From positions 62,001 to 126,000 of the forward strand of contig NZ_SBIV01000004.1 in assembly GCF_004765795.1 (NCBI RefSeq): DNA of 64,000 nt, read 5' to 3'. Source of the stretch: Halorussus marinus. Its GTDB lineage: Archaea > Halobacteriota > Halobacteria > Halobacteriales > Haladaptataceae. A program made the translations under genes and the position numbers. The first letter of the stretch is position 1, and every line of letters starts with the position of its first letter. Shown in pieces: positions 1-64,000 of this stretch. The notes beneath the pieces were generated by a model. That model was not told the origin of the DNA, searched no databases, and saw only the letters and a list, made by a program, of their open reading frames with translations.

Positions 1-2
1 GG

Positions 3-626
3 CTGGTCGGCACCGCCCTGCTCGCCGAGGAGTTCGACGCCCGCGCGATCGCAGTCGTGATGGCGGCCACCGCGTTCGTCGACCTCGACGTGTTCGTCGG
101 CCTCGTCGTGGCGGGCACCCATCGGGCGGCGTTTCACACCCTGCTGGTGCCGCTCGCGCTCGGCGCGGTGCTGTACTACGACGTCCGACTCCGCGAGCGC
201 TCGCGGCTCGCGGCCCGGTGGGAGACCCGGGGCGTCCGCGTCGCGTGGGTGAGCGTCTTCGCGGTGGCGGTCGCCGGCATCGGGCCGGACCTGTTTCTCA
301 ACGGCGTGAACCTCTTTTACCCGGTCCACGACCAGTTCTACGAGCTCACCGGGCGGGTGATCTACTCCGACCAGCGCGGGGTGGTCCAGACGTTCGTGGA
401 CCTCGACTTCGACTTCCTGACCGAACCCGCGGCCCGGGCGACCGACCAGACGGTGCGGACGACCGACAACACCCACTACCGGACCGGGGTCGATCCGTCC
501 CGGGGCGAGACCACCGAGGACGTCGAGCGCATCTTCTACATCGTCACCTCCGGCGAGCGACTCCTGCTCGCGCTGACGGGCTACGCGGTGGTCGGCCTGC
601 GCCTGCGCGAGGAGCGGCGGAACTAA
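3..626 (+). CDS. Membrane-bound metal-dependent hydrolase (YdjM/DUF457-like), 5'-truncated by the window
   Basis: Frame is open to the left edge (LVGTALLAEEF...); DLD...HRAAFHTL motif; hydrophobic segments; PDLF..GVNLFYP. Confidence 0.7.
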   Translation: MVGTALLAEEFDARAIAVVMAATAFVDLDVFVGLVVAGTHRAAFHTLLVPLALGAVLYYDVRLRERSRLAARWETRGVRVAWVSVFAVAVAGIGPDLFLNGVNLFYPVHDQFYELTGRVIYSDQRGVVQTFVDLDFDFLTEPAARATDQTVRTTDNTHYRTGVDPSRGETTEDVERIFYIVTSGERLLLALTGYAVVGLRLREERRN

Positions 627-651
627 CACCGAGCGCCGTCAACCCCGGAGC

Positions 652-1191
652 ATGGCCGACACAGACGTGACCGTCCGACCGTACGATCCCGACCGCGACG
701 CCCGCGACCTGTGGGACCTCAAGCGCGGGTTCGAACTCGGGCTCGGGTCGGGAACCGGCGGCGACGACAAGCGCGCGAAGTACGAAGGGAAGCTCACCGA
801 CGAGTACGGCGAGCGGTACCTCGACTGGGCGTTCTGGTGCGTGAAACACGAGCCCCGGTGCGTGACGGTGGCCGACGCGGGCGACGCCGGAGGGGGCGAC
901 GCGGACGCCGACGCCGACGCGCTCGCGGGCTACGTCTTCGTCCTGCCCCAACAGCTCGCGATGATCTGGGACGCCGCGGTGCTCAACGAGATCTACGTCC
1001 GGCCCGAGTTCCGCGGGACCGGCGTCGCGGACGACCTGATGGACGCCGCCGTGGGGCTGGCCCGCGATCAGGACCTCCCGCTGGAGAGGCTCGTGCTCGA
1101 CGTCGACCGGGAGAACGACCGCGCGAAGGCGTTCTACGATCGCCACGGCTTCGACCACTGGGGCGAGATGGTCGCGAAGGACCTGTCGTAG
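652..1191 (+). CDS. GNAT family N-acetyltransferase
   Basis: IYVRPEFRGTGVA acetyl-CoA motif A; NDRAKAFYDRHGF motif B. Confidence 0.9.
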   Translation: MADTDVTVRPYDPDRDARDLWDLKRGFELGLGSGTGGDDKRAKYEGKLTDEYGERYLDWAFWCVKHEPRCVTVADAGDAGGGDADADADALAGYVFVLPQQLAMIWDAAVLNEIYVRPEFRGTGVADDLMDAAVGLARDQDLPLERLVLDVDRENDRAKAFYDRHGFDHWGEMVAKDLS

Positions 1192-1365
1192 CCGGTCGCC
1201 GAGCCGCCCCGAGAACGGCTACGAACCGCTCTGAGAGCTACGCGCCGTTCCGTAGCACTATTTATATTCGGAAAGAAACCTTGAAGTCACGCTTGTGCCA
1301 ACCTCCGGACGAGGGTGGCGACGACGCCGGGTCGGCGACGGCTCGGGCGTCGCACCGATCACACA

Positions 1366-2247
1366 ATGTCTGGCACGACCGGCACGACGGACCGACGAGC
1401 ACCGAACCGACCGACTCCCGACCTCATCGCCCACCGCGGCTTCGCCGGCGTCTGCCCCGAGAACACGGTGGCGGCCGCCGAGCGCGCCGCGACCGGCCTC
1501 GGCCGCGGCGAGCCGCCCGCGATGGTCGAGATCGACGTGATGGCGAGCGCCGACGGCGAGCTCGTGGTGTTTCACGACGAGCGCCTCGGCCGGGTGACCG
1601 ACGCTCCCGACCGGCTCGCGGGCCAGTACGTCTGGGAGACTCCCTACGAGACGCTCGCCGAGCTCGAGGTGCTGGGAACCGGCGAGCCCGTCCCCCAGCT
1701 CGACGCGGTCCTCGACGCGATCCCCCCGGAGGTCGGCGTGAACGTCGAGTTCAAGAACCCCGGGACGGCCGCGATCCGCCCCCGCGAGAACCTCCCGCCG
1801 GGCGACCGCGAGGCCGAGACCGACCGCTGGCGCGCGTTCGCCGAGCGAGTGGTCTCGACGCTCGACGACCACGACAACGACGCGTTGATCTCGTCGTTCT
1901 CGGAGGGCGCGCTCGCGGCGACCCGGGCGGCCGACCCCTCGGTGGCGATCGCCGCGGTGTTCGCCGAATCGGTCGCCGACGGAATGGAGGTCGCCCGCCG
2001 GTACGACTGCGAGGCGATCCACGTCCCGTGGAACATGGTCCCCGGGACCGAGCTGTTCAACGCCGAGTACGGCTCGCTTGGCCCCTACGAGCCGGTCGAC
2101 CTCGTGGAGGTCGCCCACGAGGAGGGCCGGCGGGTCAACGTCTGGACCGTCGAGCGCTGGTATCAGGCGACCCAGCTCCGGGCCGCGGGGGTCGACGGGC
2201 TGATCGCGGACTACCCCGGTGTCCTCGGCTTCGGCGACGGCGAGTAA
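1366..2247 (+). CDS. Glycerophosphodiester phosphodiesterase (GDPD, GlpQ/UgpQ family)
   Basis: IAHRGFAG..PENT, EIDV, VVFHD, NVEFK, VWTV, GVDGLIADYP motifs; ATG at 1366 preferred over GTG at 1315. Confidence 0.92.
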   Translation: MSGTTGTTDRRAPNRPTPDLIAHRGFAGVCPENTVAAAERAATGLGRGEPPAMVEIDVMASADGELVVFHDERLGRVTDAPDRLAGQYVWETPYETLAELEVLGTGEPVPQLDAVLDAIPPEVGVNVEFKNPGTAAIRPRENLPPGDREAETDRWRAFAERVVSTLDDHDNDALISSFSEGALAATRAADPSVAIAAVFAESVADGMEVARRYDCEAIHVPWNMVPGTELFNAEYGSLGPYEPVDLVEVAHEEGRRVNVWTVERWYQATQLRAAGVDGLIADYPGVLGFGDGE

Positions 2248-2312
2248 TTCGAACGTGTGGCGGGGCCGGTAGGATTATGGATCGATACGTTGCGGTATTG
2301 AGCACTATATCC

Positions 2313-3899
2313 ATGAAGGGAGTGATTCTAGCGGCTGGTATCGGGTCCCGTCTACGGCCGCTCACGCTTCACGAGCCGAAAAGCTGTGTTACCGTCGCCG
2401 GCGAGCCGGTGCTCGGCCGACAGTTGCGCGCGTTCGACGACGCCGGCGTGAGCGACGTGACCGTCGTCGCGGGCTACCTCGCCGACGAGACGCGGGCGCG
2501 CTGTGAGGCCGTCTCGGTCGACCGGCCCGACCTCGAGGTGAGCGTCGTCGAGAGCGAGGTGTTCGCCAACACCGACAACATGTACTCGCTGTCGCTCGCC
2601 CGCGAGGCGGTCGCCGGCGAGCCGTTCGTGCTCGCCAACGGCGACGTGGCCTTCGAGCCCGACCTGCTCGCGGACCTCGTCGACGCCGACGCCGACAGCG
2701 CGGTGGCGTGCGACCGCGCGACCTTCTCCGAGGAGGCGATGAAGGTCACCGTCGACGACCGCGGGCTGGTGAGCCACATCGACAAGGCGGTCCCGGAGGA
2801 GGTGGCCCACGGCGTCTCGACCGACGTCTACCGGTTTTCCGCATCGTTCTCCTCGATGCTGTTCGACGAGATCGCCCGGACCATCGACCGGGAGGGCGAC
2901 TTCGGCGACTGGACCGAGGCCGCCATCGACCGACTCGTCCGCGACCGCGACCACGACCTGGCGACCGCCGACGTCACCGGCCGCGAGTGGGTGGAGATCG
3001 ACGACTTCGCGGACCTGACCGAGGCCGACCTCCGATTTGCCGGGCTGTCTGCCCTCGACGAGAAGGAGGCGGTGTTCTTCGACCTCGACGGGACGCTCTA
3101 CCTCGACGACGACCTCGTGGCGGGCGCCCGCGAACTCGTCGAGTTGCTCCGCGACCGCGGGGTCGCGGTGTACTTCCTCTCGAACAACTCCTCGGGGTGG
3201 AAAGACGAGTACGCGAGCAAGCTGACGAAGCTGGGCGTCCCAGCCGACCCAGACAGCGTGTTGCTCTCGACCGACGGGGTGATCCAGAACCTCGTGGAGG
3301 CCGACCCCGGCGAGGTGTTCGTCCTCGGAACCGACGCGATGCGCGAGGCGGTGGCGGCGGCGGGCGTCTCGGTCGGCGACGACGACCCCGACACCGTGGT
3401 GGTGGGCTTCGACACCGAACTCACCTACGAGAAGGCCCGGCGCGCGACGCTCGCGATTCGGGACGGCGCGACCTTCCTGCTGGCCCATCCGGACGACGTC
3501 TGCCCGACCGGCGAGGGGTTCGTGCCCGACTGTGGCGCCATCGGCGCGATGATCGGGCGCGCGACCGACCGGTCGCCCGAGCGGGTGTTCGGCAAGCCGA
3601 ACGCCGAGATGCTCGACCACGTCCTCGACGCCGAGGGGTACGCCCCGGCGGAGGTCGCGGTCGTCGGCGACCGACTGGCGACCGACGTGGCGCTCGCAGA
3701 GAGCGTCGGGTGCGAGTCGGTGTGTGTGCTCACCGGCGACGCAACCCGGGTCGAGGTCGAGACCAGCGACATCGAGCCCACGCTCGTCGCCCCGAGCGTG
3801 GCCGACCTGACCCGGTTCGTCGCGGCCGACACGTCCGCCGAGCGGGGCGACGCCGACGCGCCGGTGCCGTCGGTCGAGGGCGGTGAAACCGGTGACTGA
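2313..3899 (+). CDS. Fusion of a LicC-like cytidylyltransferase and a HAD-IIA (NagD-like) phosphatase/phosphotransferase
   Basis: N-half: ILAAGIGSRLRPLT..PK, NTDNMYSL, NGDV, EEAMKV, WVEIDD. C-half: FFDLDGTLY, LSNNS, GKP, VGDRLATD. One continuous frame from ATG 2313. Confidence 0.9.
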   Translation: MKGVILAAGIGSRLRPLTLHEPKSCVTVAGEPVLGRQLRAFDDAGVSDVTVVAGYLADETRARCEAVSVDRPDLEVSVVESEVFANTDNMYSLSLAREAVAGEPFVLANGDVAFEPDLLADLVDADADSAVACDRATFSEEAMKVTVDDRGLVSHIDKAVPEEVAHGVSTDVYRFSASFSSMLFDEIARTIDREGDFGDWTEAAIDRLVRDRDHDLATADVTGREWVEIDDFADLTEADLRFAGLSALDEKEAVFFDLDGTLYLDDDLVAGARELVELLRDRGVAVYFLSNNSSGWKDEYASKLTKLGVPADPDSVLLSTDGVIQNLVEADPGEVFVLGTDAMREAVAAAGVSVGDDDPDTVVVGFDTELTYEKARRATLAIRDGATFLLAHPDDVCPTGEGFVPDCGAIGAMIGRATDRSPERVFGKPNAEMLDHVLDAEGYAPAEVAVVGDRLATDVALAESVGCESVCVLTGDATRVEVETSDIEPTLVAPSVADLTRFVAADTSAERGDADAPVPSVEGGETGD

Positions 3900-4680
3900 G
3901 GGGGTCCGAATCGGGTACGTCACTCAGACCCACACCGGCGAGGTCGGGTGGCGCGAGGCGATCGACGCCGGCGCGGCGATCGGCTTCGACTACGTCGAAC
4001 TCTACATGGACGGGGCGACCGAACGGACCGCCCTCGACGCCGGGGCGGTCGCCGACGCGCTCGACGACGCGGGGCTCGATCTGCTGGTCCACCTCCCGTT
4101 CGCGGACCTCGACCTCGGGACGCCCCGCGACCGAGTCCGGACGGCGTGTCTCGACGAACACCGCGCCTGTCTCGATGGCGCCGCCGAGATGGGCGCCGAG
4201 AAGGCCGTCTTGCACGCGAGCTCCGACGCCTCGCCCCCCGAGTGGGCGTTCGACGAGATCCGGCCCCGCCTGTTCGAGGCCGTCCGGGAACTCGACGCGG
4301 CCGCCGCCGACCGGGACATCGAGCTCTGCGTCGAGAACCTCCCGGGCGTCCGCTTGACAGTCCACGACTTCGAGGCGGTGTTCGCCGAGACCGACGCCGC
4401 GATGACGTTCGACACCGACCACGCCCGGGTCGACGGGCTGGACGCCGAGGCCACGGCCGCGTTCCTCGACGACCACCGCGATCGGGTGAGCCACGTCCAC
4501 GTCAACGACGCCCGAGAGGCCCGCGACGAGCACGTCCCGGTCGGTTCGGGCACGACCGACTTCGAGACCGCGCTTTCGCCCCTCCGGGACGGCTGGACCG
4601 GCACGCTCTCGGTCGAGGCCTACACCTTCGACGACGAGTATCTGGCGCTCAGCAAGGAGAAGCTGGACGGCTACCTGTGA
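3892..4680 (+). CDS. Sugar phosphate isomerase/epimerase family (xylose isomerase-like/AP endonuclease 2 TIM barrel)
   Basis: GFDYVEL, VHLPF, LCVENLP, FDTDH, HVHVND, DEHVPVGSG, SVE motifs; overlaps the upstream stop codon. Confidence 0.85.
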   Translation: MTEGVRIGYVTQTHTGEVGWREAIDAGAAIGFDYVELYMDGATERTALDAGAVADALDDAGLDLLVHLPFADLDLGTPRDRVRTACLDEHRACLDGAAEMGAEKAVLHASSDASPPEWAFDEIRPRLFEAVRELDAAAADRDIELCVENLPGVRLTVHDFEAVFAETDAAMTFDTDHARVDGLDAEATAAFLDDHRDRVSHVHVNDAREARDEHVPVGSGTTDFETALSPLRDGWTGTLSVEAYTFDDEYLALSKEKLDGYL

Positions 4681-4733
4681 CGCGGGTCGCCGCGAGGTCG
4701 ACCTTTATCTCGGCGCCGCCCCTACGTCGCGGT

Positions 4734-5690
4734 ATGAGAGCCGTCCGATACCACGAACACGGCGGGCCGAACGTCTTGCAAGTCGACGACGTCGAGCGTC
4801 CCGACCCCGGCCCCGAGGAGATCCGGGTCGCGGTCGAGGCCGCGGGAGTCAACCCCGTCGACACCTACTTTCGGGAGGGAGGCTACGAGCCGCCGACGCT
4901 CCCGATGATCCCTGGATCGGACTTCGCGGGCGTCGTCGACGCGGTCGGCGAGCGCGTCACCGAGTTCGGCGAGGGCGACCGCGTCTTCGGCACGGGACTC
5001 GGAAACGACCGGCAGGGGACGTACGCCGAGTACGCCGTCGCACCCGCCGACCGGGCGGCCCGCCTGCCCGACGAGGTCGGGTTCAGCGAGGGCGCGGCGG
5101 CCGCGCTCGTCGGCGTGACCGCGTGGCGGGCGCTGGTCGACCACGCCGGCCTCGACCCCACCGAGACGTGTCTGGTCCACGGCGCCAACGGCGGGGTCGG
5201 CCACGTCGCGGTCCAGATCGCCGGCGCGGCGGGCGCGACGGTGCTCGCGACCGCCTCCGAGGAGTACCACGACGAACTCCGCGAACTGGGGGTCGACGCG
5301 CCCCTCGACTACGGCCGGGAGGATCTGGCCGAGGCGGTGATCGAGGCCGGCCGCCCGGACGCGATCTTGGACCACCGACTCGATCAGTACCTCGACTTCG
5401 ACGCCGAGGTCGGCACGCAGGGGGTCCGGGTCGTCGGCATCGGCAACACCCGGCCCGAAGCCGGCTTCGAGAACGTCGCGGTCGCCCGCGGCAAGGAGAT
5501 GCGACTCCACCTGATGAGCATGTACAACACGCCGGACATGGCCGCGGTGTTACGAAAGCTCGCCCACCTGCTCGCGGCGGGCGACCTCCGGCCCCGCGTC
5601 TCGCGGCGCTACAAGCTCTCGCAGGCCGGCGACGCCCAGAAGGCGGTGTTGAGAAACAGTTTCTTCGGGAAGCTGGTCGTGCGACCCTGA
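4734..5690 (+). CDS. qor: NADPH:quinone reductase (MDR superfamily)
   Basis: MRAVRYHEHGGP, AAGVNPVD, PGSDFAG, GTYAEY, LVHGANGGVG, FFGKLVV. Confidence 0.88.
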   Translation: MRAVRYHEHGGPNVLQVDDVERPDPGPEEIRVAVEAAGVNPVDTYFREGGYEPPTLPMIPGSDFAGVVDAVGERVTEFGEGDRVFGTGLGNDRQGTYAEYAVAPADRAARLPDEVGFSEGAAAALVGVTAWRALVDHAGLDPTETCLVHGANGGVGHVAVQIAGAAGATVLATASEEYHDELRELGVDAPLDYGREDLAEAVIEAGRPDAILDHRLDQYLDFDAEVGTQGVRVVGIGNTRPEAGFENVAVARGKEMRLHLMSMYNTPDMAAVLRKLAHLLAAGDLRPRVSRRYKLSQAGDAQKAVLRNSFFGKLVVRP

Positions 5691-5721
5691 ACATTAACTG
5701 CCGAGCGACCGTCCACGGGGT

Positions 5722-6438
5722 ATGGACGTCAGCTTCGACTTCACCGACTCGGTCGCGCTGGTCACCGGCGCCAGTGGCGCGCTCGGCGCCGCGGTCTGCG
5801 AGGCGTTCGCCGACGCGGGCGCGACGGTCGCCGCGGCGGACGTGGTGGCGCCCGACGACGGCGAGGCGGGACTCGATACGGGCGGGGCCATCGACTTCTA
5901 TCGCGGGGACTTCACCGACGAGCGCGAGGTCGAACGGGTCGTCTCGGAAGTCCTCGCCGACCACGGTCGCCTCGATTGTCTCGCCAACGTCGCGGGGACC
6001 TGGAAGGGCGGGGCGCCGATCGAGGACACCGACGTCGAGACCTTCGAGACGCTGTTCGACGTGAACCTCAAGACGGCGTTTCTGGCGAGCAAGCACGCGT
6101 TGGCCCACCTGCGCGAGCGCGACGGGCGCGGCGCGATCGTCTCGGTGTCGGCCCGGTCGTCGCTCGAAGGCGGCGAGGGCGACGGTCCGTACCGGGCGTC
6201 GAAGGCGGGGGTGCGACTCCTGACCGAGACCATCGCCGCCGAGAACGCCGGGGAGGTGCGGGCCAACGCCGTCATGCCGAGCGTCATCGACACGCCGGCG
6301 AACCGCGAGATGATGCCCGACGCCGACCACGACGCGTGGGTCGATCCCGCCGACATCGCCGAGGTGGTCCTGTTTCTCTGCTCGGACGCCGCGAGCGTAA
6401 CCAGCGGCGCGGCGGTCCCGGTGTACGGCGAGGCCTGA
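5722..6438 (+). CDS. SDR family oxidoreductase
   Basis: VTGASGALG, NVAG, YRASK catalytic motif, PSVIDTPAN. Confidence 0.92.
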   Translation: MDVSFDFTDSVALVTGASGALGAAVCEAFADAGATVAAADVVAPDDGEAGLDTGGAIDFYRGDFTDEREVERVVSEVLADHGRLDCLANVAGTWKGGAPIEDTDVETFETLFDVNLKTAFLASKHALAHLRERDGRGAIVSVSARSSLEGGEGDGPYRASKAGVRLLTETIAAENAGEVRANAVMPSVIDTPANREMMPDADHDAWVDPADIAEVVLFLCSDAASVTSGAAVPVYGEA

Positions 6439-6622
6439 GGCGACCCCGGCCGACCGAGATCCCCGCCGACCGACCGTGAGAGCCCCGTTCGGTCGGCCAT
6501 TGACCGTTCGTCCATTTCGGCCGACATGAACGGCGGTTACTGAAAATACTGTCGGCAAAAATCGCCACAACGCGAACGAACCGTGGCGTTTATGCAGTGT
6601 GGTTTGGAAGCCAACGCCACAC

Positions 6623-7957
6623 ATGGCACAACGAGAGACGTGGACGAGTCGGATCGGTTTCATCTTCGCCGCCGTCGGGAGCGCGGTCGGCCTCGGGAAC
6701 ATCTGGTCGTTCCCGTTCCAGACGGCTTCGAACGGCGGGGCGGCGTTCCTCGTCGTCTATCTGGCCGCGGTGTTCCTCATCGGCTTCCCGACCATGATGA
6801 TCGAGTTCGTCATCGGTCGGCGCGGCGAGAGCAACCCCGTCGCCGCGTTCAAGTCGATCGGCCACGGCGAGTGGTCGTTCGTCGGCGGCCTCGGCGTGTT
6901 CTCGTCGCTGGTGACCCTGGCGTTCTACAGCGTCATCGGCGGGTGGGTCCTCAGCTACATCGTCGGGAGCCTCAGCGGCGCCTACTTCGGCGACCCCGCG
7001 ACGTACTTCGGGTCGGTGTCGACCGGGAACGTCGCCATCGCGGCTCACGCCGTCTTCATGGCGATCACCATCGGCGTGGTCGCGGCCGGCGTCACCGGCG
7101 GCATCGAGCGCGCGACCAAGTTCATGATCCCCGCGATCCTCATCCTGCTCGTCGGCCTCGGCGCGTGGGCCACGACGCTCGACGGCGCCGCGGCGGGCTA
7201 CGAGTACTACCTCTCGCCGGACTTCGGCGTCATCGTCGACAACTTCGCGTCCATCGTCCCGCCCGCGATGGGACAGGCGTTCTTCACGCTGTCGCTCGGG
7301 TTCAGCGTCATGATCGCCTACGCCTCCTACCTCGGGCGCGACGACAGCCTGCCGGCCGACGGCGGGGCGATCGTCGTGGTCAACACCCTCGTCGCGCTGC
7401 TGGCGGGGTTCGTCGTGTTCCCGCTCCTGTTCGCGACCGGCGGCGTCGAGGGCGCCGGCGGCGGTGCGGGCACGGCGTTCATCGCCATCGCCGGCGCGTT
7501 CGGCACCCTCCCCGCGGGCGGGATCCTCGGGGCAGTCTTCTTCGTCGTCCTGCTGTTCGCGGCCCTCTCGAGCGCGATCAGCCTCCTCGAAGTTCCGGTG
7601 TCGTTCGTGAGCGAGAACTACGGCTACGGCCGCACGACGACCGCCGTCGCGATGGGCGTCGGCATCTTCCTCCTCGGCGTCCCGACGACGTTCGGCACGT
7701 CGTGGCTCAACTTCTACAACGACGTGGTGTTCAACCTCCTGCTCCCGATCGCGGTGCTGTTGCTCGCGGTGTTCGTGGGCTGGGTCGCCAACACCGAGGC
7801 GATCGACGAGATCGAACTCGGCTCGTCGTTCGGCCCGTCGTTCGCCACGGGGTGGCTCTGGTGGGTCCGCATCGTCGTCCCCATCGCGGTCATCGTGACC
7901 CTCTACCTCGGCGTCGACTCGCTGTACTCGGGCATCGTCGCCGGCGACTACTTCTAG
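6623..7957 (+). CDS. Sodium-dependent transporter (NSS/SNF family), copy 1
   Basis: RETW..GFIFAAVGSAVGLGNIWSFP, GQAFFTLSLG, many TM helices. Confidence 0.95.
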   Translation: MAQRETWTSRIGFIFAAVGSAVGLGNIWSFPFQTASNGGAAFLVVYLAAVFLIGFPTMMIEFVIGRRGESNPVAAFKSIGHGEWSFVGGLGVFSSLVTLAFYSVIGGWVLSYIVGSLSGAYFGDPATYFGSVSTGNVAIAAHAVFMAITIGVVAAGVTGGIERATKFMIPAILILLVGLGAWATTLDGAAAGYEYYLSPDFGVIVDNFASIVPPAMGQAFFTLSLGFSVMIAYASYLGRDDSLPADGGAIVVVNTLVALLAGFVVFPLLFATGGVEGAGGGAGTAFIAIAGAFGTLPAGGILGAVFFVVLLFAALSSAISLLEVPVSFVSENYGYGRTTTAVAMGVGIFLLGVPTTFGTSWLNFYNDVVFNLLLPIAVLLLAVFVGWVANTEAIDEIELGSSFGPSFATGWLWWVRIVVPIAVIVTLYLGVDSLYSGIVAGDYF

Positions 7958-8195
7958 TCGCCTGAGGGCGACCGCGGTTTTTCGAATCGTCGGACCGATC
8001 GAGTAGCCGATGCTACGAATCGACGCGTCTCCCGCGTCAGCCGACGGTTCTTTCTACGAATCGTAGCCGGTATCGCTGATTGACGGGGTTTGGGATCCCG
8101 AAAAATCCGGATATACGCCCGAGAATTATTATATTTTCCAACCTACGGTTCTAAACTCGAAACTCTCTTACCCGCGGACTGTCGAGTGTGGGCCA

Positions 8196-9530
8196 ATGAC
8201 ACGCGAATCGTGGCGGACCCGCGTCGGCTTCATCCTCGCCGCCGTGGGAAGCGCAGTGGGATTAGGTAACATCTGGCGGTTCCCGTGGATGACCGCCGAG
8301 AACGGCGGGAGCGCGTTTCTGGCGGTGTACCTCGGGATCATCCTGCTGGTCGGGGTGCCGGGCCTGCTCGCGGAGTTCGTGATCGGGCGACGCTCCCAGC
8401 GCAACCCGGCGGGCGCGCTCTTTCGGCTCTCCGGGTCGAAGTCGTGGGGCGCTGTCGGCCTGTTCGGGGTCGTGACCGCGCTCGCGTTGCTGTCGTTTTA
8501 CAGCGTCGTCGGCGGGTGGATCTTCCGGTACTTCCTCGCGAGCTTCACGGGGTCGTACTTCGGGTCGCCCGGCGCGTACTTCGAGGGGATCAACTTCGGC
8601 ATCGAGGCGCTTGGGTTTCACGCCGCCTTCCTCGGGGTGACCGCGTTCATCGTGCTCGGTGGGGTCCGGGACGGCATCGAGAAGGCGACGAAGGTGATGA
8701 TGCCGGCCATCCTCGCCCTGCTGGTCGCGCTCGCGGGGTGGGCGATCACCCAGCCGGGCGCCGACGCGGGGCTCGCGTTCTACCTCGACTTCGACGCCGC
8801 GTACCTGCGGGCGAACCTCTTGGACGTGATCGGCGCGGCCGCCGGACAGGCCCTCTTTACGCTCTCGCTGGGTGCGGGCACCATGATCACGTACGCCTCG
8901 TACCTCGGCGACGACCGGGACCTCGCGGTCGACGGCAGTACGATCGCGGTGCTGAACACCGGCGTCGGCGTTCTGGCGGGGCTCGTGGTGTTCCCGCTGC
9001 TCTTTACCACCTTCGGCGAACTCACCGGTCCCGCGGCGGCCGGCGGCGGGCCCGGCGCGCTGTTCGTCTCCATCGCCGGGGCGTTCGCCCAGCTCCCGCT
9101 CGGGGGCGTGATCGCGGTGGCGTTCTTCGGAGTCGTCTCGCTGGCGGCGCTCTCGTCGTCGATCAGCATGCTCGAAATCCCGGTCGCGTACCTCGTCGAC
9201 GAACACGGCGTGAGCCGGCGGACCGCCACCCTCTCGCTGGCGAGCGTGATCCTGTTCACCGGGGGCGCGAACGCGCTGAATCCCGCGCTGTTCGACTTCG
9301 TGGCGAGCACGCTCGTCGATCTGATGCTGACCGCCGGGCTGGTCGGATTTCTGCTGTTCGTCGGCTGGGTGCTCGGCGCCGACGCGCTCGCGGAGTACGC
9401 CACCGGCGCGGGCGCCCGGTCGCGGTCGGTCGGCCCGGCGTGGCTCTGGTCGGTCCGGACGATCCTGCCGCTCTTCTTGCTCGGGACGCTCGCGGTGAAT
9501 CTGCTGGCGCTGGCGGGCGTCTCGCTGTGA
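8196..9530 (+). CDS. Sodium-dependent transporter (NSS/SNF family), copy 2
   Basis: RESW..GFILAAVGSAVGLGNIWRFP, GQALFTLSLG. Confidence 0.95.
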   Translation: MTRESWRTRVGFILAAVGSAVGLGNIWRFPWMTAENGGSAFLAVYLGIILLVGVPGLLAEFVIGRRSQRNPAGALFRLSGSKSWGAVGLFGVVTALALLSFYSVVGGWIFRYFLASFTGSYFGSPGAYFEGINFGIEALGFHAAFLGVTAFIVLGGVRDGIEKATKVMMPAILALLVALAGWAITQPGADAGLAFYLDFDAAYLRANLLDVIGAAAGQALFTLSLGAGTMITYASYLGDDRDLAVDGSTIAVLNTGVGVLAGLVVFPLLFTTFGELTGPAAAGGGPGALFVSIAGAFAQLPLGGVIAVAFFGVVSLAALSSSISMLEIPVAYLVDEHGVSRRTATLSLASVILFTGGANALNPALFDFVASTLVDLMLTAGLVGFLLFVGWVLGADALAEYATGAGARSRSVGPAWLWSVRTILPLFLLGTLAVNLLALAGVSL

Positions 9531-9531
9531 G

Positions 9532-10344
9532 TCAGTAGAGGTCGTCGATCGCGTCCTCGTCGTAGCTGTGTTCGTCGGCCGGGAACTCCCCGGACTCGAC
9601 TGCGTCGCGGAACCGCTCGACGGCGCCCTCCATCTCGGCGCGCACGTCGCCGAACTGCGTCGAGAACGGGGGCGTCCGGTCGCTCAGCCCGAACACGTCG
9701 TTGAGCACGAGCACCTGCCCGTCGGTGTCGGGACCCGCGCCGATGCCGATCGTCGGGATGTCGAGGGCCTCGGTGATCTGGGCCGCCACGTTCGCCGGGA
9801 CGTGTTCGAGCACGAGCGCGAACGCCCCCGCCGCCTCGTGGGCCGTCGCGAGATCGAGGAGTTCGCCGGCGCTCTCCTCGTCGGTCCCCTGCCGGGAGTA
9901 CCCCCCGAGCTGGTTCACGCGCTGGGGCGTCAGCCCGAGGTGGGCCATCACCGGAATCCCCAGATCGACGAGGCGCTCGGTCACCTCGACGGTGTGGGGG
10001 CCGCTCTCTAACTTGACCGCGTTGGCGTCTGCCTCCTTCAACATCCGTCCGCAGTGCTCGATGGTCTCGCTCTCGTCGACGCCGTAGCTCAGGAACGGCA
10101 TGTCGGCAACTACCAGCGCGTCGTCGGTGGCGCGGGCGACCGCCGCGGTGTGGCTCCGGATCTCCTCGACGGTGACCGGGAGCGTCGAGTCGTAGCCAAG
10201 CACCGCGTTGCCCAAGCTATCGCCGACCAGGATCACGTCGACGCCCGCGTCGTCGACGATCCCGGCGGTCGGCGCGTCGTAGGCCGTCAGCATCGTTATC
10301 TCCTCGTCGTCGTCGGTCGCCGCGAGGTCCCGAACGGTTGTCAT
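9532..10344 (-). CDS. panB: 3-methyl-2-oxobutanoate hydroxymethyltransferase
   Basis: MLTAYD, LVGDSLG, DMPF.SY, AVKLE, HLGLTPQ, IGIGAG..DGQVLV. Confidence 0.97.
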   Translation of the reverse strand: MTTVRDLAATDDDEEITMLTAYDAPTAGIVDDAGVDVILVGDSLGNAVLGYDSTLPVTVEEIRSHTAAVARATDDALVVADMPFLSYGVDESETIEHCGRMLKEADANAVKLESGPHTVEVTERLVDLGIPVMAHLGLTPQRVNQLGGYSRQGTDEESAGELLDLATAHEAAGAFALVLEHVPANVAAQITEALDIPTIGIGAGPDTDGQVLVLNDVFGLSDRTPPFSTQFGDVRAEMEGAVERFRDAVESGEFPADEHSYDEDAIDDLY

Positions 10345-10421
10345 ACCGAGTGGGTCGCGGGCGCTCGGTTAAACGTATTCGGTTCCAAACCGTTAAGCCA
10401 CCCGCGTCCCGCGTTCCACGC

Positions 10422-10661
10422 GTGCCCGAACCAGTCGAGAGCCACGACCCCGAGGGCGTCGACTACGGGTGGGTGATGCAGACCACCTTCGTCCTCACCA
10501 TCGTGGTCGGGGCGCCCGTCGTCGCGTTGCTCGCGTTCGCCACCGGCGTCGCGCTCCCGACCTGGGAGTCGCGGGTGTCGTTCGCCGTCCGGGTCGGCGC
10601 GCTGGTCTGGTTCGTCGTCGCGGTGTCGGTGTTCGCCTACGCTCGGCGCGCCGAAGAGTGA
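10422..10661 (+). CDS. Small haloarchaeal membrane protein (DUF5822-like)
   Basis: GTG start; PEGVDYGWVMQTTFV followed by two TM helices. Confidence 0.7.
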   Translation: MPEPVESHDPEGVDYGWVMQTTFVLTIVVGAPVVALLAFATGVALPTWESRVSFAVRVGALVWFVVAVSVFAYARRAEE

Positions 10662-10700
10662 GGTATTTCGGTTTACCGCCCGTACTGTCCGATCAGACAC

Positions 10701-11261
10701 ATGGCGAGGCTGACCACTGCGGCCCGGGCGGTCGAGCGCGCGATCAGGTGGGCGATCGTCGCGGTGTTCGGCGCGGGAATCCGCCGCCGGAGCCCCGGCG
10801 CCGTCGCGAACGCCGTCCTGACGCTGGCGGTCACGTTCGTCCCCGACCTGCTCGAACGCCGGTACGCCGTCGAGTTCCGGCCGTGGCAACGGGTCTACGC
10901 CGGGATCGCGATGCTCGCCCACGCGGTCGGCATGCTGGGTCCCTACGACGACGTGGGGTGGTGGGACCACGTCACCCACACCCTCTCGGCGACGTTGCTT
11001 GGCGGGATCGTCCACGTCGCGGCCCGGCGTCGGGGCCGCGACCCCGAGCGAAACGTGATCGGGGTCGTCGCCTGCGCGGGCGTCCTCTGGGAGCTTCTGG
11101 AGTACGCGATCCACGCGGTCAGCAGACGGCTCGGCGTCGAGCCGCTCTTGATCCCCTACAGCGCCCGTGACACCGCCCTCGATCTCGTGTTCAACGTCGT
11201 CGGCGCGCTCCTCGTGGTCGCGTTCGGCGACCGACTCCTCGAGAACTTCGGCCGGGAGTGA
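10701..11261 (+). CDS. Integral membrane protein with WWDHVTH / WELLEY / DT..DL motifs (DUF2238-like)
   Basis: Multiple TM segments with conserved H/E/D residues. Confidence 0.7.
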   Translation: MARLTTAARAVERAIRWAIVAVFGAGIRRRSPGAVANAVLTLAVTFVPDLLERRYAVEFRPWQRVYAGIAMLAHAVGMLGPYDDVGWWDHVTHTLSATLLGGIVHVAARRRGRDPERNVIGVVACAGVLWELLEYAIHAVSRRLGVEPLLIPYSARDTALDLVFNVVGALLVVAFGDRLLENFGRE

Positions 11262-11789
11262 TCAGACCCACTCGAAGCGCGTCCCGGCCGCCTCTGCGGT
11301 CTCCTCGTCGCTGGCCGAGTCGCCGACGAACAGCACGTCCGCCGGCTCGACCCCGAGGTCCTCGACCGCCGCCAGTAGCGCTCGGGGATGGGGCTTTCGC
11401 TCGGGGACGGTCCCACGGCCCACGACGCTGTCGACGCCGTCGGCGAGGTCGTGGGCGTCGAGCGCGATACGGACCGCCGACTCGTGGTTGAGCGAGCAGA
11501 TCCCGACCGGCACCTCGCGGGCGAGAAGCTCGTCGGCCAGCGGGAGCCGCGTTGGGGCGCGGGCGCCCTCGCGCTCGGCCGCGGCGATGAGTTCGTCGGC
11601 TTCCTCGCCGACGCCCGCCGCCTCGGCCGCTTCGAGCAGCGACCACGCGCTCAGCGGCTCGGCGTCGACGCCCTCCCGTTCTAACAGCGCTTCGAGGCGG
11701 CGCTCGACGTCCGCCCAGTCGACGTCGAGTCGCACCACTGTCCCGTCGAGGTCGTACACCACGGCCGCGGGCGCGTCGTCTCGGGTCAC
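11262..11789 (-). CDS. HAD family phosphatase
   Basis: YDLDGT motif I, CSLN, KPHP, FVGDSASD. Confidence 0.9.
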   Translation of the reverse strand: MTRDDAPAAVVYDLDGTVVRLDVDWADVERRLEALLEREGVDAEPLSAWSLLEAAEAAGVGEEADELIAAAEREGARAPTRLPLADELLAREVPVGICSLNHESAVRIALDAHDLADGVDSVVGRGTVPERKPHPRALLAAVEDLGVEPADVLFVGDSASDEETAEAAGTRFEWV

Positions 11790-11836
11790 GCTCGCCGATA
11801 GGGCCACCGACGCGAAAAGCGTTCGGCCGGCGCCGA

Positions 11837-12250
11837 TCAGTCGATCGCGTCCTCGACGGCGGTCACCAGCGCCGTCACGTCGGCCTCGGGGTCCGTCGAG
11901 AAGAACAGTCCCTGCGAGCCGACGAGAACACGCAGGACGGTGGCGTGTTCCATCACGGTCACGAACGATCGGACGTCGCCGGCCGCCCGGAAGAGTTCGC
12001 CGAACAGGTCGGTCTCGGTGAAGTCGATGTGGACGTACGAGTGGACCTCCTCGAAGTGAGACTCCATCGCCGCGCGGTCGTCGTACAGCGCCATCGTCGC
12101 CTCGTCGGCGTACAGCGTGTGAAACTCGGATTCGGTGTACTCGACGCAGATGTGAACGGCGTCTCGGTCGACCTCGCGGGCCGCGGCGAGCGCCGCTTCG
12201 GCGTCGAAGTCCACGAGTCGGGACTCCTCGGACACGACCATCTCGTTCAC
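11837..12250 (-). CDS. Haloarchaeal hypothetical protein (DUF7522-like); paralog at 50352
   Basis: Acidic ORF; DFDAEAALAA..VEY..DFTE..F pattern shared with 50352..50768. Confidence 0.65.
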   Translation of the reverse strand: MNEMVVSEESRLVDFDAEAALAAAREVDRDAVHICVEYTESEFHTLYADEATMALYDDRAAMESHFEEVHSYVHIDFTETDLFGELFRAAGDVRSFVTVMEHATVLRVLVGSQGLFFSTDPEADVTALVTAVEDAID

Positions 12251-12291
12251 GCCGATTCAGTCTATAATGATAAACGTGGCGGTACTGCCGG

Positions 12292-13419
12292 TCAGCCCAA
12301 CACGTTCCGCGCGATGACCTTCTTCTGGATCTCGGAGGTCCCCTCGTAGATGGTCGTGATCTTCGAGTCGCGGTAGAGCCGTTCGACGTCGAAGTCGGTG
12401 GTGTAGCCGTAGCCGCCGTGGATCTGGACCGCCTCGTTGGCGACGTCGACCGCGGTCTCGCTCGCGAAGTACTTCGCCATGCTGGCGGCCAACTCGACGT
12501 CCTCGCCGCGGTCGTCTTTCCGGGCGGCGTCGCGGGCGAGCAGGCGCGCGGCCCCGAGCCGTGTCCGCATGTCGGCGATCTTGTGCCGGATGGTCTGTAT
12601 CTCGGCGATCGGCTGGCCGAACTGCTCGCGCTCGCCGGCGTACTCGACGGCCTCGTCGAGCGCCGACTGGGCGAGCCCGACCGACTGGCTCGCGATCCCG
12701 ATCCGGCCGCCGTTCAGGATGTGGAGCGCCGCCGACAGCCCCTTGCCCTCCTCGGTCAGCCGGTTCGCGGCGGGAATCCGCACGTCGTCGAACACCAGCG
12801 ACGTGGTGTCGCTCGCCCGGAGCCCGAGCTTGTCCTCTTTCTTGCCGACTTCGAGGCCGTCGGCGTCTTTGGGCACCACGAACTGGGTGACCGACCGGGG
12901 GTCGTCGCGGTCGGTCTTGGCGAACAGGACCACGACGCCCGCGCGCTGGCCGTTGGTGATCCACTGCTTCTTGCCGTTGAGGACGTACTCGTCGCCCTCG
13001 CGTCGCGCTTCGGTGGTCATCTCGGCGGGGTTCGAGCCCGCCTGGGGCTCCGAGAGCGCGAACGCCCCGACCGGCCGACCGTCGACCATCTCGGGGAGCC
13101 ACCGCTCGCGCTGGTCGTCGTCGCCGAACTCCGCGATGCAGGAGGTCGCCAGACAGTGGACCGACAGCGCGGTCGCGACCGACAACATTCCGTAGGCGAC
13201 TTCCTCGTTGACGAGGCTGTAGGTGAGCCGATCGACGTCGAGGCCGCCGTACGCCTCCGGAACGGTCATCCCGGTCAGATCGAGGTCGGCGAGCCCGTCC
13301 CAGACGTCCTCGGGGAACGTCTGGTCGCTGTCGGCCTCGGCGGCGGTCGGGCGGATCTCCTCGACGGCGAACTCCCGAACGACGTCCCTGATGGCTTCCT
13401 GCTCGTCGGAGAGGTTCAT
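12292..13419 (-). CDS. Acyl-CoA dehydrogenase
   Basis: AFALSEPQAGS, LNGKKQWITN, KLGLRASDT, GRIGIA, QIHGGYG, IYEGTSEIQ. Confidence 0.96.
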   Translation of the reverse strand: MNLSDEQEAIRDVVREFAVEEIRPTAAEADSDQTFPEDVWDGLADLDLTGMTVPEAYGGLDVDRLTYSLVNEEVAYGMLSVATALSVHCLATSCIAEFGDDDQRERWLPEMVDGRPVGAFALSEPQAGSNPAEMTTEARREGDEYVLNGKKQWITNGQRAGVVVLFAKTDRDDPRSVTQFVVPKDADGLEVGKKEDKLGLRASDTTSLVFDDVRIPAANRLTEEGKGLSAALHILNGGRIGIASQSVGLAQSALDEAVEYAGEREQFGQPIAEIQTIRHKIADMRTRLGAARLLARDAARKDDRGEDVELAASMAKYFASETAVDVANEAVQIHGGYGYTTDFDVERLYRDSKITTIYEGTSEIQKKVIARNVLG

Positions 13420-13563
13420 ACCCGACGTGTCGGGCGGTGCGTGGAAAAAGTTGCCTCTTTTCGGGCGGCGGACTCGCCGCGCGCCGGGCCGGCGGGCGTC
13501 CCGGAGTCGCCGATCAACCCCGAGGCGAAAGCGACATCCGACGGGCGAGCGAACCGCTCTCCG

Positions 13564-14052
13564 ATGGCAGAACGCGCCACGCTGTTGGACTCGTACACCG
13601 AGATGACCGAGATGCTGCTCCCGAACGACACCAACAACCTCGGCCGGGCGCTCGGGGGCGCGGTGCTCCACTGGATGGACATCTGCGGCGCCATCTCGGC
13701 GATGCGGTTCTCGAACTACCAGTGTGTCACCGCCTCGATGGACCACGTCGATTTCATCTCCGCGATCGACCTCGGCGAGGTGGCGGTGATCGAGGCGTAC
13801 GTGTTCAACACCGGTCGGACCAGCGTGGACGTGAAAGTCGACGTCCGCGCGGAGAACCCCCGGACCGGCGAGGAGCGAAAGACCACCACCTCGTTTTTCA
13901 CCTTCGTCGCGCTCGACGACGACGGCACGCCGACGCCGGTGCCGGATCTCGACTGCCCGACCGACAACCAGCGAGCGCTACGCGAGGACGCCCACGAGCG
14001 GCGCCGCGAGCAACTCGAGGCCGCCGCCGAGCGGATCGAAGCGGGCGAGTAG
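13564..14052 (+). CDS. Acyl-CoA thioesterase (hotdog fold, YciA-like)
   Basis: LPNDTNNLG..GG..WMD, VTASMD, GRTSV. Confidence 0.92.
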   Translation: MAERATLLDSYTEMTEMLLPNDTNNLGRALGGAVLHWMDICGAISAMRFSNYQCVTASMDHVDFISAIDLGEVAVIEAYVFNTGRTSVDVKVDVRAENPRTGEERKTTTSFFTFVALDDDGTPTPVPDLDCPTDNQRALREDAHERRREQLEAAAERIEAGE

Positions 14053-14108
14053 GCGCCCGGACCCCGAGTCGCTCCTCTGCGACTCGCCGAGGTGTGAATT
14101 CGGCGCGG

Positions 14109-14879
14109 CTACGCCGCGACCGGCGCGGTCGCGTTCATCGTCGTCTGGTTGCCGCCGGTGTCCTGAGCGACGATCAGGTCGAACGGCGTGTCGGCGGCCG
14201 CCTCGTCGGGCGCGAGGTAGCCCGCCGCGAACGCGGAGTAGGTGCTCGCGCCCTCGACGGTGACGTCGAAGGTCGTCAGCACCTCGCCGTCGTTGCCCTC
14301 GGTCGCGGGCCGGACTTCGAGGGTGTAGTCGCCGGCCGGGACGGTTACGTACCCGGTCGCGTTCGGGAACGTCGCGTTGTCGTACAGCACCGCGCCCGTG
14401 CTCTCGACGGTCACGTCGACGGGCCCGGCGTCGGGCGAGACGTGGACCAGCCGAACCGACGCGTTCTCCTCGCTCGGGTGTTCGGGGTCGTCGACGTAGA
14501 TCTGGGGCGCGAACGTGTCCTGGCTCACCTCGCCGGCGGCGGCGACGGTGTAGCTCGTGTCGGCCTCGACCGTGATCGTGTCCTCGAAGACGACGGTCTC
14601 GTTTTCGGACGTCTGGATGACGACCTCGTGGTCGCCGGCCTCGAGTTCGAGGTAGTCGCTCACCGCGCCGAACTCGACGCCTTCGAGGACGGCGTCGCCG
14701 TCGACCAGCACGTCCACCGCCGGCGCGTCCGGCGACATGTGGGCCACCCGTACCTCGGCCGTGCCGTCCTGGCTCGCCGCGACCGCGGCCGTGCCGGCCC
14801 CGGCGAACCCGATCAGTACCACAGCGGCGACCGCCAGCGTCGCCGCGTTCCGGATCGACTGCGTCTGTTTGTCACACAT
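14109..14879 (-). CDS. Secreted DUF4397-domain protein
   Basis: Signal peptide; two repeats VRVAHMSPDAPAVDV / VRLVHVSPDAGPVDV. Confidence 0.85.
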   Translation of the reverse strand: MCDKQTQSIRNAATLAVAAVVLIGFAGAGTAAVAASQDGTAEVRVAHMSPDAPAVDVLVDGDAVLEGVEFGAVSDYLELEAGDHEVVIQTSENETVVFEDTITVEADTSYTVAAAGEVSQDTFAPQIYVDDPEHPSEENASVRLVHVSPDAGPVDVTVESTGAVLYDNATFPNATGYVTVPAGDYTLEVRPATEGNDGEVLTTFDVTVEGASTYSAFAAGYLAPDEAAADTPFDLIVAQDTGGNQTTMNATAPVAA

Positions 14880-15087
14880 ACTGCGGGCGGGGCTGAGGAC
14901 GAACCGGAAATAAAGCGTCGGGACCGTCCACGGCCGTAATCGGCGGTGTCTCGCGCGTATTTCGAGTTACGGCCGAGTAGTCTCGGCTTTCGCCCCGTCG
15001 AGCCGTCGACGCGCCCGCCCGGCGGGGGCGAGTCGGCGCGTGGCGCCGACGGGCACCTTTTTGCGGTCGGGCCGCGTACCGCGACCC

Positions 15088-15549
15088 ATGTCACTCGACG
15101 TCGACGCGCCGTCGCCGCCGTCGCTCTCCACGAACGTGGACGCCTCCGAGTACGAGGACGCCGACGTGCAGGGCGACGACTACCGCCGCGACGAGCTCGA
15201 AGCGTACCTCGAAGACGGCGCGTGGATCGACGCGTTCGACGAGTGGGCCGCCCACACCGACCTGACCGACGAGGAGTACGCCATCGTCCGGGACCTCGAA
15301 ATGTTCGCGGAGTACGACTTCTTCTGGGACTCGTTCGCCGACCGGGTGGGCTATCACGCCCCCGGAATCCCCGAGGACTGGAAAGAGCGGAGCTACCACC
15401 CGGAGATCGACTCGTGGAACATCGTCTCGGGCATCAACGCCGCGATGACCGAGTTCGGCCAGATCGTCTGCGACGTGCTCGAAGACGCCTACATCGACTG
15501 GGAGGGCGAGTACGAGGCCCCCGACGACCTGCCGGACTTCGAGGTCTAA
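15088..15549 (+). CDS. Haloarchaeal hypothetical protein
   Basis: Very acidic ORF with typical codon usage; overlaps the convergent gene's stop codon. Confidence 0.8.
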   Translation: MSLDVDAPSPPSLSTNVDASEYEDADVQGDDYRRDELEAYLEDGAWIDAFDEWAAHTDLTDEEYAIVRDLEMFAEYDFFWDSFADRVGYHAPGIPEDWKERSYHPEIDSWNIVSGINAAMTEFGQIVCDVLEDAYIDWEGEYEAPDDLPDFEV

Positions 15550-16406
15550 TCCTCTGCGGGCACCGCGTTCGCGAGGCCCGCGGCCCGGTCGCCGCCCGCG
15601 GTGACGACGCACCGCCACGCGCCGTCGCCGACGGGACGCGCGTCGGTGACCGCCACGGTGCGCTCGGGGCGGTGACGGAGCAGTTCGACGGCCAGCGGGA
15701 GGGTGGGTAGCCGCCGGCCCGTCAGATCGAAGGCGTACTCGTCGAGGGTCACCGTCCACGAGCGGTCGGGACCGCCTTCGGGGTCGACCGGCCGTGCGTC
15801 GATCGCGTAGTCGTCGACCAGCGAGAGCCCGTCGAAGCGGTCGAGGGTCGCGGCGACCGGGTCCTCGCTCGACCGGGGCCCGAGCCGGTCGGCCGCGGCA
15901 CGGAGCACCTCGTCCTGTCGGTCGGGGCCGAGACGGTCGTCGATCTCGGTCGCCATGGTGGCGAGCAACACCAGACAGAGGTCGTCGGGATCGACGACCG
16001 CCTCCGCCGAGTGGAGGTAGGCGTCCATCGCCGCGCGCTCGACCGCCCGCTCGTCGAGCGCCGTCAGGGCCTCGAACACCGCGGCCGCCACGTCGTGACA
16101 GAAGTCCAGCGTGGTCCCCGCGCCGGTCGACGCCGACCGCTCGACGATCGGGGAGTCGCGCAGACCCGGGTCCTCGGAGACGACCAGATCGTAACACGGG
16201 AGCCGGGGATCGTACTGCCTGAGCTCCGCCCGGTAGGCCGCCGCGGCCCGCGCGGCCTCCTCTGCGGTCGCCCGGTCGGGGAAGCGCTTGCCCGCCACCG
16301 GGACCGGGCGCTCGCCCGTCCGGGCGCAGGCGACGTAGTAGCGCCCGCCGTCCTCGTGGTCGTCGGCGATGCGTTCGCGCAGGTCTCTGAGGGTGGTGCC
16401 GACCAT
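15546..16406 (-). CDS. Haloarchaeal hypothetical protein with an upstream DtxR-like operator
   Basis: GRYYVACARTGERPVP..F motif; ATG directly abuts a perfect palindrome. Confidence 0.8.
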   Translation of the reverse strand: MVGTTLRDLRERIADDHEDGGRYYVACARTGERPVPVAGKRFPDRATAEEAARAAAAYRAELRQYDPRLPCYDLVVSEDPGLRDSPIVERSASTGAGTTLDFCHDVAAAVFEALTALDERAVERAAMDAYLHSAEAVVDPDDLCLVLLATMATEIDDRLGPDRQDEVLRAAADRLGPRSSEDPVAATLDRFDGLSLVDDYAIDARPVDPEGGPDRSWTVTLDEYAFDLTGRRLPTLPLAVELLRHRPERTVAVTDARPVGDGAWRCVVTAGGDRAAGLANAVPAED

Positions 16407-16422
16407 TTTAGGCTAGCCTAAA
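16407..16422. promoter_or_regulatory. Perfect 16-bp palindrome TTTAGGCTAGCCTAAA, putative DtxR/IdeR-family metal-repressor operator
   Basis: Self-complementary; lies between a minus-strand TTTAT box (about 16434-16438) and the ATG at 16406. Confidence 0.75.
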
Positions 16423-16494
16423 CAAAGGAGCGATAAATACGTTCGGGGTTGGCGGCCCCGGAGACTCAAGGGGATCGGCGTCGTGTGCGGTCGT

Positions 16495-16974
16495 ATGGCA
16501 TCCGAGGGCGAGATCGCGGTCGTCCACTTCACCGGACGGATCGCGGACGGCGAGGACGCCGGGAAGGTGTTCGACACCACCGACGTCGACGAGGCGCTCG
16601 ACGCGGGCGTCTACCACGACCACCGCGACTACAAGCCGCTTGAGTTCCGGGTCGGCGAGGGGAAGGTGATCGAGGGACTCGACCGGGCGGTCCGGGAGAT
16701 GGAAGTCGGCGACCGACGGACGGTTCGGCTCGACCCCGCGGAGGCGTTCGGCGAGTACGACGACGAGCGGGTCGCGGAGTTCCCGCGGACCGAGATAGAG
16801 AATCGAAGCGACGCCACCGCCGCGGTCGGAGAGCTCGTCCGGGCCGACGACGGCGAGACCGGCTGGATCACCGCGGTCGGCGACGAGACCGTCTCGGTCG
16901 ACTTCAACCACGAGCTCGCGGGCGTCCCGGTAGAGTTCGAGATCCGACTGCTCGACGTCCGCGACGACGGCTGA
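16495..16974 (+). CDS. Short FKBP-type peptidyl-prolyl isomerase (SlyD-like)
   Basis: VFDTT, PLEFRVGEGKVIEGLD, PAEAFGEYD, VDFNHELAG. Confidence 0.92.
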   Translation: MASEGEIAVVHFTGRIADGEDAGKVFDTTDVDEALDAGVYHDHRDYKPLEFRVGEGKVIEGLDRAVREMEVGDRRTVRLDPAEAFGEYDDERVAEFPRTEIENRSDATAAVGELVRADDGETGWITAVGDETVSVDFNHELAGVPVEFEIRLLDVRDDG

Positions 16975-17004
16975 ACGGCGGTCGGTCCCGCCGTGGTCGG
17001 CCCG

Positions 17005-18411
17005 CTACGACGAGGTCGTCGTGGCCGCGGTCTCGGTCTCGGCCTCGCCGTCCCCGGCGGCCTCGACGGTCACCTCGACGCCGTGGGGCTCGTAGGCGTT
17101 GTTGCAGTACCCGCCCTGATTCCACGGGAACTGATCGTCCTCGATCGACACGAGCTGGGCGTCGGGATCCGAGACGGTGGCGGGCTGGGTCCGGCCGTTC
17201 GCGTCGGTCGCCCGCGAGTACAGCGTGTGCGAGCCCGGCTCTGCGTCCCAGACGTACCGGAACTGGCGCCACGAGTAGGGTGCGTCGACCGGTCCGAAGA
17301 ACTCCGCCTCCGACCAGCTGTCGCCCCCGTCGGTCGACACCTCGATCGCGTCGACCTCGTCGTCGCCCGCCCACGCGACTCCGATCACCTCGACGCTGCC
17401 GCCCGGACCGGGCTCGACGGTCGCGCCCGCGCCCGGATAGCCGATGAGCGACTTGACGAGCTGGTCGTAGACGTACGGGTGGCGGATGTCCGACGACTCC
17501 ATCTGGTCCCGGACGTCGAAGGCGTCGATGCGCTCGAACTGCTCGGTCTCCTCGTCGATCGGCGTGAGCCGGTAGGAGTACTGCTGCCAGTGGGTGTAGA
17601 GGCGCTGGTCTTCGGTCTCCCACTCCTCGCCGAACACCATGCGGTCCATGACGTGCATCCGGTCGACCCACTTGACGTTGTTGTTGCCGTACCACCCGGG
17701 AACGAGCAGTCGGACCGGGTAGCCGTGGTCGTCGTTCATCGGACTGCCGTTCATCTCGTAGGCCAGCAGGCAGTCTTCGAGCACCTTCTCCATCGGGATC
17801 GACCGGGTGAAGATGTCCTCGCCCTCCGGGGCCTCCCCGCCCATCACCGACAGCCACGTCCCCTCCTGTGTGTCGGCGCCGTAGGCCTCTAACACCTCGC
17901 CGACCGGCGTGCCCGTCCAGACGGTGTTGCCGACCGCGCCGAACGTCCACTGGTTGCCCCCGACCTGCGGGTCGAAGTACGACCGACCGTTGCCCGAACA
18001 CTGCATCGTGTGAGTCACCGTCTCGGTCGAGTAGTCCCGCCGGATCTCGTCCACCGAGACCTCGACCTCCTCGTCGACCATCCCGGTGAGCGAGACGGTC
18101 CACTCCTCGGGGTCGATGTCCGGCGTCGGGTAGTGGTTGCGGATGTAGTGTTCCTCCCGGGGCGTGATGTAGCTCTCGTAGGTCGCCCGCGCGGCCGCCT
18201 CGGCGTTCTCGGGCTCCTCGGAGATGATCCGCAGTCCCGGGTACTCCGATTCGAGGTCCCCCTCGTCCTGTGTCGTTCGTCCGCCGACGTTGCCCGACAG
18301 CACCCCGACGCCCGCAAGCGCGCCGGTCGCCATCATGAACTGCCGTCGGTCCAGATACCGCCGTCGTCCGGTTTCTCGGTCGGTGCTCTCGTCCCCCGTG
18401 TCCCCCGTCAT
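17005..18411 (-). CDS. Tat-exported sulfite oxidase family molybdoenzyme (SorA-like)
   Basis: DRRQFM Tat motif; YIRNH, MQCSGNGR (Mo-ligand Cys), HGYPVRLLVPGWYG..VKW, C-terminal dimerisation domain with WNQGGY.NN. Confidence 0.92.
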   Translation of the reverse strand: MTGDTGDESTDRETGRRRYLDRRQFMMATGALAGVGVLSGNVGGRTTQDEGDLESEYPGLRIISEEPENAEAAARATYESYITPREEHYIRNHYPTPDIDPEEWTVSLTGMVDEEVEVSVDEIRRDYSTETVTHTMQCSGNGRSYFDPQVGGNQWTFGAVGNTVWTGTPVGEVLEAYGADTQEGTWLSVMGGEAPEGEDIFTRSIPMEKVLEDCLLAYEMNGSPMNDDHGYPVRLLVPGWYGNNNVKWVDRMHVMDRMVFGEEWETEDQRLYTHWQQYSYRLTPIDEETEQFERIDAFDVRDQMESSDIRHPYVYDQLVKSLIGYPGAGATVEPGPGGSVEVIGVAWAGDDEVDAIEVSTDGGDSWSEAEFFGPVDAPYSWRQFRYVWDAEPGSHTLYSRATDANGRTQPATVSDPDAQLVSIEDDQFPWNQGGYCNNAYEPHGVEVTVEAAGDGEAETETAATTTSS

Positions 18412-18524
18412 ACACCGCCACACCGGCGCCCGCGACAATAAGTCTCAGTGTCTCGTGGCCGTCATACGCCGGTTAATGGAATCGGACGCGCGACCGAACT
18501 ATTCGGCGAGGACCGCCCGCCGAA

Positions 18525-19514
18525 CTACTCGACGACGACCTCTCCGACCATCCCCTGATCGGCGTGGGGCACGCAGACGTACGTGTACGTCCCCGGAACG
18601 GTGAAGGTGTGCTCGTAGGTCTCGCCGACTTGCAACACCATGAACGACCTGCTCGCCTCGTAGGAGGCGAACGGGTCGGCGTCCGCCGGGATCGACACCT
18701 TCGGGTCGGCCTCGGGCTTGGCGCTGACGTTGTGGCCCTCGCTCTCGGCGGTCCACCGCACGGTGTCGCCGACCGAGATCTCGACCTGATCGGGGACGAA
18801 CTTGAGGTAGTCGCCCTCCGGGCCGACCGCCACCTCGACGACGTCGCCGGCCGAATCGGTCGCGTCACCGGACCCGTCGTCGGCGGTCGTCTCCCCGCCG
18901 GCGCCCTCCTCGGCGCGCTCGTACTGGCCGACGTACCGGGTCCGCGAGATCGCCCGCGGCACCGCGGCCGCGAGCACTTCCTCGTACCCCGCGCCGGGAT
19001 CGAGGCCGAGCGGCTCTTCGAGCGCATAGAGGGTGAACAGGTAGGTGTGGCGGGGGTCCTCCCGCGGCGGGCACGGGCCGACGTACCCGAGTTCTCCGGT
19101 GCCGTTCGCGCCCTGACGCGCGCCGTCGAGCGCGTCGACGGTCTCGCCGGCCGGGACCTCGGCCGGGATGCGCCCGGCGTCGGCCGGGACGTCCCACAGT
19201 AGCCAGTGGACGAACGGCGGGTCGGGCGCGTCTGGATCGTCGACCACCAGCGCGAGCGACTCGGCGCCGTCCGGCACCGACTCGATCCGGAGCGGCGGCG
19301 AGCGGTTCTCGCCGTCGCAGGTGAACGCCGGCGGTATCGACCCGCCGTTCTCGAACGCGGGGCTCCGAAGCGAGAACCCCGTCTCGGTCGCTGTCCCCGT
19401 CTCGCCGTCTGTCGTGGTCTCTTGCTCGCCGCGGCTCCGACTGGCTCCGACGCTCCCGACGACCCCCATCGACGCGGCCCCCGCGGCCGAGCGCAGCAGC
19501 GTGCGTCTGCGCAT
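18525..19514 (-). CDS. Tat-exported YbhB/YbcL (PEBP) protein fused to a C-terminal halocyanin (type-1 copper) domain
   Basis: MRRRTLL signal; SPAF, SPPL, DPDAP, FVHW, GYVGPCPP, HTYLFTLYAL (PEBP); GHNV and YVCVPHADQGM copper ligands. Confidence 0.9.
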   Translation of the reverse strand: MRRRTLLRSAAGAASMGVVGSVGASRSRGEQETTTDGETGTATETGFSLRSPAFENGGSIPPAFTCDGENRSPPLRIESVPDGAESLALVVDDPDAPDPPFVHWLLWDVPADAGRIPAEVPAGETVDALDGARQGANGTGELGYVGPCPPREDPRHTYLFTLYALEEPLGLDPGAGYEEVLAAAVPRAISRTRYVGQYERAEEGAGGETTADDGSGDATDSAGDVVEVAVGPEGDYLKFVPDQVEISVGDTVRWTAESEGHNVSAKPEADPKVSIPADADPFASYEASRSFMVLQVGETYEHTFTVPGTYTYVCVPHADQGMVGEVVVE

Positions 19515-19618
19515 GTGGCTCGGCTTCGACGGTGCCCGGTAAATAGGTGCGGGCCGGCCGTCGCGCGCGACCGACCGCACCCGAACGTATATTCGGCCTG
19601 CCGCGGATAGCGCCCGAT

Positions 19619-20050
19619 ATGAACCGGCGTCAGTTCCTCGCGGCGGCGTTCGCGACTGCTGGCGCGCCCGCGGTGTCGGGGTGTGCAGGCCTCGCCCCCG
19701 GCGGTGAGTCCTACGACGTCGGGGTCGAGACCGTCACCGTCGACGGACGCGAAAAGCGCCTCGTCGCGATCACGCCGACGGGCGATAGCCGACTGGTGAA
19801 AGGCGCCGAGATCGTCGTCGACGCCGGCGCGGTTCGGTTCGCGTACACCTCGACGATGAACCACGACGACACCGTCTATCTGGTGTATCGGCCCTCCCGG
19901 AGCCCGCCGCGGTTCACGATCGCTCGCGGGCTCGACGACGACCTCGCGGTGTACGGGCTCGACGACATCGGATTTCGGATCGAGGCGGTCGAGATCACGG
20001 CTCGCGGGACCACCGCCCGGTACGAACTCGCGTCCGGCTCCCGAGCGTGA
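19619..20050 (+). CDS. Tat lipoprotein of unknown function
   Basis: MNRRQFLAAA...VSGC (twin arginine plus lipobox). Confidence 0.75.
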   Translation: MNRRQFLAAAFATAGAPAVSGCAGLAPGGESYDVGVETVTVDGREKRLVAITPTGDSRLVKGAEIVVDAGAVRFAYTSTMNHDDTVYLVYRPSRSPPRFTIARGLDDDLAVYGLDDIGFRIEAVEITARGTTARYELASGSRA

Positions 20051-20119
20051 GGTGGGGTCTCCGGCAAACCCTGATGCAGGGGACTATTTTAAGTCCCCGT
20101 GCCACCTTCTCTCACAAAC

Positions 20120-20287
20120 ATGGCCGAACTCGACCCGCCAACGAAACGCGAGTGTCACCGGTGCGGTCGGCGGGAAGTGTGGGACGCCGACGCCGCGAAC
20201 TGGACGATCGCGAACGGCAACGCCGGAGAGCCCTTCTGCATCCACGAGTGGGACATCACGGGCGCCTACCAGCCGGTCACCGAGTGA
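20120..20287 (+). CDS. HEWD family small zinc-finger protein
   Basis: RECHRCGR...FCIHEWDITG; TTTTAA box about 30 nt upstream. Confidence 0.88.
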   Translation: MAELDPPTKRECHRCGRREVWDADAANWTIANGNAGEPFCIHEWDITGAYQPVTE

Positions 20288-20488
20288 CCGCTCCGTAGCG
20301 ATCCCGGCAGTTTTTATTACCGGGACGCGTAAGGCCCGCATAGACCGATCGCTCGCGGATTCGTGGGTCGCCACCGCGGGCTCCCGCCGACGGCTGTGAG
20401 ACGCCGCGGCCGGGATCCCGACGCCGCGGGCAGGTTTAGGTACGTACGGACGCCACGGAACGTGGCTTTGCGTACAACAGGTGAAACT

Positions 20489-21841
20489 ATGGAAATCGAA
20501 ATTGCAACCATCGGCGGTTACGAAGAAGTCGGCCGGCAGTGTACTGCGGTCCGCGCGGGCGAGGACGTTGTCATCTTCGACATGGGGCTGAACCTCTCGA
20601 AGGTCCTGCTCCACGACAACGTCGAGACCGAGAAACTGCACAGTCTGGACCTGATCGACATGGGCGCGATCCCCGACGACCGCGTCATGTCCGAACTCGA
20701 AGGCGACGTGCAGGCGATCGTGCCGACCCACGGTCACCTCGACCACATCGGCGCGATCAGCAAGCTCGCCCACCGGTACAACGCGCCGATCGTCTCGGCC
20801 CCGTTCACGATCGAACTGGTGAAACAGCAGATTCAGGGCGAGCAGAAGTTCGGCGTCGAGAACGACCTCGTGAAGATGGAGGCCGGCGAGACGATGTCGA
20901 TCGGCGACTCCGGGCAGGTCGAACTCGAGTTCGTCAACGTCACCCACTCCATCATCGACGCGATCAACCCCGTCCTCCACACCCCGGAGGGCGCGGTCGT
21001 CTACGGCCTCGACAAGCGGATGGACCACACGCCGGTCGTCGGCGACCCCATCGACATGAAGCGGTTCCGCGAGATCGGCCGCGAGGGCGAGGGCGTCCTC
21101 GCGTACATCGAAGACTGCACCAACGCGGGCCGGAAGGGCCGCACCCCCAGCGAGTCGGTCGCGCGGCGTCACCTCGAAGACGTCATGACCTCCGTCGAGG
21201 ACTACGACGGCGGCATCGTGGCGACGACGTTCTCCAGCCACATCGCCCGCGTCAAGAGCCTCGTGGAGTTCGCCCAAGACATCGGCCGCGAGCCGGTGTT
21301 GCTCGGGCGCTCGATGGAGAAGTACTCGGGCACCGCCGAGCGACTCGACTTCGTCGACTTCCCCGAGGACATGGGGATGTTCGGCCACCGGAAGTCGGTC
21401 GACCGCACGTTCAAGCGGATCATGAAGGAGGGCAAGGAGAACTACCTCCCCATCGTGACCGGCCACCAGGGCGAGCCCCGAGCGATGCTCACCCGGATGG
21501 GCCGAGGCGAGACGCCCTACGACCTGGAGAACGGCGACAAGGTCATCTTCTCGGCCCGCGTCATCCCGGAGCCGACCAACGAGGGCCAGCGCTACCAGTC
21601 CGAGCGCCTCCTGAAGATGCAGGGCGCACGCATCTACGACGACGTCCACGTCTCGGGCCACCTCCGCGAGGAGGGCCACTACGAGATGCTGGACGCGCTC
21701 CAGCCCCAGCACGTCATCCCGGCCCACCAGGACATGAAGGGCTTCTCGCCGTACGTCAACCTCTGTGAGAGTCAGGGCTACAAGCTGGGCCGAGACCTCC
21801 ACGTCACGAGCAACGGCAACCTCATCCAACTCGTCGAGTAA
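20489..21841 (+). CDS. rnj: Ribonuclease J (beta-CASP)
   Basis: [39 protein letters not shown]. Confidence 0.95.
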
Positions 21842-21842
21842 C

Positions 21843-22898
21843 ATGACCGACGCGAGCGCCGAGACACTGGAAGCACAGGTGGTGGGGGCCGTCGAACAGC
21901 GACGCGAGCAGGTCAACGACGCCATCGTCGCGGACCTGCCGGTCGCCGAGCCCGAGCGGCTCTACGAGGCCGCCCGTTACCTGCTCGATGCGGGGGGCAA
22001 GCGGCTCCGGCCCACCGTGCTGTTGCTGGTCGCGGAGGCGCTCGCGGACGTCGACCCCGAGGCGGCCGACTACCGGTCGTTCCCCGACATCGACGGTCGC
22101 CCGGTAGACATGATGGCCGCGGCGGTCTCGATCGAGGTCATCCAGTCGTTCACGCTGATCCACGACGACATCATGGACGACGACGACCTCCGGCGCGGCG
22201 TGCCGGCGGTCCATCGGGAGTACGACACCGAGACCGCGATTCTGGCCGGCGACACCCTCTACTCCAAAGCGTTCGAGATCCTGCTGAACGCCGACGCCCC
22301 GGCCGACCGCGTGGTCGAGGCGATGGACGTGCTCGCGACGACCTGCACCAAGATCTGCGAGGGTCAGGCCCGCGACATCGAGTTCGAGAGCCGGCTCGAC
22401 GTGCTCCCAGACGAGTACCTCGACATGATCGAGCACAAGACCGCGGTGCTGTACGGCGCGGCCGCCACCATGCCCGCGATCCTGTTCGGCGCCGACGACG
22501 AGACGGTCGAGCAACTCTATCGCTACGGCATCGACGTCGGTCGGGCGTTCCAGATACAGGACGACGTGCTCGATCTGACCGTGCCGAGCGAGCAACTCGG
22601 CAAACAGCGCGGTAGCGACCTCGTGGAGAACAAACAGACCATCATCACGCTCCACGCCCGCGAGCAGGGCGTCGACGTCGACGCGCTGGTCGAGACCGAC
22701 GACGTCGAGGCGGTCACGGAGGCCGAGATCGACGAGGCTGTCGCGGCGCTCCACGACGCCGGGAGCATCGACTACGCGAAACAGAAGGCCCAGGAGCTCG
22801 TCGAACGGGGCAAGGGCCGGCTCGAAGTGCTCCCGGAGAACGACGCGCGCGAACTCCTCGAAGGTATCGCCGACTACCTCGTCGAGCGCGGCTACTGA
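21843..22898 (+). CDS. idsA: Polyprenyl (geranylgeranyl) diphosphate synthase
   Basis: GGKRLRP, LIHDDIMDDDDLRRG, GQARD, KT, FQIQDDVLD. Confidence 0.96.
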   Translation: MTDASAETLEAQVVGAVEQRREQVNDAIVADLPVAEPERLYEAARYLLDAGGKRLRPTVLLLVAEALADVDPEAADYRSFPDIDGRPVDMMAAAVSIEVIQSFTLIHDDIMDDDDLRRGVPAVHREYDTETAILAGDTLYSKAFEILLNADAPADRVVEAMDVLATTCTKICEGQARDIEFESRLDVLPDEYLDMIEHKTAVLYGAAATMPAILFGADDETVEQLYRYGIDVGRAFQIQDDVLDLTVPSEQLGKQRGSDLVENKQTIITLHAREQGVDVDALVETDDVEAVTEAEIDEAVAALHDAGSIDYAKQKAQELVERGKGRLEVLPENDARELLEGIADYLVERGY

Positions 22899-23012
22899 TC
22901 GCGCTCGCACCGCTCGGCGTCGGGGCGTCTGAGAAGATTCGCCGCCGCGGCGCCGGCGATGGAGGGCGACGGTCGGCGCCGCGGCGGGCACGAAGCGTCG
23001 GCGGGGACCGAC

Positions 23013-23417
23013 TCAGTCGGCGTCGAACTCTTTGAAGTGAGTGTGTTCGAGGTACTCCTCGAGCGTGGGCTGGCGCCAGTACCGGACGACGTCGCTTCGC
23101 TCGTCGTAGTCGACGACCTCGGCGTCCGCGAGCCGCGGCAGGTGCTTCTCGCGGAGCGCGTCGCCGATGGCGCTCCGGCGCTCGTCGGTGAGCGCGACGT
23201 CGTCGGCTCTGGCCTCCCACAGCGCCACATCGTCGGCGAGCGCCTCGACCTCGGCGAGGCCGTCCTCGGTACTCGTCAGCGCGTAGAGGGCGTACCGGCG
23301 GCGGCTCTCGGAGAGGAGCTCGAACAGCACGTCGAAGGGCGGCGTCGCGACTGCTCGACCACTGCGGAGAACGTGGTCGTCCTCGGATGTCCCGGCACGG
23401 ACTGTATCGTCACTCAT
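23013..23417 (-). CDS. Small haloarchaeal wHTH protein (DUF7344-like)
   Basis: FELLSESRRRYALY..., LREKHLPRLADAEVVDYD. Confidence 0.8.
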   Translation of the reverse strand: MSDDTVRAGTSEDDHVLRSGRAVATPPFDVLFELLSESRRRYALYALTSTEDGLAEVEALADDVALWEARADDVALTDERRSAIGDALREKHLPRLADAEVVDYDERSDVVRYWRQPTLEEYLEHTHFKEFDAD

Positions 23418-23525
23418 TGCGGGTGACCACCACCTTCTCCTACCGCCAGGACGGTCAACAAACCCATGCCTCAATAATTAGGTAGTTGCGGAGAGCGTGT
23501 CACGCGGCTAATATCACGCGAGTAC

Positions 23526-25490
23526 TCAGTCGAGGAACGTCTCGACCAGTTTGCGCTGGGCGGCCCGGAGGTGCTGGTGGAGCGTCGGCGAGGAGACCCC
23601 AAGCGAGTCGGCGACCTCCTCGGCGGTGCTCCCGCGGGGGTAGTCGTAGTAGCCCGCAAAGTAGGCCGCCCGGAGCGCGCTTCGCTGTTTTTCGGTCAGT
23701 TCCTCGGTCAACGTTCGCCGGAACTCCCGGGCGGTGTTGACCGGTCGATTGGTCTCGCGCTTGCTCACCAGTTCCGCGTCGGGGTACGACCGGCGCAACT
23801 CTTCGACGACCGAGCGGACGTCCAGATCGTGGGGCGCCTCGGTCCGCACCCGGACACCCCCGAAGTCGGCGGACGCCGACGTGACGACGGTCCCGGCGTT
23901 GACGAGGTGTTCGACCGGCGAGGACTCGTGGACGATCTCCAGTAGGCATCCGTCGTCGTCGGTGACGACGCGGCTCTCCGCGACCGACGCCGCATCCCGG
24001 AGCCGGTCGCGGACCGCCGACGCCGAGGCCCCTTCGACCGCGACGTACTCCAAAAGCCGGTCTTCGGCGGCCGGAACGAACCCCTCGAGCCGACACCGAC
24101 AGTCGAGGGCCGCCGGGAGGACGCCGAACACCGAGTTCGAGTCGGGGAGCCGAAACTCGAGTTCGACGGCGGTGTCCGAGAGCATCAAGTTCCGGTTTTT
24201 GACCGCGTTGATCGCGAACGCGACGACCTCTCCGAGCGTTTCGAGCGCAGTGAGCTCCCGGTCGCCGAACGTGTCGGTGCACGCGCCGCTGATCCCCAGC
24301 ACGCCGTGGTTGGTGTTACCGTAGCTCAGCGGCACCAGCACCGCAGAGACCATCCCGAGTTCGCGCATGCACTCGCGTTCGCGCTCCGAGAGGCGGTCGG
24401 CGTCGGCGGCGTCCGCGATGACGACCGACTCGCCGTCGCTGACGACCTGCGAGAAGGCGTTTTCGGACTCCGGGCGGGCGCTGGTCGCCGCGACGAGCCG
24501 GTCGACGGCGTCGCGGTCGGCGCCGACGACGACGCTCGGGGTCGTCCGCTCGTCTTTGACCCACGGGCCGGCGACCCACGCGAACTGATAGAACTCCGAA
24601 TTGGCGAGCCCCTCACAGACCGACCGCTCGATCTCCTCGCGGGAGGCCGACTCGACCAGCGACTGGAGGATCCGGTTTATGAGGTCGTTGATCCGGGTGA
24701 GCGTCCCGAGCTGGTCGTTTCTGATCGCGAGCTCGCGTTCGTTGGCGCGGCGATCGGTCACGTCGCGGGCGACCCACACGACCGCCCGGCGCCCGTCGAC
24801 CGGTTCGGCGAGCGGCGCGACCCGTCCCTCGAACCACCGCTCGCCGTCGTCGGTCTCGATCTGATACTCGACGGTCTGGACGTCGCCGCGCTCCAGCGTG
24901 GCCCGGATGTGATCGACGAATCGGTCCGCGGTCTCGTCGGCGAAGGCGTCGTGGACGTACCGGCCGACGAGCGACTCGGGTTCGTAGGTCTTCAGTTCGG
25001 CCGTTCCGGGACTCGACAGCACCTCCAGATACCGGCCCGCCTCGTCCAAGACGAACGCGACGTCCGGGAAGGCGTTGGTCAGCTCGCGGAGTCGGTCGCC
25101 GGGCAGACCGGGCTCGGACGCGCCGGCCGCTCGCCGGATCCGCTCACACAGCTCCTCGCCGCCGGCCGACTTCGGCAGGTAGTCGGTCGCACCCGCCCCG
25201 AGGGCGTCGCTGGCGACGGTCTCGCTCCCCGAGTCGGTGAAGATCACGAACGGGAGATCGGGTCGCTCGGCCCGGACCGACGCGAGCAGGTCGATCCCGT
25301 CGGTCTCGGGCAGGTCGTACTCGCTGACGACGCAGTCGATCCCGCCGTCGGTGAGCCGCTCGCGGGCGGCCGCCGCCGAGTCGACCCGTTTGCCCGTCAG
25401 GTCCGGGGCGTCCGCGACCGGCGCCGGCGGCGGTTCGGCGTCGACATAGAGGAACTCGATCCCGGTCGCCGTTCGGTCGCGATCTGTCAC
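23526..25490 (-). CDS. Bacterio-opsin activator (Bat)-like regulator: REC-PAS-GAF-HTH_10
   Basis: Receiver-like N-terminus, PAS (RWFEGRVAP..VWVARDVTDR), GAF, C-terminal LTEKQ..AYFAGYYDYPR..QHLR. Confidence 0.92.
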   Translation of the reverse strand: MTDRDRTATGIEFLYVDAEPPPAPVADAPDLTGKRVDSAAAARERLTDGGIDCVVSEYDLPETDGIDLLASVRAERPDLPFVIFTDSGSETVASDALGAGATDYLPKSAGGEELCERIRRAAGASEPGLPGDRLRELTNAFPDVAFVLDEAGRYLEVLSSPGTAELKTYEPESLVGRYVHDAFADETADRFVDHIRATLERGDVQTVEYQIETDDGERWFEGRVAPLAEPVDGRRAVVWVARDVTDRRANERELAIRNDQLGTLTRINDLINRILQSLVESASREEIERSVCEGLANSEFYQFAWVAGPWVKDERTTPSVVVGADRDAVDRLVAATSARPESENAFSQVVSDGESVVIADAADADRLSERERECMRELGMVSAVLVPLSYGNTNHGVLGISGACTDTFGDRELTALETLGEVVAFAINAVKNRNLMLSDTAVELEFRLPDSNSVFGVLPAALDCRCRLEGFVPAAEDRLLEYVAVEGASASAVRDRLRDAASVAESRVVTDDDGCLLEIVHESSPVEHLVNAGTVVTSASADFGGVRVRTEAPHDLDVRSVVEELRRSYPDAELVSKRETNRPVNTAREFRRTLTEELTEKQRSALRAAYFAGYYDYPRGSTAEEVADSLGVSSPTLHQHLRAAQRKLVETFLD

Positions 25491-25602
25491 GCGTTAGCGA
25501 AACGTGCGCCTCGATACACCTAAGCGCCCCGGTTAGCGCGCCGACACGTCGATCGATCCGAATCCGGTTCAGTTTTCCCCCGGACGCGCGAAACGGACCC
25601 CA

Positions 25603-27324
25603 ATGGACGACGAACTCCGAGACCGGATCGAGACGGAGGCCGAGAAGCACGCCCTCGTCAACGCGGTCAAGCACGGTAGCGAGGCCGACGTGGGCGCGAT
25701 CATGGGGCCGCTGATGGGCGACAACCCCGACTTCCGCCAGCACGGCGACGAGATCCCCGGCGTCATCGGGCCGGTCATTTCGCGGGTCAACGGCCTCGAC
25801 CCCGACGAGCGCCGCGACCGCCTCGCGGACCTCGCGCCCGACTGGCTCGCCGAGATCGAGAGCGACGACGAGGACGACAGCTTACTGCCCGACCTGCCGA
25901 ACGCCGAGGAGTACGATCAGGTCCGCATGCGGTGTGCCCCGAACCCCAACGGGCCGTGGCACATCGGCCACGCCCGGATGCCCGCGGTCATCGGCACCTA
26001 CGCCGAGGAGTACGACGGGGAGTTCATCGTCCGGTTCGACGACACCGATCCCGAGACCAAGCGCCCGCTTCTGTGGGCTTACGACGAGATCCTCGACGAG
26101 ATCGACTACCTCGGCTTCGAGCCCGCCGAGGTCTACCGCGCCAGCGACCGGCTCGAGACGTACTACGACCACGCCCGTCGGCTCATCGAGAAGGGCGGCG
26201 CCTACACCTGCTCGTGTCCGGCCGGGGAGTTCTCGGACCTGAAGAACGACGCCGAGCCGTGTCCCCACCGCGACAAGGACCCCGAGACCACGATGGCGGA
26301 GTTCGAGTCGATGGTCGACGGCGAGTACGAGTCGGGCGAGATGGTGCTCCGGGTGAAGACCGACATCGAGCACAAGAACCCCGCGCTCCGAGACTGGGTC
26401 GCGTTCCGGATCATCGACACGCCCCACCCGCGCGAGGCGGCCGAGGACGACCGGTGTTGGCCGATGCTCGACTTCCAGTCGGGGGTCGACGACCACCTGA
26501 CCGGCGTCACCCACATCATCCGGGGGATCGACCTCCAGGACTCGGCGAAGCGCCAGCGGTTCGTCTACGACTACTTCGACTGGGAGTACCCCGAGGTCAT
26601 CCACTGGGGCCACGTTCAGGTCGACGAGTACGACGTGAAGATGTCGACCTCCACGATCGGAGAGCTCATCGAGGCCGGCGACCTCGACGGCTGGGACGAC
26701 CCGCGGGCGCCGACGCTCCCGAGCGTCGAGCGCCGGGGCATCCGCGGCGAGGCGCTGGTCGAGGCGATGGTCGGGCTCGGCACCTCCACGAGCAACGTCG
26801 ATCTGGCGATGAGCACGGTGTACGCGAACAACCGCGAGCTGATCGACGACGAGGCCGACCGCTACTTCTTCGTGCGCGAGGACCACGCCGACTTCACGCT
26901 CGCCGGCGAGCCCCCCGAGACCGCGAGCCCGCCGGTCCATCCCGACCACGAGGACAGGGGCACCCGCGACATCGACCCCGGCAACCGGGTCCGCATCGAG
27001 GAGCCCGACGTCCCGGCCGACGGCGAGCGCGTCTGGCTCAAGGGGTTCGGCTGCTTCCGGCGCGACGGCGAGACCTTCGAGTACGCCGGCGACGACATCG
27101 CCGCGGTCCGCGAGGAGGGCGTCGACGTGATCCACTGGGTGCCCGCCGACAGCGCGACACTCACCCGGATGCGGACCATGGACGGCGACGTGATCGGCTA
27201 CGCAGAGCCCGGATTCCGGGAGGCCGACCCCGACGAGGTGGTCCAGTTCGAGCGCGTCGGGTTCGCCCGGGTCGATCGACAGGAGGCCGACGACGAGACG
27301 GTCGCGTACTTCGCTCACGAGTGA
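25603..27324 (+). CDS. gltX: Glutamate--tRNA ligase
   Basis: APNPNGPWHIGH, RFDDTDP, THIIRG, KMSTS, QFERVGF. Confidence 0.97.
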   Translation: MDDELRDRIETEAEKHALVNAVKHGSEADVGAIMGPLMGDNPDFRQHGDEIPGVIGPVISRVNGLDPDERRDRLADLAPDWLAEIESDDEDDSLLPDLPNAEEYDQVRMRCAPNPNGPWHIGHARMPAVIGTYAEEYDGEFIVRFDDTDPETKRPLLWAYDEILDEIDYLGFEPAEVYRASDRLETYYDHARRLIEKGGAYTCSCPAGEFSDLKNDAEPCPHRDKDPETTMAEFESMVDGEYESGEMVLRVKTDIEHKNPALRDWVAFRIIDTPHPREAAEDDRCWPMLDFQSGVDDHLTGVTHIIRGIDLQDSAKRQRFVYDYFDWEYPEVIHWGHVQVDEYDVKMSTSTIGELIEAGDLDGWDDPRAPTLPSVERRGIRGEALVEAMVGLGTSTSNVDLAMSTVYANNRELIDDEADRYFFVREDHADFTLAGEPPETASPPVHPDHEDRGTRDIDPGNRVRIEEPDVPADGERVWLKGFGCFRRDGETFEYAGDDIAAVREEGVDVIHWVPADSATLTRMRTMDGDVIGYAEPGFREADPDEVVQFERVGFARVDRQEADDETVAYFAHE

Positions 27325-27501
27325 GCGCCGGCTGACGGCTCCCCGCGTTCGTATTCCGACGCGCGGCCGCTAAACCCATCCAAACAGTAATAGCCGTGGC
27401 TCCGGTGCGTACGCGTGGCAGTTCCGGGTCGGGGCCGTGCGTTCGCCGACCGCGGTGTCGTCGCTCGCCCGGTCCCGGACGGATGCCGGGGGGAAAACGA
27501 C

Positions 27502-28713
27502 ATGAGCGACAACCGATCCGAAGCGAGTGGAGGGGGCGTGGAGCGACGCGAGTTCGTCCGGGGATGTGGCGCGCTCGCCGCGTTCGCGGCCGCGGGCGTC
27601 TCGGCGGGGGACGTGACGGCGCAGTCCGACCGGCCCGAGGGCGACCTCGAAGCGCTCCTCGAAGAGATGCCGAGAAACTGGGGCCGGTGGGGCGAGGACG
27701 ACGAGCTCGGCGCGTTGAACTTCCTCGGGAGCGCGGAGGCACTCGCCGGCGTTCGAGCGGCGACGCGGGAGGACGCGACCGGGATCGAGACGTTCACGCT
27801 CCAGACGTCGATGACCGGCGAGGTGGACCGCGACCCGATCTTTCCGACGCGGACCGTCGCCCGGCGCACCAACGCGCAGGACGAGCGATCCTACCGAGAG
27901 GGTGAGGCCGAGCCGTCGGCGGGCGGGCTCAAGTTCTCCGACGACCGGTTCGTCAACTCGCTGTACCCGCAGGGGACGACCCACGTCGACGCGCCCGGCC
28001 ACGCGTGGTACGGCGACCGGATCTACAACGGGTTCGACGCCGAGACCACCGCGGCGACCAAGGAGTTCGACGAGCCCCTCGAAGGGTGTGGGGGCGAGTC
28101 GGTGTCCGAAACGCGCGGGCTCGGGCGAGCCGACGTCTCGCACGTCGCGGACCACGGCATCGTCGGCCGCGGCGTCCTCCTTGACGTCGGGCGGGCGATG
28201 GGCGGGGCCGGCGATCGACTGGAACCCAACGCCTGCATCTCGCGCGCGGACCTCGAACGCACCGCCGACGAACAGGGGGTGGCGCTCGGACCCCGCGACG
28301 TGCCGGTGATCCGGACCGGCTCGGTCGCCCGCGCCCGCGACGACGACCCCGAACACGAGTGGGCGCCGCTCGAAGAGCCGGGGCTGTGCTACAGCGAGGG
28401 GCTCGTCGAGTGGGTCCACGAGATGGAGTTTCCCGTCATCGGCGGCGACACGCTGAGCGTCGAGAAGAACGTACAGATCATCGACGGCGAGGAGTATCTG
28501 GTGCCGCTCCACGGTGCGTTCCACCGGAATCTCGGCGTGCCGTTCGCCGAGGTGCTGTGGCTCGAAGACCTCGCTGAAAGCGCGGCCGCCGACGGCGTGT
28601 ACGACTTCCTGTTTACGGGCGCGCCGATCAACATCGAGCGCGCGACCGGCGCGATGATCAATCCGGTCGCGATGAAAGCCACGACGCCCGAGAGCGCCGA
28701 CGAGTCGGAGTGA
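27502..28713 (+). CDS. Cyclase family (kynurenine formamidase-like) metal hydrolase with Tat signal
   Basis: ERREFVRG signal; NWGRWGEDDELGALN, TTHVDAPGH, GRGVLLD, IRTG, PLH, NPVA. Confidence 0.88.
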   Translation: MSDNRSEASGGGVERREFVRGCGALAAFAAAGVSAGDVTAQSDRPEGDLEALLEEMPRNWGRWGEDDELGALNFLGSAEALAGVRAATREDATGIETFTLQTSMTGEVDRDPIFPTRTVARRTNAQDERSYREGEAEPSAGGLKFSDDRFVNSLYPQGTTHVDAPGHAWYGDRIYNGFDAETTAATKEFDEPLEGCGGESVSETRGLGRADVSHVADHGIVGRGVLLDVGRAMGGAGDRLEPNACISRADLERTADEQGVALGPRDVPVIRTGSVARARDDDPEHEWAPLEEPGLCYSEGLVEWVHEMEFPVIGGDTLSVEKNVQIIDGEEYLVPLHGAFHRNLGVPFAEVLWLEDLAESAAADGVYDFLFTGAPINIERATGAMINPVAMKATTPESADESE

Positions 28714-28878
28714 TCAGAGCCACGAGTCGCCGTCGGCGTCGAGGGGCTCGGCGACCACGCCGTCGCGCTGGACCAGCGCGCGGGCGTGAGCCACACACAC
28801 CTCGCGGTTCTCGGCCCACGGGACGTGGAGCCTGACCGCGGCCGGCGCCTCGCAGTCGTCCTCGGCGCACTCGGGCAC
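28714..28878 (-). CDS. 54-aa Cys/His small protein (not in ORF track)
   Basis: Manual translation from GTG: MPECAEDDCEAPAAVRLHVPWAENREVCVAHARALVQRDGVVAEPLDADGDSWL*; fills the gap downstream of tmcA. Confidence 0.75.
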   Translation of the reverse strand: MPECAEDDCEAPAAVRLHVPWAENREVCVAHARALVQRDGVVAEPLDADGDSWL

Positions 28879-28900
28879 GCCCGACCGTACGGGGTGGCGC

Positions 28901-31228
28901 CTAATCGGTGTACCGCCGCTTCTCTTCGAGGGCCGCCTCGGTGCCGTACCGGTCGACCAACGGCTCGTAGGCGTCGCCGAGCGCGCGCATGCACTGGCCC
29001 GCCGAGTGATAGCCGAGTTCGTCGGCGACCGCGCGCCACGGGTGGCCCTGCAACACCTTCCGGACCAACAGGCGCTCGTGGCGGGCCGAGAGCGCCGGCG
29101 CTCGGTCCGCGGCGTCGACGAAGTACCGGAGCGCCACTCGCCGGAAGGGACGGGGCGCGGCGTCGTAGAGCCCGGGGCCGTAGGCGCTGGCCGCGACCGC
29201 CCGCCAGTCCCACGCCGAGAGGTCGAGTCCGATCTCGGCGTCGAGCGACCCCAACAGCTCCCGGACCACGTCGGGATCGGCGTCGCGAAGCGGGTCGGCC
29301 AGCATCGACCCGATCCGGGAGCCGAGCCACCCCGCGTGGCGGTCCCGGAGCGCCCGGCCCGCCTCGGTGAGCGGGTCGAGCATGAGCGCGGAGTACTCGC
29401 CGCTCTCGTCGTTGCGCGTGGTCGAGAGCTGGACCGCGCCGTAGCCGTTCGCGCGCCAGAACCGGAGGAGTTCCGGAGTCGCGCCGTAGCCGACCCCGAG
29501 CCAGTCGAGTTCGCCGTCGAACTCCGAGCGCACCGCCGACAGCAGTCGCGAGCCGAGCCCGCGCGACCTGACCGCGTGGTGGGTCGCGATGCGCATCACC
29601 CGCAGTCCCTCGGGGGCGCCGGCCGACTCGTCGCGGAGCTGGGAGGTCAGCACGTCGGGGAGCATGTTGCCCCGAACGCGCCCGCCCTCGTACATGTGTT
29701 CGCGGACGTCCGCCGGAAGGCCGCCCTCGCGGGCAAGCAGTGCGACCGCGACGACGTGGCCCGCCCGGTCGGACGCGGTCGAATCGTCGGTGACGAGCGC
29801 CCGGACCGCGAGGTTCGGGGCGTCGAGGAGCCGCGCGAGGTCGGCGGGCTCGGTGCGGTAGTGAGCCAGCACGAGCAGGCCGAACGCCTCCCGAAGCAGA
29901 CGCTCGTCGGCCAGCAGGTCCTGGGGGCCGAGCGCCCGATACGAAACCGACCCGGGAGTGGCCGACTCGACCACCGGATCGACGGCGGGCGCGGCGTCCA
30001 ACAGCAACGCCCGGAACGCCCAGACCTCGACCGGGTCGCCCGGGGCGTACCGGATCGGCTCGTCGAGTCGGGCCTCGGTCACCTCGTGGCGGCTCTCGGC
30101 GAGTCGGTCTCGGAACCGGACCGAAAACCCCCGGCCTGCGCCTTCGTAGCCCCGGACCGTCGTGGTGAACGCGACCCGGTCGGCCGCCAGAAACCGTTCG
30201 AGCAGTCGGACCGAGAGGGCGGCCGCCTCGTCGACGATCACCGCGTCGGGGTCGCCGTGTAGGTCGGCGGCGTCGGTCGGCGTCTCGAAGCGGACGCGCC
30301 CGCCCTCGGCGGTGCGGACGTCCCGCGGCGGGTCGCCGTCGGAACTTCGGTCCGACGAGGATCGCGACTCGCCGAGTCGCTCACCCCGGTCGGTCTCGAC
30401 GCCGCGGTCGAGCGCCCCGAGCAGGCCGCGAGCCCGGACGAACACCTCGCGGGCGCTCCGGTACTCCGGCGCCGTGACCACCACGTCCGCGCCCTCGGCG
30501 GCGAGCGCGCCGGCCGCGATGCCCGCCGCGCTCGATTTCCCCCTGCCCCGGTCGGCCTCCGCGACGACCGCGTTGTCGTCGGCTCCGAGCGCTTCGAGCG
30601 CCCGGACCACGTCGACCTGATCCGCCGTGAGACACGCCTCGTAGGCGGCCGCCGGGAAGCTCCGGTCGGCGGGCACCCCCGGCGGGTCGTCGGCGGTCGC
30701 GAGCCGCGGGGCCGGCCGGGTCAGCCCGTCGCGCTCGACGGTCCCGTCGGCGGCGTCGACGACGGCGACGCCGCGGTGGACTCTGAGCGTCTCGGCGAAC
30801 CGTCGTCGGAACCGTCCGGTCACGTCGTCGAGGTCGGCCGGCGGCACCGCGAGGCTCCTATCGAAGTCGGTCCGGCCGTCGGCGAACGAGTCGAGCCCGG
30901 GCAACAGGAGGACGAACAGCCCGCCGCCCTCGATCGCGCCGACGACCCGACCGACCGCGTTCGGTCGGAAGTCGGCGTGACAGTCGAGCACCACGCACTC
31001 GCGGGTGGTTCCGAGCAGTCGGTCGGCGCGCTTCGGGCCGACGCGCTCGCAGTCGAGGTGGCCGGTCCCGACCAGCGCGGTCGCCTCGCGGTCGATATCG
31101 GCGGCGTCGAGCGCTCGGTCGGCCGCCTCGTAGCAGGCGTCCCGGTCGCCGGTGAGCGCGAGCAGTCGGCGCTCGTCGGTCGCGGCGGCTTCCCGGCGGA
31201 GCGTGGCGGCGACCTCGGCGAGAGTCAT
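28901..31228 (-). CDS. tmcA: tRNA(Met) cytidine acetyltransferase
   Basis: ADRGRGKS Walker A, VDEAAA, GYEGAGRGF, EPIRY, AHYRTEP.DL, RVRGN, GNAT domain. Confidence 0.95.
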   Translation of the reverse strand: MTLAEVAATLRREAAATDERRLLALTGDRDACYEAADRALDAADIDREATALVGTGHLDCERVGPKRADRLLGTTRECVVLDCHADFRPNAVGRVVGAIEGGGLFVLLLPGLDSFADGRTDFDRSLAVPPADLDDVTGRFRRRFAETLRVHRGVAVVDAADGTVERDGLTRPAPRLATADDPPGVPADRSFPAAAYEACLTADQVDVVRALEALGADDNAVVAEADRGRGKSSAAGIAAGALAAEGADVVVTAPEYRSAREVFVRARGLLGALDRGVETDRGERLGESRSSSDRSSDGDPPRDVRTAEGGRVRFETPTDAADLHGDPDAVIVDEAAALSVRLLERFLAADRVAFTTTVRGYEGAGRGFSVRFRDRLAESRHEVTEARLDEPIRYAPGDPVEVWAFRALLLDAAPAVDPVVESATPGSVSYRALGPQDLLADERLLREAFGLLVLAHYRTEPADLARLLDAPNLAVRALVTDDSTASDRAGHVVAVALLAREGGLPADVREHMYEGGRVRGNMLPDVLTSQLRDESAGAPEGLRVMRIATHHAVRSRGLGSRLLSAVRSEFDGELDWLGVGYGATPELLRFWRANGYGAVQLSTTRNDESGEYSALMLDPLTEAGRALRDRHAGWLGSRIGSMLADPLRDADPDVVRELLGSLDAEIGLDLSAWDWRAVAASAYGPGLYDAAPRPFRRVALRYFVDAADRAPALSARHERLLVRKVLQGHPWRAVADELGYHSAGQCMRALGDAYEPLVDRYGTEAALEEKRRYTD

Positions 31229-31391
31229 GGCCGAGGGTAGTTCCGAGACGGGTATGGGCGTTGCGACTCCGACCCCCGATCGCGCGAACCGCGGAGGGCG
31301 GGAATGAGTCGGCGACCCGTGGCGCGCCGTCCCACGCCGTGCGGGTATTTGGAAGCGCTTTTAAGGGGTGACGAACTATCAAGTCGTACAA

Positions 31392-31469
31392 CCTGCGCGC
31401 GGTTGATGATGCTCCTAGCCGCACAGGACCACTCCGGCAGGGGAGCCTGAGCCGACGTGCAGGAGGTGA
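31392..31469 (+). promoter_or_regulatory. rpl7ae 5'-UTR box C/D-type kink-turn overlapping the Shine-Dalgarno sequence
   Basis: TGATGA 31404-31409 and CTGA 31447-31450 flanked by complementary stems; SD GGAGGTGA 31462-31469; TTTTAA box at 31359-31364. Confidence 0.8.
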
Positions 31470-31476
31470 ACAACCA

Positions 31477-31839
31477 ATGCCAGTGTACGTAAACTTCGAC
31501 GTCCCAGCCGACCTTCAGGACCGCGCCGTCGAGGCGCTCGAGGTCGCCCGAGACACAGGTAGCGTCAAGAAAGGAACCAACGAGACGACCAAGGCGATCG
31601 AGCGCGGCAACGCCGAGCTCGTCTACGTCGCCGAAGACGTCCAGCCCGAGGAGATCGTCATGCACCTCCCGGAGCTCGCCGACGAGAAGGGGATCCCCTT
31701 CGTCTTCGTCGAGACCCAGGACGACATCGGTCACGCCGCCGGGCTGGAAGTCGGCAGCGCCGCCGCGGCCGTCGTGGACGCGGGCGAGGCCGACGACGAC
31801 GTGGAGGACATCGCCGGCAAGGTCGAGGAACTTCGGTAA
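31477..31839 (+). CDS. rpl7ae: 50S ribosomal protein L7Ae
   Basis: [28 protein letters not shown]. Confidence 0.98.
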
Positions 31840-31851
31840 GGTGGTTGAGTC

Positions 31852-32076
31852 ATGAGTGCAGAGGAAGCTGAAGAAGGCTCCACGCCCGCCGAAGTGATCG
31901 AGATCGTCGGCAAGACGGGGATGCACGGCGAGGCCATGCAGGTCAAGTGCCGCATCCGCGAGGGCGAGAACCAGGGCCGCATCATCACGCGGAACTGCCT
32001 CGGCCCCGTCCGGGAGGGCGACGTGCTCCAGCTGCGCGAGACCGCCCGCGAAGCCGACTCCATCGGAGGCCAATAA
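31852..32076 (+). CDS. rps28e: 30S ribosomal protein S28e
   Basis: [33 protein letters not shown]. Confidence 0.97.
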
Positions 32077-32078
32077 CG

Positions 32079-32273
32079 ATGCCCCAGACCAGAGAGTGTG
32101 ACTTTTGCGGGTCGGACATCGAGCCCGGCACCGGGACGATGTTCGTCCGCACGGACGGCACCACGATCCACTACTGCTCCGCGAAGTGCGAAAAGAACGC
32201 CGACCTCGGCCGCGAGCCCCGCGATCTGGAGTGGACCGAGGACGGCGGCGGCGCGGGACGCACCGAACAATGA
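32079..32273 (+). CDS. rpl24e: 50S ribosomal protein L24e
   Basis: [33 protein letters not shown]. Confidence 0.97.
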
Positions 32274-32734
32274 GCGAGACCGAGCGCACCTTCGTGATGG
32301 TCAAGCCCGACGGCGTCCAGCGCGGCCTGATCGGCGAGATCGTCTCGCGCTTCGAGGACCGCGGCCTGAAGCTCGTCGCCGGGAAGTTCATGCAGATCGA
32401 CGAGGAGATGGCCCACGAACACTACGGCGAACACGAGGGCAAGCCCTTCTTCGAGGGGCTCGTCGACTTCATCACGTCCGGCCCCGTCTTCGCCATGGTA
32501 TGGGAGGGCCAGGACGCGACCCGACAGGTCCGCACCATGATGGGCGAGACCGACCCCGCCGAGTCCGCCCCCGGCACGATCCGGGGCGACTTCGGGCTCG
32601 ACCTCGGTCGGAACGTCATCCACGGCTCGGACCACGAGGACCCGGGCGCCAACGAGCGCGAGATCGAGCTGTTCTTCGACGACGACGAACTGGTCGACTA
32701 CGAGCGCGTCGACGAGACGTGGCTCTACGAGTAG
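32270..32734 (+). CDS. ndk: Nucleoside diphosphate kinase
   Basis: [29 protein letters not shown]. Confidence 0.98.
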
Positions 32735-32812
32735 CGTAGCGTTCGGTTCTCCGATTTCGTTTTTCGCGGCCGCCGACTTCGACACCGACAGGACACCCGC
32801 CGAGGCGACGTC

Positions 32813-33116
32813 TCAGCCCTCGAACGGGCGCTCGTCGACCCGGACGCTGTCGACGATGACGTCGCCGTCGGGGCGCTCGACGTCGGGCAGTTCGTCGGCC
32901 CGGACCGCGAGCCGGCGCGAGCAGTCGACGCTGACGATCCGGCGGTCGCGCCGGGGCCCAACCAGCGGGCGCTCGGCCTCGACTTCGGCCTCGTACACCC
33001 GGAAGGGGTAGGCGATCGCGCCGCCCCTCCCAGACGTAGTAGGCGATCAGCACGACGAAGAAGACGGCGTACGGTCCGACGACGCCGAGTCAATCGAGCG
33101 TTCCCATTGCGGTCAT
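32813..33116 (-). pseudogene. Probable decayed remnant: small membrane-protein gene with a premature stop, joined out of frame to a fragment of a second gene
   Basis: MTAMGTLD*LGVVGPYAVFFVVLIAYYVWEGRR (TGA at 33090-33092), then a second frame AYPFRVYEAEV...DSVRVDERPFEG* with no convincing start. Confidence 0.55.
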
Positions 33117-33274
33117 TACCGGTGAAAACGTGGTCGGACGTCGTATGTTTCTGTTTCGGTCCGGTCGAACGAACCCGAGGGCGCGGGGTCGAGCCGTCGC
33201 GGTGGACGATTCAACATGGAACAACCCACGCGCGGTGGAACAGACGTTTTATGCGCAGTGTGCGAGATGTTCGT

Positions 33275-35650
33275 ATGGACACCAATACCACGCGGCGAGC
33301 GCTACTGGCCGCCGTCGTCGGGGGCGCGGCCGCCGCCGGGTCGCTGGCGCCCGTGCGGGGGTATCTCGACCGGTTCGCGCCGTTCACCGGCCGGGCGTGG
33401 GGCGACGCGACCGACCCGACTGACCGACGCGTCGAGAGCCCTTACGGGGCGGCCGACGTCCGGTACGACGAGTACGGCACCCCGCACGTCTCGGCCGACC
33501 GAGAGCGTGCGCTGTACTTTGCGGTCGGCTACGTGCAGGCCGCCGACCGGCTCTTTCAGATGGACCTCCAGCGGCGGGTGATGACCGGTCGGCTCTCGGA
33601 GGTGGTGGGCGAGGCCACCGTCGACTCCGACGAGTTCCACGTCCGGATGGACTTCGCCGGCGGCGCGGAGGCGAACCTCGAACTGCTGGAGGGCACCGAG
33701 ACGGGCCGGGCCGTCGAGGCGTACGCGGAGGGGGTGAACGCCCACATCGAACGCGAGTCGCTCCCCGTCGAGTTCGGACTGCTCGACTACGAGCCCGATC
33801 CGTGGTCGCCCGCCGACACGATGCTCATGGAGTCTCAGATCGCCTGGTCGCTGACCGGGAGCTTCCGGACGCTCGAACGCGAACTGATCGCGTCCGAGCT
33901 GGGCCCCGAGGCGGTCGCGGAGCTGTATCCCGCCCGCCTCGACCACGACGCGCCCATCATCCGCGACGGTACCGGGGGCGACCGCCTCGCGGGCCGACCC
34001 GTCGAGCCGCGGGGAGAGTTCGCGGACGCCGACCTCCTCCGGTGGCTCTCGTCGTTCGAGAGCCCCCGGGGCGTGGGGTCGAACAGCTGGGTCGTCTCGG
34101 GCGAGTTCACCGCGAGCGGTCGGCCGCTGGTCGCCAACGACCCCCACCTCGCGCTCTCGGCGCCGCCGGTGTGGTACGAGATGGACCTCCGGACCGACGA
34201 CCTCGACGTCCGCGGGGTCACCTTCCCGGGTGTCCCGTTCGTCGTCATCGGCGAGAACGACGCCGGCGCGTGGGGGTTCACCAACTCCGGCGCCGACGTG
34301 ATCGACTTCTACACCTACGAGACCGACGACGCGGGCGAGCGCTACCGGTATCGGGGCGAGTGGCGCGAGTTCGAGACCGACGAGCAGACCATCCGAGTCG
34401 CCGACGGCCCGGACCGGACGGTCACGGTTCGGAAGACGGTCCACGGCCCGGTAATCGAACGCGAGGGCCGAGAAGTGGGGGTCGCGTGGACCGGCCACAC
34501 CGCGACCGCCACCTCGCGGGCGATCCGAGGATACAACCGGTCGGACGGGATCGAGGAGTTCCTCGCGGCCACCCGTCGGATGGACCTGCCGACCCAGAAC
34601 GTGGTCTACGCCGACCGCGAGGGCAACAGCCTCTACTACGTCACCGGCCGGATCCCGCGCCGGACCATCGACGGCGAGCAAGTCCGGGGCACTCGCGTGT
34701 TCGACGGGTCGGCCGGGGAGGCCGAGTGGGAGGGGTTCGAGCCGTTCGGCGTCTCCTCGTGGGAAGGGTTCGTCCCGTTCGAGGAAAAGCCCCACGTCGT
34801 CGATCCCGACTACCTCGGCACCGCCAACCAGCGCATCGCCGACGACCCGGACCACTACATCGGCGAGGCGTACAGCAGTCCGTACCGGGGCCAGCGCCTC
34901 TACGAACTGCTCGACCGGCGGGCCGCGAGCGACGAGCCGATGGACGCCGAGTTCATGCGCCGGATCCAACGCGACACCTACTCGAAGCGGGCCGAACAGG
35001 TGGTCGGCGACCTCGTCGCGGCCGTCGAGGGCCGCGAGGGGCTCGAAGCCCCGGTCGGGACGCTCCGGGACTGGGACTGCCGGATGGACCGCGATTCGCG
35101 GGGCGCGCTCGTGTTCTCGCGGTGGTTCGACCGCTTCCGCGAGGAGGCGTTCGCCGACGCGTTCGAACGGGCGGGTCTCGGCGAGCGCTACTACCCGAAC
35201 GACTGGGTGCTTGCGACCCTCCCGGCCGACAGCCGGTGGTTCGGCGAGGGCGGCCGCGAGGCGGCGATGGTCCGGGCACTCCGGGCCGCCGTCGCCGACC
35301 TCGACGACGGGGCGACCTACGGCGACCACAACACCACCGCCGCGATCACCCACCCGTTCGACCAGTCGTTCCTGAACTACCCCGCCTACGCCACCGACGG
35401 GTCGGCGTACACGCTGAACAACTTCCGAGCCGAGTCGGCGGTCGGGAGTAGCTGGCGGATGGTCTGTCCGATAGCGAGGGACGCCGAGTCGGTGTGTATC
35501 CTCCCGGGCGGCAACTCGGGCGACTACTTCTCCGAGCACTACGACGACCAGCTCCGGCTGTGGGCCGACGGCGAGTACAAACCGATGGGCCGGGACCCCG
35601 GCGGCGAGGTCGACGTCCGGTTCGACCCGAGCGAGGGGGAGAACCGATGA
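33275..35650 (+). CDS. Penicillin acylase family Ntn-hydrolase (peptidase S45) with Tat signal
   Basis: TRRALL signal; GYVQAADRLFQMD, GSNSWVV (catalytic Ser), ANDPHL, PGGNSG, HYDDQ. Confidence 0.93.
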   Translation: MDTNTTRRALLAAVVGGAAAAGSLAPVRGYLDRFAPFTGRAWGDATDPTDRRVESPYGAADVRYDEYGTPHVSADRERALYFAVGYVQAADRLFQMDLQRRVMTGRLSEVVGEATVDSDEFHVRMDFAGGAEANLELLEGTETGRAVEAYAEGVNAHIERESLPVEFGLLDYEPDPWSPADTMLMESQIAWSLTGSFRTLERELIASELGPEAVAELYPARLDHDAPIIRDGTGGDRLAGRPVEPRGEFADADLLRWLSSFESPRGVGSNSWVVSGEFTASGRPLVANDPHLALSAPPVWYEMDLRTDDLDVRGVTFPGVPFVVIGENDAGAWGFTNSGADVIDFYTYETDDAGERYRYRGEWREFETDEQTIRVADGPDRTVTVRKTVHGPVIEREGREVGVAWTGHTATATSRAIRGYNRSDGIEEFLAATRRMDLPTQNVVYADREGNSLYYVTGRIPRRTIDGEQVRGTRVFDGSAGEAEWEGFEPFGVSSWEGFVPFEEKPHVVDPDYLGTANQRIADDPDHYIGEAYSSPYRGQRLYELLDRRAASDEPMDAEFMRRIQRDTYSKRAEQVVGDLVAAVEGREGLEAPVGTLRDWDCRMDRDSRGALVFSRWFDRFREEAFADAFERAGLGERYYPNDWVLATLPADSRWFGEGGREAAMVRALRAAVADLDDGATYGDHNTTAAITHPFDQSFLNYPAYATDGSAYTLNNFRAESAVGSSWRMVCPIARDAESVCILPGGNSGDYFSEHYDDQLRLWADGEYKPMGRDPGGEVDVRFDPSEGENR

Positions 35651-35988
35651 GCGTGGCCCGCGCGTGGTTGACCGAGATCCGGACGAACCGCCGCGAGCGG
35701 TGGTTCGCGCTGGCGGCGGCCGCGGTCATCGCGGTCGGCGCGGCCCAGATCCACTGGTACGGCTTTCTCGTCGGGGGCGCGCTCGTCGGGGCGGTCTCGA
35801 AGACCCTCTCGCGGGCGGTGGCCGCCGGGCTCGGCGTCGGGCTCCTCTCGTGGGGCGTCTTCGCGGCGACGGTGGCCGCCAACGGCGCGTTCTCTCAGTA
35901 CGCGGCGACCGGGCAGGCGTTCGGGCTCAGCGTCGCGATCCCGGTGGTCGCGGCCGGCATCGGATCGCTGGTCCGAGGAGTGGTCTGA
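35647..35988 (+). CDS. Small membrane protein coupled to the acylase gene
   Basis: ATGA overlap; several hydrophobic segments. Confidence 0.8.
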   Translation: MSVARAWLTEIRTNRRERWFALAAAAVIAVGAAQIHWYGFLVGGALVGAVSKTLSRAVAAGLGVGLLSWGVFAATVAANGAFSQYAATGQAFGLSVAIPVVAAGIGSLVRGVV

Positions 35989-36133
35989 GCGGGTCACTGG
36001 TCGGGGAAGCCCTCCGTAGGTTCAAGTGCGAAACCGGCACCAAGACTGGTCGTGCTCTGAGTCCGGCCGGGGCGTCCCAGCCGGAGCGCGGCGCGCGAGG
36101 GCCCGGACCTCGCGAGCGCGCCGCCTGTCGGCC

Positions 36134-37195
36134 CTAATCGTCGGCGGTCACGGCCGACCGCTCGACGTCAATCTCGCCGGCGTCGAGCTCTCGCTCGACC
36201 TCGCGGGCGGCCAGAACCAGATTCTCCATCTTCTCGTAGGCCACCTCCCGCGGCAGGAGCTTCAGCCCGCAGTCGGGGCTGACGGTGAGCTGTTCGGCCG
36301 GGACGACTTCGAGGCCCTTCTGGATGTTAGCCTTGATCTCGGGCACCGTCTCGACGTCCGCGACGTGGGCGTCGACGACGCCGAGCGCGAGGTCCGCGGT
36401 GAACTCGGGGTCTTTGAACACGTCGAGCTGTTCGTAGTCGCCGTTCGCGAGTTCGAGGTCGAACTCGTCGACCGGGAACTCGAGGATCTCGGGGTAGATT
36501 CGGGAGTAGTCGCCGTAACAGACGTGGAGCCCGATGCGCACGTCGTCGGGGATGCCCGCCGCGATGCGCTCTAAGCACTCGCCGACGATGGCGTGGTCGC
36601 CGGGGGTGGTCGCGAGCGCGGGCTCGTCGATCTGGACGTACCGGGCACCCGCCTCGACGAGCTTCTCGACTTCCGTGTTGACCAGATCCGCGAGGTCGTG
36701 GGCGAGCGACTCGGTGTCGTCGTAGGCCTCGTTGAAGCTCCAGTTCGCCAGCGTGTACGGCCCCGTGATCGGGACCTTGACGGGGCGGTCGGTGACGCCG
36801 GCGGTGAACTCGTACTCGTCGACCAGCCACGTCTCGTCGTACTCGACGTCCGAGACGACCGACGGCTTGTCGAAGGTGTTGTGGCCCCACACCTTGACCG
36901 GCCCGTTGAACTCGTAGCCGTCGATGCGGTGGGCGAAGTACTCCACCATCTCGTTGCGCCGCATCTCGCCGTCGACCACGGCGTCGAGGCCCGCTCGGAC
37001 GTGCTCGTCGGTGATGAGCCGCGAGGCGTCGTCTTTGGCCTCCTGCCACGCCGCCTCGTCGAAGTCAGCCGACTCGTCCTCGTAGAGGTCGCGGGCGCGG
37101 TCGACCCACTTGGGCTTGGGGTACGAGCCGACGACGGTCGTCAGCAGGAAGTGGTCGTTCGGGTGGTCGTCGTGCCGGAACTGCTCGCGGGTCAT
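36134..37195 (-). CDS. metE: Cobalamin-independent methionine synthase, catalytic (C-terminal-like) subunit
   Basis: TTVVGSYPKP, DGEMRR, GPYT, QIDEPA, HVC..E zinc ligands, SPDCGLK. Confidence 0.93.
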   Translation of the reverse strand: MTREQFRHDDHPNDHFLLTTVVGSYPKPKWVDRARDLYEDESADFDEAAWQEAKDDASRLITDEHVRAGLDAVVDGEMRRNEMVEYFAHRIDGYEFNGPVKVWGHNTFDKPSVVSDVEYDETWLVDEYEFTAGVTDRPVKVPITGPYTLANWSFNEAYDDTESLAHDLADLVNTEVEKLVEAGARYVQIDEPALATTPGDHAIVGECLERIAAGIPDDVRIGLHVCYGDYSRIYPEILEFPVDEFDLELANGDYEQLDVFKDPEFTADLALGVVDAHVADVETVPEIKANIQKGLEVVPAEQLTVSPDCGLKLLPREVAYEKMENLVLAAREVERELDAGEIDVERSAVTADD

Positions 37196-38199
37196 GCTTT
37201 CACCTCCGCGACCTCGGTCGCCTCGCCGAGCGCGGCGAGTTTCTCCCGGAACGTCGAGTACGGCAGGTAGAACAGTTCGGTGTTGGTCGTCAGGTAGATC
37301 GTCTCGAAGTCGGCGGCGGGCGTGTTCGATTCGAGCCAGTCGGCCCGCTCGGCGATCTGTTCGGCGTCCTCTACGAGCGTGTTCTGGCCGTCGACGAACC
37401 CGGCCGCGATCGAGTCTTTCGTGCCGTACTCGTTGATGTTGTAGAGGTTGTCCTCGTGGTTCGCGACGAAATCGTATCCCACGGCGTCGAACTCGGCGTC
37501 GAGGAGGTGGGCGTGTACCTTCTCCTCCAGTGCGCCCCAGTAGGTGTGGACGATCACGTCGGTGCCGTCGGGCGCCGCGGTCGTCACCGCGTCGATGGCG
37601 GCGCTCGCGCGCTCGCTTTCCTCGTCGCTCGGCGGGTTCTCGACCAGCGAGGGTTCGAGGACGAACAGGGTCTCGATCTCGGGGAACGCCGCGACCTCGC
37701 TGGCGAGGAACTCGCCGACGGCCGCGAGGAACTCGGCGTCGTCGCCGTAGTGTTCGTCGGTCGCGAGGTCCGCCAGCGAGTACGGGCCGGGGACGACCGC
37801 CTGCAGTGAGTCGGCGTCGGCGAACGCGGTCGCGGCCTCCAGTTCGGCCGCGATGTCGCCGTCGAAGCCGAGTTCACCGGCGACCGCCGGGTCCCGATAG
37901 AAGTTGTTGTTGTCGTAGTACCGCACGATGCCCCGGGTCTCGACGTTGTCGTGGACCGCCAGCGGGTGGGCGAGCATGTCGTCCCACCGGAGTTGCCCCT
38001 CGACGATCCGATCGAGGCCCGCGTCTCGCTGGTGGTCGATCACTTCCTCGCGAGCACGCTCGTACACCGCGGTCACGTCTTCGCCCTCGTCGCCGTCGAC
38101 GAGGTCGTGTTTCTGGTGGCCCTTCAGGTCGGCGAGGTCGTCTTTCGCCCAGTCGGGAAGCGGATACACTCCCGGTGTCGTAGCGACGCGCTCTGTCAT
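37192..38199 (-). CDS. Cobalamin-independent methionine synthase, N-terminal-like subunit
   Basis: EGQLRWDDML, RYYDNNNFYR.P, PGPYS; overlaps metE start; lacks the HxC zinc motif (HTY). Confidence 0.88.
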   Translation of the reverse strand: MTERVATTPGVYPLPDWAKDDLADLKGHQKHDLVDGDEGEDVTAVYERAREEVIDHQRDAGLDRIVEGQLRWDDMLAHPLAVHDNVETRGIVRYYDNNNFYRDPAVAGELGFDGDIAAELEAATAFADADSLQAVVPGPYSLADLATDEHYGDDAEFLAAVGEFLASEVAAFPEIETLFVLEPSLVENPPSDEESERASAAIDAVTTAAPDGTDVIVHTYWGALEEKVHAHLLDAEFDAVGYDFVANHEDNLYNINEYGTKDSIAAGFVDGQNTLVEDAEQIAERADWLESNTPAADFETIYLTTNTELFYLPYSTFREKLAALGEATEVAEVKA

Positions 38200-38305
38200 A
38201 CTACCCCGTCCTACGGAATGCCGACGCTTAATATTTTCTACTTCGGAAATAACCGAGGTTCATAGGCATACGGTACCTATTCGCAACCGACCCGGGGCGA
38301 GCGGC

Positions 38306-38881
38306 TCACCGCACGAGCTTCAGCGCGGTCAGCGTCTCGAAGGGGAACGAGTCGTCCCGGAGCGCGGCCGCCGAGAACCCCTCCTCGGCCGCGAGTTCGA
38401 CGACCTCGTCGACGCCCGCGAGACTGCTGACCAGCACGTAGACCGCGCCGCCGGGCGCGAGCACGCGCCCGACCGAAGCCACGAACGGTTCGACCACGTC
38501 GAGGCCGTCTTCGCCGCCCGACAGCGCGACTTCCATCCAGTCGTCGCGCTCGTCGGCCGGATCGGTCGGGAGGTACGGCGGATTGAACACCACCGCGTCG
38601 AACGCCTCCTCGCGGAACGGCCCGACGAGGTCCGCGCGGACCGCCTCGACGCCCCGATCGCGAGCCTGCGCGCAGGCGTGGGGGTTCAGGTCCGAACCGA
38701 CGACCCGGGCGCCGGTCTCGGCCGCGATCCGGGCCGCGACGTATCCCGAGCCGGTGCCGACCTCCAGCGCGAGCGACGGCGAGTCGAGGTCCGCGATCGC
38801 GGCGTCGGCGAGCAGCCGGGAGTCCTCGGCCGGCTGGTAGACCTCGGTCTCGACGTCCCGGCGGTCGGCGAGGTCGGTCAC
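38306..38881 (-). CDS. HemK2/PrmC-like release-factor glutamine methyltransferase
   Basis: VYQPAEDS, EVGTGSG, FNPPY, SGGEDG. Confidence 0.92.
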   Translation of the reverse strand: MTDLADRRDVETEVYQPAEDSRLLADAAIADLDSPSLALEVGTGSGYVAARIAAETGARVVGSDLNPHACAQARDRGVEAVRADLVGPFREEAFDAVVFNPPYLPTDPADERDDWMEVALSGGEDGLDVVEPFVASVGRVLAPGGAVYVLVSSLAGVDEVVELAAEEGFSAAALRDDSFPFETLTALKLVR

Positions 38882-40056
38882 TCCGGGCTCACCCCGTCGG
38901 CGTTCCCACCGGGGTCGTCGCCCCCGCCGTCGGGCGCCGCCTCGGCCACGGCGGCCGACTCACCCGCGACCCGGAACCCGCCCGACTCCTGGCGGCCGGT
39001 GAGTTCGCGCTGGGGGAACGGGATCTTGACGCCCTCGCGATCGAAGGCCGCCTTGACCGACTTGACGACGGCGGTGCGGGCGCGCCACCGCCGTCGAGAG
39101 CTCGGCTTGTCGATCCAGAACCGGAGCCCCAGAACGACCGCGGAGTCGCCGAACCGCTGGACGACGACCTGCGGGGTCGGCACCGACAGGATCTCGTCGA
39201 GTCCCTTCATGGCGTCGGTGGCGAGGGCCGTCGCTCGCTCGACGTCGGCCTCGTAGTCGATCCCCACCTCGACCTCGATCCGGAGCCGGCCCTTCCGGCT
39301 CTTGTTGATGATCTTCTCGCCGCTCACGATGTCGTTAGGGATCATCACGTACTCGCCGCTGAACGTCTGGATCCGGGTGTTGACGATGGAGATGTCGGTC
39401 ACGATCCCCTCCTCCTCGGCGACCTCGACCCAGTCGCCGATCTCGAACGGCCGCGAGAACATCAACACGAACCCCGCGAGCAGCGACCCCAGCGTCTGTC
39501 TCGCCGCCATGCCCACGATGATACCGAGGAACCCCGCCCCGACCAGCAGGCCGCTGAGGTCGACGTTCCAGACCGTGCCGATGATGATCGAGCCCGCGCT
39601 GAGATACACCGTCAACTGCGCGACCCTGAACACGATCTCGCTCTGGTGTTCGGTGATGGTGTCGTGACCGTCGGTGAACCGGTCGATCGCCCGACCGATG
39701 ACGCCGCTTGCGACGTATGCGCCCGCCGCCACCGCCAGCGCGACCAGGATCCGCGCGCCGGTGCCGACGAAGTCGCTGACCTGCGTGAGCACCGTCGCGG
39801 CGTCGGTCGCGAGCCCCCACAGCACCAACAGCGCGACCGCCGATCCGAAGACGATGGCCGCGATGGTCACTGTCAGGGCGACGTCGGCGACCCGATTGTG
39901 AAACCGGTCGTGGAGCCTCGGGCGGAGATACCGCGCCGAGAACACCGCGGTCGCGACGCTGAGCACGATGAGTGCGCTCACCGCGAGGCGGAGTTGGGCC
40001 GTGTCGAACTGCCGGAGCTGGTCGGCGATCGCGACCAGATCGACGGCGCCGCTCAC
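38878..40056 (-). CDS. mscS: Small-conductance mechanosensitive channel
   Basis: GAGFLGIIVGMAA, RPFEIGDWV, IPN, IPFPQR. Confidence 0.93.
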   Translation of the reverse strand: MSGAVDLVAIADQLRQFDTAQLRLAVSALIVLSVATAVFSARYLRPRLHDRFHNRVADVALTVTIAAIVFGSAVALLVLWGLATDAATVLTQVSDFVGTGARILVALAVAAGAYVASGVIGRAIDRFTDGHDTITEHQSEIVFRVAQLTVYLSAGSIIIGTVWNVDLSGLLVGAGFLGIIVGMAARQTLGSLLAGFVLMFSRPFEIGDWVEVAEEEGIVTDISIVNTRIQTFSGEYVMIPNDIVSGEKIINKSRKGRLRIEVEVGIDYEADVERATALATDAMKGLDEILSVPTPQVVVQRFGDSAVVLGLRFWIDKPSSRRRWRARTAVVKSVKAAFDREGVKIPFPQRELTGRQESGGFRVAGESAAVAEAAPDGGGDDPGGNADGVSPE

Positions 40057-40976
40057 ATCGAGTCACCCCTGCCGTGCTCGTCGGCGGCGCGGGCCATCGC
40101 GGCGAACGTCGCGGGCGCCACCGTACCCGCCCGCTTGCCGAGCACCGAGGGGTCGAGGTCGGTCGCGCCGTCGGCGATGGCGTCGACCACCGCGTCGGCG
40201 TCGTCGAGCCCCGAGATGTGGGCGGTGTTCCGGATCGCGTTCCGGAGGGTCTTGCGGCGCTGGGTGAACACCGCCTTCACGAACCCGAGGAAGAACGCCT
40301 CGTCGTCGACCGCGTAGTCGGGCTCGCGGGGCGTCGTCCGCACGACCGCGCTCTCGACGTCCGGCGGCGGGGAGAACGCCTCTTTCGGGACGGGCTCGAC
40401 GACCTCGACGTCGGCGTAGTGCTGGGCCGAGACCGAGAGCCGGCCGTAGTCGTCGGTGCCCGGGTCGGCGGCCATCCGCTCGGCGAACTCCCGCTGGAAC
40501 ATCAACACGAGCGGTCGCCCGCGGGGGAGCAGTCGGAACGCGATCTCGCTGGAGACGCCGTACGGGAGGTTCGAGACGGAGGCGGTGAACTCGGGGAGTT
40601 CGACGTCGAGCGCATCGCCCGCCACGACGTCGAGCCGGTCGGCCGCGATCTCGTCGGCGAACTCCTCGCGGAGGAACGCCGCGAGGTCCGGATCGCGCTC
40701 GATCGCGGTCACCCTGTCGGCGACCGCGAGCAGTCGGTCGGTCAACGCGCCCGTCCCCGGCCCGATTTCGAGGACGTGCGACAGGTCGACCCCGTCTGAG
40801 GACTCGGACGCTCGATCGTCGGAGCCGCGTCGGGCCCCGCTCACCGCGTACTCGGGGAGCCGATCGAGCACCCGGTCGTCGACGAGGAAGTGCTGGTCGC
40901 GGTCCGGGTTCCCGCGGACGCCCGCCCGACGGAGCAGGGCGTCCGGGTCTCTGGGCTCGGAATCCGAGATAGTCAT
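40053..40976 (-). CDS. rsmA: 16S rRNA adenine dimethyltransferase
   Basis: QHFL, LEIGPGTGALT, SNLPY, MFQREFAER, FSPPPDVESAV, QRRKTLRN. Confidence 0.96.
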   Translation of the reverse strand: MTISDSEPRDPDALLRRAGVRGNPDRDQHFLVDDRVLDRLPEYAVSGARRGSDDRASESSDGVDLSHVLEIGPGTGALTDRLLAVADRVTAIERDPDLAAFLREEFADEIAADRLDVVAGDALDVELPEFTASVSNLPYGVSSEIAFRLLPRGRPLVLMFQREFAERMAADPGTDDYGRLSVSAQHYADVEVVEPVPKEAFSPPPDVESAVVRTTPREPDYAVDDEAFFLGFVKAVFTQRRKTLRNAIRNTAHISGLDDADAVVDAIADGATDLDPSVLGKRAGTVAPATFAAMARAADEHGRGDSM

Positions 40977-41036
40977 TACGACCGGGTAGATACCGGAAAA
41001 GGGTAAACCCACCGAGTCGCCACCGGCCCGGCGGCG

Positions 41037-41606
41037 TTACTGGTCCTCGCGACGAACGAACGTCCGGTACTTCAGGTCCTCTTCTTGGAGCTCTTCGAGG
41101 ACGCGCTCGACGAGCACCTCCTTCGGGTTGTGGAGCCCCGACACCCGCTCTTCGAGGTCCTCGAAGCTCTCGAAGGGCTTGCGCTTTCGCTCTTCTAAGA
41201 TGTTGTTGCGGAGTTTCTTCCCGATGCCGGGCAGGAGGTTGAGCTGGTGGAGCCGTAGCGTGATGGGCTGGGCGTCGTTGTAGAAGTCCACGAATCGCCG
41301 CTCGTCGGCCTCCACGATCGCTCGGATGGCGTGTTCGAGCTCCTGCTGGGCCGCCCCCGAGAGGTCCTCGTTGTCGATCTCCCGGACGCTCGCCACGTCG
41401 TCGGCCGACGCGTCGGCGTCGAACCGGTCGGTGATGGTGAGGTGAACGTCCTCTGCGAGCGTGACTTCGAACAGCCGGAAGTCCTCGACGCCGACCGCGT
41501 AGGTCAGCGGCGGCTTCTGGTGTTGTGGCCGATTGTCGTCGGCGCGGCCGTTGGGGAGGTAGTCGAGGACGACTGCCGGCACCTGCTCGTCGTTCCGTTC
41601 GCTCAT
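41037..41606 (-). CDS. DUF655 putative RNA-binding protein
   Basis: VLDYL, ITLRLHQLNLLPGIGKK; sits between rpo4 and rsmA as in other archaea. Confidence 0.9.
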   Translation of the reverse strand: MSERNDEQVPAVVLDYLPNGRADDNRPQHQKPPLTYAVGVEDFRLFEVTLAEDVHLTITDRFDADASADDVASVREIDNEDLSGAAQQELEHAIRAIVEADERRFVDFYNDAQPITLRLHQLNLLPGIGKKLRNNILEERKRKPFESFEDLEERVSGLHNPKEVLVERVLEELQEEDLKYRTFVRREDQ

Positions 41607-41650
41607 TGATGTCCCGTACGGCGACAGATTACTTAAAGAGTAGGTGGCGC

Positions 41651-42007
41651 TCAGTCGTACTTCGCGACGACGTTGAGGATCTCGTCGAGCTCGTCGCCCG
41701 AGAGGGTGTAGCGCTCCTGGGCGAACACCGCGCGCAGTTCGTCGCGGTCTTTCGGGAGGAGGTCGGCGATCTTGTACGCCGTGGGCTCGTCGATCTTCTC
41801 GAGGGCCTCCAGCTCGTCGACGAGCTCCCGGGACTCCTCGGGGTCGAGCACCGCGAACCGGTTGACGTGCTCGATGGCGCGCGCGAGCTCGTAGCGCATC
41901 TCGCGGTCCTCGTCGAGCGCGCGCTCGTCTTCGATGTCCGCGAGCAGCTCTTTGGCCTCCGCGGTCGTCAGGTACTCCTCGTCGAGCTTCTCCTTGAAGA
42001 TGGTCAT
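41651..42007 (-). CDS. rpo4: RNA polymerase subunit Rpo4 (F)
   Basis: EYLTTAEAKELL, KIADLLP..ELRAVF; synteny with rpl21e. Confidence 0.93.
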   Translation of the reverse strand: MTIFKEKLDEEYLTTAEAKELLADIEDERALDEDREMRYELARAIEHVNRFAVLDPEESRELVDELEALEKIDEPTAYKIADLLPKDRDELRAVFAQERYTLSGDELDEILNVVAKYD

Positions 42008-42008
42008 G

Positions 42009-42299
42009 CTATTCCTGCGCCTTCAAATGGGCGGGGGTGGCGATGACGGTCTTGTCCTTGCCGCCGTCCGTGATCCGGATCTTGTAGGCTTCGCCCTGCA
42101 TGCCTTCGATCTCGCCCGTCTTCCCGCCGAATCGCGGGTGGAATCGACCCTTCTCGACGCTGGGGTCGATCTTGAGGTGGACCTTCTGGCCCTCCTCGAA
42201 CTGCTGGACGGCGCGCTGGGGCGGCGAAGTTCCGCTCTCCCGGGGACTGTTCGAGAGTTTGTCGCGAGTGCTGTGGTAGGGTCCGTTCGAGCTCGGCAT
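42009..42299 (-). CDS. rpl21e: 50S ribosomal protein L21e
   Basis: PSSNGP..TRDKL, KIDPSV.KGRFHPRF.GKTG, DGGKDK, PAHL. Confidence 0.97.
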   Translation of the reverse strand: MPSSNGPYHSTRDKLSNSPRESGTSPPQRAVQQFEEGQKVHLKIDPSVEKGRFHPRFGGKTGEIEGMQGEAYKIRITDGGKDKTVIATPAHLKAQE

Positions 42300-42489
42300 A
42301 GTCGTACGACCTCTTTGTCCTGTCGGCGTTATAAATGCCGCGTTCCTCGGCTCGGTCGACCGCTCGCACGACTCTGACTGCCGGTCGAGCCGTCCCGGCC
42401 GGCGCGCTCGCGGTTGCGGACCGACGAGCGCGCTGGCCCGCGCTGCCGAAAGGACAAGAGTAACCTACGGGCCGTGCGTGGGCCCGAGC

Positions 42490-43653
42490 ATGGACGACGA
42501 CCAGTTCCGATTCGAGACGCGCTCGATCCACGCGGGCCAAGAGCCCGACGAGGAGACCGGCGCGCTGATGACGCCGATCCACGCCAACTCCACCTACGTT
42601 CAGGACGCGCCGGGCGACCACCGCGGCTACGAGTACTCCCGGACTGGCAACCCCACCCGGACGGACCTCGAAGCAAACGTCGCCAGCCTCGAGAACGGCG
42701 AGTACGGGCGGGCCTTTTCGAGCGGGATGGGCGCGATCAACACCGTGCTCAACCTCCTCGAAGCCGGCGATCACGTCGTCGCCAGCGAGGACGTCTACGG
42801 CGGCACCCACCGCATCTTCACGCAGGTGTACGAGCAGTACGACCTGGAGTTCGACTTCGTGGACATGACCGACCTCGACGAGACCGAGGCCGCGATGCGC
42901 GCGGAGACCGAACTGGTCTGGGTCGAGACGCCGACCAACCCCCTGCTCAACGTCGTCGACATCGCGGCCACCGCCGACCTCGCCGACGAGTACGATGCGC
43001 TCTCGGTAGTCGACAATACGTTCGCGACGCCGTATCTCCAGCGACCGCTCGATCTGGGCGCCGACGCGGTCACCCACTCGCTCACCAAGTACATGGGCGG
43101 CCACTCGGACGTGGTCGGCGGCGCGCTGGTGACCGACGACGAGGACCTCGACGAGCAGTTCGGCTTCTATCAGAACAGCGTCGGCGCGACGCCCGGCCCT
43201 CACGAGTGCTTTCTCGTCCTGCGCGGGACCAAGACCCTCCCGGTACGGATGGACCGCCACTGCGACAACGCTCGGGAACTCGCCCGGTGGCTCGCCGACC
43301 ACGAGGCGGTCGACCGCGTCTACTACCCCGGCCTCGAATCCCACCCGGACCACGAGTTGGCGGCCGAGCAGATGGACGACTTCGGCGGCATGGTCAGCTT
43401 CGAGCTCGATGCCTCGCTCGAGGAAACCGCCGACGCCGTCTCGGCGACCGAGGTGTTCACTCTCGCAGAGAGCCTCGGCGGCGTCGAGAGCCTGATCGAA
43501 CAGCCCGCGACGATGACCCACGCCGCGATCCCCCGCGAGGAGCGGGAGGCCGCGGGGCTCCGCGACGGCCTGATCCGGGCGAGCGTCGGCATCGAGAACG
43601 TCGAGGACCTGAAGTCCGACTTCGAGCAGGCGTTCGCGGCCGCGCTGGAGTAG
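42490..43653 (+). CDS. metB: Cystathionine gamma-synthase/lyase
   Basis: [38 protein letters not shown] (PLP lysine), ESLGGVESL. Confidence 0.92.
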
Positions 43654-43738
43654 CCCCCGACGTTGGCTCGAACCGGCTCTCAGCCGGTGACACCGGCGTT
43701 ACCTGACACCTATTTGGATGGGCTTCCTACCGACAGCT

Positions 43739-44368
43739 ATGTCGAACGAACGCAGATCCGCCGACGACTTCGAGATCACGCCCGAGCGACCCGACAGCCC
43801 GATCCGGACCACCGGTACCGACCACATCACGCTCATCGGGAGCAACGCCGAGGAGACGATCCACTTCTACCGTGACGTCCTCGGCATGCCGCTGGTGCTC
43901 CGCCAGCCGAACCTCGACGACCCCTCCCAGACCCACCTCTTTTTCGACACCGGCGACGGTCGCATCATCACGTTCTTCGTGAAAGGCGACCGCGACTCCC
44001 ACCGCGGCCCCCAGCGGGCGGGCGTCGGCGCGGTCCACCACCTCTCGTTTAGCATCGCCCCCGAGGAGTTCGTCGAGGTCCGCGAGGCCCTCGACGAGGA
44101 GTGGCGCGGCTACAACGAGTTCGACCGGGGCATCTTCCACTCGCTGTACACGCAGGACCACAACGGGCTCGTCATCGAACTGGCGACCGACAAGTACGAC
44201 ATCCCCGACGACCGCCGGGGCGAAGTGCTGGCGACCGCCCAGCGGCTCCGCGAGGAAGACGGCGTCGACTACGCCGAGGAACGCCACCTCGAAGCCGCGC
44301 TCGAGGAACTCGGCGTCGACGCCGAGAAGTTCGAGCTCCCCGACGCCCCGACCGGTTCGGGCGTGTAG
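43739..44368 (+). CDS. VOC/glyoxalase family protein
   Basis: GTDHITL..FYRDVLG, HLFF, VHHLSF, SLY..DHNGLVIEL. Confidence 0.9.
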   Translation: MSNERRSADDFEITPERPDSPIRTTGTDHITLIGSNAEETIHFYRDVLGMPLVLRQPNLDDPSQTHLFFDTGDGRIITFFVKGDRDSHRGPQRAGVGAVHHLSFSIAPEEFVEVREALDEEWRGYNEFDRGIFHSLYTQDHNGLVIELATDKYDIPDDRRGEVLATAQRLREEDGVDYAEERHLEAALEELGVDAEKFELPDAPTGSGV

Positions 44369-44371
44369 TTA

Positions 44372-44557
44372 CTACTGCTGTTGCTCGGCGGCGCGCTTGA
44401 GTATCTGTGGGACGACCGCGATTTCGAGGACCGCCATCCCGAGGACGAGCAACCGCATCGTCCCGTCGAGGAACGCGAACGCGACGATCACGAGTATCGC
44501 GGCGCTGCTGGCGGCCATCCCGTACCGGACGAGCGGCGTTTCGAGCGGATTGCCCAT
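44372..44557 (-). CDS. Small two-TM membrane protein
   Basis: MGNPLETPLVRYGM plus two hydrophobic helices; TTAA box upstream. Confidence 0.7.
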   Translation of the reverse strand: MGNPLETPLVRYGMAASSAAILVIVAFAFLDGTMRLLVLGMAVLEIAVVPQILKRAAEQQQ

Positions 44558-44636
44558 ACGCCGACCCACCGGGAGCTATCAGTTAATTGTTATCCTTCGG
44601 AGCGTCGACGAACCGCGAGAAACCGCGACCGACCGC

Positions 44637-44903
44637 TTATATCCGACCGACGTTCTCGACTTCGACGCTCTCGACGCCTTCGACCGTCGAGAATCCCTCC
44701 TCGACCGCTTCGGTCCCGCCCGTGTCGTCGGGGACGATCACGGTCGGGAGCAAGGCGACCAGCCCGAACGCGACGTCGTCGCGCTCGAAGCCGTTGATCT
44801 TCGCGCCCTCCGGGAGCGACTCTTCGAGTCGGTCCTGGAGTTCGTCGAGGTCGATTTCTGGGCTCTGCGGCATGACCTTGATTTTTGCGGCGACCTTCCC
44901 CAT
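44637..44903 (-). CDS. tef1b: Translation elongation factor aEF-1beta
   Basis: [28 protein letters not shown]. Confidence 0.96.
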
Positions 44904-44905
44904 AG

Positions 44906-45085
44906 TTACGGACCCATGAACCCGCAGTCGGGACACTCGTAGAGGTTGCTCTGCTTGCGGCACTTCGCACAGCGGTAGATCTGCTGGCCGCAGTCCGGGC
45001 ACTTGAACGACGCGGCGTTCGTGCCGGAGATGTTGATTCCGCAGGAGACGCACCGGCGCGCCTGCCTCTGTTCGGTCTGGCTCAT
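44906..45085 (-). CDS. HVO_2753-family (DUF1610) zinc-finger protein
   Basis: [26 protein letters not shown]; directly upstream of EF-1beta. Confidence 0.93.
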
Positions 45086-45279
45086 ACCCCTTCGTACCCG
45101 TTCACGGCTTTTAATCGCTTCGAAACGCCCCACCGGGTCCGGCGTCGCCCCGCGAGGCGTCGAACGCCCGGATTCGCCGCCAGCCCGCCGCCCGCTACTG
45201 ATTCGACCCCGATTTGGGGCCGTATTGCCGAGAAACACGAAACGTGATTCTTAAGGGGCGAACGAGCGACGTTTCGGGT

Positions 45280-46209
45280 ATGAGTGAAGAAGAAGAGACT
45301 GACGTAGCCGACGAGACGAACGAGGACGCGGACGCCGAGGGACTCCAGAGCGGCGACTTCGTTCGCCTCGATTACACCGCGCGCACCGTCGAGGACGGCA
45401 ACATCGTGGACACGACCGACCCCGAGGTCGCCGAGGAGGAGGGCCTCGACGACGAGGAGGGTCGCGAGTTCGAACCGCGCGTCATCGTCCTTGGTGAGGG
45501 CCACATCTTCGAGAGCGTCGAAGAGGCCGTCATCGGCGGCGAGGTCGGCGACGCGGACGAGGTCACCATCCCCGCCGAGGAGGCGTTCGGCGAGTACGAC
45601 CCCGATCAGGTCAAGACCGTGAGCGCGGACAAGATCCCCGAAGACGAGCGCTACCCCGGCGCGCACGTCGACATCGACGGCCAGCACGGTCACGTCGAGA
45701 CCATCATCGGCGGCCGCGCCCGCGTCGACTTCAACCACCCGCTCGCGGGCGAGGACGTCGAGTACGACTACGAGGTCGTCGGCGAGGTCGACGACCGCGT
45801 CGAGAAGGCCCAAGGACTCATCTCGATGTTCCTCGACGCCGACCTCGAGATGTGGATCCAGACCGACGAGGTCGAAGAGGAGACGGTCGTCGAGCCCGAC
45901 GACGAGGACGCCGAGCCCGAGACCGAAACCGAGACCGTCGAGAAGGAGACGCTGTACATCGAGAGCACGCCCCAACTGGCGATGAACCAGCAGTGGATGT
46001 TCCAGAAACAGCAGATCGCCCAGAACGTGATGGACCAGCTCGACCTCGACCGGGTCATCGTTCAGGAGACCATCGAGGGCGGCGCCATGGGCCCGATGGG
46101 CGGCATGATGGGCGGCGGCATGGGCGGGGCCGACCTCGAAGAGGCCCTCGACGACGCCGACGTCGACGAGGACGAGATCCTCGAAGAGCTCGAAGAAGCC
46201 GACGAGTAA
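45280..46209 (+). CDS. Long FKBP-type peptidyl-prolyl isomerase
   Basis: GDFVRLDYT, DTTD, PAEEAFGEYD, RVDFNHPLAG, GGM-rich acidic tail. Confidence 0.93.
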   Translation: MSEEEETDVADETNEDADAEGLQSGDFVRLDYTARTVEDGNIVDTTDPEVAEEEGLDDEEGREFEPRVIVLGEGHIFESVEEAVIGGEVGDADEVTIPAEEAFGEYDPDQVKTVSADKIPEDERYPGAHVDIDGQHGHVETIIGGRARVDFNHPLAGEDVEYDYEVVGEVDDRVEKAQGLISMFLDADLEMWIQTDEVEEETVVEPDDEDAEPETETETVEKETLYIESTPQLAMNQQWMFQKQQIAQNVMDQLDLDRVIVQETIEGGAMGPMGGMMGGGMGGADLEEALDDADVDEDEILEELEEADE

Positions 46210-46570
46210 CCCGACGCGCCGTCTCGCCGTCCGGCGAGAGACGCCGAATCGACCGACGACTCGTTTTCTGGGACGCTCGTTCGCGAGCCGCGGCGCTCGA
46301 CGGTCGGTACCGACGGGGCTCGCCCGGCGGACCGAAGGCCGTCAGGGCGACCGTCCGGAGGCCAAACGACCGAAGACAGCCTGAAGACCGAACCGACAGC
46401 GCGAGACCGCGCGAGGGCCGAACGAAAGGGGGACCGCTCGGGTCGACGGTGGCCGTCGCGAGCGAACGGCACCGCGGGAGGGTCGCGGACGGCCGAAACC
46501 GCGTGGAGGGCCGATTCGGGGAGGCCGACGAGCCGACCTCCGTCTATGCAGTCACCCCGGGACCTGTTCA

Positions 46571-46643
46571 ATACTATCCGCATACTACCGATAATATTGA
46601 CTGTAAACTGACACCGAATAGTATCAATACTATCTATACTATC
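46571..46643. repeat. AT-rich array of six ATASTATC-like boxes (two triplets) flanking a TATA-like element
   Basis: ATACTATC 46571, ATACTACC 46582, ATAATATT 46591, ATAGTATC 46618, ATACTATC 46627, ATACTATC 46636. Confidence 0.75.
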
Positions 46644-46674
46644 GTTCGGCCCGCGACCGAACGGCCAGCGGTGC

Positions 46675-47421
46675 TCACGACTGGGTGAGGACGTGGCGGA
46701 ACGCCCGGAGCGCGTTCGCGCCGGTGTCGGTCAGCGTCACCTGCTTGCGACGACCGACCTCCTCGACCGCGATGTAGCCGTCCTCGAGTAGCGGTTCGAT
46801 CACGTTCGCGTTCAGGAGCGCGAACTTCGCCTTGTCGTTGGCGGGGGCGTTCTCGGCGACGAACGACAGGTCCGCCTCCTCGGCGTGCTCGATGATGTCT
46901 TTCTTCTTGGCGGTGTACGCCTCGGTGTTCGCCTCGTCGAGGAACGCCATGACCGCCACCTGATCGGCGGTGGGCGACTCGATGGGATAGGACGGCAACG
47001 CCTCGTCGTCGCGGTAGCCGTAACTCTGGCGTTCCCCGCGGTCGGCGTAGGGGTAGCCCTCTGGGTGGACGTAGTAGGCGGTCGCGTCGGTGCACATACA
47101 CGCCATCGCGGTCCCGACCGCCGAGAGCTTCGAGCCCGTCGAGACGTTGACCCGGACGATGTCGCCGCCGTGTTCGGCCACCAGCGTCGTCACCACGCCG
47201 AGCACGTCGTATATGTCGAAGAGGTCGACCGACCGCGATCGGACCGAGACCCCCAGATCGGCGAGTCGCTCGCGCACCTCGTCGTGGTACTCCGGCGCGT
47301 CGGTGCGGTCGTCGTGTTCGAGGAGGTAGAGGACGTCGACGTCGTACTTCTCGGCGGGACCGACGATCCGGTCGTCCTCGTAGCCCAGCGGCGCGACGTG
47401 GACCTCGTCGATGGTGTTCAT
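46675..47421 (-). CDS. DUF6293/HFX_2341-like regulator (CARF-like Rossmann domain plus winged HTH)
   Basis: VHVAPLGYEDDRI, VRVNVSTGSKLSA, YYVHPEGY; C-terminal VIEPLLEDGYI..GRRKQVTLTDTG. Confidence 0.82.
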   Translation of the reverse strand: MNTIDEVHVAPLGYEDDRIVGPAEKYDVDVLYLLEHDDRTDAPEYHDEVRERLADLGVSVRSRSVDLFDIYDVLGVVTTLVAEHGGDIVRVNVSTGSKLSAVGTAMACMCTDATAYYVHPEGYPYADRGERQSYGYRDDEALPSYPIESPTADQVAVMAFLDEANTEAYTAKKKDIIEHAEEADLSFVAENAPANDKAKFALLNANVIEPLLEDGYIAVEEVGRRKQVTLTDTGANALRAFRHVLTQS

Positions 47422-47491
47422 GCGGGATTCGTCTTCGTTGGGACGGCCGCGACGCTTAAGCCTCGCTGTTTCGTCCGGCCCCGACCCCCGG

Positions 47492-48118
47492 TCACGCGAT
47501 GTCGCGGCTGGTGTCGATCCGAACCGACTCGGCGAGCTCCAGCTTGATCGTCTCGGACAGCGCGCGCCCGCCGCGGAACTTCGGCACCGCCAGCCGGGTC
47601 TCGACGGTGTCGCCCGAGTACTCGGTGTGGAGCTGGAACACCACGTCGGCGACGTGCTCGGTCACGTCGCGGGCGTCGGGCACCGACCGGCCGTCGAGAC
47701 AGTGGAGGATCGCGACGCTCCGGGTGTTCGCGAGGTGGTTGCGGAGGTCCGCGAGGAAGTTGCGGTAGCGGCTCGTCTCCTGGCGCTCCAGCAGGTCGAC
47801 GGGGTCGACGACCAGATTCGAATCCTCCGAGAGCCGCCGGAACAGCCGCTGGGAGTGGTCAAGCGGCGCGTCGCCGGGGACGTGGCGCACGTCGGGCGAG
47901 CCGGTCGGGCCGGGCGTCCGTTCCAGGGTCTCGATCACGGCCGCCTCGTCGCGGTCCGTCGAGAGATAGAGGGTCGGGCGAGACGACGTGAACTCGTAGA
48001 GCAGGAGCTCGGCCTGACTCGCCGGAGGCGCCGAGAACGCGACGACGCTTCCGGCCGGGAGCCCGCCGTCGAGCTTCCGGTCCAGCACGTCGATGCCCGT
48101 CGAGAGCCGGCGTGACAC
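47492..48118 (-). CDS. KaiC/RAD55-like RecA-fold protein with degenerate Walker A
   Basis: LSTGIDVLDRKLDGGLPAGS; APPASQAE in place of GxPGxGKT; ADVVFQL, LAVPKFRG. Confidence 0.85.
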   Translation of the reverse strand: MSRRLSTGIDVLDRKLDGGLPAGSVVAFSAPPASQAELLLYEFTSSRPTLYLSTDRDEAAVIETLERTPGPTGSPDVRHVPGDAPLDHSQRLFRRLSEDSNLVVDPVDLLERQETSRYRNFLADLRNHLANTRSVAILHCLDGRSVPDARDVTEHVADVVFQLHTEYSGDTVETRLAVPKFRGGRALSETIKLELAESVRIDTSRDIA

Positions 48119-48143
48119 GTACGTTCAGCCCGACGCGCACAGA

Positions 48144-48842
48144 TCATAAGTATTTGGGCTGGAGCGCTGACACGAGCCGGTCGTGGGCCGCCCGGACGCC
48201 CGCGTCGTCGAGCGGGTCGGCGTCGGGTCGGCAGTCCACGGTCGGAACGACGCCAAGCACCTCGCAGTCGAGCAGATCCTCGACGCCCGGGGGCGCCCGG
48301 GGGTCGACGGCGTCCGACCCCGACTCGCCGGCCCGGGAGACGACCGCGCCCGCGATCGGCGTGTCGAGTTCCCGGGCCATCGCCGCGGTTTTGGCGGCGT
48401 CGCGCAGGCAGGCTGGCTCGGGCGTCGTCACCACGAGCGCGGCGTCGACGACCCGAAGCGGCGCGACCGCGTCGGGGCCGGCGCCCGCCGGCGAGTCGAC
48501 CAGAACGGTCGAGGATTCGCCTCGCAACCGCGCGAGCTCGGTCGCGCCCGGCGCGTCGGCGGGCCGGGTCTCGATCCCGGTCTCGGCGGCCGGGAGCACG
48601 CTCACACCAGCGGGCACGCCGGGCGCGCTCGCGGCCCCCGCGACCAGCCCGGCGGGCCACCCCGCCGCCACCGCGTCGAGACAGGGCCGGCGGGCCACCT
48701 CGGCCATCGCGTGGAGGTCGGGCATCTCGCGGTCGGCGTCGACCGCGAGCACCGGCGCGCGCTGGCGGGCGAGCGCGCCCGCGAGTCCCAGCGTCGTGGT
48801 CGTCTTCCCGCATCCGCCCTTACCGCCGGCGACGGCTAACAT
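48144..48842 (-). CDS. MinD/ParA family ATPase
   Basis: GGKGGCGKTT deviant Walker A, VDAD, VDSPAG, VVTTP. Confidence 0.9.
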   Translation of the reverse strand: MLAVAGGKGGCGKTTTTLGLAGALARQRAPVLAVDADREMPDLHAMAEVARRPCLDAVAAGWPAGLVAGAASAPGVPAGVSVLPAAETGIETRPADAPGATELARLRGESSTVLVDSPAGAGPDAVAPLRVVDAALVVTTPEPACLRDAAKTAAMARELDTPIAGAVVSRAGESGSDAVDPRAPPGVEDLLDCEVLGVVPTVDCRPDADPLDDAGVRAAHDRLVSALQPKYL

Positions 48843-48951
48843 GACGGGAGGTGGGCGCGGCTTCCGGTTTGAACGTTCGGGGGCGACTCCGGGGACGGTC
48901 GCCGCGTCCGCCGCCCCCGAGAGGCGGACGGACGCCCGACCCCGCGGCGAT

Positions 48952-50238
48952 TCAACAGGCGCAGTAGTACTGCTGGGTGCCGAACTCGGTCTGGAGCAGT
49001 TGGTAGGCCGGTCCCGGGTCGGACGGGCGGTAGACGCCGGTCGTGAGGTCCTCGAGCGACTCGAACGCCCCGGAGGCGATCGCGAGCCACTCCTCGCGGC
49101 CCAGCACGTCCGCGAACCCCTCGTCGCTCCCGAGGAGCCGAAGGTAGTCGGCGAGATACGCCCACGTCGCGTCCCGAATTTCGTCGGGTTCGTAGGACTC
49201 GCCTACCTCGTCGGCGTAGGCCGCCAGCGGGAGGTTCGCGCCCGCCTGCACGGGCAGGGAGATCCACTTCCACGGCCGGGTGTTCACGTCGAGCAGAACG
49301 TACTCCTCGCGGTCGCCGTCGTAGACGAATTCGGCCTCGCTGATGCCGTAGTAGCCCGTCTCCTCTAGGACGGCGAGCGCGTTCTCCTCGACCTCGGGGG
49401 CGTCCGCGCGCTGGACGACGCAGGAGGTGCCGTACCCCAGCGGGTACCGGACCCGGGCGTTGCCGACGACGCTCACCGGAGCGCCCGACTCGGGGACGTA
49501 GGACGCCAGCGAGCAGTCCTCGCCACGCACCGCGGGGACCTTCTCCTGGGCCATCACCCGGATGCCGGCGTCGGCCGCGTTCTCGACCACGTCGAGAAAC
49601 TCCGCGCGGTCGGCGACCTCGACGACGTTGGTGCCGACCGCCTCCTCGAACTTGCGTTTCAGGGCGGGCTTTACCACCAGCGGGAAGCCGAGCAGGTCGG
49701 CGGCCGTCTCGGCCGGGACGCTCTCGCGGGTGCTGGCGGCCCCGGCCGCGCCGCCGGTCTCGGCCGGGTCGGTCTCGGCGACTCGGTAGGTCTCGGGGTA
49801 CGGGACCCCGAGGTCCTCGGCGACGCCGTACAGCGACTCCTTGTCGAGCACCGCGTTGACCGTCTCGCGGTCGGCGAACGGGAGCGCGACGCCGTCGGGG
49901 TCGCTCCGGGAGAGGGCGTGGACCCACTCGTCCATGCACCCGAACGCGACCGGCTCGTGGTCGAGTTCGGCCGCGAGCGCCTCGACGTCCTCGCGGAAGC
50001 CGTCCTCGTCGTCCAGCGGGTAGGTGACTCGGCCCGCGAAGTCGACCGCGTCGGAGTAGGGCGCGACCCCCTTCCCGTTGCGGTCGATGGCGATCACGGG
50101 CACGTCGCGGGTCTTGAGCGCCCGCGCGACGCTCAGCCCGGTGACGTGGGCGTTCGCGACGATCGCGGGCGGTCGGTCGAAGCTGGCGTCCGCGAGCGCG
50201 TCGCGGAGCCCCTCGAACGAGCGGAAGCTGTCTGCCAT
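48952..50238 (-). CDS. ATP-grasp carboxylate--amine ligase (D-aspartate-ligase-like)
   Basis: LSVARAL, DKESLY, YPET, GFPLVVKP, QEKVP, GISEAEF, LDVNTRPW. Confidence 0.85.
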   Translation of the reverse strand: MADSFRSFEGLRDALADASFDRPPAIVANAHVTGLSVARALKTRDVPVIAIDRNGKGVAPYSDAVDFAGRVTYPLDDEDGFREDVEALAAELDHEPVAFGCMDEWVHALSRSDPDGVALPFADRETVNAVLDKESLYGVAEDLGVPYPETYRVAETDPAETGGAAGAASTRESVPAETAADLLGFPLVVKPALKRKFEEAVGTNVVEVADRAEFLDVVENAADAGIRVMAQEKVPAVRGEDCSLASYVPESGAPVSVVGNARVRYPLGYGTSCVVQRADAPEVEENALAVLEETGYYGISEAEFVYDGDREEYVLLDVNTRPWKWISLPVQAGANLPLAAYADEVGESYEPDEIRDATWAYLADYLRLLGSDEGFADVLGREEWLAIASGAFESLEDLTTGVYRPSDPGPAYQLLQTEFGTQQYYCAC

Positions 50239-50351
50239 ACCCGCCCTTGTCGCTTGTCGGGCTAAAAGACCGCCGAGTCGGCAAGCGACACCGCTACGTG
50301 TGACGTTTCGCTGTCGGGTACACTTTTAAAGCGGCAACGTAACCCGAATCC

Positions 50352-50768
50352 ATGGACGAAATCATCGGTGATCCGGGACTGACGGACTTCGACGCACGAG
50401 CGGGGTTCGAGGCGGTCCGAGCGGCGGCGGACAGCGACCTGCGCGCGTTCGTCGAGTACGACGGCGAGTCGTACAACCCGGTGTTCATCGCCGAACGCGT
50501 CGTCGAGAAGCACGGGGACCCCGAGGAGGTGGGTGAGTTCGCCGACCGACTCCACTTCAACTACAAGCTCGATTTCGCCGAACGCGAGATGTACGAGGAC
50601 CTCTACGAGCCCCTCGGAAGCATCACCGCCTTCGCGGTGTATCTCACCGACCAGACCATCGTCCGGTACGTCGACGAACGGGAGGGGATCTACGTCTCGG
50701 TCGACGGCGAGACCCACGCCGACGAGGTCATCGAGGCGCTGGCCGACGCGCTGGGAGACCGGCGATGA
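50352..50768 (+). CDS. Haloarchaeal hypothetical protein (DUF7522-like); paralog of 11837..12250
   Basis: DFDARAGFEA..VEY..DFAE..Y; TTTTAAA box upstream. Confidence 0.7.
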   Translation: MDEIIGDPGLTDFDARAGFEAVRAAADSDLRAFVEYDGESYNPVFIAERVVEKHGDPEEVGEFADRLHFNYKLDFAEREMYEDLYEPLGSITAFAVYLTDQTIVRYVDEREGIYVSVDGETHADEVIEALADALGDRR

Positions 50769-51355
50769 CCGCGCCGGTCTCCGAGGAGATCCCGAACGCC
50801 AGCAACGTCCTCATGCTGGCGCCGTCGCTGACTCCCGAAGACGGCGATCTCCACCACGATCTGCTGGCCACCCGGACCCTCGCCGAGGAGAACGTTCTGA
50901 TACTTACGTTCGGCCGGGCCGACCGCTGGATCAGGGAGTTCCGAACGAACTACGACGAAAACCCCAACGAGATCGCCATCATCCAGATCGACGAGACGCT
51001 TCGGCGCTCTCGTCCCCACCCCGACAACGTGTCGGTGCGGACGGTGAGCCCGACCGACCTCACGGGGGTCGGAATGGCGGTGAGCGACGTCATCGAGGAC
51101 TGGGCCGATCGGGACGCCCAGACGGTCGTCTGCTTCGACTCGATCACCGACTTCCTGCAGTACGCCGATCGCTCGACGCTGTACCGGTTCCTCCGAGTCG
51201 TGACTCGCCGGTTCGACGCCGCCGGCGGGTTCGCACACTTCCACATGAACCCCCACGCCCACGACAGGCAGACGATCGCGACGCTCAAGTCACCGTTCGA
51301 CGCCGTCGTCGAGGCGACCGACGCCGGCGACGTCTCGGTCACGACTCGCTACTAA
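50765..51355 (+). CDS. Degenerate RecA/KaiC-like protein (DUF7504/DUF835-like)
   Basis: NVLMLAPS, SPTDLTGVG, VCFDSIT, RFLRV, AHFH, FDAVVE; ATGA overlap with upstream gene. Confidence 0.78.
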   Translation: MTAPVSEEIPNASNVLMLAPSLTPEDGDLHHDLLATRTLAEENVLILTFGRADRWIREFRTNYDENPNEIAIIQIDETLRRSRPHPDNVSVRTVSPTDLTGVGMAVSDVIEDWADRDAQTVVCFDSITDFLQYADRSTLYRFLRVVTRRFDAAGGFAHFHMNPHAHDRQTIATLKSPFDAVVEATDAGDVSVTTRY

Positions 51356-52767
51356 GCGGGGATTCGGTCGACGACGGTGTCCTCGTCGACCACGAGGTTG
51401 TACGCCTCCTCGTCGTCGTTCCACAGCGCCAGCACCTGTTCGAACGACAGCAGGTCGCCGTAGTCGGCCGTTCGGAGGTCGGCGTTCAGCGCGGTCTCGT
51501 TGGTGAGCACCGCGAAGTGGTCGCTCGACTGACTGCCGTCCCCGATCTTGAACAGGGGGTTGCGGTCGCCCTCGGCGAGCGAGTGGCTGAGCTTCACCGC
51601 CACCAGATCGATGCGCTCGGTGACGTGGCGCTCCATCTCGGCCATCTTGGCCGACCAGTCGGAGTTGGCCTCGAACTCGATCCGGCGCCGCCCGTCGGGC
51701 CGGAGGATCGAGTAGGCGAACTGGACGTCGACGTTGACGAACTCGCCGGTCGCGCCCCCGGCCTCGTCGAGTCGGCGCTGGAACGTCGGCACGTCGAGGT
51801 CCGGCTTCACGTCGAACGACCACCCGCGGTCGGTGGGACGCTCGCCGGGCCAGAGCCGGAGGGTCGGCGAGTACACCGCGGCGCGGTCGGCGTCGTCCGC
51901 GACCGCGCGCTCGACGGTCCGGAGTCCGATCGCGGTCTCGCGGTCTGCGGGCTCGATCGCGAGGACCGCGCCGTCGGCCGCGAGCGCGTCGAGATACCGA
52001 TCGACGACCGCCTCGGGGTCGCCGAGTTCGTTGAGCACGTTGGCGAACACGATCAGGTCGTAGGGCTCGCCGTCGCCGTCGGGGTCGAACGCCTCGGCGG
52101 TCTCCCGGAACACGGTCGGGTGGACGTTCCGCCCCGCGTCCGCGAGCAGGCGGTCGAAAACGTCGGCCGCCGGGCTGGGCTCGACCGCGTGGTACTCGAC
52201 CAGCGCGTCGTCGGGCAGGTAGTCCCGAACCCCGAGCGCGGGGCCGCCGACGCCCGCCCCGACGTCCAGAATCCGGAGTCGTCGACCGAGCAGGCCGGTC
52301 TCGGCGAGCTCGTCGAGGACGTACTGGACGACCGCGTAGTTGTCCGGGAGGTGGTAGATCGCGTACGCGAGCGCCGCGTGCTCGTCGTACTCGACCGGCT
52401 CGTTCCGGAAGTACTCGTCTTTGAGCCGGCGGATCGACTCCCGGAGTCGGTCGCCCGACTCCCCGCGGTGCCAGTCGGGGCCGAACCGCTCGACCAGCAG
52501 GTCTTCGAGGTCGCGTCCCGCCGACTCCGGGAACGCCTCGACCCCGCGGAACGTCGGCCGGACGGGGTCCTCGCCCACCGGCTCGAACATGCCGTCCTCG
52601 CGCTCGACGAGGCCGAGATCGAACGCCTCCTCGCTGAGCGTCCGGCGGACGACCGCCGGGTGGGGCTGGCCGTCGACGTACTCGGAGACTTCCTCGGGAT
52701 CGATCGGGCGGACGTTCCGGAGGTACTTGGCGTTCTCGCGGATCCGCTCGCGCTGTTGGGGGTTCAT
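51352..52767 (-). CDS. Class I SAM-dependent methyltransferase (Rsm22-like)
   Basis: YAIYHLP..Y, ILDVGAGVG, YDLIVFANVLNEL, IEPA. Confidence 0.85.
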   Translation of the reverse strand: MNPQQRERIRENAKYLRNVRPIDPEEVSEYVDGQPHPAVVRRTLSEEAFDLGLVEREDGMFEPVGEDPVRPTFRGVEAFPESAGRDLEDLLVERFGPDWHRGESGDRLRESIRRLKDEYFRNEPVEYDEHAALAYAIYHLPDNYAVVQYVLDELAETGLLGRRLRILDVGAGVGGPALGVRDYLPDDALVEYHAVEPSPAADVFDRLLADAGRNVHPTVFRETAEAFDPDGDGEPYDLIVFANVLNELGDPEAVVDRYLDALAADGAVLAIEPADRETAIGLRTVERAVADDADRAAVYSPTLRLWPGERPTDRGWSFDVKPDLDVPTFQRRLDEAGGATGEFVNVDVQFAYSILRPDGRRRIEFEANSDWSAKMAEMERHVTERIDLVAVKLSHSLAEGDRNPLFKIGDGSQSSDHFAVLTNETALNADLRTADYGDLLSFEQVLALWNDDEEAYNLVVDEDTVVDRIPA

Positions 52768-53513
52768 TCGTCGCCCTCCGGCGTCGCGTTCGCGCTCGCT
52801 TCGCGATACAGGTCGGCGAACGCCTCGGCGTCGGCGTCCGCGAGCCGCCGAGCGGCGTCGGCCACGTCGTCCGCGCCCTCGAACCTCGATTGGATCTCGG
52901 CGTACACGTCGGGGTCGTTGCCCGCGACCTGCCCGACGACGTCCGCGAGCGCCTCGAAGACGGGCGTCGTCAGCCCCTCCGGAACCTCGTCGGCCGCGAG
53001 CGCGAACGACAGGATCGCGGCGTGGGCGCTCGACTGGACGGTCGACATCGCCTCGTCGTGCTCCGCGGCCGTCGTCTCCACGAGGTCGTTGCCCGCCGCC
53101 CGCAGGTCGTCGAGGATCGCGTCGGTCGCGGGTCCGGGCGCGTCGGCGACCACGGCGACGTTCCCGGGGGCGTTGGCCGCCCCGAACAGCGGGTGGAGGC
53201 TGACCCGTTCGCGGTCGGGGGCGTGGTCGACCATCGCGGCTACCGGCCCGGCCATCGCGCCGGTCACGTCGAGCATCGCCGACGCGGCGCGGTCGGCGTG
53301 GTCGGCGATCGCCGACTCGGCGGCCGAGATGGGGACCGCCAGACAGACCGCTTCGAAGCGCTCGTCGGTCGAGAGTTCGACCGCGCGCCCGCCGACCGCC
53401 TCGGCGGCCGCCGTCGCGACCGCGGGGTCGGCGTCGGCGAACGCCACGTCGGCTTTCACCGTCTCGCCGAACCACCGACCCATCTCGCCAGCGCCGACCA
53501 CGAGTACGTTCAT
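52764..53513 (-). CDS. tyrA: Prephenate dehydrogenase
   Basis: VVGAGEMG, LAVP, SLHPLFG, EHDEAM..VQ..H. Confidence 0.9.
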   Translation of the reverse strand: MNVLVVGAGEMGRWFGETVKADVAFADADPAVATAAAEAVGGRAVELSTDERFEAVCLAVPISAAESAIADHADRAASAMLDVTGAMAGPVAAMVDHAPDRERVSLHPLFGAANAPGNVAVVADAPGPATDAILDDLRAAGNDLVETTAAEHDEAMSTVQSSAHAAILSFALAADEVPEGLTTPVFEALADVVGQVAGNDPDVYAEIQSRFEGADDVADAARRLADADAEAFADLYREASANATPEGDE

Positions 53514-53554
53514 CGGTAGCCGATAGCGACCGCGGTCTCAAAAGCAGTTCGCTC

Positions 53555-54112
53555 CTACAGCGGGCGGCTCATCTCCAGCTCGCCGAGTCCGGACTCGGTC
53601 ACGGAGAACTCGGCTCGGCGGTAGAGGCTGACCGCCGGCCGGTTCCCGCGCCGGACCGACAGCCAGACTCGCTCGACGCCCGCCGCCTCGCCGCGGCCGA
53701 GTAGCGCCTGGAGGAGCGCGGTTCCGATCCCGGCCGACCGGTAGTCGGGGTGGACGAACAGCGCGAGTTCGTGGCCCGGCCCGCCGGCGAGCAGGACGCC
53801 GTGGCCGACCGCCCGACCGCCGTGGGTCGCGACGACGCCGATGCCGTCACAGATGGTATCGAGCCACTCGCGCCGGCGGTCGGGGTCGGCCGGCGGGATG
53901 CCCTGCGCCCGCCCTTCGATCCCGAACGCGTCGTACATCGCCGCCAGCGCCTCGCGGTCGCCATCGGTCGCTACGCGGCACTCGACGGTGCGGCCGGCCG
54001 CGTCGGTGATCGTCCGCGGCGGCGACCTGCGGAACTGCCGGGAGTCGGTCTCGTCGGCGTCGGCCGGCGCGTCGGGGTCGACGCCGGCGTCGACGTCGGC
54101 GTTCGCGCTCAT
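53555..54112 (-). CDS. GNAT family N-acetyltransferase
   Basis: RAQGIPP, HELALFVHPDYRSAGIGT, NRPAVSLY. Confidence 0.88.
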   Translation of the reverse strand: MSANADVDAGVDPDAPADADETDSRQFRRSPPRTITDAAGRTVECRVATDGDREALAAMYDAFGIEGRAQGIPPADPDRRREWLDTICDGIGVVATHGGRAVGHGVLLAGGPGHELALFVHPDYRSAGIGTALLQALLGRGEAAGVERVWLSVRRGNRPAVSLYRRAEFSVTESGLGELEMSRPL

Positions 54113-54198
54113 CGGTCACCGCCCGACTGGAGCCGAAGCGGGTTCTGGACCGGTCGATCCGGGCTGTACGGGGCGAGACGGGGTGGGCGTCGTCCCAT
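54109..54198 (-). CDS. Candidate 29-aa small ORF coupled to the GNAT gene (not in ORF track)
   Basis: MGRRPPRLAPYSPDRPVQNPLRLQSGGDR*; TTTAAG box 28-33 nt upstream of its ATG; stop overlaps the GNAT start (ATGA). Confidence 0.45.
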   Translation of the reverse strand: MGRRPPRLAPYSPDRPVQNPLRLQSGGDR

Positions 54199-54268
54199 TG
54201 CGCTCGGGACGAGGACGCGACCCTGCTTAAAGATAATGATCTTTCATGATAAAACACCTTATACGCCC

Positions 54269-55393
54269 TTAGTTCCAGGGTGCGGCGTCCGGATCCACGA
54301 TGCGTTCCTCGCGGTCGATGTCGTCGATGCGGTCGACGTCGTCGTCGTCGAGGTCGACGCCGAGGCTCAGCCAGTTCTCCCGGATGTGGTCCTCGCCGGC
54401 CGCCTTCGGGATCGCGGTCACGCCCTTCTCGCGGAGCCACGCGAGGCTGACCTGCGCGGGGGTCGCCTCGTGTTTCTCGGCGATCTCTTGAAGCACCTCG
54501 ACGTCGTCGACCGCCCCGCGCGCGATCGGCGAGTACGCGACCAGTTCCACGTCGGCGTCGTCCTGCGCGCAGAACTGCTGAAGCTCGGTCTGGGCGAGCA
54601 AGGGGTGCATCTCGACCTGATTCGCGAAGATGGGCTCCTCGGAGACCTCGATCGCCTCCTCGAGCAGTTCGACGGTGAAGTTGCTCACGCCGATCTCCTC
54701 GATCAGGCCCTCCTCGCGGAGCTCCGCGAAGGCGTCGAGCGTGTCGGTGGCCTCGTAGTCCCCGGTCGGCCAGTGGACGTACAGCAGGTCGACGTAGTCG
54801 AGCCCGAGCCGATCGAGGCTCTCCTCGGCGTTGGTGAGCACCTGATCGTAGTCGAGGTTCTCGGGGCTGATCTTGGTCGCCACGAACAGCTCCTCGCGAT
54901 CGACGTCGGCCTCGGCGATGGCGTCGCCCACCGCCTCCTCGTTGTGGTAGCCCTCCGCGGTGTCGACGTGTCGATACCCCGTTTCGAGGGCGGTCCGGAC
55001 GCTCTCGACGCACTCGTCGTAGTCGTCCATGTCGTACGTGCCGAGCCCGAACATCGGCATCCCGTGAGTCGACGGCGCCTCGACGGCCTCGACTTCCTCG
55101 GGGATCTCGTCGGCCGCCGCACCGGCCTCGATCGTCTCCTCGCCTTCCTCGCTCTCCTCATCCTCCTCGCTCTCCTCCTCGCCGGTCCCGACGGCGTTTT
55201 TCGCCTCTCGAGTCACGTCCTCGACGTCGGGCCCAGAGGGCGCAAGCTCCCCGGAGCCGCCGTCTCGGCGCCGCCCGACGAGAAAGCCCGCGAGAAACGC
55301 CACCCCGAACGGGAGCAGTCGGCCGAGTAGGCCGCGTCCGTCGTCAGATTCGTCGTCCTCTCGGTCCCCGGTCTGGGTCTCTTCTCCGAACAT
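54269..55393 (-). CDS. Aldo/keto reductase with an N-terminal hydrophobic helix and acidic linker
   Basis: FGLGTY, HVDTAEGY, ATK, LYVHWP, IGVSNF, NQVEMHP, AYSP, AIPK. Confidence 0.9.
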   Translation of the reverse strand: MFGEETQTGDREDDESDDGRGLLGRLLPFGVAFLAGFLVGRRRDGGSGELAPSGPDVEDVTREAKNAVGTGEEESEEDEESEEGEETIEAGAAADEIPEEVEAVEAPSTHGMPMFGLGTYDMDDYDECVESVRTALETGYRHVDTAEGYHNEEAVGDAIAEADVDREELFVATKISPENLDYDQVLTNAEESLDRLGLDYVDLLYVHWPTGDYEATDTLDAFAELREEGLIEEIGVSNFTVELLEEAIEVSEEPIFANQVEMHPLLAQTELQQFCAQDDADVELVAYSPIARGAVDDVEVLQEIAEKHEATPAQVSLAWLREKGVTAIPKAAGEDHIRENWLSLGVDLDDDDVDRIDDIDREERIVDPDAAPWN

Positions 55394-55470
55394 ACCCTCC
55401 GTTCGAGGAGGGCGTACTTCCCGATTGTGGCGGATCGGGGCCGAATCCGCCGGTTCCGGCCTCGACCCCC

Positions 55471-58137
55471 CTACTCGGCGACGAACTCGACGCCGAGGAC
55501 CTCGAACCGCGCGCCGCCGTCGTCGCCCTCCGTGGCGTTGACCCGCCACCCGTGGGCGCTCGCGACCTGTTCGACGATGCTCATCCCGAAGCCAGTCCCC
55601 TCGTCTGCGGTCGAGTAGCCGGTCTCGAAGATCTGACTGGACTCCTCGCCGGGAAGGCCTCGACCGTCGTCCTCGACGTAGAAGCCCGCGTCGCCGGGGA
55701 GTTCGCCGACGGTGATCGTCACTCCCTGACCCCCGTGTTCCACGGCGTTCCTGAAGAGGTTCTCGAGCAGTTGCCCGAGGTGACTCTCGTCGGCGCGGAT
55801 CGACCGTTCGGCCTCGACGACGACCGTCGCGTCCCGGGTCGCGACGTTTCCCCAGCACTCCTCGACCGCGGCGTCGAGCGCGACCGCATCCATCTCGACG
55901 GCGGACTCGCCGGCCTGCGCGATCGCCAGCAGGTCCCCGATCAGCTCCTCGATGCGCTCGTGGGCGCCCTCGACCTCGTCGAGGTGGTCGCTGTCGCACT
56001 CCTCGCGGGCCATCGCCAGCCGCCCCTGAGCGACGTTGAGCGGGTTGCGGAGGTCGTGGCTGAGGATGCTGGCGAATTCGTCGAGCCGGTCGTTCTTCCG
56101 GCGCAGTTCGCGCTCGCGGTCGAGTCGCCCGAGCGCCTTTTCGGTCTGGCTGACCAGTAGCTCGGCGAGTTCGAGGTCGGTCGCCCCGAAGCCGTCGGGG
56201 CGTTCCGAGACGAGCGCCAGCGCGCCCCGACCGTCGACTGGAACCGCGAGCGCCGAGCCGACGGCCGACTCGGAGTCGTCCGCGACGGCGCGGGCCGACT
56301 CGCCGGTCCGGTGGGCCTCCCGGGCCGCCTCGATCCCCGTGTGAGCGGCGTCGGCGCCGTCCGAACCGACGGTTCCCGACCCGGCGACCTGCGAGAGGCC
56401 GTCGTCCTCGGCGAGGTAGACCGCCGCCGCGTCGAACTCGAGGAGGCTCTCGGCCGCTCGGACGGTCCGGTCGCAGACCGCCTCGGGCGTCTCGCAGGTC
56501 AGGAGGTCGGTCGCGAACGCGCGATTCTCCTTGAGCCGGCGCTCGCGCTCCTTGCGAGCCGAGACGTCCCGGCCGGTCCCGACCAGCCCGGCGAGCTCGC
56601 CGTCGATGTCGGTCAGCCGCGAACCGGTGAACTCGTAGGGGATGCGATCGCCGCTCGCGGTCCGGAACTCGGCCTCGACGGTCGTCTCGCCCGTCGTCAG
56701 CGCGTCGTCGATAGCCTTGCGGATGCGGTCGCGCTCGTCCGGCGCAAAGAACTCGATGGCCGCCATGGTAGCGATCTCCTCGTCGTCGTACCCGGACACG
56801 CGCCGGAAGGTGTCGTTCCACCGCTCCATTCCGCCGTCGGTCCCGACGACGTAGTAAAGGTCGTCGATCGTGTCGAGCGCCTGATCGATGAAGGCCCGCT
56901 CTTCGCGGAGTTCGCGGGCGCGCTCGATGCTGTCGAGCGCCGTCGTCGCGTGGACCGCGACGATCCGAGCGAGCGACACGTCGGTCTCGTCGAACGCGCC
57001 GACTTCGCACGTCCCGATTATCAGGACGCCGCGGTCGCCGAGCGGCAGGATGATCTCGCTTCTGACCCGGGTCGAGTCGGCGGCGCGGCCGGGCGCGGTC
57101 GAAACGTCGTCGTAGACCCGGGGCTCGCCCGACTCGAAGACCTCCCCGGCGATGCTGTCGTCGGGGTCGAGCGCCGGCATCGACTCGCCGCCGGTGAGTT
57201 CGTTCGCGGTCTCCGACCACGCGACCGGCATCAGCCGGCCCGTCTCCTCGTCGTAGATGTGGACCGCGTTCGCCCGCATATCGAGGATGTCCCGGACGGC
57301 CTCGACCGCGACCTCGCCCACGTCGGCCTCCGTCTCGGCCGTCATGAAGATCTGGGCGGTCGAGTGGAGCTTCTCGATCGCCCGCTTGCGCTGGGCGTTC
57401 TCGGTGACGTCCCGAACGGTACAGACGAGCTTCCCGTTCGCGGTCGCCACGAGCGCGTGGTCCTCGACGAACGTGGTCCCGTCGGCCCGGAGCCCTGTCG
57501 TGGTGCCGTGCCAGTAGCCGTCCGCTTCGACCGCCGGGAGGATATCGTCTCTGGCGGCGTCAACGTCGTCCTCGACGTACAGCAGGTCCCAGTGCTCGCC
57601 GATCAGCTCGTCGGGCTCGTAGCCGTACAGGTCGGCGTACGCCTGATTGACGTAGGTGAACCGGCCGTCGTCGTCGAGGATGCTGATGCCCTCCCGGGCG
57701 GTCTCGATGGCGTCGAGGTGACGCCGGCGCTCGCGCTCGGCCCGGGTGCGGTCGACGGCGTTCCGGATCCGGTTGGCGAGGATCGCGTACTGGTCGGTCC
57801 CGGTCTCCTTCTGGAGGTAGTCGGTCACCCCCGCGGAGATGGCCTCGGAGGCGATCTCCTCGCTCCCCTTGCCCGTGAACAGCACGAACGGGACGTCCGG
57901 GTCGCGCTCGCGGACGGCTTCGAGGAACTCGATGCCGTTCCGGCCCGGCATGTCGTAGTCCGAGACGATGCAGTCGACGTCGGTGTCACCGAGCCGATCG
58001 AGGCCGGCGGCGGCGTCGGGTTCGGTGACGACGGAGAGACACTCGTCTTCGCGCTCCAGAAACCGCGCGACGAGCGCGGCGAAATCGGCGTCGTCGTCGA
58101 CGTGTAACACCCGGACGGGGTCTTCGGAGTCACGCAT
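55471..58137 (-). CDS. Hybrid sensor histidine kinase (REC-PAS-GAF-PAS-GAF-HisKA-HATPase)
   Basis: VLHVDDD/SDYDMP receiver; SHDLRNPL H-box; ENLFRNA, DDGRG, GTGFG boxes. Confidence 0.95.
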   Translation of the reverse strand: MRDSEDPVRVLHVDDDADFAALVARFLEREDECLSVVTEPDAAAGLDRLGDTDVDCIVSDYDMPGRNGIEFLEAVRERDPDVPFVLFTGKGSEEIASEAISAGVTDYLQKETGTDQYAILANRIRNAVDRTRAERERRRHLDAIETAREGISILDDDGRFTYVNQAYADLYGYEPDELIGEHWDLLYVEDDVDAARDDILPAVEADGYWHGTTTGLRADGTTFVEDHALVATANGKLVCTVRDVTENAQRKRAIEKLHSTAQIFMTAETEADVGEVAVEAVRDILDMRANAVHIYDEETGRLMPVAWSETANELTGGESMPALDPDDSIAGEVFESGEPRVYDDVSTAPGRAADSTRVRSEIILPLGDRGVLIIGTCEVGAFDETDVSLARIVAVHATTALDSIERARELREERAFIDQALDTIDDLYYVVGTDGGMERWNDTFRRVSGYDDEEIATMAAIEFFAPDERDRIRKAIDDALTTGETTVEAEFRTASGDRIPYEFTGSRLTDIDGELAGLVGTGRDVSARKERERRLKENRAFATDLLTCETPEAVCDRTVRAAESLLEFDAAAVYLAEDDGLSQVAGSGTVGSDGADAAHTGIEAAREAHRTGESARAVADDSESAVGSALAVPVDGRGALALVSERPDGFGATDLELAELLVSQTEKALGRLDRERELRRKNDRLDEFASILSHDLRNPLNVAQGRLAMAREECDSDHLDEVEGAHERIEELIGDLLAIAQAGESAVEMDAVALDAAVEECWGNVATRDATVVVEAERSIRADESHLGQLLENLFRNAVEHGGQGVTITVGELPGDAGFYVEDDGRGLPGEESSQIFETGYSTADEGTGFGMSIVEQVASAHGWRVNATEGDDGGARFEVLGVEFVAE

Positions 58138-58212
58138 GGTCGGTACTCGATTTTGAATATGCGTTAGACAGAAACGTGATAAGTCCCCGGGTCTCGTCGC
58201 GCGGCCCGTCGC

Positions 58213-59388
<1,176 letters not shown>

Positions 59389-59519
59389 ACCAATCGCGTG
59401 TCGGGCGAGCGTCAAAACGCTACGGGTTTCGGCGCCGGCGCCGACACGGGCTCGGGGTCGGTGGTTGCCGACCGCTCGAATCGAAAGCTACTCGTCGGCG
59501 CCTTACGACGCCCCCGATC

Positions 59520-59750
59520 ATGTCAGACACCGATCGGGACGGGCGGGCGCTCGAACTCGCGCTGGCGGTCGTGGGCCTCGTCGCAGTGCTCTATAGCCTC
59601 CTCATCGCGGCGCGACCGCTCGCCGGGGTGACCGTCGTCGCGTGGCTGTTCGGGGCGTACCTCGCGTGGCGGTCGTTCGGACTCGCGGTGCGGTTCGTCG
59701 TCGCCGTCGAGCGGATCGCCGACGCGATGGAAGCGCGGGCCGACGAGTAG
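59520..59750 (+). CDS. Small membrane protein
   Basis: Two TM helices and RFVVAVERIADAME tail. Confidence 0.7.
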   Translation: MSDTDRDGRALELALAVVGLVAVLYSLLIAARPLAGVTVVAWLFGAYLAWRSFGLAVRFVVAVERIADAMEARADE

Positions 59751-59802
59751 CGACCGCCGCCGGCCACCAACAACTAACCCGACCGCCGGCGTACGCGGGG
59801 CC

Positions 59803-60957
59803 ATGACCCTCACCGTCGGAGTTCTCGGCTACCGGTTCATGGGGAAGGCCCACGCGAACGCGATGGCGCGACTCCCGATGTTCTTCCCGGACGCCCCGGA
59901 CGTCGAGCGGGGCGTCCTGATCGGCCGCGACGAGTCGGCCCTGCGGGCGGCCGCCGATCGGCTCGGCTTCGAGCGCACCGCGACCGACTGGCGCGAGGTG
60001 GTCGGGGAGGTCGACGCCTTCTACAACCTCGGGCCGAACCACGTCCACGCCGAGCCCTCTATCGCGGCGCTGGAGGCCGCCACTCCGGTGCTCTGCGAGA
60101 AACCCCTCGCGAACGACCTCGACGGCGCCGAGCGGATGGCGGCGGCCGCGGCCGACGCGGAGGTGCCGACCGCCGCCGCGTTCAACTACCGGTTCGTCCC
60201 GGCGCTCCGGTACGCGAAGAACCTGATCGAAGACGGCGAACTCGGCGAGATCAGACACTTCCGGGGACGATACCTCCAGGACTGGCTCGCCGACCCCGAG
60301 GCGCCGTGGTCGTGGCGCAACGACGAGGAGCTCGCGGGGAGCGGCGCGCTCGGTGATCTGGGCGCCCACACCGTCGATCTCGCGCGGTTTCTGGTCGGCG
60401 ACGTCGAGCGCGTCTCGGGCCACCTCCGGACGTTCGTCGACGAGCGTCCGGTCGAGGACGAGGACGCCGGACCCGACGAGACCCGATCGGTCACGGTCGA
60501 CGACGCCTACTCCGCGCAGGCCGAACTCGACGGCGGCGCGATGGCGACGTTCGAGGCCTCGCGGGTCGCCGAGGGCCACAAGAACGACCACACCGTCGAG
60601 GTCCACGGCTCGGAGGGGAGCCTGCGGTTCTCGCTCGAACGGCTGAACGAACTCGAAGTCCTGCGCGACGGGGCTCGGGGGTACGAAACCATTCTGATAA
60701 CGGACGCCGAGGACCCCTACCTCGACCACTGGTGGCCGCCGGGACACGTCCTGGGGTGGGAACACACCTTCGTCCACGAGAACTACGCGTTCCTCTCGGC
60801 GGTCGCGAGCGCGGCGTCGGGGACCTCGCGGAGCGACGAGGCCGCCGACGCGTACCGCCCGAACTTCGCCGACGGCCTCGCGGTCCAGCGGACGCTGGCC
60901 GCGATCGAGGAGAGCCACGAGCGCGGCGAGTGGGTCGACGTCGACGCCGGTCGGTGA
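59803..60957 (+). CDS. Gfo/Idh/MocA family oxidoreductase
   Basis: GVLGYRFMG, CEKPLA, FNYRF, GALGDLGAH. Confidence 0.93.
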   Translation: MTLTVGVLGYRFMGKAHANAMARLPMFFPDAPDVERGVLIGRDESALRAAADRLGFERTATDWREVVGEVDAFYNLGPNHVHAEPSIAALEAATPVLCEKPLANDLDGAERMAAAAADAEVPTAAAFNYRFVPALRYAKNLIEDGELGEIRHFRGRYLQDWLADPEAPWSWRNDEELAGSGALGDLGAHTVDLARFLVGDVERVSGHLRTFVDERPVEDEDAGPDETRSVTVDDAYSAQAELDGGAMATFEASRVAEGHKNDHTVEVHGSEGSLRFSLERLNELEVLRDGARGYETILITDAEDPYLDHWWPPGHVLGWEHTFVHENYAFLSAVASAASGTSRSDEAADAYRPNFADGLAVQRTLAAIEESHERGEWVDVDAGR

Positions 60958-60958
60958 G

Positions 60959-61807
60959 TCAGAACTCCCGGACGCCCTCGTCGGTCACGACCGAATCGAG
61001 CAGGTCGGTCGGAGTCGCGTCGTAGGCGGGGTTCTCGACGTCGAAGCCCTCCGCGGGCTCTAAGAGGACCTCGCTTGGCGACCGGAAGTCGTTCTCGAAC
61101 CGGAACCCCTCGCCGACCAGCTTCGCCGACGACCCGACGACCGTCACCGGCACGTCGACCTCGGCGGCGGTCGCGACCAGCGGGAACGTCCCGATCCGGT
61201 TGTAGAGGGTGTCGTCGACGATGCAGTCCATCCCGAGAAACACCCGATCGCACTCGGGCAGGTAGTGGCCACAGGCCCCGTCGACGACGAGATGGGTGTC
61301 GACCCGGTCGTACTCCCCGAGGACGCGAGCAGTCTTGCGACCCAGATACCGGGGTCGGGCCTCGGTGACGTAGACGTCGAGGTACGCGCCGTCGGCGACC
61401 GCGCGCTCGATCGACTCCAGCACGGTCGAAGAGTAGTCGTGGGTCAGGATCGTCATCCCGTCCTCGACGTACTCGACGGCGTTGCCGGCGGCCCGGCGCT
61501 TCGCGGTCTCGACCTGCTCGACCACGTCCTCGATCGCGTCCCGGAGCCGGCGCTTCGCGGCGTCGACCGACTCGGCGCCGTCGCCGACCATCGAGACGAT
61601 GGCGCGCTGGGTCGTCACCAGCGAGGCGTGAGAGGGGTTCGCGCGCCGGAGCGCCGAGGAGTTGCGTTCGAGCGCGCGCTCGAACTCCTCGGCCGACGCG
61701 AACTCCCGATCGCAGAGCTCTTCGAGCGCGCGGGCGGCCTTCACGGCGACGACGGAGGAGCTGTGGGTCTGCATCTCGCGGATCTCCTCGACCGTCTCGT
61801 CTATCAT
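60959..61807 (-). CDS. eIF-2B alpha/beta/delta family protein (aIF-2B-like)
   Basis: ANPSHASL, ILTHDYSSTV, VTEARP, NRIGT, NPAYDATP. Confidence 0.88.
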   Translation of the reverse strand: MIDETVEEIREMQTHSSSVVAVKAARALEELCDREFASAEEFERALERNSSALRRANPSHASLVTTQRAIVSMVGDGAESVDAAKRRLRDAIEDVVEQVETAKRRAAGNAVEYVEDGMTILTHDYSSTVLESIERAVADGAYLDVYVTEARPRYLGRKTARVLGEYDRVDTHLVVDGACGHYLPECDRVFLGMDCIVDDTLYNRIGTFPLVATAAEVDVPVTVVGSSAKLVGEGFRFENDFRSPSEVLLEPAEGFDVENPAYDATPTDLLDSVVTDEGVREF

Positions 61808-61917
61808 ATCTCGTACGTCTCCCCTCGGGAGGATAGGCTTTCCGGGACTGCTCGTCACGGCCCGAACCGACCGCGATGGCCGCCACGTTAAGTAGTCGCC
61901 GCCCCTACGTCCGCTCG

Positions 61918-62256
61918 ATGCCAGATGTCCGGTACTACTGTCCGCGATGCGGGGCCCTCTGTGCCCTCGAACGCGACGCGTACCTCGCCGACAAGTGCGT
62001 GACGCCCGAACCGTTAGAGGGCTGGGAGTACGCCGGCGCGTACGAGGACTTCGAGGACGCGGACGGCGTCGAGATCGTCTGTGGCGGTCCCGAGACGAAC
62101 GGCGAGGGGTGTGGCGGGGTGTACTACCTGAGCTTCGTCAAGTTCGAGGACGGCGAGGAACTCGACCCCCGCCGGGCCGCGGCGTTCCGGCCGCCGTCGC
62201 CGTCGATCGACGGCTCGGACTCCGAGAGCGGCCAGCGCTTCGACTTCGATCCCTGA
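61918..62256 (+). CDS. CPxCG-type zinc-finger protein
   Basis: YYCPRCG ... VCG..EGCG; TTAAGTA box upstream. Confidence 0.8.
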   Translation: MPDVRYYCPRCGALCALERDAYLADKCVTPEPLEGWEYAGAYEDFEDADGVEIVCGGPETNGEGCGGVYYLSFVKFEDGEELDPRRAAAFRPPSPSIDGSDSESGQRFDFDP

Positions 62257-62343
62257 CCGAGACGGCGGGTCGCCGCCCGGAGCGAGCTAAATCAATTGAC
62301 ACGCCGAGAAACGGTTATTGTGGTTCGCGGTGAATCGCGTGCT

Positions 62344-62655
62344 ATGACCGAAGAGGGAGGCACGTCGCCGCCGGACGCCGAGGACCCCATCGTTCACCGC
62401 GAGCTGTTCGAGGGCGAACGACCGGCGTCCGAGGAGGCCGCCGAGATCGAAGTCGCAGAGATCATCGCCGACCTCGAAGGGCGCGAACCGACCGACATCT
62501 CGGCGCTGTACGACACCATCGACCACCTCGTCGAACACCTCTTTTCGAACCCGCCGCCAATCGAGGCGCAGGCCGAACTGACGTTCACCTACGAGGGCTA
62601 CCGGATCTGTCTCTTTCAGGACGGTCACGCCACGTTCATGAAAGTCTCCGAGTAG
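62344..62655 (+). CDS. HalOD1 (halobacterial output domain) protein
   Basis: IADLEGREPT..LYDTID..LF..LTFTYEGYRI..DG. Confidence 0.82.
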   Translation: MTEEGGTSPPDAEDPIVHRELFEGERPASEEAAEIEVAEIIADLEGREPTDISALYDTIDHLVEHLFSNPPPIEAQAELTFTYEGYRICLFQDGHATFMKVSE

Positions 62656-62659
62656 CCGG

Positions 62660-64000
62660 TCACCCCTTGATGTTACACACCGGGAAGGTCCGTGCGACCT
62701 TGTCGCCGATGCCAAGCGCGTCCGACACCCGGACGACTTCGTCGACGTCCTTGTAGACACCGGGCGCCTCCTCGGCGACCGTCGCGCCGCTCTGGGCCTT
62801 GACGTAGATGTGTTCCTGTTCGAGGTCGTCCTGTACGTCGCCGCCCCAGTAGTCCTGTTTGGCCTGCGTCCGGCTCATGGTTCGGCCCGCGCCGTGGGCG
62901 GTCGAGCCGAACGTGCGGTCCATCGACTCCTCGCCGCCCCGGAGGACGTAACTGCCCGCACCCATGCTTCCGGGGATGATGATAGGCTGGCCCACGTCGC
63001 GGTAGGCCTCCGGCACCTCGGGGTGGCCCGCGGGGAACGCCCGGGTCGCGCCCTTCCGGTGGACGTAGAGTTCCCGCTCCTCGGTGTCGGTGGCGTCGCC
63101 GCCCGACGCCGGACGACCGTCCGACCCGATCCCGACGGTGTGGGTCTCCTTCTTGGCGATGTTGTGGGCCACGTCGTACAGCAGATCCATCCCCAGCGTC
63201 TCCCAGTCGGCGTCGAAGACCTTCTCGAACACCTGCCGGGTCCGGTGGGTGATGAGCTGGCGGTTCACCCACGCGAAGTTGATCGCCGCGCACATCGCGC
63301 CGTAGTAGTCCTCGGCGAGCTGGCTCCCGGCGGGCGCGGCCGCCAGTTCCTTGTCGGGGAGCCGCGACAGCAGGCCGGCGTGGGCCTTCTCGATGTCCCG
63401 GAGATACTCGGTACAGACCTGATGGCCGAGCCCCCGGCTCCCGCAGTGGATCAGGACCACGATCTGACCCTCTTCGAGGCCGTAGGCGTCGGCCACCCCG
63501 TCGAGATAGGTGTCGGTCACGCGCTGGACTTCGAGGAAGTGGTTGCCCGACCCGAGACTGCCGAGCTGGTTCTTCCCGCGGTCTTTGGCCTTCTGGGGCA
63601 CCTTCGCGGGATCGCTGTCGTACCGGACGCCCTCGTCCTCGCAGTGGGCGAGGTCCTCGCGGACGGCGTAGCCCTCTTCGAGCGCCCAGTCCAGCCCGCG
63701 GTCGAGGACCGCCTCGACGGTGTCGATGTCGCCCTCGACGATGCCGCCGCCGCCGAGCCCGGACGGGACGTTCGCGAACAGGGCGTCGACGAGTTCTTCC
63801 TCGCGGCCCCGCAGGTCGTCGTAGGTGAGGTCGGTCCGCACCATCCGGACGCCGCAGTTGATGTCGTAGCCGATCGCGCCCGGCGAGATACACCCCTCCT
63901 CGGCGTCGATGCCCGCCACGCCGCCGACCGGGAAGCCGTACCCCTGATGGCCGTCGGGCATGCAGATGGCGTGGTTTCGCACGCCCGGCAGGTGGGTGGC
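62660..64000 (-). CDS. rtcB: tRNA-splicing ligase RtcB, 5'-truncated by the window
   Basis: MPDGHQGYGFPVGG, GYDINCG, GSGNHFLE, HRKGATRA, PGSMG, HGAGR, EEAPGVYK. Confidence 0.97.
   Translation of the reverse strand, partial: ATHLPGVRNHAICMPDGHQGYGFPVGGVAGIDAEEGCISPGAIGYDINCGVRMVRTDLTYDDLRGREEELVDALFANVPSGLGGGGIVEGDIDTVEAVLDRGLDWALEEGYAVREDLAHCEDEGVRYDSDPAKVPQKAKDRGKNQLGSLGSGNHFLEVQRVTDTYLDGVADAYGLEEGQIVVLIHCGSRGLGHQVCTEYLRDIEKAHAGLLSRLPDKELAAAPAGSQLAEDYYGAMCAAINFAWVNRQLITHRTRQVFEKVFDADWETLGMDLLYDVAHNIAKKETHTVGIGSDGRPASGGDATDTEERELYVHRKGATRAFPAGHPEVPEAYRDVGQPIIIPGSMGAGSYVLRGGEESMDRTFGSTAHGAGRTMSRTQAKQDYWGGDVQDDLEQEHIYVKAQSGATVAEEAPGVYKDVDEVVRVSDALGIGDKVARTFPVCNIKG

Follow-up and report, generated by a model that had tools for sequence, protein, structure and literature searches.

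A haloarchaeal nucleotidyltransferase-HAD fusion and its probable place in a four-gene module for CDP-activated glycerol phosphate

Within the 64-kb stretch of the Halorussus marinus genome that was analyzed here (the window), a fused nucleotidyltransferase-HAD (NT-HAD) gene lies between a GDPD gene and a TIM-barrel gene, and these three appear to make up most of a four-gene module that is conserved in haloarchaea. The reading that we favor, with a probability of about 0.6, is that the fusion generates a CDP-activated glycerol phosphate, likely CDP-2-glycerol, for a transferase of the TagF/WchX type. In the proposed pathway, GDPD would likely take the "Gtp1 slot" and convert glycerophosphodiesters to glycerol phosphate for the fused enzyme, whose HAD domain would likely provide the isomer of glycerol phosphate to be condensed with CTP by the NT domain. 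For the TIM barrel we predict the activity of a second phosphodiesterase, metal-dependent, that serves in supply or turnover, and the fourth protein, a PF04464 transferase, would put the glycerol phosphate on a putative membrane-associated acceptor.

Open reading frame calling and Pfam matches place all three genes on the plus strand, as a sequence-only reading of this DNA had proposed. The glycerophosphodiester phosphodiesterase (GDPD) extends from 1366 to 2247 (293 aa; ATG at 1366, alternative GTG at 1315); its Pfam GDPD match (PF03009, E = 2.5e-32) reaches 113 bits (cut-off 23.6), and the HR motif IAHRG is found at residues 23-27. Its maximum Kyte-Doolittle hydropathy is 1.29 (19-residue window) and, since there is no hydrophobic leader, the protein is predicted to be cytoplasmic. 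Close GDPD paralogues occur across the Halobacteria, with no score gap that sets the cluster copies apart. The fusion (2313 to 3899, plus strand; 528 aa; ATG at 2313, alternative ATG at 2277) consists of an N-terminal LicC-like nucleotidyl (predicted cytidylyl) transferase (2313 to 3041, residues 1-243) and a C-terminal HAD-IIA domain in the Gtp3-like position (3042 to 3899, residues 244-528) that includes an acidic tail from about residue 505. The TIM-barrel gene (3883 to 4680, plus strand; AP_endonuc_2, E = 7.1e-30, 105 bits, cut-off 31.1) does overlap the end of the fusion (TGA at 3897-3899), as had been claimed, by 17 nt from a GTG at 3883 or by 8 nt from a GTG at 3892; any later start loses the conserved N-terminus. 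All the motifs quoted in the sequence-only reading (NTDNMYS, EEAMKV, STDVYRFS, WTEAA, WVEIDD, DLDGT, NNSS, VGFDTELT, CPTGEGFVPDCG and SVCVLTG) are found in the fusion translation, and the Pfam scan agrees with it that there is no glycosyltransferase among the called frames of the window. No PF04464 gene lies within these 64 kb either.

The N-terminal half of the fusion matches the Pfam families NTP_transf_3 (1.6e-13) and NTP_transferase (9.5e-08), which cover residues 1-135 and beyond. Its NTP-binding signature is intact, with G9, G11, R13 and K23 among the invariant residues, and the pattern LAAGxGSRLxPxTxxxPK is largely kept in alignments of 13 haloarchaeal and of 14 mixed sequences. The top PDB match, over residues 2-234, is the CTP:phosphocholine cytidylyltransferase LicC (1jyk), the closest solved relative yet a distant one (E = 1.7e-12). 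This kinship, and the public label of the stand-alone homologues ("phosphocholine cytidylyltransferase family"), could be taken to mean that the phospho-alcohol activated by the NT domain is a different one (for example phosphocholine, ribitol phosphate or a further polyol phosphate) and that GDPD acts on a diester to free this alcohol or its phosphate; PF04464, moreover, includes ribitol-phosphate transferases. We nonetheless consider such a substrate improbable. The linked transferase is TagF-like and not LicD-like, whereas the CDP-choline users of which we know are LicD-type enzymes from outside PF04464. The reductases linked to the bacterial homologues are of the glycerol or glycerol-phosphate type (GpsA-like, Fe-ADH_2), and the product of GDPD is glycerol phosphate; the linked enzymes thus point to glycerol phosphate.

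The C-terminal half matches Hydrolase_6 (3.4e-21) and Hydrolase_like (1.3e-17) over residues 254-499 and scores 124.9 bits with the HAD-SF-IIA model TIGR01460 (cut-off 100.15); the HAD motifs I-IV are intact, and DLDGT, NNSS, GKP and GDRLxTD show little or no variation in the alignments. An additional pattern, H-x-D-x-x-C-P, was dropped as a defining signature because it is not universal, a split homologue from the Bacilli having N-P-D. In the phylogenetic tree, the HAD half is split from 16 generic haloarchaeal HAD-IIA paralogues, including both of those from the H. marinus genome, with an SH-aLRT of 100, and it clusters with the corresponding domains of bacterial fusions. This separate clade, together with a TK1734_fam score of 170 bits where the cut-off is 475, rules out a generic NagD/TK1734-type identity. 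The tree and the LicC match of the NT half sustain the earlier contention that the two halves differ from generic NagD proteins and generic sugar nucleotidyltransferases. The idea that a generic sugar-1-phosphate nucleotidyltransferase and a generic NagD-type phosphatase were fused by chance, with no pathway in common, is disfavored and can hardly be credited: the public name of the fusion is only "HAD-IIA family hydrolase" and the NCBIfam models of GlmU and AglF-type enzymes match it weakly, but the HAD half stands apart from the generic paralogues, the fusion has been kept with the same aligned linker from archaea to bacteria, and a PF04464 gene accompanies it in every haloarchaeal genome (see below).

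A more serious question concerns the role of the HAD domain. Among the solved relatives of the HAD half are the glycerol-3-phosphate phosphatases 4i9f (E = 1.1e-25) and 7po7, of which the first is Rv1692 of Mycobacterium tuberculosis, a HAD-IIA enzyme that acts with a GDPD in head-group recycling. The H. marinus genome has a second GDPD gene (C5:207445-208329) beside a generic HAD-IIA gene (C5:208644-209381). Twelve other Halobacteria genomes, furthermore, have a stand-alone homologue of the NT half directly upstream of a PF04464 gene, and these pairs do without HAD, GDPD or TIM barrel, so that a HAD step is not general for a LicC-like NT serving a TagF-like enzyme. (An APH-family kinase as the replacement for the HAD in these pairs was rejected as too weak a case; it adjoins them in a single genus, in two of the 12 genomes, and in a third it lies 4 kb away.) Nor is the HAD clade dedicated to the pathway, since an NT or TagF neighbor is absent from all 65 loci, among them those of marine group II and Asgard archaea, that encode stand-alone proteins of this clade. 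It is therefore conceivable, although in our judgment unlikely, that the product is an ordinary CDP-glycerol (sn-1 or sn-3) and that the HAD domain, instead of making glycerol-2-phosphate, is a glycerol-phosphate phosphatase which controls precursor supply and which operates with GDPD in the recycling of head groups or glycerophosphodiesters. It would be futile, however, to fuse a phosphatase with the very enzyme that uses up its substrate, and the two domains are again fused or adjacent in bacterial polysaccharide loci, for which one does not expect recycling; the HAD half also falls outside the clade of the generic paralogues. The Rv1692 system likewise pairs a GDPD with a HAD-IIA protein acting on its glycerol phosphate product, but the fusion of the haloarchaeal HAD with a nucleotidyltransferase, and its link to a transferase, suggest biosynthesis rather than breakdown.

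The synthesis of a CDP-activated glycerol phosphate is also suggested by the distribution of the genes. In a sample of 301 Halobacteria genomes from 80 genera, the fusion is present in 16 genomes belonging to six genera. Genes of PF04464, the TagF-like family to which we take WchX to belong, occur in 40 of the 301 genomes: in 16/16 of those with the fusion and in 24/285 of those without it. Among the fusion-bearing genomes, the PF04464 gene adjoins the fusion in 13 of the 16, GDPD is adjacent to it, directly upstream, in 15, and the TIM barrel lies within the cluster in 13. The order of the genes differs between genera and the surroundings are unrelated housekeeping genes, which also vary from genus to genus; because the three-gene arrangement recurs in this rearranged form in the six genera, it is not a matter of chance. 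The linkage that the sequence-only reading had described is conserved, and its proposal of a CDP-(2-)glycerol module gains from the regular presence and frequent adjacency of PF04464, while the identity of the product stands as a probability. A genome of the same genus (G188) has neither the fusion nor a PF04464 gene. The neighborhood survey revealed no glycosyltransferase or flippase genes around the haloarchaeal modules, and the clusters of the 16 genomes contain no GpsA-like or Fe-ADH gene.

In H. marinus itself, the only PF04464 match of the genome (205 bits, cut-off 22.1) is on another contig than that of the window (C6:27285-28736, minus strand), where it is a solitary gene with no tag, tar or export genes around it. 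The genome contains no TagD equivalog (best score 35.8 bits, cut-off 165.4), which makes the fusion its only evident source of a CDP-alcohol, and no convincing GpsA-type gene (best PF01210 match 26 bits). The Gram-positive TagD/TagF (TagB) teichoic acid route shares with the proposed module the PF04464 transferase, presumably fed by a CDP-glycerol-forming enzyme, but differs by its TagD and by the tag, tar and export neighbors of its transferase; in the absence of TagD, an unrelated NT fold would furnish the CDP-glycerol donor. All the parts of the module other than the transferase look cytoplasmic, there are no glycan genes nearby, and two phosphodiesterases are linked. The module could on these grounds be imagined to make and degrade a soluble solute of the diglycerol-phosphate type, with the TagF-like enzyme condensing, the HAD taking off a terminal phosphate, and the breakdown of the product left to GDPD and the TIM barrel. 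There is a precedent in Archaeoglobus, which makes phosphodiester solutes via CDP-alcohols with a phosphatase as the last step. This seems decidedly improbable to us: the solute synthases known to us are members of the CDP-alcohol phosphatidyltransferase family, unlike the TagF-like transferase of the module; the bacterial fusion homologues sit in polysaccharide loci; and the hydrophobic N-terminal helix of the transferase, which is only weakly acidic, fits with membrane association.

The bacterial relatives point to a connection between the haloarchaeal fusion and a glycerol-phosphate polysaccharide pathway. They are colinear with the window fusion from residue 1 to about residue 500, at 31-42% identity, and in 11 of 12 bacterial loci a PF04464 gene is found nearby (ten by Pfam, with L008 added by tblastn; the twelfth locus is a 3.6-kb contig). 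In three of them (L004, L009 and L010), a GpsA-like reductase gene is directly downstream of the fusion. In a Bacilli genome (G656), the two halves are separate genes, with 36% (NT) and 34% (HAD) identity to those of the window, and they lie in a polysaccharide locus in the order transferase (Glyphos_transf), Fe-ADH_2 reductase, NT, HAD. Wang et al. are said to have shown in 2010 that Gtp1, Gtp2 and Gtp3 of Streptococcus pneumoniae produce CDP-2-glycerol; the transferase of this pathway is WchX. The split order matches the pneumococcal order wchX-gtp1-gtp2-gtp3, in which wchX encodes the Gro-2P transferase according to two reports (PMC5581491, PMC1391919). No pneumococcal protein is among the best 120 matches of either half of the fusion. 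Its proposed kinship with Gtp2/Gtp3 is based on architecture and context: both systems have a LicC-like NT followed by a HAD-IIA protein and a linked glycerol-phosphate transferase. The haloarchaeal version differs in that NT and HAD are one polypeptide, in that the linked genes are those of GDPD and an endonuclease-IV-type TIM barrel and not that of a Gtp1-type reductase, and in that its host is archaeal and no polysaccharide locus surrounds it. Glycerol 2-phosphate is also cited, in the reference list of PMC7685785, for the Escherichia coli O33 O-antigen; a blastn search of E. coli genomes with two of the bacterial fusion genes (nucleotide level, distant setting) gave no match.

For the TIM barrel, the nearest structures are the uncharacterized MJ1311 (3wqo) and TTHB071; MJ1311 appeared in the literature search as a mention on another topic. 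Nine residues (H70, H111, E151, D177, H180, H206, D215, H217 and E245) do not vary among 12 orthologues and, by the ligand numbering of E. coli endonuclease IV, are presumably metal ligands. Eight of the nine are identical in the aligned M. tuberculosis endonuclease IV (5zhz), E245 being located beyond the aligned stretch, whereas the UlaE epimerase lacks five of them; ketose 3-epimerases of the DTE/UlaE type have a Glu-Asp-His-Glu site alone. On the basis of these endonuclease-IV-type ligands, we predict a metal-dependent phosphoesterase rather than an epimerase. A Foldseek search with the structural model (pLDDT 84.9) placed DTE-type structures at the top, but this ranking does not separate epimerases from phosphoesterases. 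The fold and the eight aligned ligands are those of the endonuclease IV/CbiR (AP_endonuc_2) group; CbiR (NF041277) is the top NCBIfam match, though its 75 bits are below the equivalog cut-off of 105. Orthologues scoring at least 348 bits are confined to 13 fusion-bearing genomes. A paralogue in the same genome (C4:301198-301968) sits among ABC transporters, an uninformative context.

Among the 15 matches listed, of 788, in a literature search, there is no report of a haloarchaeal CDP-glycerol or glycerophosphotransferase system. It is a tentative thought, and one that we regard as rather doubtful, that certain haloarchaea use CDP-2-glycerol to assemble a polymer or envelope decoration of glycerol phosphate that resembles teichoic acid, by means of a portable four-gene kit in which the salvage of glycerophosphodiesters by GDPD would replace Gtp1 and in which the TIM barrel would represent a new phosphodiesterase that, for example, converts 1,2-cyclic glycerophosphate to glycerol-2-phosphate. 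Natural nulls, such as the genome of the same genus without fusion and transferase, are ready comparison strains. If the module functions as we propose, the six fusion-bearing genera among the 80 sampled would have a route to a CDP-glycerol donor that is unrelated to TagD and would use this donor with a TagF-type enzyme, and teichoic-acid-type chemistry would extend to the archaea. A function would also be provided for many archaeal and bacterial proteins that now are labeled only "HAD-IIA family hydrolase", and the uncharacterized MJ1311-like branch of the endonuclease-IV TIM barrels would gain a link with the metabolism of small-molecule phosphodiesters.

The three co-directional genes described in the sequence-only reading all lie on the + strand, and their Pfam families were recovered: a glycerophosphodiester phosphodiesterase (GDPD; 1366-2247), the 528-residue fusion (2313-3899) and a TIM barrel of the AP_endonuc_2 family (3883-4680), whose start overlaps the stop of the fusion by 17 or 8 nt. 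Within the fusion, an NTP_transferase/NTP_transf_3 domain (the NT half) occupies the N-terminal ~240 residues and is followed by a HAD-IIA domain at residues ~250-503 (Hydrolase_6 plus Hydrolase_like, with TIGR01460 over its cut-off); every motif quoted in the earlier reading was found in the translation. A GNAT acetyltransferase gene lies 5' of the GDPD gene, and genes for a zinc-type dehydrogenase, an SDR and two SNF-family transporters lie 3' of the TIM barrel. Related genomes of this genus and family keep the order of the SDR gene and the two tandem SNF-family sodium symporter genes (5722-9530), other genera do not (tblastn), and it is probably local synteny only. The remaining Pfam families of the window, a stretch of haloarchaeal DNA of ~70% G+C, are of unrelated housekeeping types. 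As had been claimed, no glycosyltransferase family occurs among the Pfam families of the ORFs called in the 64-kb window.

The closest named relatives of the fusion protein belong to Halorussus species (72-76% identity), and 444 proteins of similar length match it at E <= 1e-5. Wherever these carry a name, it is 'HAD-IIA family hydrolase' or 'HAD superfamily hydrolase'; in the public records, the only name of the fused enzyme is 'HAD-IIA family hydrolase'. Thirteen haloarchaeal members retain the nucleotide-binding signature as well as HAD motifs I-IV, with mostly invariant residues. Among solved structures, the best match to the NT half is LicC (1jyk, E 1.7e-12), and the solved matches of the HAD half are NagD-type structures, glycerol-3-phosphate phosphatases included. 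When one genome per species was scanned, full-length matches (31-42% identity) turned up in 12 bacterial loci, hosted by Pseudomonas and other Gammaproteobacteria, Campylobacterota, the Bacillus cereus group, Calditrichota, Synergistota, Zixibacteria, Melainabacteria and Desulforhabdus. Archaeal and bacterial fusions align from end to end and have the linker and many motifs in common.

The 109 ORFs surrounding these bacterial loci were annotated by Pfam. A TagF/WchX-type CDP-glycerol glycerophosphotransferase (PF04464, hereafter TagF-like) is encoded in 10 of the 12, accompanied by flippases, chain-length regulators and glycosyltransferases; tblastn located the same family in an eleventh locus (L008), and the twelfth is a contig of just 3.6 kb. 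A GpsA-like glycerol-3-phosphate dehydrogenase gene is found immediately 3' of the fusion in three loci, and none of the 12 contains a GDPD or a TIM-barrel homologue. In a Bacillus cereus group locus (L013:3113-13493) the fusion lies between two flagellin genes, in company with genes for a GT2-TPR protein and for a fusion of GT2 with a Glyphos_transf domain, which suggests a glycerol-phosphate-containing flagellin glycosylation.

For the pneumococcal enzymes, Wang et al. in 2010 reportedly identified Gtp1 as a reductase, Gtp2 as a cytidylyltransferase and Gtp3 as a glycerol-2-phosphotransferase. Among 401 genomes of the class Bacilli, one (G656) carries the two halves as separate genes, an NT of 237 aa and a HAD-IIA protein of 276 aa whose gene overlaps that of the NT by 11 nt, which are respectively 36% and 34% identical to the matching halves of the window's fusion. 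There the genes run glycosyltransferases, flippase, PF04464 transferase, Fe-ADH_2 reductase, NT and HAD-IIA, and the last four repeat the pneumococcal order wchX-gtp1-gtp2-gtp3, in which NDP-2-glycerol is made by gtp1-3 and Gro-2P is transferred by wchX (PMC5581491; PMC1391919). The bacterial context of the fusion points to CDP-glycerol as the type of product.

In the Halobacteria the full-length fusion is present in 16 of 301 genomes and 6 of 80 genera, every other match being a stand-alone HAD-IIA paralogue. Forty of the 301 have PF04464, namely all 16 fusion genomes as against 24 of the 285 others, although these are related genomes and not independent; one genome of the window's own genus (G188) has neither fusion nor PF04464. 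For the 15 other fusion genomes, ~8 kb on each side were taken and gene orders established by tblastn. Four genomes, all from the genus and family of the window, have the order TagF-like, GDPD, fusion, TIM barrel; seven, from two other genera, have TIM barrel, TagF-like, GDPD, fusion; two have TagF-like, GDPD, fusion; one, like the window, has GDPD, fusion, TIM barrel; and in one the fusion has no partners nearby. The linkage of the three genes, the lack of which would have counted against the earlier reading, is conserved: GDPD adjoins the fusion in 15 of 16 genomes, the TIM barrel belongs to the cluster in 13, and the transferase likewise adjoins in 13 of the 16. The flanks of the cluster vary by genus (A-type ATPase genes with a rhodopsin; phosphoglucomutase; Kae1) and are free of glycan genes.

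Two of these loci have features of their own. In the genus of G078 the module of four genes, with a bacteriorhodopsin-like gene behind it, stands between the A/B and D subunit genes of an A-type ATPase, as if inserted into that operon (L126:98-11277). In G127, the sole fusion-bearing genome among 15 of its genus, the fusion gene stands by itself in DNA of 53% G+C, within a genome otherwise of the high-GC type, with PF04464 28 kb away, and the locus (L128) looks like a recently acquired island.

The single PF04464 gene of the window's own genome (483 aa, 205 bits) is located on another contig (C6:27285-28736), where it adjoins an Obg-like GTPase gene, as it does in a same-genus relative with an intact cluster; GDPD, fusion and TIM barrel come after the GNAT gene on contig C4 (window 652-1366), and both breakpoints are internal to their contigs. 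This shared neighbour indicates that a rearrangement split the cluster between transferase and GDPD. The TagF-like enzyme has a hydrophobic N-terminal helix and acidic and basic fractions of 0.13 and 0.12. Neither a TagD equivalog nor a GpsA-type gene was found in this genome.

When the 301 genomes were searched with a profile of the NT half, three tiers of score were obtained: the 16 fusions (>= 282 bits), 12 stand-alone LicC-like NTs (161-191 bits) and, at lower scores, generic sugar nucleotidyltransferases. An association of NT with transferase is general: all 12 stand-alone NT genes lie directly upstream of a PF04464 gene, and near these pairs there is no GDPD, TIM barrel or fusion-type HAD. 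NT-transferase pairs can therefore do without the HAD step, and the HAD, GDPD and TIM-barrel genes form a joint addition to a basic pair, which fits a role in substrate supply or turnover. In three genomes of one genus (L129:7097-11967 in G069, L130 and L131) the pair is accompanied by an APH-family kinase gene, directly upstream in two and 4 kb off in the third, and in two of the three it is followed by a thiamine-diphosphate enzyme gene; this arrangement is not common to the other nine pairs.

The affinities of the HAD half were examined in a quick maximum-likelihood tree of 67 HAD-IIA sequences with SH-aLRT support, comprising 8 haloarchaeal and 15 bacterial fusion halves (four of the latter being the C-terminal 265 residues of proteins from the HAD-half search), 28 stand-alone proteins (18 from the 65 stand-alone loci of the one-genome-per-species scan and 10 from the HAD-half search) and 16 generic haloarchaeal paralogues, of which two belong to the window's own genome. 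A branch with a support of 100 parts the generic paralogues from all fusion halves, so that the HAD half does not cluster with them. The haloarchaeal fusion halves form one clade (support 100), which includes a 262-aa protein entered as stand-alone (P0267), and next to this clade are bacterial fusions and stand-alone proteins (support 85). The stand-alone HADs on the fusion side belong to marine group II archaea, Asgard archaea, Aminicenantes and other groups, and in the DNA fetched for the 65 loci none has an NT or TagF-like neighbour. One of them, from Aminicenantes (L015:76-1471), lies right behind a CDP-alcohol phosphatidyltransferase gene, an arrangement suggestive of a phosphatase that acts, in this lineage, once a CDP-alcohol has been transferred.

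In the TIM barrel, H70, H111, E151, D177, H180, H206, D215, H217 and E245 are invariant among 12 cluster-linked orthologues. All pair in a profile alignment with identical residues of Mycobacterium tuberculosis endonuclease IV (5zhz) except E245, which falls past the end of the aligned stretch; the same eight are matched by identical residues in MJ1311 (3wqo) and TTHB071, whereas the epimerase UlaE lacks equivalents of H70, H111, H180, D215 and H217. The predicted model (pLDDT 84.9) is closest to MJ1311 and next to ketose epimerases, so the fold alone is not decisive. The top NCBIfam match is the phosphodiesterase CbiR, under its cut-off. Within the Halobacteria, orthologues scoring >= 348 bits occur exclusively in 13 fusion-bearing genomes, while paralogues (<= 258 bits) are widespread. 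The TIM barrel is accordingly predicted to be a metal-dependent phosphoesterase. The window's own genome has one paralogue, 47% identical and among ABC transporter genes (C4:301198-301968), and similar copies are found in 55 other genomes of the 301.

The GDPD gene occupies the position where bacteria carry a glycerol or glycerol-phosphate reductase. Scores do not set the cluster GDPDs apart from those widespread in haloarchaea, and the role of the enzyme is thus argued from position alone. The window's own genome has another GDPD gene beside a generic HAD-IIA paralogue (C5:207445-209381), its product 54% identical to the cluster copy, and similar neighbours occur, by coordinates, in at least three other Halobacteria (G193, G099 and G166); they may constitute a glycerophosphodiester salvage pair. 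Among the 15 of 788 literature matches listed, none was relevant to CDP-glycerol or glycerophosphotransferases in haloarchaea; the type of pathway is already known from pneumococci. The architecture and gene linkage of the haloarchaeal module are established, and the way of working proposed for it is as follows. GDPD would release glycerol phosphate, the HAD domain would turn this into the isomer accepted by the NT domain for activation with CTP, and the putatively membrane-associated TagF-like enzyme would consume the resulting CDP-glycerol, the TIM barrel perhaps acting as a second phosphodiesterase in supply or turnover.
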